49,791 bases of DNA, from positions 1 through 49,791 of the forward strand of contig CAWIMJ010000043.1 in NCBI GenBank assembly GCA_963837175.1, read 5' to 3'. The DNA comes from an uncultured Nitrososphaeraceae archaeon (lineage in GTDB: Archaea > Thermoproteota > Nitrososphaeria > Nitrososphaerales > Nitrososphaeraceae). This document shows positions 1 through 49,791 of this stretch, piece by piece; within the stretch, counting starts at the first letter, position 1; the number at the start of each line of letters is the position of its first letter. The notes beneath the pieces were generated by a model. That model did no database searches. It was not told the origin of the DNA and saw only the letters and a list, made by a program, of their open reading frames with translations. The position numbers were made by a program, and so were the translations under genes.

Positions 1-174
1 GATCGTTATTTATACACATGCCGTAAACTGGACACCATGAGAATTTTCTATTCTAGCATTTTGACGTAAATGGCTGAAAAATAAGGCTGGGGCTTTGTAG
101 TGTTTTTCTTCCTTTTTTTGTTATAGATAGCAAATCCAACTACTGCACTTTTTAATAATAATACTATTTGCTTC

Positions 175-795
175 TCATGTCTCTACAATTTGTGCTTCTT
201 TACGTTTCGTAATAGAAGCCTCAATTTCAGGCCATAGCTGCATGAGCACATCCGGAGCATTTGTTCTGATCCACTCAGCCATAGCTTTTTCTTCAGATAA
301 GCTTTGGTCTAGAACAGATATTGCATTAGTTATACCCATTTTTTCTACTAGCTGCATTAGCATGTCATAAAGTACAATTTCGGCATTTTCTATTACTGCA
401 TCCTCTTTAGCTCCCTTTAACTCCAACTCCGCAGAAGTCATCATTCTTCCGATCATCTTCGCCATTGTTTTAGTAGTCCAGGGAATGGGCAATTGTGCCT
501 TATCCTTTGTAGGATTTTTTCCACCTACATCTGAGATCAACTGCTTTAATCTGTTTTGTTGTTCTCTTGTCTCTTCTAAATGGAGTTGAAGTCTTTGTTT
601 TACACTTTCAATTTTTGTTTGCTTTATTCGCAATTTCAGCCTTTCTACTGCTGCATTTTCCAAAGATAAGGTCTCATTTAAGTACAAAGTTATCTTCTCG
701 CTTGGTGTAATTTCTTTTCCTTTTCTTGAGGATACATTCCTTCTTCTTATTCTTCCTTTTGTCTGTTTACTCTTATTTGCTTTATTCAGAACCAT
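175..795 (-). CDS. Ferritin-like stress protein (DUF892/YciE-YciF family)
   Basis: Four-helix carboxylate motifs LSLENAA, LQLHLEETREQQNRL, AVIENAEIVLYDML and SLSEEKAMA; basic N-terminal extension. Confidence 0.8.
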   Translation of the reverse strand: MVLNKANKSKQTKGRIRRRNVSSRKGKEITPSEKITLYLNETLSLENAAVERLKLRIKQTKIESVKQRLQLHLEETREQQNRLKQLISDVGGKNPTKDKAQLPIPWTTKTMAKMIGRMMTSAELELKGAKEDAVIENAEIVLYDMLMQLVEKMGITNAISVLDQSLSEEKAMAEWIRTNAPDVLMQLWPEIEASITKRKEAQIVET

Positions 796-1526
796 TTTTT
801 ATCGATCTGGACTCCATATCCTATATTAAATACTTTTGATGGTTAGCTAACTCTTTTTTCCAAAAAACTCGATATCTGTTAATATTAAAAAGTACATTGA
901 ACCTTTTTCAGCATTATGCAATGATGTCTATTCATGAAGAAGAAGGTCGTCTTTTGCATGATATGTTTTTTCTCAAATTACCTGTAAGATGATCAATCAT
1001 ACATATACTATAACTAAGCCGATTTAAATAAGATTAAAGATTAGGAGTGCCATTTATTGATTGGTTATATAAGACTGACGGTTGTCATTTATATTTGCTT
1101 ACCACTTTTCTGCCAGCCTCAAGAATCAACGAGTCTTGAGGAAAACTAAAAAAGATACTTATGGCATCAGTTTGCTATGTTTGTTGTTGTTTTTCTTCTT
1201 GGTTGGTTTTGATGTAAAAACAAGTGAAGTTTTTGTTATTTGTTAGACGCAAGAACTCTCGATTCTCTCGGACTTCCAGATGATTCGTCTTAGGAGAGTT
1301 ATCAAAACAATAATCATTTGAAAGACTCCAAAGGATAAGCAAATCCTTATAATATATCTCTACAGGGTAATAGAATCTATCAGATGGAAAGTAGTGGATA
1401 TTCATAAGAAATAGACAATAAGATAACCTCTTACATGGTTGGTTTCTCTGAAAATAATGATGATAACAGAATATTCTAGCAATATCTTAAATACTATCAT
1501 CGTCAACATTTAGTTAGTATGCTCTT

Positions 1527-1715
1527 ATGCAATCACCTAATAATCCTGGCAATGATGCAAGCAAGACAGAACAAATAGAAGAGCAAGAGAAGGAAGAAGA
1601 AGGCTCTTCAATATCAATACTCAATAATACGGCATCAACTTATTCTAAACTAACTGATAAAAAAATAAGAAAAAGGGTTAAACTCTATGCTAAACAGCCA
1701 AATCACAATACATAA
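1527..1715 (+). CDS. Hypothetical protein, possibly the frameshifted N-terminus of the next ORF
   Basis: ATG start after an AT-rich TATA-like element; E/Q-rich; overlaps 1687..2091 in another frame. Confidence 0.3.
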   Translation: MQSPNNPGNDASKTEQIEEQEKEEEGSSISILNNTASTYSKLTDKKIRKRVKLYAKQPNHNT

Positions 1716-2091
1716 AAAGATACAGTTATGGACAAATAGATATCAGAGCGAATTTGCATTAAGATTAGTAGATAACGCTACTGCAACAGATCAATCACAA
1801 CAAAATTTCCTTGCAGTTACAGAGCCTAAAGCAGACTATACTATAGTAGTAGCAGAAATCGATTATTTTGGTGATCTAAAGCATGGATGGGAGTATACCT
1901 TAAGACATTTATTAGAACAATATAAAGAAGAACTTCAAGCACAGTCTTTAGGAAAGATAAGCCTAAATAATAATAATAATAATAACGGAATTACTATTAA
2001 ACTGATTCCATATATTAAGTGTCATTATTGTGATTTAGAATTCAATAATGAAGAAGAAGAGAAAGAACATGAATTAGGATGCCATATTTAG
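1687..2091 (+). CDS. Hypothetical protein with C-terminal C2H2-type zinc finger
   Basis: CHYC-x12-H-x4-H at the C-terminus; poly-N tract from an AAT repeat. Confidence 0.55.
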   Translation: MLNSQITIHKKIQLWTNRYQSEFALRLVDNATATDQSQQNFLAVTEPKADYTIVVAEIDYFGDLKHGWEYTLRHLLEQYKEELQAQSLGKISLNNNNNNNGITIKLIPYIKCHYCDLEFNNEEEEKEHELGCHI

Positions 2092-2373
2092 CAAAAATTT
2101 GATTGCTCGTCAATTACCACTATATTATCAACGTAAGCAAATATAATACAATTCAAATTCTCAGAAAATTTTTTACATCATTTGATATTCTCATTATTCA
2201 TATTATTTATTTAGATTATAACTATTCTCTTAAACAGTATATCCACTTTACTTAAATAATGGAACAAAATTTTCATCTCAATCTATAACAGATTGAAAGA
2301 AGTATACTGCATATTATACTCATAAAAGGAACAGAAAATTAACTATAAAGTTGAGATAATTTGGAGATAGAGC

Positions 2374-3319
2374 AGACAGCGTCAAACTATACTTAACTTG
2401 TATAATTCTGGAATTACACCAGATATAATTGCAATGCAGCTAGACATTAGCAAAGACGAAGTTTATCAGGTTATAAAAAATAAAGTCAGTGAAGAAGAAA
2501 GAAAAAGGACATATGTCAAACAGCTTTCAAATACTTCTTCATTAGGTATGTTCTATCTTGATGCAGTAGTCAATATCGACTTAGTCATCAAACAAGCACA
2601 GGTTAGGATGTGGAAGGGTTTGAAAATAGAGAGTTTAATATCTCATAGAATGAGACACAGGATATTCTAGAGAGGTATAATAAATCTAAAGTTAATCTTG
2701 TAATTTTACATATTGATCTATTAGACTCAACCAGACTATCAATGACGCTACCTGCTGACAGATTTGTAACACTAATTCAGGCTTTTACTCAGGAAATGTC
2801 TCTTATCATAAAAGCTTATGGGGGATACATATTGAAGTATGTAGGCAATGCAATTACAGCTTTTTTCATTATTACTTCCGGTGATTTGTACTTACCTTGT
2901 ATCAATGCAGTGAATTGTGCATATGCTATGATTAGAGTAATACAGGAAGGCATCAATCCTATTCTAAATCAATACGACTATTCAGAAATGAGAGTAAGGG
3001 TTGGAATAGACGTTGGCGAGAATGCAGTAGTACAGTACGGATGGGACATACGAGTTTGATAATAAGCAGATAGTAAAAAAGCAGCATCTTGACATTTTGG
3101 GTTATCCTATTAGTATCGCAGGCTAAAATGAAAGCACTTGCAAGACCTGATCAAGTTATAGTAGGTCAATTAGTATATGATATGCTAGATAACAAACAAA
3201 AAAGCACATTTAATATATTGCTGATTAGTCCAGCTGTCTAGAATTACATTAGTAGTAGTACTGGAGATATTTACCGTCTATATGATAGTATAACCAAAGA
3301 CAATATAATATATACATAA
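2374..3319 (+). pseudogene. Class III adenylate/guanylate cyclase with N-terminal HTH, degraded
   Basis: Reconstructed across frames: LYNSGITPDIIAMQLDISKDEV (HTH)...VILHIDLLDSTRLS...LKYVGNAI...RVRVGIDVGE...HLDILGYPISIA/AKM...ARPDQVIVG. Several frameshifts, in-frame TAG stops, and the second catalytic Asp (GD) is replaced by Asn. Confidence 0.8.
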
Positions 3320-3591
3320 ATTCACAAATTTGAGCGCAGTAGCGAGTAATTACTTCATTACTGAGCATTTAATCTGTATTTGAGATCGGCGACGCCAGTC
3401 ATAGCAATAATCTGTCGTTATAAAATAATCTTCTTACTACTAGTCACAAATCATGTCTATATTTATAACTGGACCTCATTATAAGTAAGAATAGTAATTT
3501 CTTCTTTAATAATGATATATGACAACGTTTGTATGAGAGCATTAAGAAAGAACTTTATAGTAAGTATGATATCTTATATGAGGATTTTAAA

Positions 3592-3738
3592 ATGTACGTG
3601 CTTTGTAATTCATGTGGAAAGGAATTTAATGATTTAGTTAAAGGAGTACGATATTCAAGTATCTCGATGGGAAATCGGTTATTCTGTTCAGATAATTGTT
3701 GTAAAGACTACCTTAATGCAGCTGGCAAAAGTAAATAA
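3592..3738 (+). CDS. Small TRASH/MYM-type zinc-finger protein
   Basis: CNSCG-x~21-FCSDNC motif; ATG at 3592 preferred over the upstream TTG at 3529. Confidence 0.6.
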   Translation: MYVLCNSCGKEFNDLVKGVRYSSISMGNRLFCSDNCCKDYLNAAGKSK

Positions 3739-4313
3739 AATTATATAAAAATACTAAAGGCTTTTGATTGTTGTTGTTCTTTATTTAGAAATAATAATAA
3801 TAATAATCATTCAACTAACAACGATCTCTATAATACAAATCACTGTGAATTCCTATTATTATAAAAATAAGATAAAATTAGATTTACTTTATTAATGACA
3901 TACTTATTACTATTATCCATTATTAATTGTGTAGCATGAAATCAAACTTTTTGCATTAGTTGGATATACTTCATTACAAAAAACAGATTTGTTATATACC
4001 AATGATTTACCAATTCTTGGAGCATTTATGCCAAAATGAACTTTATTGAGATAGGTCATACACAAATGCTAATTATTACATTTTGAGCAGGTATGATGTT
4101 CCTCATCTTACTACATAGATCACATAGTCTTGTTGTTATTCAGAAGAACCTGTATTTTCATAAGTCAAGTAATTATTATTTGTTATAGGTTTTTGTATCA
4201 GTGCCATACATTTGCATTTGAAAAATACTGCATTGTCTTGTCATTAATTGACAGTGGCTTTGGTATCTTTATATTTGGCATAATTATCATTGATAAATTC
4301 CCTAATCTATTGC

Positions 4314-4577
4314 TTACTTCAAAATTATCCCAACCCTGAGCATAAGCCTCAGTAAGTTTATCCAGTTCATACATAGCATATTGTTGGCTGAAACTGTTTT
4401 AGCACGACCAACCAAGATATCAGCCTCATTTGTATCCATGACTCTTCTCATGACGTTATAGTGGAGTTTTCTCAATTCTACAAACATAATATTAGCAGTT
4501 TTCTTGGTAAGTTTGTGGGCAATGTCAATATCTACATCAGTAAAGTTAGGGACATTGCGAAATTGCTCCCAAATCAT
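4314..4577 (-). pseudogene. Hypothetical gene fragment, probably decayed
   Basis: 87-aa ORF that appears to continue in another frame (YELDKLTEAYAQGWDNFEV...) and then hits stops; no recognisable family. Confidence 0.3.
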
Positions 4578-4808
4578 GGTTGGTAAAATGGTAAAATAAC
4601 ATTTTTTGTGGCATCTAAACCAATTGATAAAAACCAGAGAAAGTAAGATTTATTGAGTGCAAGCATGAAAAATTATCGTGGAGAGCAAACGTTTGTTTTC
4701 TGTTGATGATTAATGCAGTATTTTGTTAGAAAAGATTTGCTAATTTAGGAAGACATTCTCCATTTCTGGAGCCACTTTGCGTTCTCTATTTGCTCATCTC
4801 TAAGTTTT

Positions 4809-5428
4809 TCAGCCAAATAATCCCTTTCTCTGTTTTTCTAATTGGTTTTTTAGCTGCTTAATATAGTCGATTAACGGTATATTTCTTTTGTATTCTTCAA
4901 GATTATCCATAGTTACATTGTAATGTTGTAGTACCTGAAGTTGTTTTATTTCTGCATCTTCTGTTTCTCCTTTCACTTTCTCCAGCTCAGACTTTTTTTG
5001 TTCGATATAATCGGGCAGATGTTCTACTGGAATTCCGAGATTCTTTGATAAAGCAGATACTTTGTTTATAATATTAATAAATTCTCCAGCTATTAACCGA
5101 CGCTTAAAACAGTGGATATTGATATTTTCAATGAAAGATTCTACCAGATCTTCACTCAAATCCATCTCATCTATTTTATTTTCTAGATCATAGAATCTAC
5201 AAGAATCGATAGATCCAAATCTTCATTCTTTAGGAGTAAAGCTACTTCTCTAAGTAAGTCAATATCAGGAATGTCTTTTTGTTTAGCGTCTTTTATGATA
5301 GGCCTTACAGTTCCAGCACCTATGTCATTATTTTTAGCAATTTGGTCTCTAGAGGTACTTGAAGCCATTGTTTAATGACTTGTTGTTTTATAGATTTTGG
5401 GGCTTTTGGTTCCTTCTATTAATCCCAT
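4809..5428 (-). pseudogene. N-terminal HTH plus coiled-coil protein, frameshifted
   Basis: Fragments KQQVIKQWLQ / SRDQIAKNNDIGAGTV (HTH) / PDIDLLREVALLLKNEDL / DEMDLSEDLVESFIENINIHCFKR join across frameshifts and are followed by a coiled coil. Confidence 0.6.
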
Positions 5429-5515
5429 ATCTTAAAAATTCTTACTAAGATTTTGCTTGAGTTATTGTTAACAATTTTATTTATTAAAATGCAAATGTTA
5501 TTTCAGCGTATATAT

Positions 5516-5559
5516 GCATCTGACGATTATCTGACCATCAAATGACGAGCATCTGACGA
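5516..5559. repeat. Four tandem imperfect 11-bp repeats (iteron/operator-like)
   Basis: gcatctgacga, ttatctgacca, tcaaatgacga, gcatctgacga; TGAC core at 5521, 5532, 5543 and 5554. Confidence 0.75.
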
Positions 5560-6218
5560 ACATTAGAAGGAGAGGGATAGTTATTTCAATATCAATACAA
5601 GAATTGTATAACCATAATATTATATTATAACCTTTTTTGATAAGCCATTATAATTAAATTGATCTATTATTGTTTTTAAGAATATGGTGATAGAAAAGGA
5701 ATTCAGTTATTTTAACTATCTTCTACCCCTACCTCAGTAAGAGTGTGGATGTGTGGAAGTATTACTCCTTTGATAGGACATTCGCTTCTGACTTTGTTTC
5801 CTTGAGTTTCGTTCTAATGCTGGATGCAATATATCATCTGATGTATCGAGACAAGAGTGACAGGCTTTTGGTAAAGAGGAATCAAACCTTCAGAATATAT
5901 CTGTATATTCGGTCAGCTGCTTTACTATAAGCTGATTGTCTCTTTGATAGTAACATTGTGAGTATAATAAGCGATTCATAATTCATAATTACTGTAGAAA
6001 GAAAAACCCTACTGTTATTGCTACATTAATTTTTGTATTTATGGCTGACTTCTACGTAATTATATGGTTAAAGTAGATATGAATATGTCAAAACTAGCAA
6101 AATATGAATTTTAAATGTATATTTTTTTTAACGATAAGCCATATTAACAACAAGTATTGAAAGTTGACAAACAGTTTTTTTAATAATTATTATCAAAAAT
6201 ATGTTAAATTATATTGAA

Positions 6219-6398
6219 TTAAATATCTCTAGACATTTTACGAGCAGTTCTCATATGTGAATCTCTTATATTGTCAGAATCAGATTTTGATTCTCCAGGT
6301 AAGGGTACTTGCCGTGGTTCTTCTCCTAATTGTCCATTAGTAGCATCATTTAGAGCCTGGTCCCGTTTTAGTGGTATATTCTTCCTTTCAGTACTCAT
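6219..6398 (-). CDS. Small hydrophilic hypothetical protein (59 aa; not in the ORF track)
   Basis: MSTERKNIPLKRDQALNDATNGQLGEEPRQVPLPGESKSDSDNIRDSHMRTARKMSRDI; GC content higher than flanks; TATA-like element upstream. Confidence 0.5.
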   Translation of the reverse strand: MSTERKNIPLKRDQALNDATNGQLGEEPRQVPLPGESKSDSDNIRDSHMRTARKMSRDI

Positions 6399-6575
6399 AT
6401 AAATATAGAATACACAATATTGTTAATATATATTCTGTAGATGATATTATCCAGCTAATCTTTGCATTTCCATTTTTCTATAACACTTATGGTGTTTATC
6501 AAGTTCTGTTTTATAAGCTGCCTTCCTTGTGACTCCTATGCCGGAGGAGGATTTTATGCTTACTAATAAGAGAGT

Positions 6576-6683
6576 TTATGCCTTTGGCTTATTTCGTTTA
6601 CGTCTCTCCTCTTTGGCATACTTTTTGCTTCCTGATCTCTGTGCACTGTAAGCATGGGTTTTATTCCCTTTACGATGAGCCAT
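6576..6683 (-). CDS. Very small basic protein (35 aa; not in the ORF track)
   Basis: MAHRKGNKTHAYSAQRSGSKKYAKEERRKRNKPKA; TATATAT about 26-33 nt upstream of the ATG. Confidence 0.5.
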   Translation of the reverse strand: MAHRKGNKTHAYSAQRSGSKKYAKEERRKRNKPKA

Positions 6684-6869
6684 CAATTACATAAGCAAAC
6701 TAAGAGAAATATATATGCTATTGGATTATGGTTATTCATTTAGTTAAGCAGATCTATTTTTCTATTATTTGTTATAGATCATAAAATCTTGGAAAGCTAT
6801 TTTACTAGATTCAGGTTTATATTGCGATAGATAAATAACAATTAAATTTCACTAAAGATAATGTAGAAA

Positions 6870-7031
6870 GTGGATAAATCTAAAAAGTGTATCCAAAACC
6901 AGCATGGTTTATGTGAAGGAGACATAATAGAAATTATCAATGGTTCAAAAACAACAAAAATTTGCGAATGTCAATGTCATAACAATATGTATCAACTAGT
7001 CCGAAGAATGCAGGCTGTAAATGGTCAGTGA
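6870..7031 (+). CDS. Small Cys/His-rich metal-binding protein (53 aa; not in the ORF track)
   Basis: GTG start; DKSKKCIQNQHGLCEG...ICECQCH gives a C-x4-H-x2-C...CxCxCH motif. Confidence 0.6.
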   Translation: MDKSKKCIQNQHGLCEGDIIEIINGSKTTKICECQCHNNMYQLVRRMQAVNGQ

Positions 7032-7131
7032 TAATTCATATAATTATGCTTAAATGATTTTAGACATGCTTCTCCTTCATTTCTAGGATTGTAATCAATA
7101 TTTATATTCGTAAAGTATAATATCATTTTTT

Positions 7132-8076
7132 ATGTCTAAAGAATCTGATCAGGATGATTATTATGAGTTGCAGATAGTTGATAGAGTTAAGGAGACACCT
7201 GATACATATACGTATAGTTTTTCTCCGACTACTCCATCCCAGAAGTTTAGATTTAGTGTAGGACAATTTGTGACCATAAATGCATTCCTTAGACGACCAA
7301 CCGCATCAGGCAAATTTGAGGAGAGTTTAGTTCAGCGAGCTTATTCAATAGCATCATCGCCCACTAGAGATTTGGTTGAGCTGACAATCAAAGATGAGAA
7401 GCCTTATGATTATATTAATCCTATTACTGGCAAGGCTGATGGATTCTCAGCTTATTTCTTTGAACAGACCAAAGTAGGAGATAAGATAAAAGTGAAATTA
7501 AATTCGAGCAAAGATCATTTTCTTTCCAAGATTGATGCTGGAACTGAGAAGAATATTGCTTACTGGTCAGGTTTTAATGGAGCAGAATCTGCTAGATCTT
7601 TGATTCAATATATAGAAGATATCAGGGATCCAGAAATTTATCTTACACTTTTTTACAGTAATCCTAAATTATATGTAGATGAAGACGAGAGGACTATAAA
7701 CGTAATTTATTATGATTGGTTAATTGAAAAGGCCAAGAAAATCGAGAATTTTAAAATCGTCTTTACTTTTACAAGGCAAGAGGAGCCAGCTCTTTCATCT
7801 GATCATCCTAGAATCGTCTATAGGAAGGGAAGATTCTTTGTAGGTCCTAATGGAGAAGTGGAAAGAACACTCATGAAATATCACGGTAACACAGATTCGT
7901 CTTATAATCCTATATGTGGAAGTAGTGGTTTTATTAATGGCATTGTTAAGTTACCTAATGGAAAGATAGAAAAAGGTAGGGGAATAATGCAAGATTTAAT
8001 AGAAATAGAGGGTGTAAAACCAGAAAAAATTGATAAAGAACAGTATTATCTACAGGTTGTCGGTGCTCATAAATAG
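7132..8076 (+). CDS. FAD-binding oxidoreductase, ferredoxin-NAD(P)+ reductase-like
   Basis: FSVGQFV, RAYSIASSP (RxYS flavin motif), GFSAYF, ICGSSGF. Confidence 0.8.
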   Translation: MSKESDQDDYYELQIVDRVKETPDTYTYSFSPTTPSQKFRFSVGQFVTINAFLRRPTASGKFEESLVQRAYSIASSPTRDLVELTIKDEKPYDYINPITGKADGFSAYFFEQTKVGDKIKVKLNSSKDHFLSKIDAGTEKNIAYWSGFNGAESARSLIQYIEDIRDPEIYLTLFYSNPKLYVDEDERTINVIYYDWLIEKAKKIENFKIVFTFTRQEEPALSSDHPRIVYRKGRFFVGPNGEVERTLMKYHGNTDSSYNPICGSSGFINGIVKLPNGKIEKGRGIMQDLIEIEGVKPEKIDKEQYYLQVVGAHK

Positions 8077-8237
8077 TGATGAATACTTACCTTAGCAAGA
8101 GAAGTTTTGAGTATCAATAAAAGAGAGAAGAAACAATAGTCTCTTGAGCAATTATCAAAGAAACTATTCATTATTAGAACCATTATATATCAATCAACAA
8201 AAGAAACATCTATTGATTATCCTTCATTTTTATATAT

Positions 8238-8501
8238 TTATTCAATTCTAGTTTTCTTTTTTAGTTCCATTATTTTTTGTTTTGATTCCTCCAAGAGTCT
8301 AAGCGAAGTATCAATAAATATATGAATATCACTTTCACTCAAACCATTCTTGCGATAGTCTCTAACTACTGCCTCTACTGATCCAAAATATACTCCAACA
8401 AGAGCAATAATGACAGCGTGTTCGTCTGGCTTATTCTTTTCCAGATAATCAATAATATATTTTGATATTTGCATTGTTACATCGATTTGGTCTTTGCTCA
8501 T
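8238..8501 (-). CDS. Hypothetical protein
   Basis: 87-aa helical ORF with ATG start and plausible composition. Confidence 0.5.
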   Translation of the reverse strand: MSKDQIDVTMQISKYIIDYLEKNKPDEHAVIIALVGVYFGSVEAVVRDYRKNGLSESDIHIFIDTSLRLLEESKQKIMELKKKTRIE

Positions 8502-9222
8502 TCTTTATTTCCCTGCTATTATTCTTAATAGCTTTCAGATAAGAATGTTCAATTTAACGTTTGTGTAGAATATTTGTATAGAATATTGTATATATTTATA
8601 GGATGTGCAACAGGTAATTAAACCAAGGCATTAATTTCTCTCGACAATATTAAACCCTACAGATCTGTAAATATGAAATGGCGGCAAATCACATAAAGAG
8701 GGACATATTCACTGATTTTTTAACTCAATCAAAGTATATTGATACAAAAATTGTGTATACAATACTACTAAACAGAGAACTTCTTTATTTGACAATATTT
8801 TTTTTCCGCCTCTGAAGTCTTTCTTTTTCCAAGTTACACATCCGCGCTAACCTAATCAGCAGTAATGGTAGGTATTTGTTATTCTTGTTCATTTCTGCTT
8901 TAGTAGTTGCATTTGTGCATAACCATGCATCCAATAATACTGGACGTGGATTTTCAGATTGACTATTTGCTAGGAAAACAGAAGATGACCCACTTAATAT
9001 TGCTATTGATATATTAGCTCTGACTACCGTGGACTATGTTTTTTATTCATCTTAATAGATAATCTTAATAGGTAATGTGTGAGAAAGATTTATCACAATT
9101 TTTAATACAGCATTCTAAAAAGATTATGTATCCTCACTAAATGTATAGTTTGCAGTAATTAACACCTTAGGATGAACAAATGAACAACATTGCTTAATAA
9201 AATATGATAGAAAACCACAATC

Positions 9223-9897
9223 ATGATATACTATGAAGTAATGGTTTCTATATTATTAGCTTTAGTTGTAATGTCCTTAACCCATGTTACTAGTTCAATG
9301 ACAAATGCAGTAAGTCAGGGTCTTAATACAACCAGCAACACGACTATTGAAGATAGAATTGAAACGATAATGGGCAACAGAATTACTAATTTGATGGATG
9401 ACACAATCGATATGATAAAAAATGCCAATACCACAGTGATTACTAATCAATCTGAAAACGGAATCAGTTCAGTAACAAACGTTACAGATGTTAATAAAGT
9501 TGGCGTAAAAAGTATAGACAAATTAGGAAAATCGACGGGAAAAAATACTGCTTTAGATCTAGGCAATAATAGTAGCATAGATAGTCCCAATGCTTCCATG
9601 TCATTAGAAGAAATGGAAAAATCTCCAGAAAATGCCACTATCAATAAACAAGGTACAACAGCCTTTGAAGGGCAGAACATTTCTTCTCCTTCTACGGTTA
9701 ATACAACTGAAAATACATCATCAGATATCAATCAGAAGATTATAAATAATAATACAGGAACACATACAATATTAGATGCAGATAATAATAAAACTTTGGC
9801 GGCTAAAACAACCAATAAACAAACAAGTAGAAACGATGTAGAAAATTTCTTTACTCAAATCGGCAAAGCAGTCAAGAAATTCTTTGGTGACAATTGA
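9223..9897 (+). CDS. Secreted or membrane-anchored N/T/S-rich hypothetical protein
   Basis: Hydrophobic N-terminus VMVSILLALVVMSL, low-complexity body, amphipathic C-terminal FFTQIGKAVKKFFG. Confidence 0.65.
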   Translation: MIYYEVMVSILLALVVMSLTHVTSSMTNAVSQGLNTTSNTTIEDRIETIMGNRITNLMDDTIDMIKNANTTVITNQSENGISSVTNVTDVNKVGVKSIDKLGKSTGKNTALDLGNNSSIDSPNASMSLEEMEKSPENATINKQGTTAFEGQNISSPSTVNTTENTSSDINQKIINNNTGTHTILDADNNKTLAAKTTNKQTSRNDVENFFTQIGKAVKKFFGDN

Positions 9898-9926
9898 CGG
9901 AATTTCGTTGGATGGAATTTCAAATA

Positions 9927-12900
9927 TTAACCCATGAATTCGGTCAAAGTAGACTGTTCTTTCTTTTGTTCCTTGAAGATTAATTTCAACTCCATCATCA
10001 AGGTTTCGATTCTGCTACGTAAGTAATCGCTGATTTTAAATTGGTTGCACATATTGGTTGCAATACCAACGTATTTTTCAACCGATCCACGAGTGACTGT
10101 TTGTAACAATTCATTTCCACATCCAATACATCTTCCTATTAAAGGCATTCTGCGATACTTCTCTCCACAGTTGGTGCATCGGAAGGCCTGGGAAGAATAT
10201 GATCGCATGTTACCCATAATATCTGGTAAAATATGTGTCGTGAGTACCATTGATACAACTTCGTCAGGATCGACAGCATTGATTAACTTTGCAGTAGCAA
10301 TCTGCATCTCTAATTTCTCGTTCATAGTATTGAGTCTAGAGTATGCACTGCGTTGAATAGTAGTTGTTAACAAACCTGTAAAATGTGTAAAGGCATAATT
10401 GAAAAATTGGCTTTCATGTCCGATCCTATTTTTGACTAATTCTATCTTGTTAGATAAGTCTCCTGCTTTGGCCTGGTTCCATGTCGCTTCATAAAATTCG
10501 AGTGGATAAACCGCAGTGACATCGATATTATGAGCTTGTCTTTGAACTTCATATGGCAATACTATTGGTTGAATCAGTAGTGGTGCATCCATAAGTCCAC
10601 CAATTTTATCTGGTAAAAAATCATACGAAAAGTTAAGGAATGAATCCATTAGTAACATTAAAGAATCTGCATCACCGTCGCAATCTCTGCGTTTTGCAGA
10701 GTGCCAAACAGGAGACGCCAAACAGACTTGGGAATTTGTAAAGCCGATGATTCTTCCCACAATACCTACAGAAGTATGTGGTGCAAGTCCTACTGTCAAA
10801 TGTCCTACAAGGTCTTCTACAGAGGAAGCATTGTAGAAAGGTTCAAGTCCGTATAGTTTTACAAGTTCTTCATCAATAAATTTTGCTACATTGAGCAAAT
10901 GTTTAGCAGAATCTAAAGGTATTACTACGTCTTGCATTAATAGTTCGATCAACTGGTCAGATGACGTAAGATCCTTGCCACTATAATCTCTAGTATAACC
11001 TAATTCCCTTAGTTTTTCTATATTAGTCAGTATCCAATTCGGTTTGAAATGAGTCAATGGCTCATTCGTGGCATCAAACCTAATAGTCCCATCTTTAAAA
11101 GTATACAGGCTGTACTTTTGTCGTAATATCCCTTTTTCTAATGGCTCGGCTGCTTTGTCTCTGCTCATGAGAGCCTTAACACCCTTAAATGGCTCAGTTG
11201 CTTTGATGCCAAGTTTTTGCTCGGCTGCTTCAACTGTTACTTTCAATGGATATTTAACCGGGGAGTATGTTTTGCCCTCTTTACCGCAGCGATGGCACAA
11301 GCTTTTTTCAGCATCATCTAAAATCTGCTCCTTGCAAAGAATACACAGATTGCGAAGAGGAGTAGGCTCTTTACAATTGCGGCAGTGTATTCCAACTGAA
11401 GGAAGTTTGCAATTATTACAAAACCTATTTGAAATTTCAGTATAAAAAGATTCATTATTTGCTGCCTTCAAAATATCACGTGTAGCACCACCTTTGGAGC
11501 CTATAGGAAATAGCACATGAACTGGAGGTTTCATTTTACGCTCTGCAGCTTTTTCAGGACGTCCTACCCTTACTGCTACTGATGAAGCAAATTTTCGCTT
11601 AACTTCTATTCCTGATGTTATGGATATAAATTCAGTTACATCTATTGTTTTAATACTATTATTATAATTAGTCGTAGTAGTTGCATAAGATAATGATGAG
11701 GACATTCTTTTGGTAAAATCAATATCCTCTATAGCCACCGATTGGGAAGATGACAATAATAATCTAGTCAAAGAATAAGACTGATCTTGGCTATTAATCT
11801 CGATAGTATCTTCTTCATTTTTGACTGAATGAATTACGCCGAGTCGTTCCAGAATATCTTTGATGTTTGGATCGTAATCGAGTGAAAGCAAATAAGTATC
11901 AGAAGTCTTATTACTACTAAAGCCAGGATTTTGCTGCTTTTGTATACATAATTTTTCCTTCAATAATAAAACTTCATCTATATTGATAGAATCCCAATAA
12001 AATGAATATTTTGGATGTAGAGGAATGTCAAACTTTTTGCTGATTTCAAATGCCTCTTCAACTGTTGGAAGGATTGTAAATGGATCTTTTGATAGTTGAA
12101 TCAGCCTCTCATTATTTATTTCTCCCATTGGGAAGTCTGAAGAAGATAATATCAGCAATTTTGAATGCAATTGTAAAGCCCAAATTTCTTCTACGTAACT
12201 GGCAGGAAGCAGTTGAGCATTATTTTCAAGAAAATCGCCATAGCTTATTAGAATATCACCAAGATAAAGTATTTTATCAACTCTTGATCGAATCTTCGTA
12301 GCCTGATCTACTGTTGATACTTGCACTACACTGCCATCAACAAGTCTAACTAGTGGAGGCTCAATTGTATCTACGAGTGCTATAGTTGATGCCTTGCCTG
12401 GTACATCCATTTTTATTTGTGTTCCCACAACAATGGCATGGTTTAACAAAATAGGCACAACAGAGTGAATTCCAATAGTTGCAAAACCAGTATTGCAACA
12501 TCGACCGTATCTTAATCTGAAGCCACCAATTTTCTTAGTCATTGAAAGTACTGGTCTACCAGTAATCACTTCAGACATTCTGTGATGAGCTGCATCATCG
12601 TCATCCCCTGTCTGAATTGCTCCTTTGAGATCATTGAGCCAATTCCATCCATCTAGTTTCAGTATTTCAACAAGTTTAAGTAATTTTCTGCTTCGGCCTA
12701 TTAGACCATCATTCATTACTCTGAGAGCACCGCCGCGTACCCTATCCGTAGAAATTCTATTCATCCCTCTGTGTCCTACTACTTCTACTGGATCAGTATC
12801 GACACCATTAAGCTCTACCGGTAAATTATTTATGCATTTAATTACATCTTCATCCAATATTTTAAACTGAAAATTGCCAACTTCGCGTTCATAAATTCTC

Positions 12901-13496
12901 AATTCTTCGACAAATCTTCCTGTTTCGTCATCGTATGAATTTGCAATGTATTTATCTACGTTGGCAACTTTTCTTATTTGGTCTGCTATTAACATAGTGA
13001 GAGCAGCCTCGGTCCCCCCGGCAGATCTTATAGGACCGGCAAAAGATACTGAAAGATATTGACTACCGTTTGCATTATTTTTTAATTGCACATCAGCAAT
13101 TCCTTGCAATGGGGCAACGGTTACACCTTCTGTTACCACAGCTAGACTAACACGAACAGCATTATCCAGCCTGGTTCTAAGATCGCCCACACCGTATTCT
13201 CCTAGAGCAATCTCCTCAGCAATTTTAAGGGCGGCCCTCTCTTTAGTGGTATGTGAGAGTAAGGCACGTAATCGGTCTGCAATATCAATATTATGCATTT
13301 TTGCAACCCTGTCTGCCAGATCATAAGCAATCTTTGGCTCAACTCTGTCAGAAACATCTAATCTCATTCTTCGACCTTTTGTAGCCAATTCAAAGCTTCT
13401 TTCTACACTCTTCAAAATTTCGTGCTGATAATTTAGATAATACTCAGGCATATTCACCTCTTTCAGACGGATTTCTGCATCACTTATAATTGTCAT
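9927..13496 (-). CDS. polC: DNA polymerase D (Pol II) large subunit DP2
   Basis: FAGPIRSAGGT, GGFRLRYGR, RVGRPEKA, FKDGTIRFDATN, GLAPHTSVG, catalytic AKRRDCDGDAD, central and C-terminal Zn fingers. Confidence 0.98.
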   Translation of the reverse strand: MTIISDAEIRLKEVNMPEYYLNYQHEILKSVERSFELATKGRRMRLDVSDRVEPKIAYDLADRVAKMHNIDIADRLRALLSHTTKERAALKIAEEIALGEYGVGDLRTRLDNAVRVSLAVVTEGVTVAPLQGIADVQLKNNANGSQYLSVSFAGPIRSAGGTEAALTMLIADQIRKVANVDKYIANSYDDETGRFVEELRIYEREVGNFQFKILDEDVIKCINNLPVELNGVDTDPVEVVGHRGMNRISTDRVRGGALRVMNDGLIGRSRKLLKLVEILKLDGWNWLNDLKGAIQTGDDDDAAHHRMSEVITGRPVLSMTKKIGGFRLRYGRCCNTGFATIGIHSVVPILLNHAIVVGTQIKMDVPGKASTIALVDTIEPPLVRLVDGSVVQVSTVDQATKIRSRVDKILYLGDILISYGDFLENNAQLLPASYVEEIWALQLHSKLLILSSSDFPMGEINNERLIQLSKDPFTILPTVEEAFEISKKFDIPLHPKYSFYWDSINIDEVLLLKEKLCIQKQQNPGFSSNKTSDTYLLSLDYDPNIKDILERLGVIHSVKNEEDTIEINSQDQSYSLTRLLLSSSQSVAIEDIDFTKRMSSSLSYATTTTNYNNSIKTIDVTEFISITSGIEVKRKFASSVAVRVGRPEKAAERKMKPPVHVLFPIGSKGGATRDILKAANNESFYTEISNRFCNNCKLPSVGIHCRNCKEPTPLRNLCILCKEQILDDAEKSLCHRCGKEGKTYSPVKYPLKVTVEAAEQKLGIKATEPFKGVKALMSRDKAAEPLEKGILRQKYSLYTFKDGTIRFDATNEPLTHFKPNWILTNIEKLRELGYTRDYSGKDLTSSDQLIELLMQDVVIPLDSAKHLLNVAKFIDEELVKLYGLEPFYNASSVEDLVGHLTVGLAPHTSVGIVGRIIGFTNSQVCLASPVWHSAKRRDCDGDADSLMLLMDSFLNFSYDFLPDKIGGLMDAPLLIQPIVLPYEVQRQAHNIDVTAVYPLEFYEATWNQAKAGDLSNKIELVKNRIGHESQFFNYAFTHFTGLLTTTIQRSAYSRLNTMNEKLEMQIATAKLINAVDPDEVVSMVLTTHILPDIMGNMRSYSSQAFRCTNCGEKYRRMPLIGRCIGCGNELLQTVTRGSVEKYVGIATNMCNQFKISDYLRSRIETLMMELKLIFKEQKKEQSTLTEFMG

Positions 13497-13505
13497 GATT
13501 TATTA

Positions 13506-14282
13506 TTATCCTCTCCTTATTGCATTTATAATTGAGGAGAATTTATCTTCCCAGTTTCCCTCTTTTTCAATCATTGTGCCAATTACAATAGCATCAGCCC
13601 CGGCATTAGCTATTTCCTTTGCGGTTTCTGGGGTACGGATTCCACCACCTACAATAAGTATTCCTTCATAGTTTTTTCTTACTGCTGATACCATTTGGGG
13701 CGAGACATTCTGTATGGCACCAGAGCCAGCTTCGAGATATAAAAACCTCATGCCTAAATACTGAGCAGCCAATGAATACATAATAGCTATTCCGGATTTA
13801 TTGAAAGGAATCGCACGAGCCCTGCCAACGAACCATGCAGTAGTACCCTCGCCAATAATCAAATAACCAGTTGGCAACGGTTCAATATCATATTTTTTGA
13901 CAGCGAGGGCTCCCAAGGCCTGTGCTTCTGTAATAAAGTAAGGATTCTCTGAATTAAGTAGTGAACTGAAGAGAATAGCATCAGCTTTTGGCGCTATTCC
14001 TGTGATATTTCCAGGAAACAATATCACTGGAATTTTGATTTGTGATTTAATACTTGAAACTATCTCGGCCAATTCAAGTTGATCAACTGCTGAGGATCCA
14101 CCAACCAAGATTCCAGAAGCTCCCATTAATTCAGCCTTCTTAGCAATAGAAGAAGCATTTAAAAAGTTTTCTGAGTCTATGAGAGGAAAACATAATGTAC
14201 CATGCTGTTTAAGTTCGTTTACAATATAATTCTCAACAGTTCCTTTCAAGTTGTTTATGGAATGTTTATAGTTATATATCAT
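13506..14282 (-). CDS. Geranylgeranylglyceryl phosphate (GGGP) synthase
   Basis: PLIDSE, ILVGGS, PVILFPG, ADAILFSSLLNS, YLEAGSGA, VGGGIR, AGADAIVIGT; 9 nt upstream of polC. Confidence 0.95.
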   Translation of the reverse strand: MIYNYKHSINNLKGTVENYIVNELKQHGTLCFPLIDSENFLNASSIAKKAELMGASGILVGGSSAVDQLELAEIVSSIKSQIKIPVILFPGNITGIAPKADAILFSSLLNSENPYFITEAQALGALAVKKYDIEPLPTGYLIIGEGTTAWFVGRARAIPFNKSGIAIMYSLAAQYLGMRFLYLEAGSGAIQNVSPQMVSAVRKNYEGILIVGGGIRTPETAKEIANAGADAIVIGTMIEKEGNWEDKFSSIINAIRRG

Positions 14283-15104
14283 TGCTATTGATAATATTTA
14301 CATCATAATATAGTCCTATAAATACTGACGAATGATTCAGATATAATGATACTATAGAAGGCTCTATTAGGTTAGGCTTTGTCACCTCTTATTACATAAT
14401 TGATTGAACCAACATGCAACTTTATATTATGAAGACATATGTGAATAAAGTAAACCAATGGTATACGTGATTCAAGTCACAATATAATTTCTTTCTGCAA
14501 GGATAATAATAGTCAAAATTTTCTGTTCTATCTTTTACATACTCGATAGCCCTTTCAATCAATAATGCTTTTCTCAAGAGATGAATGAATGTAACCTATG
14601 CTTTAATCCTAAAGAAAGAGATACAAGCTTCAAGATACTTTTTCAACCGTTACCAATACAAGGTATTTGAATTGAGAATATCTAAGTAGTAATGCTGTAA
14701 TACATGTACTATATATTGTGATGAATTTGTTTTGAAATTAGCTCTTGAGATGGATATATAAGACGCCATAATACACATATATTGTACTAAATGTTTTAGT
14801 ATCACTTAGAGTATAAGGCAATACGTCCGTTTATTGTTTATCTATATTCAGACTATCATATAATGGTCTGTTCTTTTCTTTCAAGGTTTCAAACTTCATC
14901 GGTAGATAACCTCTCTTGATCGAATTTTCCAGAGCATATTTTGGTACGATAGTTAAGTTAGAATCTAATCTTCTTAATGAATTGCACTTGTTTAATCAAG
15001 TCTTTTATAATGTCAAATGAATTATACTAACTAACAAAAGTTAGTTTACAGATTTTTCTTAATATGTAAGGTTTACTATGCTTAAAAAATCCTTTTACTT
15101 GGTT

Positions 15105-15398
15105 TTAAAAGATATACGAAATTATGTTAGGCAGTATAGTATACGATAGTCTCTTGATATTAATAAGGTAAGGTGCAAGAATAAGAGGTTCCTCAAAACG
15201 CTTAAGGATAAAATCCAAGCATTCATAAAAATTTGAGGTACTAAGGGGCAATTTTTCTTTAGCCGTTATTTCTGAAATGAGTGATTTATTTCCGTAGTTT
15301 ATAATAGCATAAGAGGTAATTGCAAAAGAGATTGCTAACATAATTAGAACTTCGAGGCCATAAAGAAATTTTACCCCCACTACGATAGTAGCAGCCAA
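15105..15398 (-). CDS. Putative membrane protein fragment
   Basis: Hydrophobic N-terminal segment, TTG start, lies in a decayed AT-rich region. Confidence 0.25.
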   Translation of the reverse strand: MAATIVVGVKFLYGLEVLIMLAISFAITSYAIINYGNKSLISEITAKEKLPLSTSNFYECLDFILKRFEEPLILAPYLINIKRLSYTILPNIISYIF

Positions 15399-15518
15399 TG
15401 CATTACAATATTGGTTTCAAATTAGAGGCTAGATGATATAGTAGGATAGTAGATTACTCTCTTAAAAACTCCAGTACAGAATAAGACGAGAACGCATTTG
15501 AATGCCTCAACCAATTAT

Positions 15519-16417
15519 TTATGCGGTTATTTGCTCTGTAGTTCCATCGGGATATTCTAATATTACCTTTTCCTTTTTAATATCTATCTTGATTTTCTCA
15601 TTGTCAATAACTCTTCTCTTTTTAATTACTATTTCTCCTATTTTTACTGTCCTTCCACTAACCACTACCTCCTCACCCATGATAGGAATTACTTTTTCAG
15701 TTTCTTGATTACTGTTATTCTGATCTTTATCATCAAACAATGATATTAATTCTCCTCTTGGTTGATTTTCTTGTTGTACTAGTGAATGCTGTTGCTTATT
15801 CTTATCTCTATCAATACTATCCAGGATTTTATCTTTTAGTTTTGATAGTATACCGTCATCATATTTCTCCAATAATTTTATCACTTTATCATTGACATAT
15901 ACTTCTTCATATGGTATAGGTATCTCGACTTTTTTGGTCGTGGTGATCCATCTTTTTTCTATTTTTACATTTTCAACAATGGTATTTTTTGAAATCGAGA
16001 ATCGCTCTTCATTAACGGGAATGGTAGCCGAGTTTTGTCTAATGCTATCTTCTTTATCTAGCTGTTTATAAGAATAATCAATTTTATTTACAATCTTGTC
16101 TTTTTTATATTATTATTACCAAGCTTTGCTTTTTCTCCTACTACAGAAACCGTCTGTTTGAATGATTTGCTAGCGTCTTTGGCCTTATCTGAGATTGAGT
16201 CATCTTCTCCTCTTTTTTCTTGAAAAGATGGTCACACTATCACAACATTAGAATATTTTATCAGTGGAGGTGTAATTACCATAATCTCCTTACTGGATAG
16301 CTGTGGTTTCTGGCTTGGTTACCTATGTTAGTTCTTCTTTTATATTCCATTTTCTGCAGTTGCTGCACTAATAGAACTAGTTTCTTTTCGATCCCTAATA
16401 TCCTCGCCATTGTTCAC
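15519..16417 (-). pseudogene. DUF2382 (YsnF/AvaK)-like repeat protein, 5' part degraded
   Basis: Two repeats, ATIPVNEERFSISK...IEKRWITTTKKVEIPIPYEEVYV and VIPIMGEEVVVSGRTVKIGEIVIKKRRV; the upstream frame has TAA and TGA stops and a frameshift in an A-run near 16101. Confidence 0.65.
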
Positions 16418-16758
16418 TAAGATATTTCCTTCTAATATATATAATACTATTCTATAGTCATTTGTTTGAGGCTACTTCGTGATTTGTTGAAGAAACACCA
16501 TGAGCTCAAGCAGATAATAAGGAAAAAACCAGACTTCGTGCAAATATACTAGAGCAAGTAAAAATGTCTTTATATTATAGATTATTTATTAAATATCATA
16601 TATATTACTCGATAATTTGAAATATACTTATATTCGATATATATTGATACTATAACCAATCCAAACATATTGATAACCTATTTATTAATTTAAAACGTAC
16701 CGTTACATATTCGAAAGTTTTAAAACTAGTTTAGCTATACAAATCTGTATAGACTTTT

Positions 16759-17130
16759 ATGAAAGAGGCACAATCCAATTCTTATGATATCTATAGTCAT
16801 ATCATTGAAAATTCTTTATTTACTAATAGACAAATAGATATTATTTGTAAAAAATTAAAGAACACTGATCGGCCAACAAACATGACAGCCGGTGCCTATT
16901 ATAGACAGATAAAGCAATGTAAGAGCAAGGTCAGGAGGCTCCTATATAGTCTAGTATTGCTTAGATCATTAAATGTAGTAGACAAGCAAACACTTTTTGC
17001 AATCGAACGTATTAGCGAACAACTTGCCGTGATGTTTATTAATAAAAGTAGTGATATTTCTCAGTCATATCAAAGCAGTAGCGTGATATTTGCACTTGAT
17101 GAATTAATAAAGAGAATGAATACTTTGTAA
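16759..17130 (+). CDS. Origin-adjacent HTH protein (Tfx/sigma-70 region 4-like)
   Basis: LFTNRQIDII...MTAGAYYRQIKQCKSKVRRLLYSLVLL resembles an HTH followed by a long helix. Confidence 0.7.
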   Translation: MKEAQSNSYDIYSHIIENSLFTNRQIDIICKKLKNTDRPTNMTAGAYYRQIKQCKSKVRRLLYSLVLLRSLNVVDKQTLFAIERISEQLAVMFINKSSDISQSYQSSSVIFALDELIKRMNTL

Positions 17131-17750
17131 AATTATATTACTCTATAAGATTATATCACTGTGGTGACTCAGATATCGTGATATGAGTGATATTTTAAGT
17201 TCTAACCTACATCTTATCATTATATCTATTATATCATATACTGTAGGTATCCTTAGTGTTATATCTTATATTAAGTTGAAAGAATCTATTCGATTCTCAC
17301 TTAACACAGAAGAAAAAACTATTGAGTCAATAGTCTCAGAATATACTCATAGATTAAATAATTATGATAAAGCAATTTCTGAATTACGTGTTAGAATGGA
17401 CACAATAGAATTAAGAGCAATCCAAAATAATACTTTAGATATTTCTCCCCAGATTGAAACAGTTAGTACAAAAGCCTACAAACAAAACACAACAACATCA
17501 CGGCATGAGTCACAGTCAGAACGACCACATAATCACATCTCCCCTGTGAGTGATTTAGTGACCGTCACGCAACCAGCGTCTACCATATCATCAAGACATC
17601 AAGATTCGTATAATGGCACTCTGGATTTCATATTGAAAATGCTGATGGAGAAACCGAGAACCTCGAGAGAAATCCAACATTCCGTTGGAAGAACACGGGA
17701 ACACACATCACGCCTTATGAAGAAACTTTATGATTCCAAATTGGTGATTA
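17029..17750. repeat. Dispersed GTGATAT/GTGAY motif array
   Basis: Exact GTGATAT at 17051, 17083, 17178, 17187 and reverse at 17153; variants at 17029, 17164, 17495(r), 17507(r), 17530(r), 17550, 17558-17568, 17705(r), 17744. Confidence 0.6.
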
Positions 17751-17893
17751 GAGATAGTAACAATAAGCCCTTCAAATATAGTATTACTGACGCAGGTCGT
17801 ATACAGTTGAGGGGACATCATGGGATAAATGGAGAGATTGTACATGTTGCTGACGCTGATTCGACTGACTCTCAATTACCTGCGATGACCTAG
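17183..17893 (+). CDS. Membrane-anchored coiled-coil winged-helix protein
   Basis: N-terminal TM helix (LIIISIISYTVGILSVISYI), coiled coil, S/T/H-rich linker, C-terminal wHTH (RTSREIQHSVGRTREHTSRLMKKLYDSKLVIRD...FKYSITDAG). Confidence 0.8.
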   Translation: MSDILSSNLHLIIISIISYTVGILSVISYIKLKESIRFSLNTEEKTIESIVSEYTHRLNNYDKAISELRVRMDTIELRAIQNNTLDISPQIETVSTKAYKQNTTTSRHESQSERPHNHISPVSDLVTVTQPASTISSRHQDSYNGTLDFILKMLMEKPRTSREIQHSVGRTREHTSRLMKKLYDSKLVIRDSNNKPFKYSITDAGRIQLRGHHGINGEIVHVADADSTDSQLPAMT

Positions 17894-18290
17894 TAATTAT
17901 CTTATATATCCATTCTTTTCCCTTTCGATTTCTGGCCAGTTTACCTCTATCAGAATATCTTGACAAATAAGTCGAGATTATACTCAGCTGAATAGGTTCA
18001 TTATATTCATCTTCATATATCTCAAGAATATCAGATGATGTGAAAGTATTATATGGAAATTTATTTTCAATTATACTCCATATCTTTGAGCCGACAGATA
18101 CCAAATTGTTGTTTTGGCTTTCTGTATCAATATGTCCATTGTTACTCTTTCCACCTAAGTTAATAAGGTCCATTAATTCAAACACTTTCATAATCTTCTC
18201 TTTTGAAAGATTACCCTCTAAAGAAAGATTATACTTGCCTCCTTCGGCATCTTCGAGTTGAATCTTTATCTTCTTTTTGCCTGCGCTCAA
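17784..18290 (-). CDS. Origin-adjacent winged-helix protein, divergent from cdc6
   Basis: N-terminal domain KIKIQLEDAEGGKYNLSLEG; C-terminal wHTH FTSSDILEIYEDEYNEPIQLSIISTYLSRYSDRGKLAR...EWIYKI. Confidence 0.8.
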   Translation of the reverse strand: MSAGKKKIKIQLEDAEGGKYNLSLEGNLSKEKIMKVFELMDLINLGGKSNNGHIDTESQNNNLVSVGSKIWSIIENKFPYNTFTSSDILEIYEDEYNEPIQLSIISTYLSRYSDRGKLARNRKGKEWIYKIITRSSQVIESQSNQRQQHVQSLHLSHDVPSTVYDLRQ

Positions 18291-18461
18291 TCTAGAGTAT
18301 CTTTACCTGTTGACAGGTTAACATGTTAACAACTTAACAGAGGTAGTAATAACTCAGATAACAATTAGCTTAGTTTTTGTTAACTTATATGAGATAGTCA
18401 TAAAGTTATTAACATAAAAAACTTGTTAACTAATTTTTATATCATTGCAAGGAACCTTAAA

Positions 18462-18483
18462 GTTCCAGTCGAAATAAAGGGGT
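18462..18483 (+). promoter_or_regulatory. Origin recognition box ORB1
   Basis: GTTCCAGTCGAAATAAAGGGGT matches the archaeal ORB consensus GTTCCAGTGGAAAC-AAAGGGG. Confidence 0.9.
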
Positions 18484-18522
18484 GTAATTATTCATATTAA
18501 CAGTGTTAACGACAACTATAAC

Positions 18523-18544
18523 ACTCCAGTGGAAATAAGGGGGT
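18523..18544 (+). promoter_or_regulatory. Origin recognition box ORB2
   Basis: ACTCCAGTGGAAATAAGGGGGT. Confidence 0.9.
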
Positions 18545-18620
18545 CATATTCAACAGTTTCAGGATTTTATCAATACTATGTTAACATGGCTGTGAATGTA
18601 ATAATTTCTGTTGCAAGTCG

Positions 18621-18642
18621 CACCCTATTATTTCCTGTCCAG
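18621..18642 (-). promoter_or_regulatory. Inverted degenerate ORB
   Basis: Reverse complement reads CTGGACAGGAAATAATAGGGTG. Confidence 0.5.
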
Positions 18643-18803
18643 AGCTCTCCTCATAGTTTGATAATATTAGATAAATTATTTTATTAATTAATTAATAAAA
18701 TTAGATTTTATGCTTTAAAAGCGATTTGTTAACATTATGTTAACATAATATTAACAAATGTTTCTTCTTATGTTGGATAAGAAAGATAGGGGTGTGGATA
18801 AAA

Positions 18804-20027
18804 ATGAGCGATGACTTTCTTGATAATATCTTTGAAAAGGCTGCTACGGGAAAAACCTTAATGAAAAACCGCCGAACTTTAACAATAGATTATGTTCCTG
18901 AAAAGCTTCCATTTAGAGACGAAGAAACTAAAATAGTCGCACAGGCGCTATCTGTAGTTCTCAAAGGCGCGAGACCATCAAATCTGTTACTTTTTGGTAA
19001 ACCAGGTACTGGGAAAACTGCAGTAGTTAGAAAAGTAATTGAACATCTGGACAAAAAAGCCAAAGAGTTGGAATTGGAAGTTATAGTGCCATTTATAAAT
19101 ACAAAATCTGCAAATACTGCATACAAAGTACTTTATGAAATAGCGGAGTATATGGGAATTAACAAAGAGGAAAAGAAATTACAAGTGCATTTCACAGGAC
19201 TATCAATGGGTGAAGCAACAGATAGAATTCTTGATTTTATTGGAAAGAAAAAACTGAATGTTGTTATTATATTCGACGAAATTGATTCACTAGTAGATAA
19301 AAATGGTGATGATATTTTGTATAATTTTACAAGGGCAAATGAAAGGATCCCCAAAGGAGGATTTATTAGTTTAATTGGAATATCTAACAGCCTCACATTC
19401 AAAGATAAGCTTGATCCTCGTGTCAGAAGTAGTTTGAGTGAGGAGGAGATGGTATTTAATCCATATAAAGTAGAACAATTACAGAAGATTCTGATAGATA
19501 GATCTAGATTAGCATTCAATGATGATGCTGTTTCCAATGCAGCAATAAATCTGTGTGCAGCAATGGCTGGAAAGGAAAATGGTGATGCAAGAAAAGCAAT
19601 TGATCTCTTAAGGGTTTCCGCCGAAATTGCTGAAAGAGAAAAAGCAGATAAGGTAGAAGAAAAGCATATTAGATTAGCCCATGAAAAAATAGAAAAAGAT
19701 ACTAATTATGAGATATTAAAAAATTCTACTACCCATACTAAGATAATAATAATGGCAATAATGAAATCAAAAATTGGCAATACTGGTGAAGTATATGAAA
19801 TTTACTCATCATTATGTAGACATACAGAGCAAGAACCACTTACACAACGCCGTATAACTCAAATAATAAGTGAGCTCGATCAACTCGGTCTTGTAATGAG
19901 TAATATCATGAGCCAAGGTCGATATGGTAGATCGCAGAGAATCAAAATTACTGTCCCAGTTTTGACTATTAAAGAAGCATTGAAAGACGATCCAATTCTT
20001 TCTGCATTATTAATGGCTAATGATTGA
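18804..20027 (+). CDS. cdc6: Orc1/Cdc6 replication initiator
   Basis: Walker A GKPGTGKT, Walker B IIFDEID, LDPRVRSSL, GDARKAIDLLR, C-terminal wHTH with SQGRYGR; ATG at 18804 preferred over GTG at 18792. Confidence 0.98.
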   Translation: MSDDFLDNIFEKAATGKTLMKNRRTLTIDYVPEKLPFRDEETKIVAQALSVVLKGARPSNLLLFGKPGTGKTAVVRKVIEHLDKKAKELELEVIVPFINTKSANTAYKVLYEIAEYMGINKEEKKLQVHFTGLSMGEATDRILDFIGKKKLNVVIIFDEIDSLVDKNGDDILYNFTRANERIPKGGFISLIGISNSLTFKDKLDPRVRSSLSEEEMVFNPYKVEQLQKILIDRSRLAFNDDAVSNAAINLCAAMAGKENGDARKAIDLLRVSAEIAEREKADKVEEKHIRLAHEKIEKDTNYEILKNSTTHTKIIIMAIMKSKIGNTGEVYEIYSSLCRHTEQEPLTQRRITQIISELDQLGLVMSNIMSQGRYGRSQRIKITVPVLTIKEALKDDPILSALLMAND

Positions 20028-21603
20028 AGTCTATTTGAAATGGCTGTAGAGTAGCCAGATTGATAAGAATTGCAAATCCCGGCGTTGGTACAATGCCCAT
20101 CGTCTGTTGAAATTTAGTTTGCGCCTGCCATGCACCTGAATTGACAATCAGGGTTCCCCGATAATTTTTAACATCTATAACATGAACGTGTCCTGAATGA
20201 AACACATCAGGAACATCTGCAATCACCATCATATCTTCTTTTTCAGGTGCTATAGGAGTACGTTGTCCATATATCGGTGATAAATGGCGAGCCTTCAGTA
20301 ATACTTTCATTGCTTCTGCCGGCTTTGAATAACTTAGACCAGGTGTTGTAGCAATAATATCATCTAAACTCTGTCCGTGATACATCAATATCTTTACACC
20401 ATTTAATTCCAAAAAAGCGGGATTTCCAAGCATTGTAAAATTCTCAAAGGTATATAATCTATCCGCATCTTTTCTCGGCAGTGAAGGCTGCGGTAGAGAC
20501 CTTCGACCGGGGTCATGGTTGCCAGGAATTATAAAAACTTTAATATGTTTTGGAATTTTAGCAAGCAAATCTATAGCATGTGTCATTTGCTTGCTTGTAT
20601 TGAGTTCAAGTAATTCTTTATCCTGATTAGGAAATATTCCGATACCATCAATTAAATCTCCACCAACACATAAGAATCTGATTTTGCGTACAAGCTCGTC
20701 TTCAGTTGATGAAAGCCAGCTTAAAAATCTGATAAATTCTGTTTCCATAAAATATTTACTACCCACATGTAGATCGGAAATTAAAACCGCATAATATTCT
20801 GTTTTAGACCTATTAGGAAGATGATCAGGAATATCTGGAGAAGCCAGATTCTTTATAGTGAAACCCTGGATCGATTTATTATTATTATTATCAATTTCTA
20901 GCATGACCATCTGATCAAGAGTAAGCGTCATCGCAAGTTTCTTTATTTCTTCAGTAACGGCAAGTGCGCTCATTGTTCCACTGTAATCATCAATTATTAG
21001 TTCTAATCCATTCTTCTTTGAACGCTTTGACATCAGCAAACCGGCTACAACAGAAGAAGAATTCTTATCGAAATTGATATTTCCTCTCCGCGTGCTGTAT
21101 GATTTTCTTATATTTGCATTATTTGTATTCTGTTTCACAGAGGCAACTTTTGTAATTCTTTTACTTTCTGGTCGTAATGCCAAGATGCGATAAGATTTTT
21201 CAAAGCGACTACGAAAGAGTGCAACATAACCTTCAACTCCTTCTCCAGTGTTAATATTAGGAGTTGGATCTGAGATTATTTTATAGGAATTCTGCTCAAG
21301 AGAAGAAGAATGTTCTACAATCGGAGCTGTTGATAGGCTATTAATATCAGTATTATCAATTTTACCAATCTTCTCAAAATGAGTAACAGCTACTTTATCT
21401 TCTGGATTAATATGATTCTTAACATCGTCTACCATAATAAGAGAATTTTCATTTTGTTTGATTTTTATTTTGATGATGTCTTGTACTATCTTTACAACAT
21501 TATTCTCAAGGCCTTTAAGCATCGCAAAAGCATCAGGATGTACCTGATAGCCCTTGCTAGTAGCATACGATATTGCGTTAGAAATTTCTCTTTGTAAGGC
21601 CAA
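20017..21603 (-). CDS. polB: DNA polymerase D (Pol II) small subunit DP1, 3'-5' exonuclease
   Basis: OB fold plus calcineurin-like motifs ISDLHVGS, GDLIDG, PGNHD, YHG, RHLSP, HSGHVH; convergent with cdc6 and overlapping by 11 nt. Confidence 0.97.
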   Translation of the reverse strand: MALQREISNAISYATSKGYQVHPDAFAMLKGLENNVVKIVQDIIKIKIKQNENSLIMVDDVKNHINPEDKVAVTHFEKIGKIDNTDINSLSTAPIVEHSSSLEQNSYKIISDPTPNINTGEGVEGYVALFRSRFEKSYRILALRPESKRITKVASVKQNTNNANIRKSYSTRRGNINFDKNSSSVVAGLLMSKRSKKNGLELIIDDYSGTMSALAVTEEIKKLAMTLTLDQMVMLEIDNNNNKSIQGFTIKNLASPDIPDHLPNRSKTEYYAVLISDLHVGSKYFMETEFIRFLSWLSSTEDELVRKIRFLCVGGDLIDGIGIFPNQDKELLELNTSKQMTHAIDLLAKIPKHIKVFIIPGNHDPGRRSLPQPSLPRKDADRLYTFENFTMLGNPAFLELNGVKILMYHGQSLDDIIATTPGLSYSKPAEAMKVLLKARHLSPIYGQRTPIAPEKEDMMVIADVPDVFHSGHVHVIDVKNYRGTLIVNSGAWQAQTKFQQTMGIVPTPGFAILINLATLQPFQIDFNH

Positions 21604-21695
21604 GATGCTGGGCTGATTTTACTTTGGATAACATATTTAATTATATTTCTATAATTGACAAAACTAATTATAGAATAAAATGCCATAGCTGCACA

Positions 21696-22243
21696 TTGCG
21701 TTTTAACTTTAAACGGCGCCTTATATATTTGGCATTTGGTGCGATTACTTTTTTGCTTGCCTATTATAGTGGAGTGCAGTTAATATAAATAAGGAGGAAG
21801 CAAAAGATGTAAAAGGGGAATTTATAAAAAAAATCGATGGTATTGATCAAAATGGAATTTTCATCAATAACCTTATGATTGCACTCGGTATGTTTATTCC
21901 CGTAGTTGGGATAGGATTAGGAATATTTTCTGGTTTTTCTACAGGATTAGTATTCAATGCACTGGCAGAAACCTCTCCTTATCTTCAGAATATTCCTCCA
22001 TTAGCAATTCTATTGACACCTTATGGAATTATGGAAGTTTTTGCTTATGGTTTGGCAATATCTAGAAGTGGTATGCTTGTCCACCATCTGGTGAGGAAAA
22101 AACCCTGGAGAGAATATGCTATCTCTACTATTATTGAGATTGGAATTATTGTATTGGTTCTAATATCTGGTGCTGTAATAGAATGGCAAATGATAATGCA
22201 GCTCGGTCACCCTGATATTACTACTACTATGGCTAAAATATAA
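21696..22243 (+). CDS. Stage II sporulation protein M (SpoIIM/DUF95)-family membrane protein; 1-nt deletion near 21774
   Basis: GIFINNLMIALGMFIP...G...STG...PYGIMEVFAY...AVIEW; the 5' frame LRFNFKRRLIYLAFG joins after restoring one base. Confidence 0.8.
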
Positions 22244-22355
22244 TTTTTTAATAAATTATATATTTAGAACATTATTCTCATTTTCATTACTTACAGTTAT
22301 AATAATTATAATGTTATAAAGTAATAGTTTAATAATTCGAAAATCTATCTATATA

Positions 22356-22721
22356 TTGATTATGTCTGAAATGTTGAAGGATGACTCTCTTGGACTGGTC
22401 TTACGAGGATATGATTTAGTACCCAATGCCTCACTTGCAACGAAAATTGCTGTCTACACGCCTGAGGTTGTACATACAATTTTGACTCAACATCCTGAAA
22501 TAATTGATAAATGGTTACAAAAATTGCATAGAGAGTACATAAACAATAAAAAGATCTGCGATTTTGAAAACGATCCCACTGCATGCTTTAATCTAGGTAT
22601 GTACGAAGAATTTGAAAAAAATCTTAAAAGTTGGGAGGAAGGAGGAATAATAAAAATAATGTTACCTGTAAAGAAAGCAATCCGTATCAGCAAGAGTCCC
22701 ATATTCTCACTTGCAAAGTAG
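22356..22721 (+). CDS. Hypothetical protein
   Basis: 121-aa ORF with natural composition; no family recognised. Confidence 0.55.
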   Translation: MIMSEMLKDDSLGLVLRGYDLVPNASLATKIAVYTPEVVHTILTQHPEIIDKWLQKLHREYINNKKICDFENDPTACFNLGMYEEFEKNLKSWEEGGIIKIMLPVKKAIRISKSPIFSLAK

Positions 22722-23011
22722 CATAATTCTATCATTATAATCCTGATTATATATTTAATCTGTCCTAGAAGTCCTAATGTAATCTGATACATAAGAAATA
22801 TGAAGAGAATATGCTGGAACTTGAGGAAGAGGAAAAGCGTAAAAAGTTCATGGAACATCAAATGAATTATTTGGAGAAGGTGATAGAAAATGGCGAGCCT
22901 CCTGGAGTTGCCTAATTGTATATATCTATATATACCAAGGTATATATATTTTAATATTAGATCATCCATTTATCTATGATTCCTATTATAATGCGATAAT
23001 GCAAGTACTCC

Positions 23012-23735
23012 TTAATCAACCTGCAAATACGTTTGACGTTTCACTTGATCAATTACCACAACGGAAAGATCGCTGAATTCCCTTCCTTCCAAATCGATGA
23101 CTTTGCCTTTGAAGACATTTTCTTTATCATCCCTGGTGAGATATTCAAATACCCACACTGTAAGATTTGAAATTTCAATTCCATTTTTCTTTAAAAATAA
23201 GGCAATATCCGATTGCATAAATTTCTTTGAGGGATTATTTGGCCAAGGTCGTGGCAATAATATTACACTTTTTCCATCTAATATAGCCTTGACTAATTCC
23301 GATTTTTTTTGTTCAATATCGCCAGTTACATGAAAAGTAACTATGTGTGCCTTATCAATGGGTACTCGCGATTTTGCTGAGGCTACCTGAATTGAGCTAA
23401 TACCAGGGATAATTTCGACGTTATCATCACCAAAAATTTCAAATAGTCTATCGACTACTTCTGATTCTGAAAAATTGACGTCACCTGTAAATGGTATTGT
23501 GCAGTAATCGCCTTTCTTCATTCTATTATATATCTGCTGGTAGACATTTTCTTGATTCTTCATGGTAACTATATGAACCTCCTGTCTGCTTCTATCGATT
23601 ATGCTTTCAATAGTAGTTAAAGTATAATTATATGCTATAATATAGCGTGATTTACGAATGGCATCTTTAGCTATATCAGTCAAATATTTTGGAGAGCCTG
23701 GACCAACACCAATAACAAATAGTCTTCTTTGGCAT
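23012..23735 (-). CDS. cbiE: Cobalt-precorrin-7/precorrin-6Y C5-methyltransferase; 1-nt insertion near 23729
   Basis: Restored N-terminus MPRRLFVIGVGPGSPKYLT; FTGDVNFS, IIPGISSIQVA, VTFH, VFEYLT, FSDLSVVVI. Confidence 0.85.
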
Positions 23736-24083
23736 TATGTTTACAGATTATAAGTAATGAAGCAGCCTTTAAAACCTTAGATAATTAGTTGTTTGCGATA
23801 TGTCTTTATATATACAGGAGCTTTGGCTATTCAGCATATATGTTATAATCCCTTCAGAATGGGTTATTCCACAAATAAGAGTCAGATTCCATTTTGCCAT
23901 AGACGATTCATTTGTTCAAATCAGCGCCAACTCGAATAAATATTCCAAAATTAACTAAATAGAAAATAAAAAATCGTCTACTGTTATACCCTTATTACCA
24001 ACATATTGGGACAAAATCGTCTTACCAATTTACACAATAATTTTGACAATGTTGCCATTATATCTATCTACCACACCGTTTAC

Positions 24084-24923
24084 ATGAGCGAACTAAAGCT
24101 CGAATTTGTCGGCAAACAAGTCAAGGATATGTATGGTACTTTTATAGGAAAAGTAATAGGAATAGTAACAGATATCGATGGTTCAATTGAATCTGTTGGT
24201 GTGGATTGCGGTTCTACTGGTTTAAAACAGTTAGCATATGAACAACTGCTAGTTCAAGGAGAATATGTAATCTACATTCCAAGATGGCGATTGGATGCAC
24301 AAAAACTACTGCGACAGAAAAGTCTTACTCTAATGAGGATAAAAGCACTTAAGGATATAGTTTCAGAAAACGATTCGATGAAAGATGACGCTGAATTAGT
24401 TTACATAAAATATGAAAAACGACTGAATGATCTTGAAAAGGATGAAAAATATGTTCATGAGAAATTGCACGAAAGGTTGAACGAATTGGATAAAGAAAGC
24501 AAAGACATCAAAGCAGTATTGTTTGATGCAAAGCTACAACATAGAAGCAATGAGATAACAGAGGATATTTATCAACAAATCAACATACATACAAATGAAT
24601 TGATGGAACACATTAACCTCGAAAAATCCGAAATTAATAATGTTAAGACAAGACTTACACAGCAAACCTTGGAAAATACTGCCATAACAATTGCATCTGA
24701 TACTGAATCATCTACTATTACCACCAGCCAGGAAATGCCTGCTGCTACTGAATCAGCTTTACAACAACAACAAGAAGAAGGATCTATCGCTAAACAAAGT
24801 GTTGCTCTACCACAAAGAGTAGGCAAGAATGTCACAAATACTGAAGAAAAGTCAATTGAAACGCACGATGATCTAAATAAGGAAACAGAAACAAGTTGGC
24901 TAAATCAGGTGATTCCTAAATAA
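24084..24923 (+). CDS. cdvA: Cell division protein CdvA
   Basis: PRC-barrel N-terminus FVGKQVKDMYGTFIGKVIG, YIPRWR, long coiled coil, disordered tail. Confidence 0.88.
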   Translation: MSELKLEFVGKQVKDMYGTFIGKVIGIVTDIDGSIESVGVDCGSTGLKQLAYEQLLVQGEYVIYIPRWRLDAQKLLRQKSLTLMRIKALKDIVSENDSMKDDAELVYIKYEKRLNDLEKDEKYVHEKLHERLNELDKESKDIKAVLFDAKLQHRSNEITEDIYQQINIHTNELMEHINLEKSEINNVKTRLTQQTLENTAITIASDTESSTITTSQEMPAATESALQQQQEEGSIAKQSVALPQRVGKNVTNTEEKSIETHDDLNKETETSWLNQVIPK

Positions 24924-24983
24924 ATAATAATAAAATAAAAAGAATTAGGCTTCTTTTAGAGAAACATTAAGAAAAATGACTTA

Positions 24984-25247
24984 TCATTTTTCTTGTCTTG
25001 GTGATGTCTGTAGAAGTTCGCCTATTTCGTTGTGCATTTTTAGAAAGTTTAATCCTTTTTCTGTGGTCTTGTAAGTCTGAGAACCTTCCAAGTACTCTAA
25101 CAAATTGTTTTCAATGAGCACGGAAAGATATTCCCTTAACTGTGCATAGCTGAGGAATGCTTTGTACATAATTTTTGTCTTTGTTGCTCCACCATTAGCT
25201 GCTTCTAAGATCATTGCTACTATTTCTGTTCTGCTTCTGTATTTCAC
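24984..25247 (-). CDS. Winged-helix regulator (DUF4364/HTH_45-like)
   Basis: MKYRSRTEIVAMILEAANGGATKTKIMYKAFLSYAQLREYL...YKTTEKG. Confidence 0.9.
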   Translation of the reverse strand: MKYRSRTEIVAMILEAANGGATKTKIMYKAFLSYAQLREYLSVLIENNLLEYLEGSQTYKTTEKGLNFLKMHNEIGELLQTSPRQEK

Positions 25248-25505
25248 AACTAGAATACACTGAAATTCTTTATATTAATATATTGACACATTATATCAGA
25301 ATCATGTTATAGAATTTTTATATATGTTTTCATTATCCTGGTACTTCAGTACGATAATAAAAAGATCTGTAGATACTTATAATTAAAGTTAATGCTATGA
25401 TTCAATAGTAGTGCATTTAATATGAATATTTTCAGCGTTATATTGCTAAATGACTAAAAATAGATGACAATGCTTTAAAATTATTATTACTCCATTATAT
25501 AAGAG

Positions 25506-27475
25506 ATGTCCGATCCGGAATTCGATAAGTTATCAAAAATATATGAAGAAAGCGAAAAAATCAAAGTAAACTTGGAAGGGAAAAAACTTTATAAAATAAG
25601 AAAGCAAGCATCGGAAAGTTCAGAAGAATTTTGGGCAGAGCAAGCAAAATATCTGAATTGGTTCAAAGAATGGGATAAAGTACTCGATTGGAATCCTCCA
25701 TTTGCAAAATGGTTTATTGGTGGCAAGCTAAATGCGTCTGTCAATTGTCTCGATAGACATATTGATTCTGATGCAAAAAACAAGGTAGCCATAATCTGGG
25801 AAGGTGAAAATGGCGAAACCAATTCATTTACCTACTATCAATTATACCGTTCTGTTAATAAATTCGCTAGCGTTCTGAAAAATCTTGGTGTGAAAAAAGG
25901 TGATCCGATCACAATTTATCTACCTATGATTCCTCAGCTTCCGATTGCAATGCTAGCAAGTTCGAGAGTTGGCGCAATTCATACTGTTGTTTTCTCTGGA
26001 TTTAGCTCTAAATCATTAGCTGATAGGGTAAATGACTCGAAATCAAAAGTTATAATAACTGCTGATGGTAGCTGACAGAAGAGGAAAGCTTGTCCCTCTG
26101 AAAAGAGTTGTAGATGATGCTATTTCTTCTATCCCTTCAGCAGAACATGTTATTGTAGTGAAGAGAGCATCAAATGATATTCAGATGGGGCCAAAAGATT
26201 TATGGTGGCATGACCTAATTGAAAATGCGCCATCATATTGTGAGCCAGAAATTCTAGACAGTATGCATCCTTTGTATATTCTATATACTTCCGGAACAAC
26301 AGGAAAGCCAAAAGGAGTACTGCATAGTACCTGGCGGCTATCTTACATATTTGTATGCAACAGCTAAATGGGTTTTCGATTTTAGAAAGGAAGACATTTT
26401 CTTTTGTACTGCAGATATAGGATGGGTGACGGGACACAGTTACATTGTTTATGCACCACTGCTTCATGGTGTTACCGAAATAATGTATGAAGGGACTCCT
26501 GATTATCCAAAACCTGACAGATATTGGGCCATAGTGGAAAAACAGGGTGCATCCATTCTATATACCACTCCTACTGCTCTTAGAATGTATATGAAATTTG
26601 GAAATACTATTCCTAATTCATTTGATCTGTCTTCGCTTCGTCTATTGGGTACTGTAGGCGAGCCGATTAATCCGGAGGTTTGGATGTGGTATTTTAAAAC
26701 TATTGGAAAGGAAAGTTGTCCCATTGTTGATACATGGTGGCAGACTGAAACAGGTGGCATTATGATAGGTATGTGTACCGGTATCGACTCTGTTCCCATG
26801 AAACCTGGTTCAGGCACCTTTCCTGTACCTGGTATAGATGCAGCTGTCGTCGATGAAAATGGAAGACAAGTAGATCCCGACAGAAAAGGATATCTAATAA
26901 TTAGAAAGCCGTGGCCTGGAATGTTAATGACACTATGGGAAGATGACGAAAAATACCGCAAAACTTACTGGAGAAAATTTGAAAATGAAAATGTATACTA
27001 TGCTGGTGATTATGCACTTTCTGATGCTGACGGCTATCTTTGGCTTCTAGGTAGATCCGATGATGTACTTAAAGTAGCTGGACATAGGCTTGGTACAATG
27101 GAGTTAGAAAGCGCATTTGTATCATACAAAGCGATTGCGGAAGCTGCAGTAACAAGTAGGCCAGATCAGAAAAAAGGAGAATCAATAATTGCGTTTTTGG
27201 TGCTGAGGACAGAATTTTTACCATCTGATCAACTGCGTGTTGAGCTTATTGATCACATTCGAAATTCAGTGGGACCAATTGCAACACCTGAAGAGATTTA
27301 TTTTGTTAATAAACTTCCCAAAACTCGAAGTGGAAAAATAATGCGGAGATTGCTTAAATCGATAGCTAGTGGAGCAGTAGTAGCAACTGGGGATGCTACC
27401 ACACTTGAAGATGAGGCATCGTTAGAAGAAATAAGGCAAGCCTATAACGATTTACATAAAGTAGTTGACCTCTAA
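25506..27475 (+). CDS. acs: Acetyl-CoA synthetase (AMP-forming); two 1-nt insertions (about 26074 and 26331)
   Basis: [69 protein letters not shown], spread over three consecutive ORFs. Confidence 0.93.
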
Positions 27476-27692
27476 TTAGTATTAAAAGTTGCGATAAGGG
27501 CTAATTTGATCACTTTAAGGTAAAGTATATATTTTTTATACTAATTTATTGATTAGAAAGTATAATATTCTGTTTATCATTGTACGAATATTCTCTTTTA
27601 ATTATAAATAGTTTAACTTATTTCCTATAATAAATAGATCTCCCTATATATTGCTCTATATATATCTAGCAATACCAATTATTAATGCTAAT

Positions 27693-28184
27693 TTAAATTG
27701 AAATTATTGTCATTAGTGACTTTTCTGTAATTTTATGCTTCTCTATGAATCCTGATGCTGCAGCAATAACATATTTAGCAGGTTTTGTATTTTTATAAGT
27801 ACAGCTCGCTGAATCCAATGTATTTTTACAAGGAGAAGCGTCTTTCACCATGTACACTATATTGCCATTTTCATTAACCCAGATTAAATCCAGGTTGTAT
27901 TCAATATTTAAAAGCCATAAAGGGTATAAATCTGATTTTTCATAAATTAGAAGCATTGCAGAATTCAATGGTAGTTTTTCTTCTCTAAACATTAACCATC
28001 TCTGTTTATCTGCACGAGATTCTGCGATTTCCACCCTAATTACATCATCATCTATTCTTATTGTTCCTTCTGCAAAGCCTATATGCTTATTTTTAATTTC
28101 CTGTGGAATAAACACAAGACCAAGCGATCCTATAATGGCAGCTGCAATAAATACTGGTATCAGAACAGCTATCTTTCTAACCAA
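27693..28184 (-). CDS. DUF192 family protein, membrane-anchored
   Basis: VEIAES...LMFRE...MLLIY...LDLIWVNENGNIV...PC...C..Y...PAKYVI. Confidence 0.88.
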   Translation of the reverse strand: MVRKIAVLIPVFIAAAIIGSLGLVFIPQEIKNKHIGFAEGTIRIDDDVIRVEIAESRADKQRWLMFREEKLPLNSAMLLIYEKSDLYPLWLLNIEYNLDLIWVNENGNIVYMVKDASPCKNTLDSASCTYKNTKPAKYVIAAASGFIEKHKITEKSLMTIISI

Positions 28185-28348
28185 AGTAGGTCATTAATAC
28201 AGCTTGCAAAAAGAATTTGAAGTTTACTTTTATGATAAGTAGATGACACTTTTTAAGTAATATATAAATATGATAATAAGAGAGAGACACCTATTATCAA
28301 TTAGAAATACGGTAACTTTCTCCATTTTCTTATTTTCTATTTATCTAT

Positions 28349-29341
28349 CTATCTTTTTAGGTATAAATAATTGCTATTTTCATCGTATCCAAGGTCTGCC
28401 ATTGTCAATACCTTAAAGCCATTATCGTGTAAATATTTAATTTCTTTTTCAAATAGATCTGGAGTAGTAGCATAAACCACTGGATCCCCTTCTCCGCTGT
28501 TATCTATTCTGTGCCATATGAGTATTGGAATTGCATTTATTATACCATCCGTATTATAAATAGACTGGCTATTGACAACTTCAATGAATTTATTTAACAT
28601 TTCAGAATCATCATATGAATTGGCTTTCCTTTCGGCATCATGACTCCAACCTATAATAGAGTACCTATTTACAAAATTAAGTGTACCATCATCAGAATAT
28701 GTTCTACAATCAGTCTGACTTGATTCATCTTTTAACGTATTACAATGTAAATACATTAGTGGATCATTAGCAGTTCTAGCTATATCATAATATTTAGCAA
28801 CTATATCGATTACTGTTGCATCCTCAGCTCCAGTATTAATAGGATATGCAAAGCTTGTGGTATTAATTCCCTGGTCAAGAAGACATTGTTTTGATCCGCC
28901 TATTTCATATTCCATCCCCTTTTCTGACAATAAATCAAGATTTGCGTGACTCATACTATGAGATCCTATATCATATCCTTCCTTGTATAATGCTGTTATA
29001 TCTTCCCAACTCATTCTAGCATTAGGATGATCCTGTCCGTCTCCATTTCCTACATAATTGCAGATTATATAGAAAGTAGCCTTATATCCGTACTTGTCTA
29101 GAATTGGCTTGGCATTAGTGTATTGGCTCTTGTAGCCATCGTCAAAGGTTAAGATTACTGCTTTATCTTTGGCAGGATTAATATCACTACTGGGAACAGA
29201 AGGAAATGACTGGCTATAGGCTACATGTGGTACTACTGCTATTGCAATAGTACCAACACATATTAGAAATATTATCAATGCGCTAACAATAGTAAATATA
29301 AATCTAAAATTGCTTATACTTTTTAATATCACAACTTCCAA
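28349..29341 (-). CDS. Secreted polysaccharide deacetylase (CE4/NodB)
   Basis: LTFDDGY, KATFYI, IGSHSMSH, FAYP; N-terminal signal or TM segment. Confidence 0.92.
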   Translation of the reverse strand: MEVVILKSISNFRFIFTIVSALIIFLICVGTIAIAVVPHVAYSQSFPSVPSSDINPAKDKAVILTFDDGYKSQYTNAKPILDKYGYKATFYIICNYVGNGDGQDHPNARMSWEDITALYKEGYDIGSHSMSHANLDLLSEKGMEYEIGGSKQCLLDQGINTTSFAYPINTGAEDATVIDIVAKYYDIARTANDPLMYLHCNTLKDESSQTDCRTYSDDGTLNFVNRYSIIGWSHDAERKANSYDDSEMLNKFIEVVNSQSIYNTDGIINAIPILIWHRIDNSGEGDPVVYATTPDLFEKEIKYLHDNGFKVLTMADLGYDENSNYLYLKR

Positions 29342-30094
29342 AATTATAGAGTGTATATATATGTATATATATCTTTATTGTCTAAGACTGACATCTATAG
29401 ACTGCATCCTTATGTATATATGATGAGGATTATTCTCTGACATTTACCAAGTTTAATGAAAAAAGAGTACCATTCGAAAGTAATAGAATAATAAAAATGA
29501 ATGATGGATGATGAGGTGCGTATGCTGAATTTATATAATAATAATAGTAGTAGTAGTGAAGTGAATGTTATCAGCTTTACATAGTCATACCTACATACAG
29601 TACGGAAACATAAAATGTGGAAACTCAATCAGTAATATAATGTATTGAGTGACCTCAATCAGAACTGTCATAAACTTGTAAAGAATCATTTACATATATA
29701 AAAAAATTTAATTACATGACATTTTTCATTTTCTCTTCTTGATTATCAAAATGGTTAATAATATTGAAACAAATTCATTCTATATCTCCAGTTTCTTTAC
29801 TGATGTTATTATTAGATATTATTTATCTATTAGATTATTCAATAGAACATGATTACTTATTTTATTACTGACAGAAAAACAAGAAGTGTTAGTTAAAGCA
29901 AAAGTTGATAATAATAAGATAATAATTGTAGCTGTTACTACCCATGATATAACTCTAAACATGGTAAATATTGAAAAGGCCAAGAAAATGAGCATGGATT
30001 GCCTCTTGCAGCCTCTTGTTGCTATATTACTGTGTTATAAAAATGGCATAGGGTTTAAATAGTTTCAGCATGAATCGATGGTTAAGTGAATTAG

Positions 30095-30389
30095 ATGCCA
30101 GTAGCAATACTTCCGGATATTAGTGAACAACACTGCATTGGTTGTGCTCTCTGTGTAGAGATTTGCACAGCTCTTGGTCCAGATGTACCTGAGAGTGAAG
30201 CCAGTGGAAGGTTGGAAGAGAGGTAAGGCGTTTGTCTTTTACCCAGAGAGATGCATCTCCGATGGAGCATGCATTGGTGTTTGCCCAACAAAGGCAATCT
30301 TCTGGATGAGACCAATGGACTATACGCCAGGACAACCAATTCCATTAAAGAAGAATGCTGTTTTCGTAAAGGGCTGGGAAGAAGGCTAA
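30095..30389 (+). CDS. 2x[4Fe-4S] ferredoxin; 1-nt insertion near 30188
   Basis: Restored MPVAILPDISEQHCIGCALCVEICTALGPDVLRVKPVEGWKRGKAFVFYPERCISDGACIGVCPTKAI; the second cluster motif is CxxDxxCxxxCP. Confidence 0.9.
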
Positions 30390-30915
30390 AATCCCTCAAT
30401 TAAGTCCTAAAAACTCTTTTTTTAGATATTCTATATTGCTAAATTTTAGTATTCCGTTTCTTTTCGCATATTTTTTCGCTATTGAATTAAAATTCAATAA
30501 TTAATATTTATCATTTATATAAAAAGGCTAAAAAATAGCATGCAAATACTATATGGGTATAATATTGTTTAATAATATTTAAAAGGCTATGTTATTTTAT
30601 ATTTATTGGATAAAACCATTATTTCTGAAGAAAATCTTCTGCTTTACAATGATAAAGAAATAACTCTAAATTGAACGGTGCCCTCAGTATTTCGAGAAAA
30701 TATTAAATATATAGAGATAGACAAAACATCTTATTTAATATTAGAAAAGTTATCACTCTTCTGTTTCGTTAATTATCAAATAAGCAAATCGTATGCTTTT
30801 ATTGATATAAAGTAGTACTAATATTATATTATTATATACCTTATTCTTACTTTGTTCTCCTTCTTTGGAGGAATAAGAAGTTTTTAATAATAATGTAAAT
30901 ATTGTGTGAGGCATA

Positions 30916-31398
30916 TTGGTAGAATGGAATGAAGTAATCAAAGCTCATTTAGTTTGGATATGGGGTGAAGAAGAGGGCTTTTTGAAGCGAGGTAAGGAAG
31001 GCATGCTTGTTATTACTGATAGGCGTATCGCTTTTATTTCAAAAACAAATATGACTTATCGAATATATGATGTACATTCGATAAGACAACTTAAACGATT
31101 CAAGGAAGGCGAAAATATATTCCGTCCATTAGAAGGATACACAGTAAAAGATTTAGAAGGTGATCTTAATAAAAGTGATGAAAATCTTGAGATTCCTTTT
31201 AGACAGATTTTAGATATCACTCAACAGGAGAAGCGGTGGGGAACGCTGTTAAAAGTTAATACTAATCTTATCGACAAATCAAAGTTATACAAGTTTTCAA
31301 TTGTTAAAGGCTGGGTAAAGTATCCACTTAAAGATCCAATTGAATTTCAGCACATGGATTGGACAGATCTTATTAATCTTTTTAAAACCTCATTATAG
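30916..31398 (+). CDS. Hypothetical protein, PH/GRAM-like fold
   Basis: EGMLVITDRRIAFI and LEIPFRQILDI patterns. Confidence 0.7.
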   Translation: MVEWNEVIKAHLVWIWGEEEGFLKRGKEGMLVITDRRIAFISKTNMTYRIYDVHSIRQLKRFKEGENIFRPLEGYTVKDLEGDLNKSDENLEIPFRQILDITQQEKRWGTLLKVNTNLIDKSKLYKFSIVKGWVKYPLKDPIEFQHMDWTDLINLFKTSL

Positions 31399-31675
31399 AG
31401 AGAGATATATAATGTTGTTTATTATTAGAATACTTTGTCTTTTAGTCTGCTTTCATAACAAAGAAAATAGAATTAATGGACTCGAAAAGGTCAGTTTGAT
31501 TTTATATTCAAGTCCAGAAATTAAAGTTATCTGAAAGATTGAAAAAAGGCCATTTGGGCTTGAACCTTTGTAGACATAGATCAGAAGAATCAGATAATAT
31601 ATGTCACGTATTAGAATAATATTACCTAAAACTGTCTTCAAATAGATATATCCTATTTTAACACGAGATTTGTAA

Positions 31676-31885
31676 ATGGTCTTAGGTACATTAGTATACA
31701 TAATCATTATCATTGTGGCTATAATAGTCATTTTGGCGCTGCTCAAATTCCTGTTCCAGTTATTCTTCATCGGCCCAACAGGAATCGAGGCTATGGATCT
31801 TGAAATCTTTAACAAAGTTATCTTGTCTTTGCAGCCGTCGAATCAGGGATATAGTGAGCTGATGACGACGATGATCAGAACGTGA
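31676..31885 (+). CDS. Small membrane protein
   Basis: Strong N-terminal TM segment LVYIIIIIVAIIVILALLKFLF. Confidence 0.65.
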   Translation: MVLGTLVYIIIIIVAIIVILALLKFLFQLFFIGPTGIEAMDLEIFNKVILSLQPSNQGYSELMTTMIRT

Positions 31886-32405
31886 TAGTGCGTCTAAAGG
31901 CGTCGTAGCATATATATAAATAGGATAGAATTTCTATTTTTCCTCTTTTTTGTATTTAGATTATTGGTAATATTATGAATATTATAGAAAGAGAGAATTT
32001 GTAATAGAATATAATGAGTATGTGAGTAGTTTTATACAGCCAAATTCTTTCTTCGCTCTATAACGGTTACAATTTTTATTTTTTTGATATCAATACTAAG
32101 GTATTCAAAATGATATGTGATCCAAATCTGGAAGTTTAATACTTGCTATATAGAGAGATATATGTAGAATTTTCATATAAGATCAAATCGCTTATAATTG
32201 TGATTGCTTTTCTTTATTACATCATTATTATTATAATAATAATAGTATGATTAATGAAGAAAATAATAGCCTTTTAGTAATGAATGAGACTTTTATAGAG
32301 AATGTAATATATGTATAAAAAGAAACAATATGCTACTATTAGAATTTTGCTTATATTGTAATTCAATAGATTGATAAATGCGATGCCACTTCACTTGTAT
32401 TTACT

Positions 32406-32879
32406 TTGTTTATTGGTGATAATGTTTTCACATCAAATGGAAAGAACATTGGCAAGATAAATAAAATAGACAATAATCATTTTACAGTATATAACCAAGG
32501 CCTTATCCAAGATGAGGAATTTCGAATTCCAATTTCTGCCATTTCACATTTTGACATAAAGGTAGGCGTAGGAGATCCATCTGTCATACTAAATGTAAAT
32601 GAAGAGCAGATTAAACATGGATATGAAATTGTAACCAAAAAACCTAATTCAGAACTTGTAAATGGTAAAGACAATAATTCTCAATATAAAATACCACTAG
32701 AAAAGGAAGTGATACACTATGAAACAGTACAGCATTTTGAGGAAAATGTTGTTTCTTCTACTGATAAACTCCCTTCTCGGGAAGAGTATATTTGTGATAT
32801 GTGTATGGAAATATTTAACAATCCTGACAATTTGCAGCAACACCGAGTAGAGAAGCATTCTGCTCCAACTGGAATTTGA
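32406..32879 (+). CDS. PRC-barrel-like protein with C-terminal C2H2 zinc finger
   Basis: IGDNVFTSNGKNIGKI...FRIPISAI; YICDMC-x12-H-x4-H. Confidence 0.75.
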   Translation: MFIGDNVFTSNGKNIGKINKIDNNHFTVYNQGLIQDEEFRIPISAISHFDIKVGVGDPSVILNVNEEQIKHGYEIVTKKPNSELVNGKDNNSQYKIPLEKEVIHYETVQHFEENVVSSTDKLPSREEYICDMCMEIFNNPDNLQQHRVEKHSAPTGI

Positions 32880-33618
32880 GTTACACTATTAGGCCCTCCA
32901 ATTATTGTATTTTAATTCTTTCATATAGGTTGTTGTTTAGAAATATAATTAATATCTGCCTGATGAGAGCCATATATACTGCCTAACATAATTTCGTATA
33001 TCTTTTAAAACCAAGTAAAAGGATTTTTTAAGCATAGTAAACCTTACATATTAAGAAAAATCTGTAAACGAACTTTGTTAGTTAGTATAGTTACTTTCTT
33101 CTTTCATAAACGCTTTGTACTCCGTAGTCATAGACTTAACTACTAATACTATCACTACTACTGTGGCTGGTTCTAAGATGTTTCTCCTATTGTTGTACAA
33201 ATAGAAGAAATCTGTGAGATTATTATTATTAAGCTGGATAGTATAATATGTACTATGTATTGTAAATCTTGATAATTCAGTTGAAGTAATATCTTAATTA
33301 AGCCAATTTGATGTTGTAATTAATAGTGAAAAAATGAATTATAATAATCTTCTATGAATAGTTTCATTGAGAGTACCTTTGGTAATTTCTTCTGATGATA
33401 TTAACTAGCGATATACATTACATTCTTAATGATAAAATAACGCTATGATAGATTCAAATTTTTAGCTATTTGTATTTTACCTACCCATTATACGAACTTT
33501 GATTTACTTAACCTTATTTTATCTATAAAAAGTTGAATCTGCATCACCACGGCTAACAACTTCTACTACATATATTATTCATGAAGACGACTATTGATCA
33601 TAAAAATGTATTATACAC

Positions 33619-35169
33619 TTATACACTGATTATTTCTTTTATAAATAAGCTACTATCCAATTTAGAAAATCTTTCCAATTCTATTTTTGCACCAGGTTTC
33701 ATAATCTCCCGCAAATGCTTTCCTGCGTTCTCATCTGTCCACCAGTTTTCCCCAAACTTATTTTGCAGATAAATATCTAGTTCTTTAGCCCGGACGGCTG
33801 CAAGTAAGTAACTCGGAACATACATTATTGCGTCTGGAAGAATATGATGAAGCATCCAATATTCACCTGGCATTTCAAATCCTGTATATTCTTTAATTAA
33901 CTTAGAATAAAGTACATTTGCATCTTCAATTGAAAGATTTTTGCGCCAGTATTCTGCTTTCATTAATGAATTTGCAGTATAGAATGTGACAAAAAATAGT
34001 TCCATAAAGTTGTTACGGCTCGCTAATTCGTGGCGGATATTTTCATCCTTGATCCCAAGGACGGATTCCAAATAATTACTATTCTTAGTCAGTCTCTCTA
34101 TAAGGATTGAAAATATCTCTGCAATGCCCATTGAAAAACTGTATCTATTCCAATATTCTAGTGATGCATCAATTGAGGTTGCATGTATAGCGTGACCAGT
34201 TTCATGGAAACATCCTTGAAGATCAAAATATGGACTTTCAGTTTTATATAATACACGAATATCATTTGGTACTTGGATGAAGAAACAAATAGGAGATGGA
34301 TATTTGTTCTTTCTGTTATCCACATCAAAATTAATTTTAGATAAATCGAATTGAATTAGTTCAAGTGTCTTTTTTACTTCTACAAGAGGATCAACTCCTG
34401 AAAAATGCTTTTCCATGTCAGAATAAACCTTATTACGGAAGAAGTAAAAGTCGTCGTAATATTCTGCTTCTCTTTCCAGAACCTTTTCAGAAACATTGGT
34501 AAGAGCCTCTCTAAAAGGTTTCTTTGCTTGCTGACCCATAGATTTTACAAATTGAATTAATTGTGAATATGATAATTTTTCATTTTCTAAATATCCATCA
34601 AGTGGGCTCATATTTGTTTTGCTTGTTTTACCAGGTTCATTACCATCACTACCTTTGCTGCTACTTATATCACTATTATTATTATCATCATCATCTCTGT
34701 CCCTTTCGCTGATACTCTTTCCATATTTAGAATACACTTCTTTTATGGCAGAAAAGCGCCTTTCTATAATTGGTGCAATGTATTTTGTCTTCACAATAAA
34801 TTCATCGAATACATGCTTACGTTTCAAAGAATCTTTTTCAATACCGTTGAATTGTCGCCATGTACTCCAATTAACAGGGACTTTGTCAAACTTGTATTTT
34901 GAAGAAATAATTTTTTTATTTTTTAAATTATGTAATTTGAGTTCAAGTTCCTTTGTCTTTGAATCTGCAATGCTTTCTATTGTATTAAGATAAATTTCTC
35001 TTGGCTCTGAAAATGAACGCAAAAAGATCTGGGCATTACGCAATTTCATATCCGCGAGTTGTTTTATTACCTCCTCGCTATAGTCAAAACCAGCATATTG
35101 TTTATAACGTTCATCGGCTTCTGCAATATATATACGCTCATCAATTTCACACCATTGCTTTAAATTCAT
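33619..35169 (-). CDS. M3/M32-like zinc metallopeptidase
   Basis: HETGH (HExxH) with downstream GIAEIFS and YVPSYLLA. Confidence 0.8.
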   Translation of the reverse strand: MNLKQWCEIDERIYIAEADERYKQYAGFDYSEEVIKQLADMKLRNAQIFLRSFSEPREIYLNTIESIADSKTKELELKLHNLKNKKIISSKYKFDKVPVNWSTWRQFNGIEKDSLKRKHVFDEFIVKTKYIAPIIERRFSAIKEVYSKYGKSISERDRDDDDNNNSDISSSKGSDGNEPGKTSKTNMSPLDGYLENEKLSYSQLIQFVKSMGQQAKKPFREALTNVSEKVLEREAEYYDDFYFFRNKVYSDMEKHFSGVDPLVEVKKTLELIQFDLSKINFDVDNRKNKYPSPICFFIQVPNDIRVLYKTESPYFDLQGCFHETGHAIHATSIDASLEYWNRYSFSMGIAEIFSILIERLTKNSNYLESVLGIKDENIRHELASRNNFMELFFVTFYTANSLMKAEYWRKNLSIEDANVLYSKLIKEYTGFEMPGEYWMLHHILPDAIMYVPSYLLAAVRAKELDIYLQNKFGENWWTDENAGKHLREIMKPGAKIELERFSKLDSSLFIKEIISV

Positions 35170-35297
35170 TTATAGAAACGAAAGGTTATGATCAAATGAC
35201 CAATTTTAAGTTTAACGTACACTCTAACAATAATCTTGCATGTTACATCTTAGCCAAATGTTTCAAAGAAACGTTGTATAGGATAATTGTTTCAATG

Positions 35298-35336
35298 TCT
35301 CTCTCCCTCTCTCCCTCTCTCCCTCTCTATCTCTTC
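35298..35336. repeat. Polypyrimidine microsatellite (CTCTCCCT)x3
   Basis: 39-nt pyrimidine tract with a single A. Confidence 0.8.
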
Positions 35337-35480
35337 GTTAATTCACAGTTGCTCTAACGATAAAGTATTGGAGGGATAAGGTGTTGGAGGAATATATGTA
35401 TGGTAACATTAATGGGCTGTCAATGGCAAGACATAATTACAATAGATGCGCACATAGAACGGCTTGTGATATCTAGGGAT

Positions 35481-35894
35481 ATGGTAGGAGATGATCATCT
35501 TCATATCGATAAGGACGACCAAATAGTCAATTGGTTGATTAAATCTATGAAGGTTGTGGAAGAGGGTATAATCAAGATATACATTAAAGACCAGTCTGCA
35601 GCTCAGATAAGTCTTAGCGATAATTTGATAACGGTAGATCTCTTAGAACCTGAATTTTTCAGAACTTCGGAGGAAATAGGGCTTTTTGATAAACTAAAAA
35701 CTGCAAAAGAATTTGCTCAGAAACTCACAGATAATGGATTGACTATATCTTTTCTTAGGAAAGGGAAAGATGCAATAAGTTTAGGAAAGGATGCCAAGCC
35801 AACTCTATCTAGATTAATTACAAGAAGCGATGACATACAAATAGATAGTGTAAAAGAAATTACTAATCTCAAACGTGATCTTAAAGAGGACTAA
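35481..35894 (+). CDS. Hypothetical protein
   Basis: Natural composition; ATG at 35481 preferred, although the ORF is open from 35400. Confidence 0.7.
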   Translation: MVGDDHLHIDKDDQIVNWLIKSMKVVEEGIIKIYIKDQSAAQISLSDNLITVDLLEPEFFRTSEEIGLFDKLKTAKEFAQKLTDNGLTISFLRKGKDAISLGKDAKPTLSRLITRSDDIQIDSVKEITNLKRDLKED

Positions 35895-36507
35895 ATTGGT
35901 ATTTGGTATTTGGAATAACAACTGCTAAATAACAAAAATTCAAGTTTCAGCTTTTTAATAATAATATTCTTTTAATAGAATTTTTGCATTTTCAAATCTC
36001 TCAAAAATAAAAGAAAGTTATCACGCATCTAATGTTTCCTATAGGTGTGTCTAAAAATGGCAAGAGTAGATCATAGAAAATAATAATAAGCCAAATAAAA
36101 AAGACTTGACACTCTATAACTCAGAAGCTTCAAAGAGAATAGCAAATGTAAGTACAAAATGAAAGCAAAGTTATGCAATTAAAGTATCTCATTAATGAAA
36201 GGAATTGTTATATCCAAGTCACATATCTTATTTGGCATAAAAATTTTATTTGACTATTCACGGAGTAAGCTTATGCTAAAAATATGTCTATCTTGATAAC
36301 AGTGTCTTGCAGCATCATACAGAGGTCTAATAATAAAACACACATATTATTATCTATTTAGGAAACCAAAACTATATTAATAATAACTGCTACTCATTTA
36401 GTAAAATCAATTACTCCATAACTCTTTTCTATGTTTAGAAAATATCACTACTTAGTTATGCAATTATGACATTGTAGTTTAACGTCATTTTTTCAACCTA
36501 ATTTATA

Positions 36508-37188
36508 ATGACGACGAACTTTAGCAATAATTGGATCAAAGAAAACAGACTAAATACAGCTGAAAGAATAAAAGAGAGTGTAAGAACACAGACACCTCTG
36601 AAGTCAAAGATTGAATTTGCAAAGAATAGGCTTCAAGCACAAAATCAGAAAATGGATACTATGTTAGAGAAATTAAGAGGAAAAGAAAAAACTTACTTTA
36701 ACCAAGTTGTAGCATCTGTTCAAAAACATGACGTACAGCAAGGTAAGATGTTATCAAATGAATTAGCACAGATTCGAAAAACAGCTAAGACTATTTCACA
36801 GTTAAAGATCTCCCTTGAACAGATACAAATGAGATTAGAATCGACGCTTGATATTGGAGACGTAATGGTAGCGATAGGACCAGCAATGGGAGCATTGACA
36901 CGGGTGAAAGCCGGATTGTCATCTGTAATGCCAGAGGTAGACACTGAATTAGGCGAAATCAATGGAGTATTTAGCGACATTATGATAAATGCAGGAAGCA
37001 TGAGCAACAATTCTTTTGCATTTGATGCCAGCGGTGAAGATGTTGATAGAATTTTGGCTGAAGCAGGTGCAGTTGCAGAATCTAGAATGAATGCGAGCTT
37101 TCCGGATATACCGATGGGATCATTTGGTAGTAATAGTAATAGTAGTAGCAGCAATTCTAGAAGTTCAATAGATGAACACTCTCAATAG
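36508..37188 (+). CDS. cdvB: ESCRT-III/Snf7-family protein (CdvB paralog)
   Basis: Snf7 core LSNELAQIRK...LEQIQMRLEST...GDVMVAIGPAM...VMPE...ILAEA...FPDIP. Confidence 0.88.
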   Translation: MTTNFSNNWIKENRLNTAERIKESVRTQTPLKSKIEFAKNRLQAQNQKMDTMLEKLRGKEKTYFNQVVASVQKHDVQQGKMLSNELAQIRKTAKTISQLKISLEQIQMRLESTLDIGDVMVAIGPAMGALTRVKAGLSSVMPEVDTELGEINGVFSDIMINAGSMSNNSFAFDASGEDVDRILAEAGAVAESRMNASFPDIPMGSFGSNSNSSSSNSRSSIDEHSQ

Positions 37189-37759
37189 AATCAAATGTTA
37201 ACCTCAGAATAGGTTAGTTACAATAGAAATCCCTTATCCACAGGTAACAGGATACAGCCTCCATAGGCTCTCTTTCTTATTTAAGACTTTTTTTCAAACC
37301 TCAATTTCTTAATCAATTATCATCATAGATGTACATTCATTAATACATTCATTAGATTTGTCATATTTCCTCATAGAAAAGTGAGAGCCAAAATATACGC
37401 TCTCCCAACATAAGAGATGATTAGAAAAAAAGTAATTGTTATTTTTTTTCATTCAATGAGTAATTCTAGCCAAGGTTTCTAGACAATAAAAAAACTCAAG
37501 CTTTTGACCCCAACACATGTTTATCATATTAATTTTTCATCTGATTAAAAATACTAAATTCACTAACCATTGGTTGGTACTACTTTATAGAGTGATCAAG
37601 TAATTTTTATCTTTAATGTTTTCTCATACCTTTCGAATTCTTTTTATTATATCAACAAAATAATTTCATCCTCATCCATAGCTTGTTGCTGCTGTAAGGA
37701 TATTTAGAATCTTTTTCTTAGCAAATATAAGTTAGAAATAATATAGTAGCGCTTCACAT

Positions 37760-38074
37760 TTGTATATCATGGAATCACTTGATGTTTTACCACCTGAAAA
37801 AATTGCATTTATTGCATACAATATTGGAGTTTTTGAATCGGTCCAAAAGTTTGGCCACTTAATTACAAGCGGAAAGATCATCAATGGCATGGATGTATCA
37901 AAAGTAGCAGAGCTTCTTTCAGAATCACAGGCATTTTATGATGCAGAGATGATATCCCAACTTATTAACTCAATGCTACAATACACACAAAATTCACTTA
38001 TCGGAAATGTTACAGCTGCACAGGTAAATTATGTAATGAAACAGTTAAAAGCTACTGGTGTTCCTCTGCCATAA
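37760..38074 (+). CDS. Hypothetical protein
   Basis: 104-aa ORF with natural composition; ATG at 37769 is a likely start. Confidence 0.7.
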   Translation: MYIMESLDVLPPEKIAFIAYNIGVFESVQKFGHLITSGKIINGMDVSKVAELLSESQAFYDAEMISQLINSMLQYTQNSLIGNVTAAQVNYVMKQLKATGVPLP

Positions 38075-38290
38075 TGATAACTACTATATTATTATAATTC
38101 TATTATTAATATTACTATATATTACTACTAAATCAGACAAACAGAAAGATATTGTGTCTTTCAACTATATATCAAAAGGCTTTCATAATTTAAGGAAAAG
38201 TTTATCAGTAAATACATTGTATTCTTTCTTTCTCTTAATATCTAAAATAATAAATATGTTATCTTTTGAAGAATATAGCTGAAGTATTAA

Positions 38291-38708
38291 TTGCTATTTG
38301 GAGCGGAGGGTGTGATGCTGTCTATGCCGACTCCAAGGAGCACGATTCTGACGAAAATATCTGAATGCGCTAGAGGATTTGACTTAGGAAAGGTGAGAGG
38401 ACTAGTTAAGGTAGACAATGTTCCTATTGCTAAATTGGGTGTTGTAGATTATAAGGACAAATACTATGCAGAATGTAACTGAAATATATACTAAAGGATT
38501 TAATATCAATCTACCAACTAACACCCACATCTCAACTGTCAAGTATGGTACATTTCCTGCCACGGTACATGGGTGGTTTGTCTTCTTAAAACGGCTTCCT
38601 CCTGGAGAGCATACAATATACCTCCAAAATATTGTAGATCCGACGACCCTTAGTGGTGCGACGAATGTTAATAGAGCAGAGATTACATATCATCTTAGGG
38701 TGGAATAA
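38291..38708 (+). pseudogene. Truncated, frameshifted remnant of a beta-rich, probably secreted protein
   Basis: ECARGFDLG...VKVDNVPIAKL / NVTEIYTKGFNI...HGWFVFLKRLPPGEHTIY...EITYHLRVE split over two frames with no N-terminus. Confidence 0.55.
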
Positions 38709-39520
38709 AAGTATGATAGAGATTTGATGGATTTACTTTTTTTGGTCGGTAAGTATCAGCAGTACTTTCTCTTATACGGCTAAGTTACTACATGATGTTC
38801 GCATTAGTAGCTTTAATATTATCCATCTTGTTCGTCGTACCTACGCGATGATGGTGATTAATGCTCCTGCAAGTATATGTCTAGACTTGAATTAATAGAT
38901 TGAACTTTTTGTATTGTTTTCGCTTTGACGGAAACAATTATTGATACACACCCTAAAAATATTGTCAGCTTACAAGAGCATATATCAATAAGACAAAACT
39001 GACAAATGAATGGGCAAGGAATTTCAAGTCAAAGAGAAGCCTTTACGTACTAAAAACAAAAACTATTATGCTGATTAAAACAAGAATAGATTACAACGAA
39101 CATATCCTCCAAGATGTATGGCTTTCCTTTTGAAATCACATGATTGGCAGAAGCATTGTATTTCTCTTATCTTGTGAGATGCTTTATTACCAGATAACAG
39201 TACCAAATGTCTGAGTAAAAATATCTAGAATACAGTCATCTGTGACGGCAAATAAATAAAATGAAATATTACAAATGATTATTATTCCTTATCTGAGATT
39301 ATACAATGAGTATAATGCGTAAAAATCTAGGATTCAAATAAAAACTATAACAGAATATAAAATATTTATCCATACATCTAGGAGATTTCTACCCACTAAT
39401 AATGCAGCAGCACAATAATAAGACAATTATCCATATGAAATTGACTACTATCTTTGATCCAAACCCATTTTATTAAATAAATACGGCAAGTTCTTCATTT
39501 TTAATTATTGTGTATCTACA

Positions 39521-40291
39521 CTACACTAACAGATTTCTTTTTCGCATAATACCGATAATCTCTTCATGACTAACGGGATCGTAATTTTGATAATATTGTT
39601 CAACTGTTTTAAAGGAAGATGAAGATGGACTAATGATAACTTCAACAATATCAGCTTCAGCCTTCAATATATTTAATGTATGTAATGAGGCAACAGGAAG
39701 ACCAATTATTAAAAGATCCGGTTTTCTGCTTCTTATAGATCTGGCAGCAGCAATAATTGTTGCTCCTGTTGCAGCGCCATCGTCAATTAAAATTACTGTT
39801 TTGTCTTTGATCTCATAATTTCTTCCCATTTTGCCACTATATATAGCCGCTCTACGTCTAATCTCTTCCTTCGTGAGCGATGTCTCATTTTTGATATATT
39901 CTTCTGATATTTTCAGCTTGTCAAGAATTTTTTGATCAAGATACCTAGTATCATCTTCCATAATTGCACCTATTGCATTTTCTTCATCTTTAGGTGCTAG
40001 CAGTTTCTTTCCAATGATAATATCAAAATCCGCAGATAATTTTTTAGCCACTATATCTGCTATTGTAACTCCTCCTCTAGGAATTCCTAAAACAAGAACG
40101 TGGTGTTTGTTGTAATCCTTGTGGTTGAGCTTGTTTTTTAAAATATCGGCCAATATATTAGCTGCGGTTGCTCTGTCTCTGAAGCGTAATTGCAACTTTG
40201 ATCTCGCAATATGAAGAGCAGCAAATGTTGCTGCGATACCTCCGGTTACTATAAGACCAGCCACGATTGCAAAGGTTTTAACGTTCTTCAT
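39521..40291 (-). CDS. Phosphoribosyltransferase-family protein
   Basis: FRDR...VLGIPRGG...VILIDDGAATGAT...QYYQNY; N-terminal hydrophobic extension. Confidence 0.92.
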   Translation of the reverse strand: MKNVKTFAIVAGLIVTGGIAATFAALHIARSKLQLRFRDRATAANILADILKNKLNHKDYNKHHVLVLGIPRGGVTIADIVAKKLSADFDIIIGKKLLAPKDEENAIGAIMEDDTRYLDQKILDKLKISEEYIKNETSLTKEEIRRRAAIYSGKMGRNYEIKDKTVILIDDGAATGATIIAAARSIRSRKPDLLIIGLPVASLHTLNILKAEADIVEVIISPSSSSFKTVEQYYQNYDPVSHEEIIGIMRKRNLLV

Positions 40292-40448
40292 ATTGAATAA
40301 TATTGAGATTGGGATAGAGCATATGAAATAAGAGTTGCTCTGTATTCTTTACAAATTCTAAAATCCTTAGTTACTATAAAGTGATTAAATCATCAAACAA
40401 GAACATACAGAAAAATATAAAAATAAGGAAAGATCTCAAAGCTAGCTG

Positions 40449-40547
40449 CTATTCGGCAAATACATCATGGGGCCTTTTAGATAGCATACCACAGTTGTTA
40501 CAGGAACTAGATCCTGTCGAGTTGATATTACCACAGTTAGGACACGG
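40449..40547 (-). pseudogene. Zinc-ribbon remnant
   Basis: PCPNCGNINSTGSSSCNNCG preceded by an in-frame TAA. Confidence 0.45.
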
Positions 40548-41036
40548 TTATTCCTCATATTTCTGAAATAATGAAGTAACTAATGGTTCTGATAATTTTT
40601 TAAATATCAGAGCCGGAATTTCTCATGTTAACACAATACCGTAGTTATTATCATAAACACATCGCATCGAAACTTTTAGTTAACATTTTTTTGCTAGCAA
40701 TTTGATTCACTATCTAATGCAAAAAGATGCCAAATTGTTAGCACTTTTCTGAAATCTCCTAAAAATCAGTACTACTCTCACTTGGAATGGTGATTGGGCA
40801 GATAATATTACGTGTGGTAAAGCGATTCAACACCACTTTAAAGAAAGTATCAAGTCAGAAAATACATTTGTAAGCATAAGATAAATAATTTTGATATTTT
40901 TAGAATATAGCCAAGAATTTAATATATAAAAATATTTTATCTATAAGATAAAAATCTATACTATTAGTAATACTATTACTATACTACCATATCTAATGAG
41001 CCTATATATCATTAAATCGAATTAACTTATTCAAAC

Positions 41037-41393
41037 ATGGTTAGACAAAAAAAGAGGCAATATGGTGTATTAATTATTTCAACTTATCCAGATGAAGAAT
41101 CTGTTGTAAAGGTGGCTAAAATGTTGGTTGCTAATAAAAAACTTTGTGCATGCGTAAATTTTGCAAAGGTAAGATCTTTGTATTCTTGGAAAAATAAACT
41201 TGAAGATCAAGAGGAATTTATTGCGCTATTTAAAACAACAAATTTAACTGCAAATAAACTAAAGTTTGAAATTAATAATAGCCATCCGTATGAGGTACCA
41301 GAAATCGTGGAATTAAAAATGAATGATGTGTCAAAAGGATATCTATCATGGATGATAGGGTCAATAATAAAAACAAAAACAAAAACAACATAA
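41037..41393 (+). CDS. cutA: Divalent-cation tolerance protein CutA
   Basis: KLCACVN, SLYSW, E-x-E, HPYEVPEI, YLSW. Confidence 0.95.
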   Translation: MVRQKKRQYGVLIISTYPDEESVVKVAKMLVANKKLCACVNFAKVRSLYSWKNKLEDQEEFIALFKTTNLTANKLKFEINNSHPYEVPEIVELKMNDVSKGYLSWMIGSIIKTKTKTT

Positions 41394-41456
41394 AAGCAAA
41401 ATTAAAAAATAACATAATAGAATTGTATCATATCAATCAGAAAACAATGGTTCATC

Positions 41457-42540
41457 TCATCGAATTGAATAGCGAAGTAAGGCTACTATACCACCAAGCG
41501 ATGAAACTCGCCATCCAATATCAGTAGATGAATCCACTGCAAAACTCTTTGCTCCATGACTTTCAATTAAATTTAAAAGTTTTACTACATCATTTTCATC
41601 TGTAGTTTTAAAAATAGAATCGGAGAATACTAGATATTCTATAGCTTTGATTGATGCAGCATTGGATACTTCTTGCATTCCCATGGCATACTTTGCTTCA
41701 CTATTATGTACAAGTCCGCATTACCTCATCTAATATTGATGAGACAGTTGCTAGTTTACTTGAGCTCATTGCTTCTTTAATAGCAGAAGAACGTAGAAAA
41801 ACAAAAATCCCATCTTCGCCCGCAACATCTACGCCATCTATTATTGATACCTTGCCTTTTTCTAATTTCTGCTTAACTACAAGTAAATTGTAAAACCTGC
41901 GTTTGGTTTCACCAGGACCAAATATTATTATTGTGCTGTTATTATCTGCTGCTGAAAAGATACTTTGAACTGTTTTAGCAATATCCTCAAAGAAAATTTC
42001 TATGTTAGGATTATTTTTTGCAGCATGCTGATATCGTTTACCACTCTGTCCTGAATAGATATTAGGAATTATCTTTAAATGGGTGCCGGAGATCTTTGCA
42101 ACAGCTGCTTCCTGTGCATCAATTGCTACTAAGATGAAATTTGTGCTATTACCTGATCTTCTTAAAATATTTGTCTCAACATCATTCCATTTTCTATTCT
42201 TGTCAATTGTGATTGTGTCACCTACTTGTACTGTTAGAGAATGATGTGTTCCTCTAGGTACAAGCTCGTTATCAGTGTTTGTTATTATGCCTGTTATCCG
42301 CAGTCTATCTACCATGTCATCAAGGCTAATATTCTCAACTCTAATCGAAACTCGCACTTTGATTCGCTCTCCTTTATCAGGTCTGGCATATTCTTGCACC
42401 CTTTTGATGACTCTTGTAGTGTCAGCAAAGATTTGATCTCCATTTTCTATTATTCTCCTTAAGGTAAAAAGGTCGTCTGCATCTTCTGGAATTGCAAAAT
42501 AAGCTTTGCCAGAAGATTCTTTTGCTTCTTTAATAATCAT
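41457..42540 (-). CDS. pelA: Pelota (aPelota/Dom34) ribosome-rescue factor; 1-nt insertion near 41716
   Basis: PEDADDLFTLRRII..GD, RLRITG, GTHHSL, SGKRY, FGPG, LGGIVALLRY; the frames join as DEVMR-LVHNSEAKYAMGMQEV. Confidence 0.92.
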
Positions 42541-43049
42541 TAGATCATACTTTGCTCTTTCTCATCATATTTTACACTAATTTTTTCATTAGTTACAGGA
42601 GCTGTAGATGAAGACGATGATGATGATGCCTTACTCCCTTCTTTGGTTTGAGTCGTTTTTAGATAATTATTGACCCATTCTTGTGTTAACACTCCTGATT
42701 CTACTAGATTTACTAATGCATTGGCTGAAGCATCGCCTTGTACCTTGCCTGATTTTCTTCTGGTCTGTCTCCATTTAAGTTGGGTATTACCACTCTTCGA
42801 TGAATATATTATTCCAAGAATTTCTTTAGCATTTACAAAGGTCATTTCACGTATCTTTTTCAATGTCACTTTATCGGCTGCTTCAATATAGATTGCTCCA
42901 GGACCTTCTTCACGCTCTGGAAATACTTCGTAATCCCGCAGATAACTTTCAGGAATAAATGATCTGCACGTACTAACTATGATAAACTTTCTAAAACTCT
43001 CAAGCGATGCGGTAGTTTCTATGCGAACCAATCTAATTATGAAAACCAT
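42540..43049 (-). CDS. Hypothetical protein, translationally coupled to pelota
   Basis: Stop overlaps the pelota ATG by 1 nt; globular N-terminal part and Ser-rich tail. Confidence 0.75.
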   Translation of the reverse strand: MVFIIRLVRIETTASLESFRKFIIVSTCRSFIPESYLRDYEVFPEREEGPGAIYIEAADKVTLKKIREMTFVNAKEILGIIYSSKSGNTQLKWRQTRRKSGKVQGDASANALVNLVESGVLTQEWVNNYLKTTQTKEGSKASSSSSSSTAPVTNEKISVKYDEKEQSMI

Positions 43050-43382
43050 TTAGCCACTTATCAAGTTTATGACATTGATAGATATATGAGAATTTGAAAA
43101 AGAAGAGAATGTTACTTTCATAATGATTTATACTAATGTAGAGGCTGATATACCCTTTATAATATTAGATTCAAGCTTATGAAGCTTTATTTATATATCC
43201 ACTTACCACAGTCGACTTCTATAACCCACTACTATTATACTAAAAAGAATTACTCCCGAACTGTAATGGCAGATATCCTGTTTTACTGACTGTACGCTCC
43301 CCCTTAATATCTTTGATTTGTATAATGACGAAGCTCGCTTCTAAATAAGAATAACAAGTAACATTATCGACATTGAAACGGT

Positions 43383-43451
43383 GGACAAACTCCTAACTCA
43401 AGATCTACTTCATCGAGTGCTCAGTAGGGCTAGTCTCGTCATCGTTCGTCC
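43383..43451 (-). ncRNA. Candidate K-turn / box C/D-like small RNA
   Basis: GGACGAAC-GAUGACGA-GACUAGCC-CUACUGA-GCACUC-GAUGAAGUAG-...-GUUUGUCC: 8-bp terminal stem, C-like box, CUGA box, and TTTTTATG about 25 nt upstream. Confidence 0.5.
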
Positions 43452-43816
43452 AATTTAATATGAATATTATAGCATAAAAATGAAGATCTAAAAACTTTGA
43501 GTTGTCAATATGCATATATTCTGAATTTATGTTTGATTTCTATTATTCAATCTATGCGATAAAAAATTTTATAACAACTTGAATATTTTATAATTTTGTT
43601 CTTAGATGCAAAATCTTTTTAATAATTAAAAAAGAATATGCATTTAGTAGGCGTTCTTTGTGATTACTCTCTATTAGGGGTAATGTCTAATTCCAATTTC
43701 TACTATCGCCACTACCAATGCCTGTTATCTAGCATATAGCTATGTATATTATAATGCAACAATTTAGCATAAGCCTTCTTTTAAAAGTAACAAAAGGATT
43801 ATTGTTATTATTTTTA

Positions 43817-44633
43817 CTATTGCGTTTGCCTCTTAATATTCTTGGTGTGCTCGTTACCTTCTTTTTCTTTGTTATCTGCGTCAGCCCATAGATAGTGGAA
43901 ATAATCTTTTGCAAAACCGGCAAGACCTGTGTGCTCTGCCCAGATGGCAATTGGTTCCACATTCATATTACCATTTCTTCCTTCACCTAGCAGGATCATT
44001 ACTTGCTTGCTGTCACCAATCACTCCTCCACCAAACATATTATTTTTCAATCTGACTTCCGCAATTCTAGATATGGCACGTACCGTATCAGTAGTGGTTT
44101 CTTCTGAAGCAAGAACAGTTATTCTTACTCCTCTCTCATGTAACATCCTTAACATTGGTTGGACCGGCTTTGCTATATTTTCAGCAACTTGAGGCAATGC
44201 TATGAGCAACTCGTGTTGACAGGTCTGAATGATCTCGCTTACTTTTGCGGCAATATTATAAATTCCTCTCACAACCCAAATTTCTGGTTTTTCTCTAACG
44301 CCACTCTTTTGGTAAATTGGCATTAATTCGCCGACGATCAAATTTTCATTGTCTCTAATATCATTTTCAATGCGCATTCGCATAGCTTCTAGTGCAGTAA
44401 GAGGTGATTTAGGAAAGAATTTTTGAGGTCTTGAGCTATCAATTTCAAGCCAGCCTTTGTCCTCTAAACTATTTAAAACTTCGTAAATCTTGGAATATGG
44501 AACACCTGATTTTTTACTAATATTAGAAGTCTGTCATAGAACCGGTCTCTAGAAGGGAGAGGTAGACCTTCGTTTCATAACTTGTCAAGCCAAGGCTCTC
44601 CATTGCTTTCCTTGACTTGTCACTTATGCTCAT
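43817..44633 (-). CDS. TrmB-family transcriptional regulator; 1-nt insertion near 44530
   Basis: Restored MSISDKSRKAMESLGLTSYETKVYLSLL...TASNISKKSGVPYSKIYEVLNSLEDKGWLE...RPQKFFPKSP, followed by a PLD-like C-terminal domain. Confidence 0.9.
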
Positions 44634-44818
44634 TTAGTACACAGAAAAATGAAAAAAAGGCTATTATATAAGTATGCATTAGTAGTTTGCTGTAGCATAG
44701 TGCAAATAATAGAAAACTGTTGATGTTTATTAACTAATCACCGTAGGATTTGTGCGGTTATCTTTATATATAAATTGGATTGGACATTACTAGAAGGTAC
44801 ATTAAGTAGGTAATAACT

Positions 44819-46543
44819 ATGGATTTAATACAAATTTCTAACATGACTACTACTAGTAAGACTACTTCTACTAGACGAACAATTAGGTATACACAAAGTA
44901 TCTGCCCAGATTGCAATATGATCTTGGATGCAGAAGTTTTTGAAAGAGAAGGCAAGGTATACATGACAAAGACTTGTCCATCTCATGGTGAATGCGAAGA
45001 ACTATACTTCGGATCGTATGAGATGTACAAAAAATTCAGCACATATTGGGTGGATGGAAAAGGTGCTCATGCTCCGAATGTTATGGTAGATAAATGTGCA
45101 TGCCCAACCAATTGTGGTCTGTGTACTAACCATCTTTCACACTCTGGTTTGGCTAACATGATCGTTACCAACAGATGTGATTTGACCTGCTGGTATTGCT
45201 TCTTCTATGTAAAGAAGGGTCTAGAAGGCGCTTATCTCTACGAACCAAACTATGAACAAATAAGAGCTATGATGAAAACATTAAAGGCAGAAAAACCGAT
45301 AGCTGGTAATTCAATACAGGTTACAGGTGGGGAGCCGATGCTCAGAGATGATATTGTAGACGTTATCAAAATAATGAAGGAGGAAGGAGTAGATCATGTT
45401 CAGTTAAACACTAACGGTATCAAACTAGCTTTGTCTCCAGAAACTATGCGCCAGGTAAGAACGGCTGGTGTAAGTAATCTCTATCTTTCATTTGATGGAG
45501 TTACTCCAAGAACTAATCCTAAGAATCACTGGGAAGTTCCATATACACTAGAATCTGCACGAAAATGTGGTATGACTGTAGTTTTTGTGCCAACAGTAAT
45601 CAAATCAATCAATGATCATGAATTAGGTGGAATTATCAGATATGCACAAAAGCACATGGATGTTGTTCATGCTGTGAACTTCCAGCCAGTATCATTGACA
45701 GGTAGAATGACAAAGAAGGAACGTGAAAAATACCGAATAACAATTCCTGATTGCATCGAAAGAATTGAAGAGCAGACAAATGGTGAAATCACATCCGATG
45801 GATGGTTCCCAGTTCCCTCATGTATGCCTTTAACAAATGTAATAGAAGCATTCAGCAATAAACCAAAATACGAACTCTCAATTCATTTTGCGTGTGGTGC
45901 CGGAACATATGTTTTCGAAGATACTCAGACAAAGAAACTGACGCCACTTACATCATTCGTTGATCTTAAGGGATTGCTCGAATACTTTGAGGAGAAATCT
46001 GATGAAATCAAATCTGGTGCCAATAGATACTGGACAATGCTAGATGTAGTACGCAAACTTAATCAGTTTGTTGACAGGAGCAAACAGCCACATGGCTTGG
46101 ACCTTGCCAAGATGTTCTCAAGCATATTGTTAAAGCGCAACTTTGAATCAGTTGGATCATGGCACGTGAGATCTCTATTCTTAGGAATGATGCACTTCCA
46201 AGACAAATATAACGAAGACTTGGAGAGATTGCAAAGATGTGATATACATTATTTAACACCAGACCTTAGAATCATACCCTTCTGTGCATTTAATGTCATT
46301 CCTGAGTGGTATAGGGACCGCATTCAAAAGAAGTACAGCATTCCAGTAGAAGAATGGGAAAAGGCACATGGTCAAACACTAGAAGCTGGTCTTTACAGAG
46401 GACTTATGAGACGAGGCAAATCAGAGGCTCAGATGGGCTGTGCATTATCAGAAATGCACAAGGCAGCTGCTGAAGCTACAGTAGCAGCCGAAAGCGGAGA
46501 TCACAAAGCTGTTGAACTTCGCAATGGTATGGCAGGAGCCTAG
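44819..46543 (+). CDS. tes: Tetraether lipid synthase (Tes/GDGT-MAS), radical SAM
   Basis: N-terminal SICPDC...KTCPSHG, CPTNCGLCTNH, SAM motif CDLTCWYC, TGGEP, HFACG, RCDIHY..PD.RIIPFCAFN. Confidence 0.88.
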   Translation: MDLIQISNMTTTSKTTSTRRTIRYTQSICPDCNMILDAEVFEREGKVYMTKTCPSHGECEELYFGSYEMYKKFSTYWVDGKGAHAPNVMVDKCACPTNCGLCTNHLSHSGLANMIVTNRCDLTCWYCFFYVKKGLEGAYLYEPNYEQIRAMMKTLKAEKPIAGNSIQVTGGEPMLRDDIVDVIKIMKEEGVDHVQLNTNGIKLALSPETMRQVRTAGVSNLYLSFDGVTPRTNPKNHWEVPYTLESARKCGMTVVFVPTVIKSINDHELGGIIRYAQKHMDVVHAVNFQPVSLTGRMTKKEREKYRITIPDCIERIEEQTNGEITSDGWFPVPSCMPLTNVIEAFSNKPKYELSIHFACGAGTYVFEDTQTKKLTPLTSFVDLKGLLEYFEEKSDEIKSGANRYWTMLDVVRKLNQFVDRSKQPHGLDLAKMFSSILLKRNFESVGSWHVRSLFLGMMHFQDKYNEDLERLQRCDIHYLTPDLRIIPFCAFNVIPEWYRDRIQKKYSIPVEEWEKAHGQTLEAGLYRGLMRRGKSEAQMGCALSEMHKAAAEATVAAESGDHKAVELRNGMAGA

Positions 46544-46663
46544 TAGATAACACAAGTAAGGTTTACCTCACCCTTTTATTATTTTATTATTTCTTATATA
46601 AGAAATTAAGTTATAGTATTTTTTATTTATAGATATAGTGTGATGATGATTATTATAGTGAGA

Positions 46664-46767
46664 ATGTATGCACACGCGCACACGCACGCGAATATATGAC
46701 TTGTCAGTTGTGTATGTGTGTGTGATCTTAATTAGTAAACAAATATAGAAAATACACATACACACAT
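46664..46767. repeat. Alternating purine-pyrimidine tract and inverted TG/CA repeat
   Basis: 27-nt perfect RY run at 46664-46690; tgtgtatgtgt (46709-46719) is the inverted repeat of acacatacaca (46754-46764). Confidence 0.75.
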
Positions 46768-46846
46768 GCTAACTCTTCCTATTCTATTCTTATTCTTATC
46801 TACCACTGGATAAGATTTAATTGAAAGATACAATGCTTTTCTATAT

Positions 46847-47710
46847 ATGTCTACTATGAAATATATTCAACTCGATCCGCAAGGAGACATTGCTATAATC
46901 AAGATTAACCGACCAGAGGCATTAAACGCAATGAACGTAGATGTTATATCTGAATTATCGCGTGCACTAGACATTGTCGGCGTTGATGATGGAATAAAAG
47001 TTGTAATTATTACTGGGGCTGGCGAAAAGTCATTCTGTGCTGGAGCAGATATTGCGTACATGGTTAATATTGATCCTATGAAAGCTGAAAAATATGCTTC
47101 TTCTGCTCAGGCTGTACTTAACAAAATAGAAAAATTAGAAAAACCTGTCATAGCCGCAGTCAACGGTTTTGCACTGGGTGGTGGTTGTGAATTGGCAATG
47201 GTCTGTGACATTCGAATTGCATCCAGTAATGCCAAACTTGGCCAGCCAGAAGTCACAATAGGTATTCCTCCAGGGTGGGGAGGAACTCAGAGATTATTGA
47301 GAATTGTTGGTCCTGCGAAAGCAAAAGAACTAGTCTTTACAGGCAAAATGATCACGGCAGAAGAAGCAGTACAGATTGGTCTTGTTAATAAAGTAGTAAG
47401 TCTAGGATCTGAGGATAATTTACCTCCAGAAGTATCAAAAGATGACGCAGTTAAAGAAAAGGAAAGATCTGCAGAAGTAGCAAAGATTCTCAACAAAAAG
47501 TTAATAGAAGAATGCCTGTCAATTGCAAAGGAAATAACAAAGAATAGTTTTACTGCTGTCAAAGTTAGTAAAATGCTAATCAATAAAGGAATGGATGTAG
47601 ATATTGATTCTGGGCTGCGACTCGAAATATATGGCTGGGCCTTATGTTTTGCCCATGAAGATAGACAAAAAATGATGTCTGCCTTTTTGGATAAGGGAAA
47701 GAAAAAGTAG
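46847..47710 (+). CDS. Enoyl-CoA hydratase (crotonase family), probably the 3-hydroxypropionyl-CoA dehydratase/crotonyl-CoA hydratase of the 3HP/4HB cycle
   Basis: NRPEALNA, FCAGADI, AVNGFALGGGCELAMVCDIR, GQPE..IG..PGWGGTQRL. Pathway role is inferred from the host lineage. Confidence 0.88.
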   Translation: MSTMKYIQLDPQGDIAIIKINRPEALNAMNVDVISELSRALDIVGVDDGIKVVIITGAGEKSFCAGADIAYMVNIDPMKAEKYASSAQAVLNKIEKLEKPVIAAVNGFALGGGCELAMVCDIRIASSNAKLGQPEVTIGIPPGWGGTQRLLRIVGPAKAKELVFTGKMITAEEAVQIGLVNKVVSLGSEDNLPPEVSKDDAVKEKERSAEVAKILNKKLIEECLSIAKEITKNSFTAVKVSKMLINKGMDVDIDSGLRLEIYGWALCFAHEDRQKMMSAFLDKGKKK

Positions 47711-47806
47711 TAATAGGAGTAGTATTAGAGGAGAAACAAAATATTGCGATGATATAATAATAACAATAACACTCTTGGTCTATCTCTCTTTCTCTGTGCT
47801 ATTTTA

Positions 47807-48868
47807 TTATTTTTTAAAACTAACTGATACTACTTTAGCGCCAGTACTGGAATGGCAGATTACCGTCCTGCTTTCTATTTTTGCTTCGTTGAAACCTGCA
47901 GCCATTGCATCTGCAACTTCCTTGCCATTCTTATTACTTTTCAAAAATGAGATGATTGATGGACCAGCACCGCTAATTGTCACTGCGAGTGCTCCTGCTT
48001 TGGTAGCCTTTCTTTTGACCTCATCATAACCGGGAATCAAATGCTTTCTTGCAGGCTCTACAATGACGTCATCTATACCCTTTGCAATCATTTCTATATC
48101 TTTTGACATGAACCCAGCAACAATAGTGCTTGCATTTGATACATTATGAACCACACTTTTCAGAGGAACTTGAGTGGGCAAAACACTTCTTGCAACTTCT
48201 GTCTTTCTCTTGGGAACTCTAATTAGGGGAATTGCAATAACCAAAACGAGATCTTTTGGCGGCTCTATTCTAATAAATTCCAGTTTTGGACTGGTCCTTA
48301 CAATAACAAATCCGCCCAAGTAAAGACCCAGAAACATTATCATAGTGCTTTGTCCCTGCACTTGCAATTTCACCTTCGGCAGCATATTCAACTAATTTTG
48401 TTTTCTCTATTTTAAGATCAAATAATTTATCAAATGCTACAGCAGCAGCTGCTGCTGATGCGGCACTACTTCCCATTCCAAATCCAGCTGGCACTTTTTT
48501 TAGAATATTGATATCAAGATCATAATCTATATGAAAATCTTCAGCCATTCTTTTAACTACTAGACCTGCAGAATTATCTTCTGGATTAGTGGGAATTATT
48601 ATTCCTCCTACTCCTTTACCTTTGTCTGCCGCCTTTCTTCTGACATTTTAATGGTTATCTGTCTTTCATTTGATCTGTTTGATGTCGTCTTTTTCTTCTT
48701 TTTCTTCGTAGTCGTTATTTTCACTCTGTCCTCAAATGCGTCTAGACCAAGACCAAATACATCATATCCAGGGCCCAAATTAGCAGTAGAAGAGGATGCA
48801 GTAGCGGTACAAGAAGTATAAGTAGATGTAGTAAAAGTAGTGGCAGAAGAATCTGATTTCAAAGTCAA
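47807..48868 (-). CDS. thrB: Homoserine kinase; two indels (about 48316 and 48634)
   Basis: SSTANLGPGYDVFGLGL, IPTNPEDNSAG, KKVPAGFGMGSSAASA, HYDNV, TEVARSVLP, D.IVEPAR, ISGAGPS. Confidence 0.93.
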
Positions 48869-49623
48869 TCTCTAATTTCCTCGCCTTGATTAAGGATTCT
48901 AGATAAGGTTGCAGATAGATTTACCATCCCACTCATAGTAAGACTGGAAACGGCAATGATATTTTGCATAAATCCTCCCTTTGCCATACTTCTTGCCAAA
49001 TCTTTACTTAAAAGAGAATATTCAGTATCTTTTTCATTATTAAGAGCAGACTCTAAACTAGTGCTGGAAGACGACCATTCTAATATACCCTGAATTTTTT
49101 CGATAATTAAATCCCGTTTAGTTAGTACATTTACTTGTGCGGTCTTGAGTCTTAATTTAATTGATGATGCAAGCAAGGCTATTGAAATGTAGTTAATAGG
49201 ACATGATACCAGCATGCCGTCAAATAAAAATAGTGTTACCTTGTTGTCCGACTGGAAATTTGAGACGAAATATGGGCCACTGGCTCGGAATGCAAAAAGC
49301 TCGATTTGCCCAGGAGTATCAATTATAATATAATCGGGATTTAAGTTATCTACTTCATTTTGAATATCTTCTAATTTTGTCGCGATCATATCGCTTGCCA
49401 TCACTAGCGACCCATTCGGTCCTAAATCATAGGTCTCCATCAAAGTATTAATATCAATATAATTTCGAACATCTATATCCGGCTCATATGGTAAATTTAC
49501 AGCACCAGGGTCTAGATTAAGACTAATTGGATATGATTGGTTGTCTTTATACCATTGAAGTAATCTTGATGTGAGAAGTGATTTGCCTGATCCAGCCGTG
49601 CCAGTAATAAATATTGATTCCAT
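48865..49623 (-). CDS. GPN-loop GTPase
   Basis: GTAGSGKS, NLDPG, LGPNG, DTPGQIE, LTKRD. Confidence 0.95.
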   Translation of the reverse strand: MESIFITGTAGSGKSLLTSRLLQWYKDNQSYPISLNLDPGAVNLPYEPDIDVRNYIDINTLMETYDLGPNGSLVMASDMIATKLEDIQNEVDNLNPDYIIIDTPGQIELFAFRASGPYFVSNFQSDNKVTLFLFDGMLVSCPINYISIALLASSIKLRLKTAQVNVLTKRDLIIEKIQGILEWSSSSTSLESALNNEKDTEYSLLSKDLARSMAKGGFMQNIIAVSSLTMSGMVNLSATLSRILNQGEEIRD

Positions 49624-49791
49624 TAATGACTGTCAGACCAACTAGTCAATGCATTTGTATATTTACTTTCTTTATTAATTAGAATATGTTCTCAGGCTAG
49701 AATTTTATGCATACATGCAACTCAGTATCTTTATGAGAGATATTCAATGATAACCATATACATCACATTAATATTGCTATTTTGGAAATAA

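Follow-up and report, generated by a model that had tools for sequence, protein, structure and literature searches.

The closest described analogue of the locus analyzed here is the ucm/UBP pair of the Sulfolobales, which is unrelated to it. In the account of that system, UBP is a 111-residue β-hairpin protein that recognizes one 11-bp site as a monomer and has more than 300 further binding sites (PMC12141716). The same account has UBP encoded away from the origin and reported only from Desulfurococcales and Sulfolobales (PMC12141716; Dhanaraju et al. 2025), and its authors ask whether lineages beyond these two orders have analogous origin proteins (PMC12141716). For the TACK archaea in general, the control of the ordered cell cycle is described as unclear in the relevant part of a 2024 review (PMC7617429), and in N. 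maritimus a single origin has been mapped, a result that the pertinent passage of a review credits to Pelve et al. 2013 (PMC4010727). Here we describe a set of three genes, A, B and C, found beside the initiator gene cdc6. Our literature search (supplements aside) gave no description of these genes or of such a module.

The origin and the genes beside it

The window, by which we mean the whole stretch of 49,791 nt that was analyzed, belongs to contig CAWIMJ010000043.1 of an uncultured Nitrososphaeraceae archaeon (GCA_963837175.1; genome 3.81 Mb). It contains an oriC adjacent to cdc6, with three ORBs, a mini-ORB and an AT-rich stretch, and with genes A, B and C alongside. The orc1/cdc6 initiator gene is located at 18804–20027 on the plus strand, the ATG at 18804 being its likely start (the open reading frame list begins at the GTG at 18792); its product matches the Pfam domains Cdc6_lid (4.5e-23) and Cdc6_C (7.8e-21), and the gene for the PolD small subunit is found downstream. 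Recognized from their sequence, ORB1 (18462–18484) and ORB2 (18523–18545) are in the plus orientation and ORB3 (18621–18644) is inverted, on the minus strand. An AT-rich stretch at 18655–18712 is a candidate unwinding element as read from the sequence, and a mini-ORB that is kept in relatives (18781–18794, plus strand) lies just upstream of the cdc6 start codon. Gene A (16759–17130) and gene B (17183–17893) are open frames of 123 and 236 codons for amino acids, respectively, on the plus strand. Gene C (17784–18290), an open frame encoding 168 amino acids, is on the minus strand and divergent from cdc6, and the 3' ends of B and C overlap by 110 bp. These coordinates confirm the genes and the ORBs of an earlier note on this DNA, which had placed a trio of genes to the left of an ORB-bearing origin beside cdc6. 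With ORBs that include an inverted one, an AT-rich stretch and cdc6 alongside, all characteristic of an oriC of the Orc1/Cdc6 type, the locus is best read as a chromosomal replication origin with a conserved accessory module.

Synteny with cdc6 had been proposed in the earlier note as a check on the module, and the trio proved to be linked across the order Nitrososphaerales and well beyond it. Of 36 genomes of the order with the main cdc6, 35 have B no more than about 3.4 kb from this gene, the remaining one being divided by contig ends; in 27 of these genomes C is found between B and cdc6. Gene A is directly upstream of B in the order and, by profile, was upstream of it in 10/10 loci tested from divergent families. 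A further 109 loci, some of them from genomes that are also in the order sample, include 86 with the arrangement A-B-C-cdc6 and 9 with A-B-cdc6. When related loci were searched for with an alignment of B, the best 80 of 591 confirmed matches were all from Nitrososphaerales. The profile of C matches 132 of 201 genomes sampled across the phylum. In 30 loci from about 25 families, C adjoins cdc6 16 times and abuts B 14 times, and the full gene order was found in 8/8 loci of two further families; the B-C pair is kept also in lineages in which cdc6 is not adjacent. No member of the C family was found in the 45 genomes of seven families with a full-length Cren7 gene. The module reaches far beyond the Nitrososphaerales, a point absent from the earlier note.

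The origin repeat and protein C

The origin carries a dense array of the half-site TGTTAA/TTAACA, and 8 of the 14 copies of GTTAAC in the window fall within 18317–18744. Nowhere in the genome except at the origin do more than four copies of GTTAAC occur per 500 bp. The origin has 16 half-sites in 434 bp, compared to 1.0 per kb as the background, and no other cluster has more than 8, so that the GTTAAC array which had been noticed across the origin is the densest cluster of its kind in 3.81 Mb. A left group of sites (18317–18430) is positioned over and upstream of the C promoter region, with three tandem copies at 18317–18339 and additional sites at 18378–18384, 18409–18414 and 18424–18430. The gap between ORB1 and ORB2 holds a TTAACA/GTTAAC pair (18497–18510), a position also occupied in relatives, and a TGTTAACA site identified by its sequence lies between ORB2 and the inverted ORB3 (18579–18586). 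Three more TGTTAACA/TTAACA sites with a period of 11–12 bp (18727–18756) follow a TATA-like box (18714–18721) on the plus strand. The same layout of TATA-like box and three sites precedes cdc6 in relatives within the Nitrososphaeraceae, and we infer from sequence that 18714–18756 is the cdc6 promoter. Elsewhere in the genome there are two secondary GTTAACA clusters; near them lie genes for an M50 peptidase-CBS-SpoIIM protein and for a type IA topoisomerase, as well as unknown ORFs. No tRNA was found alongside these clusters, and the neighbours inspected formed no clear regulon.

Both the origin repeat and the GTGAT array discussed below recur at orthologous loci, where the earlier note had suggested looking for them. 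The form of the origin repeat depends on the lineage, being TTAACA in ammonia oxidizers and TTCACA in others. In 88 further loci of ammonia oxidizers there is a mean of 6–12 TTAACA half-sites per spacer, and copies of GTTAAC in the loci of relatives are nearly all inside the origin spacer. In 15 distant origin spacers TTCACA/TGTGAA occurs at 5.47 per kb, compared to 0.57 per kb elsewhere in these loci. Half-sites also occur singly in relatives. By a crude scan, of 103 spacers with both a forward and an inverted ORB detected, only 62 have a tandem pair between the two.

Protein C has a conserved N-terminal domain of about 45 residues (residues 1–45) with no family match, a variable linker, and a wHTH at residues 83–151 of 168. 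The wHTH resembles the BlaI/MecI/CopY type. The window protein itself scores 17.9 bits against Penicillinase_R (PF03965), below the cut-off of 22.6, and 19 of 28 C orthologues match this family at E≤0.1, the best at 1.1e-7. The match to CopY (TIGR02698) is at 1.4e-5, far below the cut-off for that family, and PDB profile matches were to 2k4b, MecI and BlaI (E 0.015–0.11). A protein-cluster search gave feature matches to clusters from Nitrososphaerota and to one Bathyarchaeota cluster, in which Penicillinase_R is annotated on 18% of members. C had been described beforehand as a wHTH protein divergent from cdc6, and this agrees with its minus-strand position and its BlaI/MecI-like wHTH, with the window protein below the Pfam threshold.

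Expression of B and C is seen in a relative, L078. Contigs from RNA libraries of L078 match the B and C genes separately (X9: 616–1258 and 1364–1891), and its stranded raw reads (X21) are from opposite strands over the two genes. These data (X9 and X21), which cover B and C without A, show presence and strand and cannot prove transcript ends; B and C are transcribed in this relative, each from its own strand. The accessions of the L078 orthologues were not mentioned in the literature searched.

One residue of C varies together with the repeat. By HMM alignment, residue X of the helix L-S-X-(V/I)-S-T-Y-L maps to where the recognition helix of MecI starts. Genomes dominated by TTCACA (21) have Thr at this position, and those dominated by TTAACA (26) have I, V, L, M, A or E. 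Residue and motif agree in 47 of 50 informative genomes (51 with one tie), representing about three separate switches. As to the three exceptions, L115 and L129 have Thr with more TTAACA than TTCACA, and L224 has Val with 0 TTAACA and 1 TTCACA. Within one family, a change from T to A accompanies the switch of motif (L112, L219 and L220 compared to L217 and L218), the helices of A and B being unchanged. When the comparison is made on a Cdc6 tree, there are 3 independent contrasts and the motif follows in about 2 of them (sign test, p ~0.5), the counts in the third contrast clade being low at 1–3 sites. The covariation of motifs with recognition helices that the earlier note had proposed to examine was thus found for one residue of C and not for the other two proteins, the helix of B being invariant and A not following within the one family. 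These sequence comparisons point to C as the probable reader of the origin repeats, and not to all three proteins together, a second point absent from the earlier note.

C is not always encoded at the origin. In L109 and L135, C is divergent from the PCNA gene and not from cdc6, with no B or A within 5 kb, and a TTCAC-n3-TTCAC pair is located between a TATA-like box and the PCNA start; the motif therefore travels with C. In 8 genomes of the Nitrososphaeraceae C has been relocated from the origin, where the arrays and the A-B pair remain, and at the promoters of the relocated C genes no more than single GTTAA sites are kept. Because C can move while the arrays stay, an action of C in cis is not required, and its location at the origin is dispensable.

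Persistence of the arrays where C is encoded elsewhere could also mean that they have a different reader, such as Orc1/Cdc6, a UBP-like nucleoid protein, or a methyltransferase combined with a SeqA-like reader of GTTAAC. We consider this very unlikely. It is favored by the palindromic form of GTTAAC, which is of the kind used by methylases, and by the precedent of ucm, described for the Sulfolobales as a non-ORB origin motif bound by an unlinked nucleoid protein (PMC12141716). However, the motif is non-palindromic (TTCACA) in most lineages, half-sites are found alone, the switch of motif tracks the residue in C, the motif accompanies C to the PCNA promoter, and ubp is confined to Desulfurococcales and Sulfolobales in the account of that system (PMC12141716). 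A second Orc1/Cdc6 paralogue was rejected as the reader, as genomes with a single cdc6 hit (e.g. G007, G027 and G036) keep the arrays. Methylation with a SeqA-like reader was rejected as well: the palindrome GTTAAC is clustered in this clade only, relatives have the non-palindromic TTCACA/GTGAAC in its place, and the count of GTTAAC in the whole genome shows no skew in either direction (795 observed, 728 expected, ratio 1.09). The SeqA-like sequestration raised in the earlier note is unlikely on the same grounds.

Our main reading, to which we give a probability of about 0.5, is that C binds the origin repeats and controls its own expression and that of cdc6 and/or origin firing, that B binds the GTGAT arrays, and that A is a partner; we infer the binding partners and the direction of regulation. 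C would be a sequence-specific factor of the BlaI/MecI type with a novel N-terminal domain, which reads tandem TGT(T/G)AA repeats about one helical turn apart. Its sites would be in three places, namely its own promoter, the region between the ORBs, and the region between the cdc6 TATA-like box and the mini-ORB. The inter-ORB sites lie in the region of Orc1/Cdc6 binding, in which loading of MCM would take place; occupancy by C could produce feedback on transcription of C and cdc6 and/or gate the firing of the origin. Regulation of initiation was one of the options that the earlier note gave for an origin-associated module, and it is supported by the linkage, by the recurring arrays, and by the joint change of the C residue and the motif.

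It is also possible, but on balance somewhat unlikely, that A, B and C are autoregulated local transcription factors, that the repeats are their operators and at most those of cdc6 too, and that initiation is untouched. Divergent pairs of regulator and target are common, C is able to move off the origin, and many sites are at promoters: in the C start region, after the cdc6 TATA-like box, abutting the B start, and at PCNA in L109 and L135. An effect confined to transcription does not readily account for the sites between ORB1, ORB2 and the inverted ORB, which are distant from both promoters in this window and in distant families, nor for the A-B pair staying at the origin after C has left. The 16 half-sites are also far beyond the need of a simple operator.

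Protein B, the GTGAT array and protein A

Protein B is predicted to have one transmembrane helix at about residues 9–30, then a helical segment, a variable linker rich in S, T and Q, and a C-terminal wHTH. In 29 of 31 B orthologues there is a single N-terminal stretch of 19 residues with a Kyte-Doolittle mean of at least 1.6 and none further on, and about 8 residues precede the helix, so that there is no extracellular sensor domain. Pfam matches to the wHTH are all sub-threshold (HVO_A0261_N, 2.5e-5; TrmB, 2.8e-3; HTH_Crp_2, E 0.046 and 14.1 bits against a cut-off of 27), and the best matches in the PDB profile search align it with the HTH of CRP/Vfr (E 0.014), a weak similarity. Its recognition helix, R-E-H-x-x-R, is identical in all 53 sequences compared except one, which has K-E-H. 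Matches to coiled-coil chains were weak profile matches only, and scans of Pfam and NCBIfam gave no peptidase family and no cNMP domain in B. The structure proposed for B in the earlier note, a transmembrane helix joined by a linker to a wHTH, is upheld for the helix in 29 of 31 orthologues, and for the wHTH is indicated by the sub-threshold Pfam matches and the invariant helix.

An array of five GTGATA/TATCAC sites (17051–17193) runs from the 3' end of A through the spacer into the first codons of B, and 5 of the 19 GTGATAT copies in the window fall within it. At 5 sites in 137 bp, against a background of 0.61 per kb, this is the top cluster of the genome; the earlier note was thus correct in describing a GTGATAT-type array over genes A and B that is separate from GTTAAC. 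One of the sites abuts the B start codon, and a TATCAC box is found about 30 nt upstream of B. The array is kept at orthologous A/B junctions, and distant families have dense GTGAT/ATCAC/GTGAC arrays upstream of B, such that arrays of the GTGAT/ATCAC kind precede B within this genus, within the order and also in distant families. The recognition helix R-E-x-x-x-R of CRP reads GTGA. B would be anchored in the membrane by its N-terminal helix, with a cytoplasmic wHTH reading GTGAT-type arrays at its own promoter, and by sequence the array of the window is probably bound by B, at a B promoter about 1.2 kb from the ORBs.

Anchoring of this kind might hold the DNA near the origin at the membrane by way of the GTGAT array, perhaps with C on the origin repeats, and so position or sequester oriC. 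We regard such a role in tethering or segregation as quite unlikely. It would be consistent with the single N-terminal helix of B and its lack of an extracellular sensor domain, with the location of B beside oriC in 35 of 36 genomes, with the retention of the B-C pair where cdc6 is not adjacent, and with CdvA and a Snf7-type gene 6–18 kb distant in the window. On the other hand, the array sits exactly at the promoter and start codon of B, and autoregulation therefore explains it as well as tethering does; in several distant loci B follows an HTH-CBS gene in an operon and has no array upstream. A scan of the 30 larger ORFs of the window (E≤1e-5) also gave no partition ATPase of the ParA/SegA type, its sole NTPase being a GPN-loop ATP_bind_1 protein about 30 kb away. 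The earlier note had itself remarked on the absence of such an ATPase; its proposal that oriC is tethered to the membrane is possible and unsupported.

Protein A contains the conserved stretch S-L-F-T-x-R-Q ... G-A-Y-Y-R-Q-x-K-Q, which by its appearance is a candidate HTH. The best Pfam match is to z-alpha (2.2e-3), no NCBIfam family was matched, and the PDB profile search gave nothing relevant. None of 24 A orthologues has a Pfam match to Tfx or to the sigma-70 region 4 HTH at E≤0.1, so that the designation of A as a Tfx-like HTH protein finds no support in these searches. The 120 listed relatives of A are all annotated as hypothetical, none with a Pfam domain. In the main reading, A would be a small, possibly DNA-binding, partner encoded together with B.

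Comparison with described systems

The wHTH of C resembles that of BlaI, MecI and CopY (PF03965, TIGR02698), and the loci share a divergent target gene, repeats in the spacer between the two genes, and a paired gene for a membrane protein. The TACA/TGTA boxes of the BlaI/MecI/CopY family also resemble the TGT with which the origin repeat starts. Unlike these repressors, C has its domains in the reverse order, with a novel N-terminal domain before the wHTH, and lacks the C-terminal dimerization helices, its neighbor B lacks the M56 sensor-protease of the BlaR1/MecR1 type, and its putative sites are direct, multi-copy repeats inside a replication origin. B, for its part, resembles CRP/FNR in the R-E-x-x-x-R spacing of its recognition helix and in the GTGA core of the arrays upstream of its gene, but has no cyclic-nucleotide-binding domain, is membrane-anchored by prediction, and differs in the spacing of its sites (e.g. 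GTGATATCAC).

Interleaving of a second protein's sites with initiator boxes is familiar from bacteria, examples being CtrA at the Caulobacter Cori, Spo0A at the B. subtilis oriC, SeqA at GATC, and IHF and Fis. Bacterial origin regulators control the timing of the initiator, whose gene is often regulated from the same region. There is no homology between these regulators and the proteins described here; in archaea the initiator and the loading of the helicase are eukaryotic in type, and no phosphorylation or methylation logic is evident at this locus. In having small proteins predicted to bind DNA at an origin, the locus is also like WhiP, AspA/ParB-ParA and SegAB, which act at origins or centromeres. 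Scans of Pfam and NCBIfam showed no similarity of A, B or C to the Cdt1-like WhiP or to partition proteins, and the window has no ATPase partner.

A broader proposal, which we consider doubtful, is that most of the Thermoproteota outside the Cren7-bearing families have a two-code origin, in which the ORBs are read by Orc1/Cdc6 and TGT(G/T)AA repeats by C; C and the membrane-anchored B together would link the supply of initiator, the loading of the helicase and the placement of oriC at the membrane. If true, this would be an archaeal system for origin licensing and anchoring unrelated to any described, and a functional counterpart of ucm/UBP. For the ammonia-oxidizing archaea and many related lineages the locus provides a concrete candidate: its repeat is defined, its putative reader has a residue predicted to set specificity, and the partner is predicted to be anchored in the membrane. 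The repeat could, in addition, sharpen the prediction of origins in metagenome-assembled genomes.

It is with ucm/UBP that the comparison is closest. As that system is described, ucm is a single motif located in the DUE and UBP has a fold of its own (PMC12141716), whereas the element described here is a multi-copy repeat and its candidate reader is a wHTH protein encoded at the origin. What the two have in common, on the same description, is a short non-ORB element placed between the ORBs of an Orc1-dependent origin and a dedicated, sequence-specific reader of that element, for which C is the candidate here.

Genes and proteins beside the origin

The window is contig C43 of a 3.81-Mb genome assembled in 58 contigs with a G+C content of about 34%. 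In the locus (16759–20027), gene A (+ strand, 123 aa) comes first, followed by gene B (+, 236 aa), gene C (−, 168 aa), a 513-bp spacer and, last, orc1/cdc6 (+). B and C are convergent, their 3′ ends overlapping by 110 bp (17784–17893). Based on its content, the spacer would be a standard archaeal oriC: it has two ORBs in forward and one in inverted orientation, an AT-rich stretch and, directly against the start of cdc6, a mini-ORB. The longest cdc6 ORF begins at a GTG (18792) inside the mini-ORB; the likely start is the ATG at 18804, because orthologues align from there. The PolD small subunit gene follows cdc6, and the PolD large subunit, CdvA and a Snf7-type gene are all found within 6–18 kb. 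The genome also encodes, at G000:C50:373197–374129, a distantly related second Orc1/Cdc6 (27% identity); such a paralogue is present in most Nitrososphaeraceae and absent in several other families. An acetyl-CoA synthetase-type gene (ACAS_N/AMP-binding) of the window is divided into two ORFs (25506–26072 and 26351–27472) by a 280-bp gap, which may represent a frameshift, a pseudogene or an insertion.

The earlier note had described three HTH proteins, the first of them Tfx-like, and two motif arrays. This description was confirmed in part: all of it held except for the family label of A and the coiled coil of B, a putative feature. Family and profile searches matched A to no family, none of them supporting a Tfx-like assignment; its conserved pattern resembles an HTH by the appearance of the sequence. 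Of 31 orthologues of B, 29 carry a single hydrophobic helix at the N-terminus, and start-codon choice in our analysis may account for the two that lack it. A variable S/T/Q-rich linker then leads to a wHTH, the recognition helix of which contains an invariant R-E-H-x-x-R; the best PDB profile matches are to the HTH of Vfr/CRP (E 0.014). Membrane tethering of the origin, as proposed in the earlier note, is possible, with B as the candidate tether. C is annotated as hypothetical in all sources and is without a precomputed Pfam domain. Its C-terminal half is probably a BlaI/MecI/CopY-type wHTH, sub-threshold in Pfam for the window protein, but matched at E ≤ 0.1 in 19 of 28 orthologues and in agreement with weak NCBIfam, PDB and Atlas matches. 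The best-conserved part of C is its first ~45 residues, for which searches found no match. A short conserved C-terminal peptide (S/T-T-V-Y-D-L-type), which could be a docking motif, is found on C of Nitrososphaeraceae and is missing in other families, where C is shorter.

Linkage to cdc6 within and beyond the order

Linkage of the trio to cdc6 was observed across the order and further out in the phylum. Single-protein queries of 41 genomes of the order, including that of the window, detected C in 37 genomes, B in 38 and A in 30; in the 10 divergent loci that remained, a profile search placed A immediately upstream of B every time. Of the 36 genomes in which the main cdc6 was detected, 35 have B within about 3.4 kb of it (the sole exception is split at contig ends) and 27 have C between B and cdc6, once as a pseudogene. 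In eight Nitrososphaeraceae genomes C is located elsewhere, A-B still being at the origin. A further 109 loci, stemming partly from the same genomes, comprise 86 with A-B-C-cdc6, 9 with A-B-cdc6 and 14 cut by contig ends. Genome G023 has an origin copy of C with stop codons (L053, G023:C75) and an intact copy on another contig (L012, G023:C57), a pair that looks like an intermediate in the relocation of C observed in the eight genomes. Five relocated loci (L009, L010, L072, L074, L076) carry a roughly palindromic AGCT-T-AGC-TTTTTGT(T/C)A-type element 70–100 bp upstream of C; the element is also in the window at about 18355–18386, and therefore travels with C.

Across the phylum, the C profile matched 132 of 201 sampled genomes, and none of 45 in seven families carrying a full-length Cren7 gene (Cren7 present in 43 of the 45). 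Of 30 loci, drawn from about 25 families, 16 have cdc6 as the neighbor of C and 14 have B directly against C; the full order was found in 8/8 loci of two families looked at further. Where cdc6 is not adjacent the neighbors vary (e.g. PCNA, an HTH-CBS protein, HypF), and an ORB-like core is often still found 110–200 bp upstream of C. Genes for an HTH_3-CBS protein adjoin B or C in distant families (L117, L118, L127, L132), often lying directly upstream of B (L110, L119, L121, L123, L129, L133); the protein may belong to the module as an additional member, or it may stand in for A.

Repeat arrays and their candidate readers

Both motif arrays are real and well above chance. Eight of the 14 GTTAAC copies in the window fall within 18317–18744, and nowhere else in the genome, which has 795 copies (observed/expected 1.09), did a whole-genome count find more than four per 500 bp. 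The true repeat unit is the half-site TGTTAA/TTAACA, with 16 copies in 434 bp at the origin compared to 1.0 per kb genome-wide; the next clusters have eight. One such cluster (G000:C34:161062–161509, L226) is located downstream of the gene for a type IA DNA topoisomerase. The second-best GTTAAC cluster, four (T)GTTAACA in 86 bp (G000:C34:99893–99978; L225 2894–2979), is flanked by a Peptidase_M50-CBS-SpoIIM gene and a 188-aa ORF without known family; no tRNA was found there. Peptidase_M50 is of the site-2-protease type, a kind able to cleave membrane-anchored regulators. At the edge of another origin spacer (L052, G022:C17), a (TTAACAC)n tandem of at least 16 copies, broken by an assembly gap, is the half-site amplified as a microsatellite.

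The arrays are present at orthologous origins, with equivalent layout. Genomes of Nitrososphaeraceae, of one sister family and of the Nitrosopumilaceae type have TTAACA/GTTAAC copies over the start region of C; a further pair sits between ORB1 and ORB2, the inverted ORB is preceded by one or two, and the TATA-like box of cdc6 is followed closely by two or three. Other families have, at equivalent places, a repeat differing by one base (TTCACA/GTGAAC), typically as direct repeats 8–11 bp apart, with a density of 5.47 per kb over 15 spacers from distant origins compared to 0.57 per kb in flanks. In two loci of family f26 (L109, L135), the gene divergent from C is PCNA and not cdc6, and the PCNA promoter contains the repeat pair, TTCAC-n3-TTCAC, between a TATA-like box and the start of the gene.

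Covariation of recognition helix and motif, a check named in the earlier note, was seen for one residue of C. In 21 genomes dominated by TTCACA, residue X of its helix L-S-X-(V/I)-S-T-Y-L is Thr; in 26 dominated by TTAACA it is I/V/L/M/A/E, with three exceptions and one tie among 51. In the alignment to MecI, X falls in the first turn of the recognition helix. X switched with the repeat once in the ammonia-oxidizer clade and again within one other family (A, from T, in L112, L219 and L220; T in L217 and L218), where the helices of A and B are unchanged; a third clade may hold a further switch, at low counts. A tree-aware test, with only three independent contrasts, was not significant. The covariation is suggestive of C reading the repeat.

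The recognition helix of B is identical across the phylum, and its target should therefore be the invariant motif. Five of the 19 GTGATAT copies in the window lie within 17051–17193, and no GTGATA/TATCAC cluster of the genome ranks above the five in 137 bp found here. Immediately upstream of B, this genus, this order and distant families have GTGAT/ATCAC (or GTGAC) arrays, sometimes as GTGATATCAC palindromes; some GTGATA copies fall inside the coding region of A, with third codon positions conserved. The simplest reading of the array would be autoregulation. At L078, an orthologous locus, B (616–1258) and C (1364–1891) are matched by separate RNA-library contigs from one study, which do not fix transcript ends; in another run, stranded raw reads map to opposite strands for B and C. 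A is without coverage in both.

Relation to known systems

No account of these genes or repeats turned up in the literature accessible to the search, which did not extend to Pelve et al. 2013 or to any supplements. The interpretation of the earlier note is supported in part: judged from sequence, A-B-C and the repeats constitute an undescribed oriC-associated module, and the module is widely conserved. The best-supported mechanism is that C reads the origin repeats, to which we assign a confidence of about 0.5; control of transcription only and membrane tethering stay as rivals. The Sulfolobales ucm/UBP system (PMC12141716) provides a precedent in which an origin has a further element and a dedicated protein reads it; the authors of that work raise the question of counterparts in other lineages. 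The module described here differs from ucm/UBP in protein, motif and distribution.

Follow-up and report, generated by a model that had tools for sequence, protein, structure and literature searches.

In the genome of an uncultured Nitrososphaeraceae archaeon, an array of the word GTGAT spans the end of one gene (P1), a spacer, and the body of the next gene (P2). The array is real and far beyond chance, and selection on the word acts at the nucleotide level. The words are predicted, with a probability of roughly 0.6, to be double-stranded DNA sites for a locally encoded helix-turn-helix (HTH) protein, most likely the winged HTH (wHTH) of P2, which would repress P2 through them. P1, P2, and a third HTH gene, P3, lie beside a probable ORB-type origin and orc1/cdc6 in an order that is kept class-wide. 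No description of the GTGAT array was found in the literature searched. Features of the locus are given below by position in the window, that is, the whole analyzed stretch of 49,791 nucleotides.

16735 to 16752, no strand: palindrome CTATACA-N4-TGTATAG, 6 nt before the P1 start codon, conserved and separate from the GTGAT word.
16759 to 17130, plus strand: P1, 123 aa, five-helix protein (ORF; AlphaFold2 pLDDT 84.7).
17029 to 17089, plus strand: upstream part of cluster 1, three words in the last 34 codons of P1.
17029, plus strand: word GTGAT, coding Val91-Met of P1.
17051, plus strand: word GTGATAT, coding Ser98-Asp-Ile of P1.
17083, plus strand: word GTGATAT, coding Val109-Ile of P1.
17143 to 17159, no strand: TATA-like box CTATAAG...TTATAT that continues into the inverted word ATATCAC (17153-17159, a minus-strand GTGATAT).
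17178 to 17193, plus strand: word pair that flanks the P2 start codon and overlaps it, GTGATATG (17178-17185) and GTGATAT (17187-17193, codons 2-4).
17183 to 17893, plus strand: P2, 236 aa, predicted membrane-anchored wHTH protein (AlphaFold2 and hydropathy).
17207 to 17272, plus strand: hydrophobic N-terminal helix of P2 (residues 9-30), then one long helix to residue 85.
17438 to 17605, plus strand: disordered linker of P2 (residues 86-141; AlphaFold2 pLDDT < 50).
17497 to 17568, no strand: cluster 2, six words coding linker residues 105-129 (ATCAC 17497, GTCAC 17509, ATCAC 17532, GTGAT 17550, GTGAC 17558, GTCAC 17564).
17606 to 17821, plus strand: winged helix of P2 (residues 142-213; AlphaFold2 pLDDT > 90), then a disordered tail.
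17784 to 18290, minus strand: P3, 168 aa, wHTH protein weakly similar to the CopY/BlaI type, encoded by the module's third HTH gene.
18291 to 18791, no strand: probable chromosomal replication origin (ORB-type boxes, an AT-rich stretch, and GTTAACA repeats).
18462 to 18486 and 18524 to 18547, no strand: ORB-type boxes, CCAGTGGAAA then a G-string; a third G-string copy lies at 18781-18795.
18792 to 20027, plus strand: orc1/cdc6 initiator gene (Pfam Cdc6_lid 4.5e-23, Cdc6_C 7.8e-21).

Five exact copies of GTGATAT, at 17051(+), 17083(+), 17153(-), 17178(+), and 17187(+), reach from the 3' end of the ORF at 16759-17130 through the 52-nt spacer and over the ATG at 17183; the preliminary description had reported five copies over this gene end, spacer, and next start, and all five were located. 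At the genome-wide rate (775 copies in 3,810,681 bases, 0.20 per kb), approximately 0.03 copies are expected in 143 bp, in line with the prior estimate of well under 0.1, and 17051-17193 is the sole place in the 3.81-Mb genome where 4 or 5 copies fall inside 150 bp. The window as a whole contains 19 copies versus 10.9 ± 3.1 in shuffles, and the inverted repeat ATATCAC-N18-GTGATAT (7-nt arms) is unique in the genome. For GTGAY/RTCAC, 15 words were found in 17029-17748, and a genome-wide density scan, which had been proposed as a check, returned the 720-bp interval at 17029 as the genome maximum (15 as compared to a genome mean of 1.7, sd 1.4), equalled by no other interval. The 75-bp interval at 17491, with 6 words, is the joint genome maximum, tied with C2:31571. 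The other top-density intervals (C2 at 31.5 kb and C17 at 12.3 kb) were rejected as related loci, since C2:31571 and C17:12331 are plain tandem coding repeats, and the three-copy GTGATAT clusters on C8 and C45 were rejected as kin because they belong to a different repeat, CCGGTGATATCACCGG.

At least four GTGAT/ATCAC words within 120 bp occur at 16 places in the genome; as far as inspected, these are tandem repeats, the C8/C45 repeat, rRNA ends, and isolated cases. A direct-triple pattern gave 0-17 matches per genome in five complete relatives, about equal to the reversed control, with the P2 locus among the matches in three of the five. No wider regulon of the word was found in the genome scan, the promoters of this genome, or the five complete relatives. 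No other promoter in the genome has such an array, which fits a dedicated autoregulator and gives no independent target for defining the site. Word density is flat (1.4-2.1 per kb) around 1,593 ORF starts, and GTGAT as a general promoter or initiator element was rejected on this basis. A scan for bacterial promoters and terminators was uninformative, the host being an archaeon.

In an unbiased k-mer scan of 30 loci (one per genus), ATCAC/GTGAT was the most enriched 5-mer and ranked first in both clusters, with 169 occurrences versus 21 expected around the P2 start (30 of 30 loci) and 94 versus 21 expected in the linker (27 of 30 loci). The comparison of orthologues suggested in the preliminary description thus shows the word kept while the linkers, which are unalignable across genera, have diverged. 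Background density is ∼1-3 words per kb in each of three tiers (genus, family, and other families); density peaks at -50..-1 of the P2 start (40, 34, and 42 per kb, respectively) and again at +250..+400 (up to 26, 29, and 10-15 per kb). Among 74 further public loci, at least three words lie in -200..+50 in 73 (median 7) and at least two in +250..+400 in 53. Both clusters are present at equivalent places in relatives throughout the order. Cluster 1 is also present in other orders of the class (18 loci; 14.9 per kb at -150..+50 versus 2.5 per kb background), and the linker cluster is mostly absent there. Whether sites are taken from cluster 1, from cluster 2, or at the class level, their weak flanks show one preference, with T ahead of the word and, behind it, any base but C followed by T (consensus about T-GTGAT-R-T), which fits one reader for all sites. 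Word spacings group at 9-12, 22-23, 32, 54, and 63 nt, near multiples of the helical turn, a pattern that is only suggestive, as the loci are related. The word is invariant across the class and thus shows no protein-site covariation.

When each peptide was held fixed and its codons resampled 2000 times, 25.3 ± 4.3 words were obtained in the linker versus 94 observed (z = 16) and 19.7 ± 3.7 in the P1 tail versus 71 observed (z = 13.9); the observed counts, 3.6-3.7 times the synonymous expectation, were reached by 0 of 2000 resamples in either region. In a codon alignment of 21 loci, Val91 of P1 is GTG in 14 of 14 and Val109 in 18 of 19 (32 of 33 cases for the two sites), and Ile110 is ATA in 13 of 14. 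The GTG share of Val codons in this genome is 11.5%, and a control residue, Val188 in P2, is GTG in 6 of 22. One locus has replaced Ser with Gly in P1 (GGT GAT) and retained the word. All possible reading frames of the word are in use, on both strands (nnA-TCA-Cnn 51, nAT-CAC 21, ATC-ACn 16, nGT-GAT 18, GTG-ATn 7), and third-codon identity within the genus is 0.94 in words versus 0.79 outside. Synonymous resampling, GTG bias, and all-frame reading bear out the preliminary proposal that the DNA motif, rather than the peptide, is selected. Words are also kept in the noncoding P1-P2 spacer.

At cluster 1, GTGAT lies immediately before or around the P2 start codon in most of 36 loci, and a block of (T)AAATCAC(G/T)G followed 14-18 nt on by GTGAT(AT)G is found again in other genera. 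Orientations of word pairs within the cluster are mixed (++ 69, +- 28, -+ 27, -- 18), and the spacing of inverted pairs ranges from 14 to 20 nt. From its position, CTATAAG...TTATAT within 17143-17159 is the putative P2 TATA box. Contigs from four soil metatranscriptome runs cover P2 and P3 and leave P1 uncovered, a gap that carries no information; one contig spans 17178-17698 and ends exactly at 17178, a weak hint that the P2 transcript starts there. Cluster 2, previously described as a second cluster in the P2 linker (17495-17568), resolves into six words at 17497-17568, including GTGAC-C-GTCAC at 17558-17568, and codes residues inside the segment (86-141) left disordered by the AlphaFold2 model. 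Within the genus, its words at 17497 and 17532 do not vary, those at 17509 and 17564 preserve TCAC, and those at 17550 and 17558 are not kept; the latter two and 17164 are the only such cases among the 15 words of the array, the rest being invariant or nearly so. The linker position is word-enriched also in other genera and families, with a coding-strand orientation of ATCAC 88 versus 25.

The three proteins encoded at the locus are HTH candidates. Residues 18-65 of P1 resemble an HTH of the LuxR or sigma-70 region-4 type at middling Z-scores (EsrB, Z 7.9; DesR, Z 6.8, rmsd 1.4 Å over 48 residues; archaeal factor 8hno, Z 6.5, rmsd 1.1 Å); a Foldseek search with P1 gave no match. Val91 and Val109 are conserved residues of P1, and the words in its gene fall in an amphipathic C-terminal helix. 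All 20 family loci have P1 ahead of P2. In other orders, an HMM recovered P1, which BLAST had missed, from 16 of 18 loci: 12 carry it immediately ahead of P2 in the P2 orientation, two (L043, L047) carry it farther upstream, at ∼270-500 nt from the P2 start, and two (L042, L054) carry it on the other strand; an argument that excluded P1 as binder by its absence from other orders was dropped for this reason. P2 is single-copy in the genome, and its modeled wHTH (H142-156, H161-168, H172-184, E188-191, E198-201) consists of three helices followed by a beta-hairpin wing, the winged helix-turn-helix fold. Many MarR/ArsR-type chains, several solved with DNA, were matched by Foldseek. Pfam matches fell solely below gathering scores (HVO_A0261_N, 24.5 bits with cut-off 35; TrmB, 17.9 bits with cut-off 25.6), and no MarR model (MarR or MarR_2) was listed, so that P2 is not assigned to the MarR/TrmB family. 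An N-terminal 19-residue window with Kyte-Doolittle hydropathy of at least 1.6 is present in 27 of 28 P2 orthologues, with several K/R within ten residues after the hydrophobic helix in most of those listed, and throughout the class both the word and the recognition-helix motif (S/T)REH..R..K are retained. With the N-terminal hydrophobic helix and the wHTH model both holding, the earlier designation of P2 as a membrane-anchored wHTH protein stands as a prediction. P3 is convergent with P2, with a 110-nt overlap at the P2 3' end. No PDB sequence-level relatives were found for P1, P2, or P3, and none of the three matched a ParB family (Pfam at E <= 0.1; NCBIfam).

The ORF neighborhood contains replication and division genes (both PolD subunits, orc1/cdc6, and CdvA). 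The boxes at 18291-18791 were classed as ORB-type by the ORB consensus, which together with orc1/cdc6 adjacency points to this spacer as a probable replication origin; GC skew over the 50-kb window was not decisive. Both clusters (17029-17568) lie 0.9-1.8 kb from the ORB boxes (18462-18795). Every order-level locus whose contig extends far enough shows the arrangement P2-P3-[ORB spacer]-orc1, CCAGTGGA / CAGTGGAA occurs in 16 of 17 P3-orc1 spacers, and GTTAACA occurs in 9 of 17; P2, P3, and orc1 are found together in 15 of 18 loci from other orders. CTATACA is enriched around the P1 start (27 versus 0.16 expected in 78 nt, from 70 nt upstream to 8 nt into P1; 19 of 21 loci). No ParA/SegA-type ATPase was seen beside the module among the 19 window ORFs scanned with Pfam.

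These features are most consistent with a protein-binding, autoregulatory array, in which one of the three HTH proteins of the locus would bind GTGAT words on double-stranded DNA; the binder is most likely the winged helix of P2 itself. The N-terminal helix would tether P2 to the membrane, with the wHTH carried on a flexible linker of ∼55 residues that could let single wHTH domains occupy short sites of monomer size, with the spacing and direction of the sites free to vary, as they do in the array. The two promoter-proximal words bracket the likely core promoter, one abutting the TATA-like box and the other covering the putative transcript start and the start codon, and their occupancy would repress P2, constituting negative autoregulation. 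The three words at the P1 3' end and, within the order, the linker cluster may build a larger cooperative complex. Protein binding, the identity of the binder, and repression by binding are each deduced from sequence and modeled structure. P1 and P3 are co-conserved with the word as widely as P2, and co-occurrence does not single out the binder.

The array may also tie the origin region to the membrane. In this extension of the binding-array explanation, several membrane-anchored P2 molecules would bind both clusters and position or segregate the origin, as an anchor or centromere-like site, with autoregulation as a by-product, as in ParB/parS and ParR/parC. We consider this possible, though doubtful. 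It draws on the conserved order P2-P3-[ORB spacer]-orc1 with ORB words in nearly all spacers (16 of 17), the near-universal hydrophobic helix of P2 orthologues (27 of 28), the nearby replication and division genes, and the presence of 12 or more words in two clusters, where one or two suffice for a simple repressor; AspA, a centromere binder from an archaeal plasmid, is another match of the P2 wHTH model (TMt 0.70-0.73), a generic wHTH likeness, and RicO offers a bacterial precedent (bioRxiv 10.64898/2026.03.06.710092). However, no ParA/SegA-type ATPase accompanies the module among the 19 window ORFs scanned, the linker cluster is mostly missing outside the order, the sites form a single small locus rather than dispersed origin-proximal sites, and the position beside the origin might be no more than an ancient, stable arrangement of genes. 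A broader proposal, that P1-P2-P3 and the GTGAT array form an origin-organizing module common to the class Nitrososphaeria, appears unlikely: self-encoded P2, synthesized at the membrane from its gene beside oriC, would bind the array in its own promoter and its own linker-coding DNA and fasten the origin to the membrane, with P1 and P3 reading the CTATACA palindrome and the GTTAACA repeats.

An element acting at the RNA level, with GUGAU near the P2 start pairing with AUCAC (upstream, at 17155, or in the linker) and masking the start codon, or bound by an RNA-binding protein, is quite improbable. Synonymous-site conservation is equally compatible with RNA function, and on the coding strand GUGAU predominates in cluster 1 and AUCAC in cluster 2. 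The linker ATCAC on the mRNA is complementary to the cluster 1 GUGAU copies, which counts against the DNA-site reading. When -170..+430 was folded for minimum free energy, a third to a half of the GUGAU nucleotides (5-25 of 15-45) were paired to AUCAC words, and the fold z-score is below -2.5 in 5 of 15 loci. However, these z-scores are inconsistent (-3.6 to +0.9) and derive from just 12 mononucleotide shuffles each, which flatters structure, and no Rfam family matched. Coding offers an explanation for the strand bias in the linker: ATCAC is open in all three frames and encodes Ser, His, or Ile-Thr, depending on the frame, but GTGAT introduces a TGA stop in one of its frames and specifies Val-Ile/Met in a second. 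Cluster 1 has words in both orientations; L023, L032, and L035 have GUGAU at the start without AUCAC in the +210..+420 linker stretch, and other-order loci keep cluster 1, mostly without the linker cluster. If the P2 transcript starts near 17178, for which the indication is weak, the word at the TATA-like box lies upstream of the transcript. The words also lie near the ORB-bearing spacer and orc1/cdc6, and could in principle extend the replication origin, being bound by Orc1/Cdc6 or another replication factor and not by P1, P2, or P3. This we judge very improbable, given that the ORB boxes here (CCAGTGGAAA plus a G-string) are unlike GTGAT and the words lack this core, that no GTGAT word was seen by eye in the ORB spacer at 18291-18791, and that density has dropped to background by about +650..+700 with no later rise up to +1400 and beyond, a range comprising most of the spacer; the words follow the promoter and body of P2 rather than the AT-rich region of unwinding. 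A lack of function, with the array arising by chance or from peptide conservation or a biased linker composition, is scarcely credible: S, H, Q, and T abound in the linker, which has a loosely kept S-Q-H-x-S-Q stretch within the family, and Val91 and Val109 are conserved, but the synonymous excess, the rare GTG codon in nearly all cases at these sites, the retained spacer words, and the genome-maximum density contradict it.

Under the preferred reading of the array as binding sites, it provides a clean natural example of dual coding, in which predicted binding sites are written into a reading frame where the protein tolerates them (a disordered linker and an amphipathic C-terminal helix) and are visible as extreme synonymous-codon bias. 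If the array is just an autoregulatory operator, it would define the recognition word of a class-wide orphan regulator and mark an origin-adjacent gene set. If P2 does act as an anchor, it would represent a physical origin-membrane attachment, long postulated for prokaryotes, in archaea dividing with the Cdv system. Control of the ordered cell cycle in TACK archaea is described as unclear, with known regulators explaining only a small share of cell-cycle-specific genes, in a published review (PMC7617429), and no account of chromosome positioning or segregation in ammonia-oxidizing archaea was found in the passages of the literature consulted. The locus, with three HTH proteins (one predicted to be membrane-anchored) and three conserved DNA elements at the origin, is a concrete, class-wide conserved, and testable candidate.

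Among known systems, the best structural matches of the P2 wHTH are the archaeal MarR/ArsR-type autorepressors ST1710, BldR, and TA0346 (Foldseek E 5e-4 to 2e-3). Operators of MarR/ArsR-type repressors commonly overlap the promoter of their own gene. These three are soluble dimers with one palindromic operator and a fixed dimer interface, whereas P2 lacks the MarR dimerization helices and has a predicted membrane helix, a flexible linker, and an array of monomer-sized words. ToxR and CadC are bitopic, single-pass membrane regulators with a cytoplasmic winged-helix DNA-binding domain, an arrangement that P2 is predicted to share. In ToxR and CadC, the wHTH is N-terminal and of the OmpR type, and a periplasmic sensor domain is present; in contrast, P2 would place ∼8 residues outside the membrane, has the reverse domain order, and gave no OmpR-type domain match in Pfam.

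DNA-membrane bridging proteins include Noc and RacA of Bacillus subtilis. No homology of P2 to bridging proteins of this kind (RicO, Noc, RacA) was detected. RicO of Staphylococcus aureus bridges origin-proximal motifs and the membrane by an N-terminal DNA-binding domain and a C-terminal amphipathic helix (bioRxiv 10.64898/2026.03.06.710092). P2 differs in its N-terminal hydrophobic helix, C-terminal wHTH, and archaeal host. Like the iteron centromeres, whose binders are small dimeric DNA-binding proteins (ParR-parC; AspA of archaeal plasmid pNOB8, PDB 4rs8 and 5k5q), the P2 locus has short repeats at the promoter of the presumed binder's operon, and the P2 wHTH model aligns with AspA at a generic 12-14% identity. 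In ParR-parC of plasmid R1, the short-repeat arrays at the promoter of the binder's operon are both operator and centromere. P2 instead is chromosomal, membrane-anchored by prediction, and beside oriC, and its words are irregular in spacing and orientation, with a second cluster inside the P2 coding sequence. In the chromosomal ParB-parS system of bacteria, parS, a 16-bp palindrome, lies near oriC and in some cases inside par/spo0J coding sequence. The present word is instead a 5-8 bp asymmetric element in arrays, P1, P2, and P3 lack a ParB-like domain, a partner ATPase was not seen among the 19 window ORFs, and P2 has a predicted membrane anchor, whereas ParB has none. The likeness to parS is an analogy, for a locus that adjoins the origin: in both, origin-proximal sites lie over coding sequence that includes the presumed binder's own gene, an arrangement that would serve autoregulation and chromosome handling.

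The GTGAT word (GTGAT/ATCAC, either strand) is concentrated in a module of three neighboring HTH-protein genes, P1, P2 (a membrane-anchored winged HTH [wHTH] protein), and P3, which adjoins orc1/cdc6 in an assembly of 3.81 Mb and 34% G+C, of which the window is contig C43. The closest public homologues of P2 are labeled Nitrososphaeraceae. GGGP synthase and the PolD large subunit are encoded upstream of P1–P2, and the main features are as follows.

16735–16752, palindrome CTATACA-N4-TGTATAG, 6 nt 5' of the P1 start codon
16759–17130, same strand as P2, P1 (123 aa)
17183–17893, same strand as P1, P2 (236 aa)
17784–18290, minus strand, P3 (168 aa), convergent with P2
18291–18791, P3–orc1 spacer (501 nt), preceding orc1/cdc6
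18309–18338, 18379, 18409, 18425, 18497–18510, 18581, and 18729–18755, at least 10 copies of GTTAAC(A)/ATTAACA, several being overlapping palindromes
18792–20027, orc1/cdc6, followed by the PolD small subunit gene
24006–24923, CdvA

The 3' ends of P2 and P3 share 110 nt (17784–17893), and the distal P3 frame may be unconserved read-through, as tblastn matches to P3 often end near residue 130 to 150. The ∼850 nt 5' of P1 (15884–16735) are AT-rich and hold short ORFs only (none of ≥110 aa); since GGGP synthase lies far nearer P1 in Nitrososphaera relatives, this stretch may be inserted or decayed sequence in this genus. An acetyl-CoA synthetase-like gene is split over two ORFs with a gap of ∼275 nt, 25506–26075 (ACAS_N and the beginning of the AMP-binding domain) and 26351–27475 (AMP-binding positions 200–378 and the C-terminal domain), possibly reflecting a frameshift, pseudogene, or assembly error.

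The preliminary description had counted five exact copies of the longer form GTGATAT, and these are present at 17051, 17083, 17153 (minus strand), 17178, and 17187. GTGATAT occurs 775 times genome-wide (0.20 per kb), and a whole-genome scan found four or five copies within 150 bp at this locus only. The looser form GTGAY/RTCAC reaches its genome maximum here, with 15 copies in a 720-bp window starting at 17029 (genome mean, 1.7). In the second cluster, also noted previously, a 75-bp window at 17491 contains six copies, a number matched only by one tandem coding repeat. Words in the P1 3' end, the P1–P2 spacer, and the P2 start are termed cluster 1, and those in DNA coding for the P2 linker cluster 2. 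Three of the 15 words (17164, 17550, and 17558) are not retained among members of the genus either and might be incidental. The genome's only other three-copy GTGATAT clusters stem from a dispersed repeat of CCGGTGATATCACCGG and CCGGGGATAT units on other contigs (C8:88515–88605, C45:793–913, C45:10169–10270, and C45:11093–11240), which looks unrelated to the P2 array. Within the GGGP synthase gene (13506–14282, minus strand), GTGATAT-N12-ATATCAC-N14-GTGAT falls within 45 nt (14002–14046). These words come from a conserved peptide, VILFPGN(I/V)T (93 loci), whose Val is GTG in 56/82, mostly closely related Nitrososphaera genomes in which the gene lies ∼0.8 kb upstream of P2; they could belong to the P2 array as an additional site or have arisen by chance.

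Word density relative to the P2 start showed the same two peaks in all three sets of loci (genus, 7; other genera of the family, 17; other families, 12), over a background of 1 to 3 per kb. Cluster 1 extends from −200 to +50 and peaks at −50 to −1 (40, 34, and 42 per kb, respectively), while cluster 2 at +250 to +400 reaches up to 26, up to 29, and 10 to 15 per kb. Because related genomes are non-independent samples, one locus per genus was used and reliance was placed on synonymous sites. An unbiased k-mer scan of 30 such loci ranked ATCAC/GTGAT top in both regions (cluster 1, 169 observed versus 21 expected, 30/30 loci; cluster 2, 94 versus 21, 27/30 loci). Among 74 further public loci (six same-genus loci dropped; mutually related and partially overlapping with genomes already sampled), 73 have at least three cluster 1 words (median 7) and 53 at least two in cluster 2. 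In 18 loci from other orders, cluster 1 stands at 14.9 versus 2.5 per kb, with at least one word in 18/18 loci and at least two in 16/18; cluster 2 is mostly missing. P2 start codons in distant loci are estimates, good to about 10 to 30 nt. Flanking preferences are alike everywhere, with T in front of the word, C hardly ever in the first position behind it, and T in the second.

The genes are conserved as well. P2 is present in 38/41 sampled relatives and, by profile search, in 97/121 genomes of the class. P1 lies upstream of P2 in 20/20 family loci, and P2, P3, and orc1 occur together in all order-level loci with sufficient contig reach and in 15/18 from other orders. An HMM detected P1 in 16 of those 18, in 14 cases upstream of P2 and in the same orientation (ending ≤∼80 nt from the P2 start in 12), and in two on the opposite strand. 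In two complete genomes, each assembled as a single contig, the locus occupies the extreme end.

Codon choice argues that the DNA word, rather than the peptide, is retained. Three aligned word sites in P1 encode Val-Met/Ile (GTG ATR), Ser-Asp (AGT GAT), and Val-Ile (GTG ATA). Val91 is GTG in 14/14 loci, Val109 is GTG in 18/19, and Ile110 is ATA in 13/14, whereas other conserved Leu, Gly, Ala, Arg, and Thr columns of P1 vary freely in codon; GTG makes up 11.5% of the genome's Val codons, and a conserved Val in the P2 winged helix, taken as control, is GTG in only 6/22. One genus replaces Ser by Gly (GGT GAT) with the word retained, and another carries ATCAC at the third P1 site. In the comparison that the preliminary description proposed, linker peptides are unalignable across genera while the word is still dense there, and it is read in varying frames and strands, as S-Q/S-H, x-H, I-T, S/G-D, or V-I/M. 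When each peptide was held fixed and synonymous codons were drawn from the locus's own usage (2000 resamples), the linker was expected to hold 25.3 ± 4.3 words against 94 observed (z 16) and the P1 tail 19.7 ± 3.7 against 71 (z 13.9), with no resample reaching either observed count. Third-codon identity within the genus is 0.94 inside words versus 0.79 outside.

Across genera, the P1–P2 spacer contains a TATA-like box that continues directly into (T)AAATCAC(G/T)G, followed 14 to 18 nt later by a GTGAT that abuts or overlaps the P2 start codon as GTGATATG or GTGATG. In one genus this pair is a perfect palindrome of 24 nt; here it has 7-nt arms, ATATCAC-N18-GTGATAT, a combination occurring once in the genome. 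Archaeal TATA boxes usually lie about 26 nt upstream of the transcript start; on that spacing, the first of the two words would border the TATA box, and the second would border the site where transcription begins. A 521-nt soil metatranscriptome contig (run X1) spans 17178–17698 with three differences and ends exactly at the G of GTGATATG at 17178, which is 5 nt upstream of the P2 initiation codon. This agrees with a near-leaderless P2 transcript, but contig ends do not map 5' ends, and it hints at such a transcript only weakly. Gene starts as a whole show no enrichment of the word.

The words are most likely protein-binding sites on duplex DNA. Their size (5–8 bp), mixed orientation, and irregular spacing, with distances clustering near 10, 21 to 23, 32, 54, and 63 nt, fit monomeric HTH domains, and a rigid dimer less so. 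An effect at the RNA level, in which mRNA GUGAU (mostly cluster 1) pairs with AUCAC (mostly cluster 2), is improbable. Folds of −170 to +430 in 15 loci do pair a third to half of GUGAU nucleotides with AUCAC words, but fold z-scores range from −3.6 to +0.9, with only 12 mononucleotide shuffles each, and the strand bias is explicable by coding, GTGAT giving TGA in one frame and hydrophobic residues in another. Moreover, orientations are mixed within cluster 1, and three order-level loci and most other-order loci keep cluster 1 while their linker stretch lacks any AUCAC word.

For binding to duplex DNA, we infer P2 to be the protein concerned, although P1 and P3 are co-conserved with the word to an equal degree. 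A 19-residue N-terminal window with Kyte-Doolittle hydropathy of at least 1.6 is found in 27/28 P2 orthologues, with several K/R within 10 residues after the hydrophobic segment in most of the orthologues displayed. The AlphaFold2 model has a long helix to residue 85, disorder over 86 to 141, a winged helix at 142 to 213 (pLDDT > 90), and a disordered tail. The modeled winged helix is similar to DNA-binding domains of the MarR/ArsR type, as well as to AspA, the centromere binder of pNOB8; it falls below every Pfam and NCBIfam threshold, and public copies are annotated as hypothetical or “winged helix-turn-helix domain-containing”. Its putative recognition helix, (S/T)REH..R..K, is conserved class-wide along with the word. 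P2 would supply domains suited to such sites, since its winged helices are joined by long, flexible linkers to a membrane anchor. Sites over the TATA-like box and start predict autorepression, and the extra sites a larger complex. P1 is modeled as five helices (pLDDT 84.7), of which residues 18 to 65 match LuxR/sigma-70 region-4 HTHs with middling scores (Z 6.5–7.9, rmsd 1.1–3.3 Å); a Foldseek search with P1 gave no match. P3 is weakly similar to CopY/BlaI-type wHTH proteins.

The three HTH proteins are accompanied by three cis-elements. Besides the GTGAT words, the equally conserved CTATACA-N4-TGTATAG palindrome, retained across families in 19 to 21 of 21 loci and present in one locus from another order, is likely a separate operator. 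GTTAACA repeats fill the P3–orc1 spacer, are enriched in 9/17 orthologous spacers, and may be recognized by a further factor, perhaps P3 or P1. The same spacer holds two boxes of the origin recognition box (ORB) type, CCAGTGGAAA followed by a G-string, at 18462–18486 and 18524–18547, a combination which we take to be the classical archaeal ORB, together with a third G-string copy (18781–18795) and an AT-rich stretch (around 18660–18720). ORB-type words recur in 16/17 orthologous spacers; 18291–18791 is thus a probable chromosomal replication origin, with the GTGAT array 0.9 to 1.8 kb away. As P2 carries a membrane anchor and the module stays beside the origin throughout the class, an extension of this reading that deserves serious consideration is that P2 may also fix origin-proximal DNA to the membrane.

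The literature searched gave no description of P2, of the word, or of a set of HTH genes beside the origin in these archaea; Pelve et al. 2013, who reportedly located the one replication origin of Nitrosopumilus maritimus, might cover origin-flanking repeats. P2, the word, and the module are unmentioned in the accessible portions of reviews on archaeal origins (PMC4010727, PMC5333045) and the archaeal cell cycle (PMC7617429). To our knowledge, neither the combination nor its conservation throughout this archaeal class has been described. The principles are known ones: binding sites written over coding sequence, operator arrays that also act as centromeres, and DNA–membrane bridging near the origin, for which RicO of S. 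aureus, from the accessible part of its report, provides a bacterial precedent (bioRxiv 10.64898/2026.03.06.710092).
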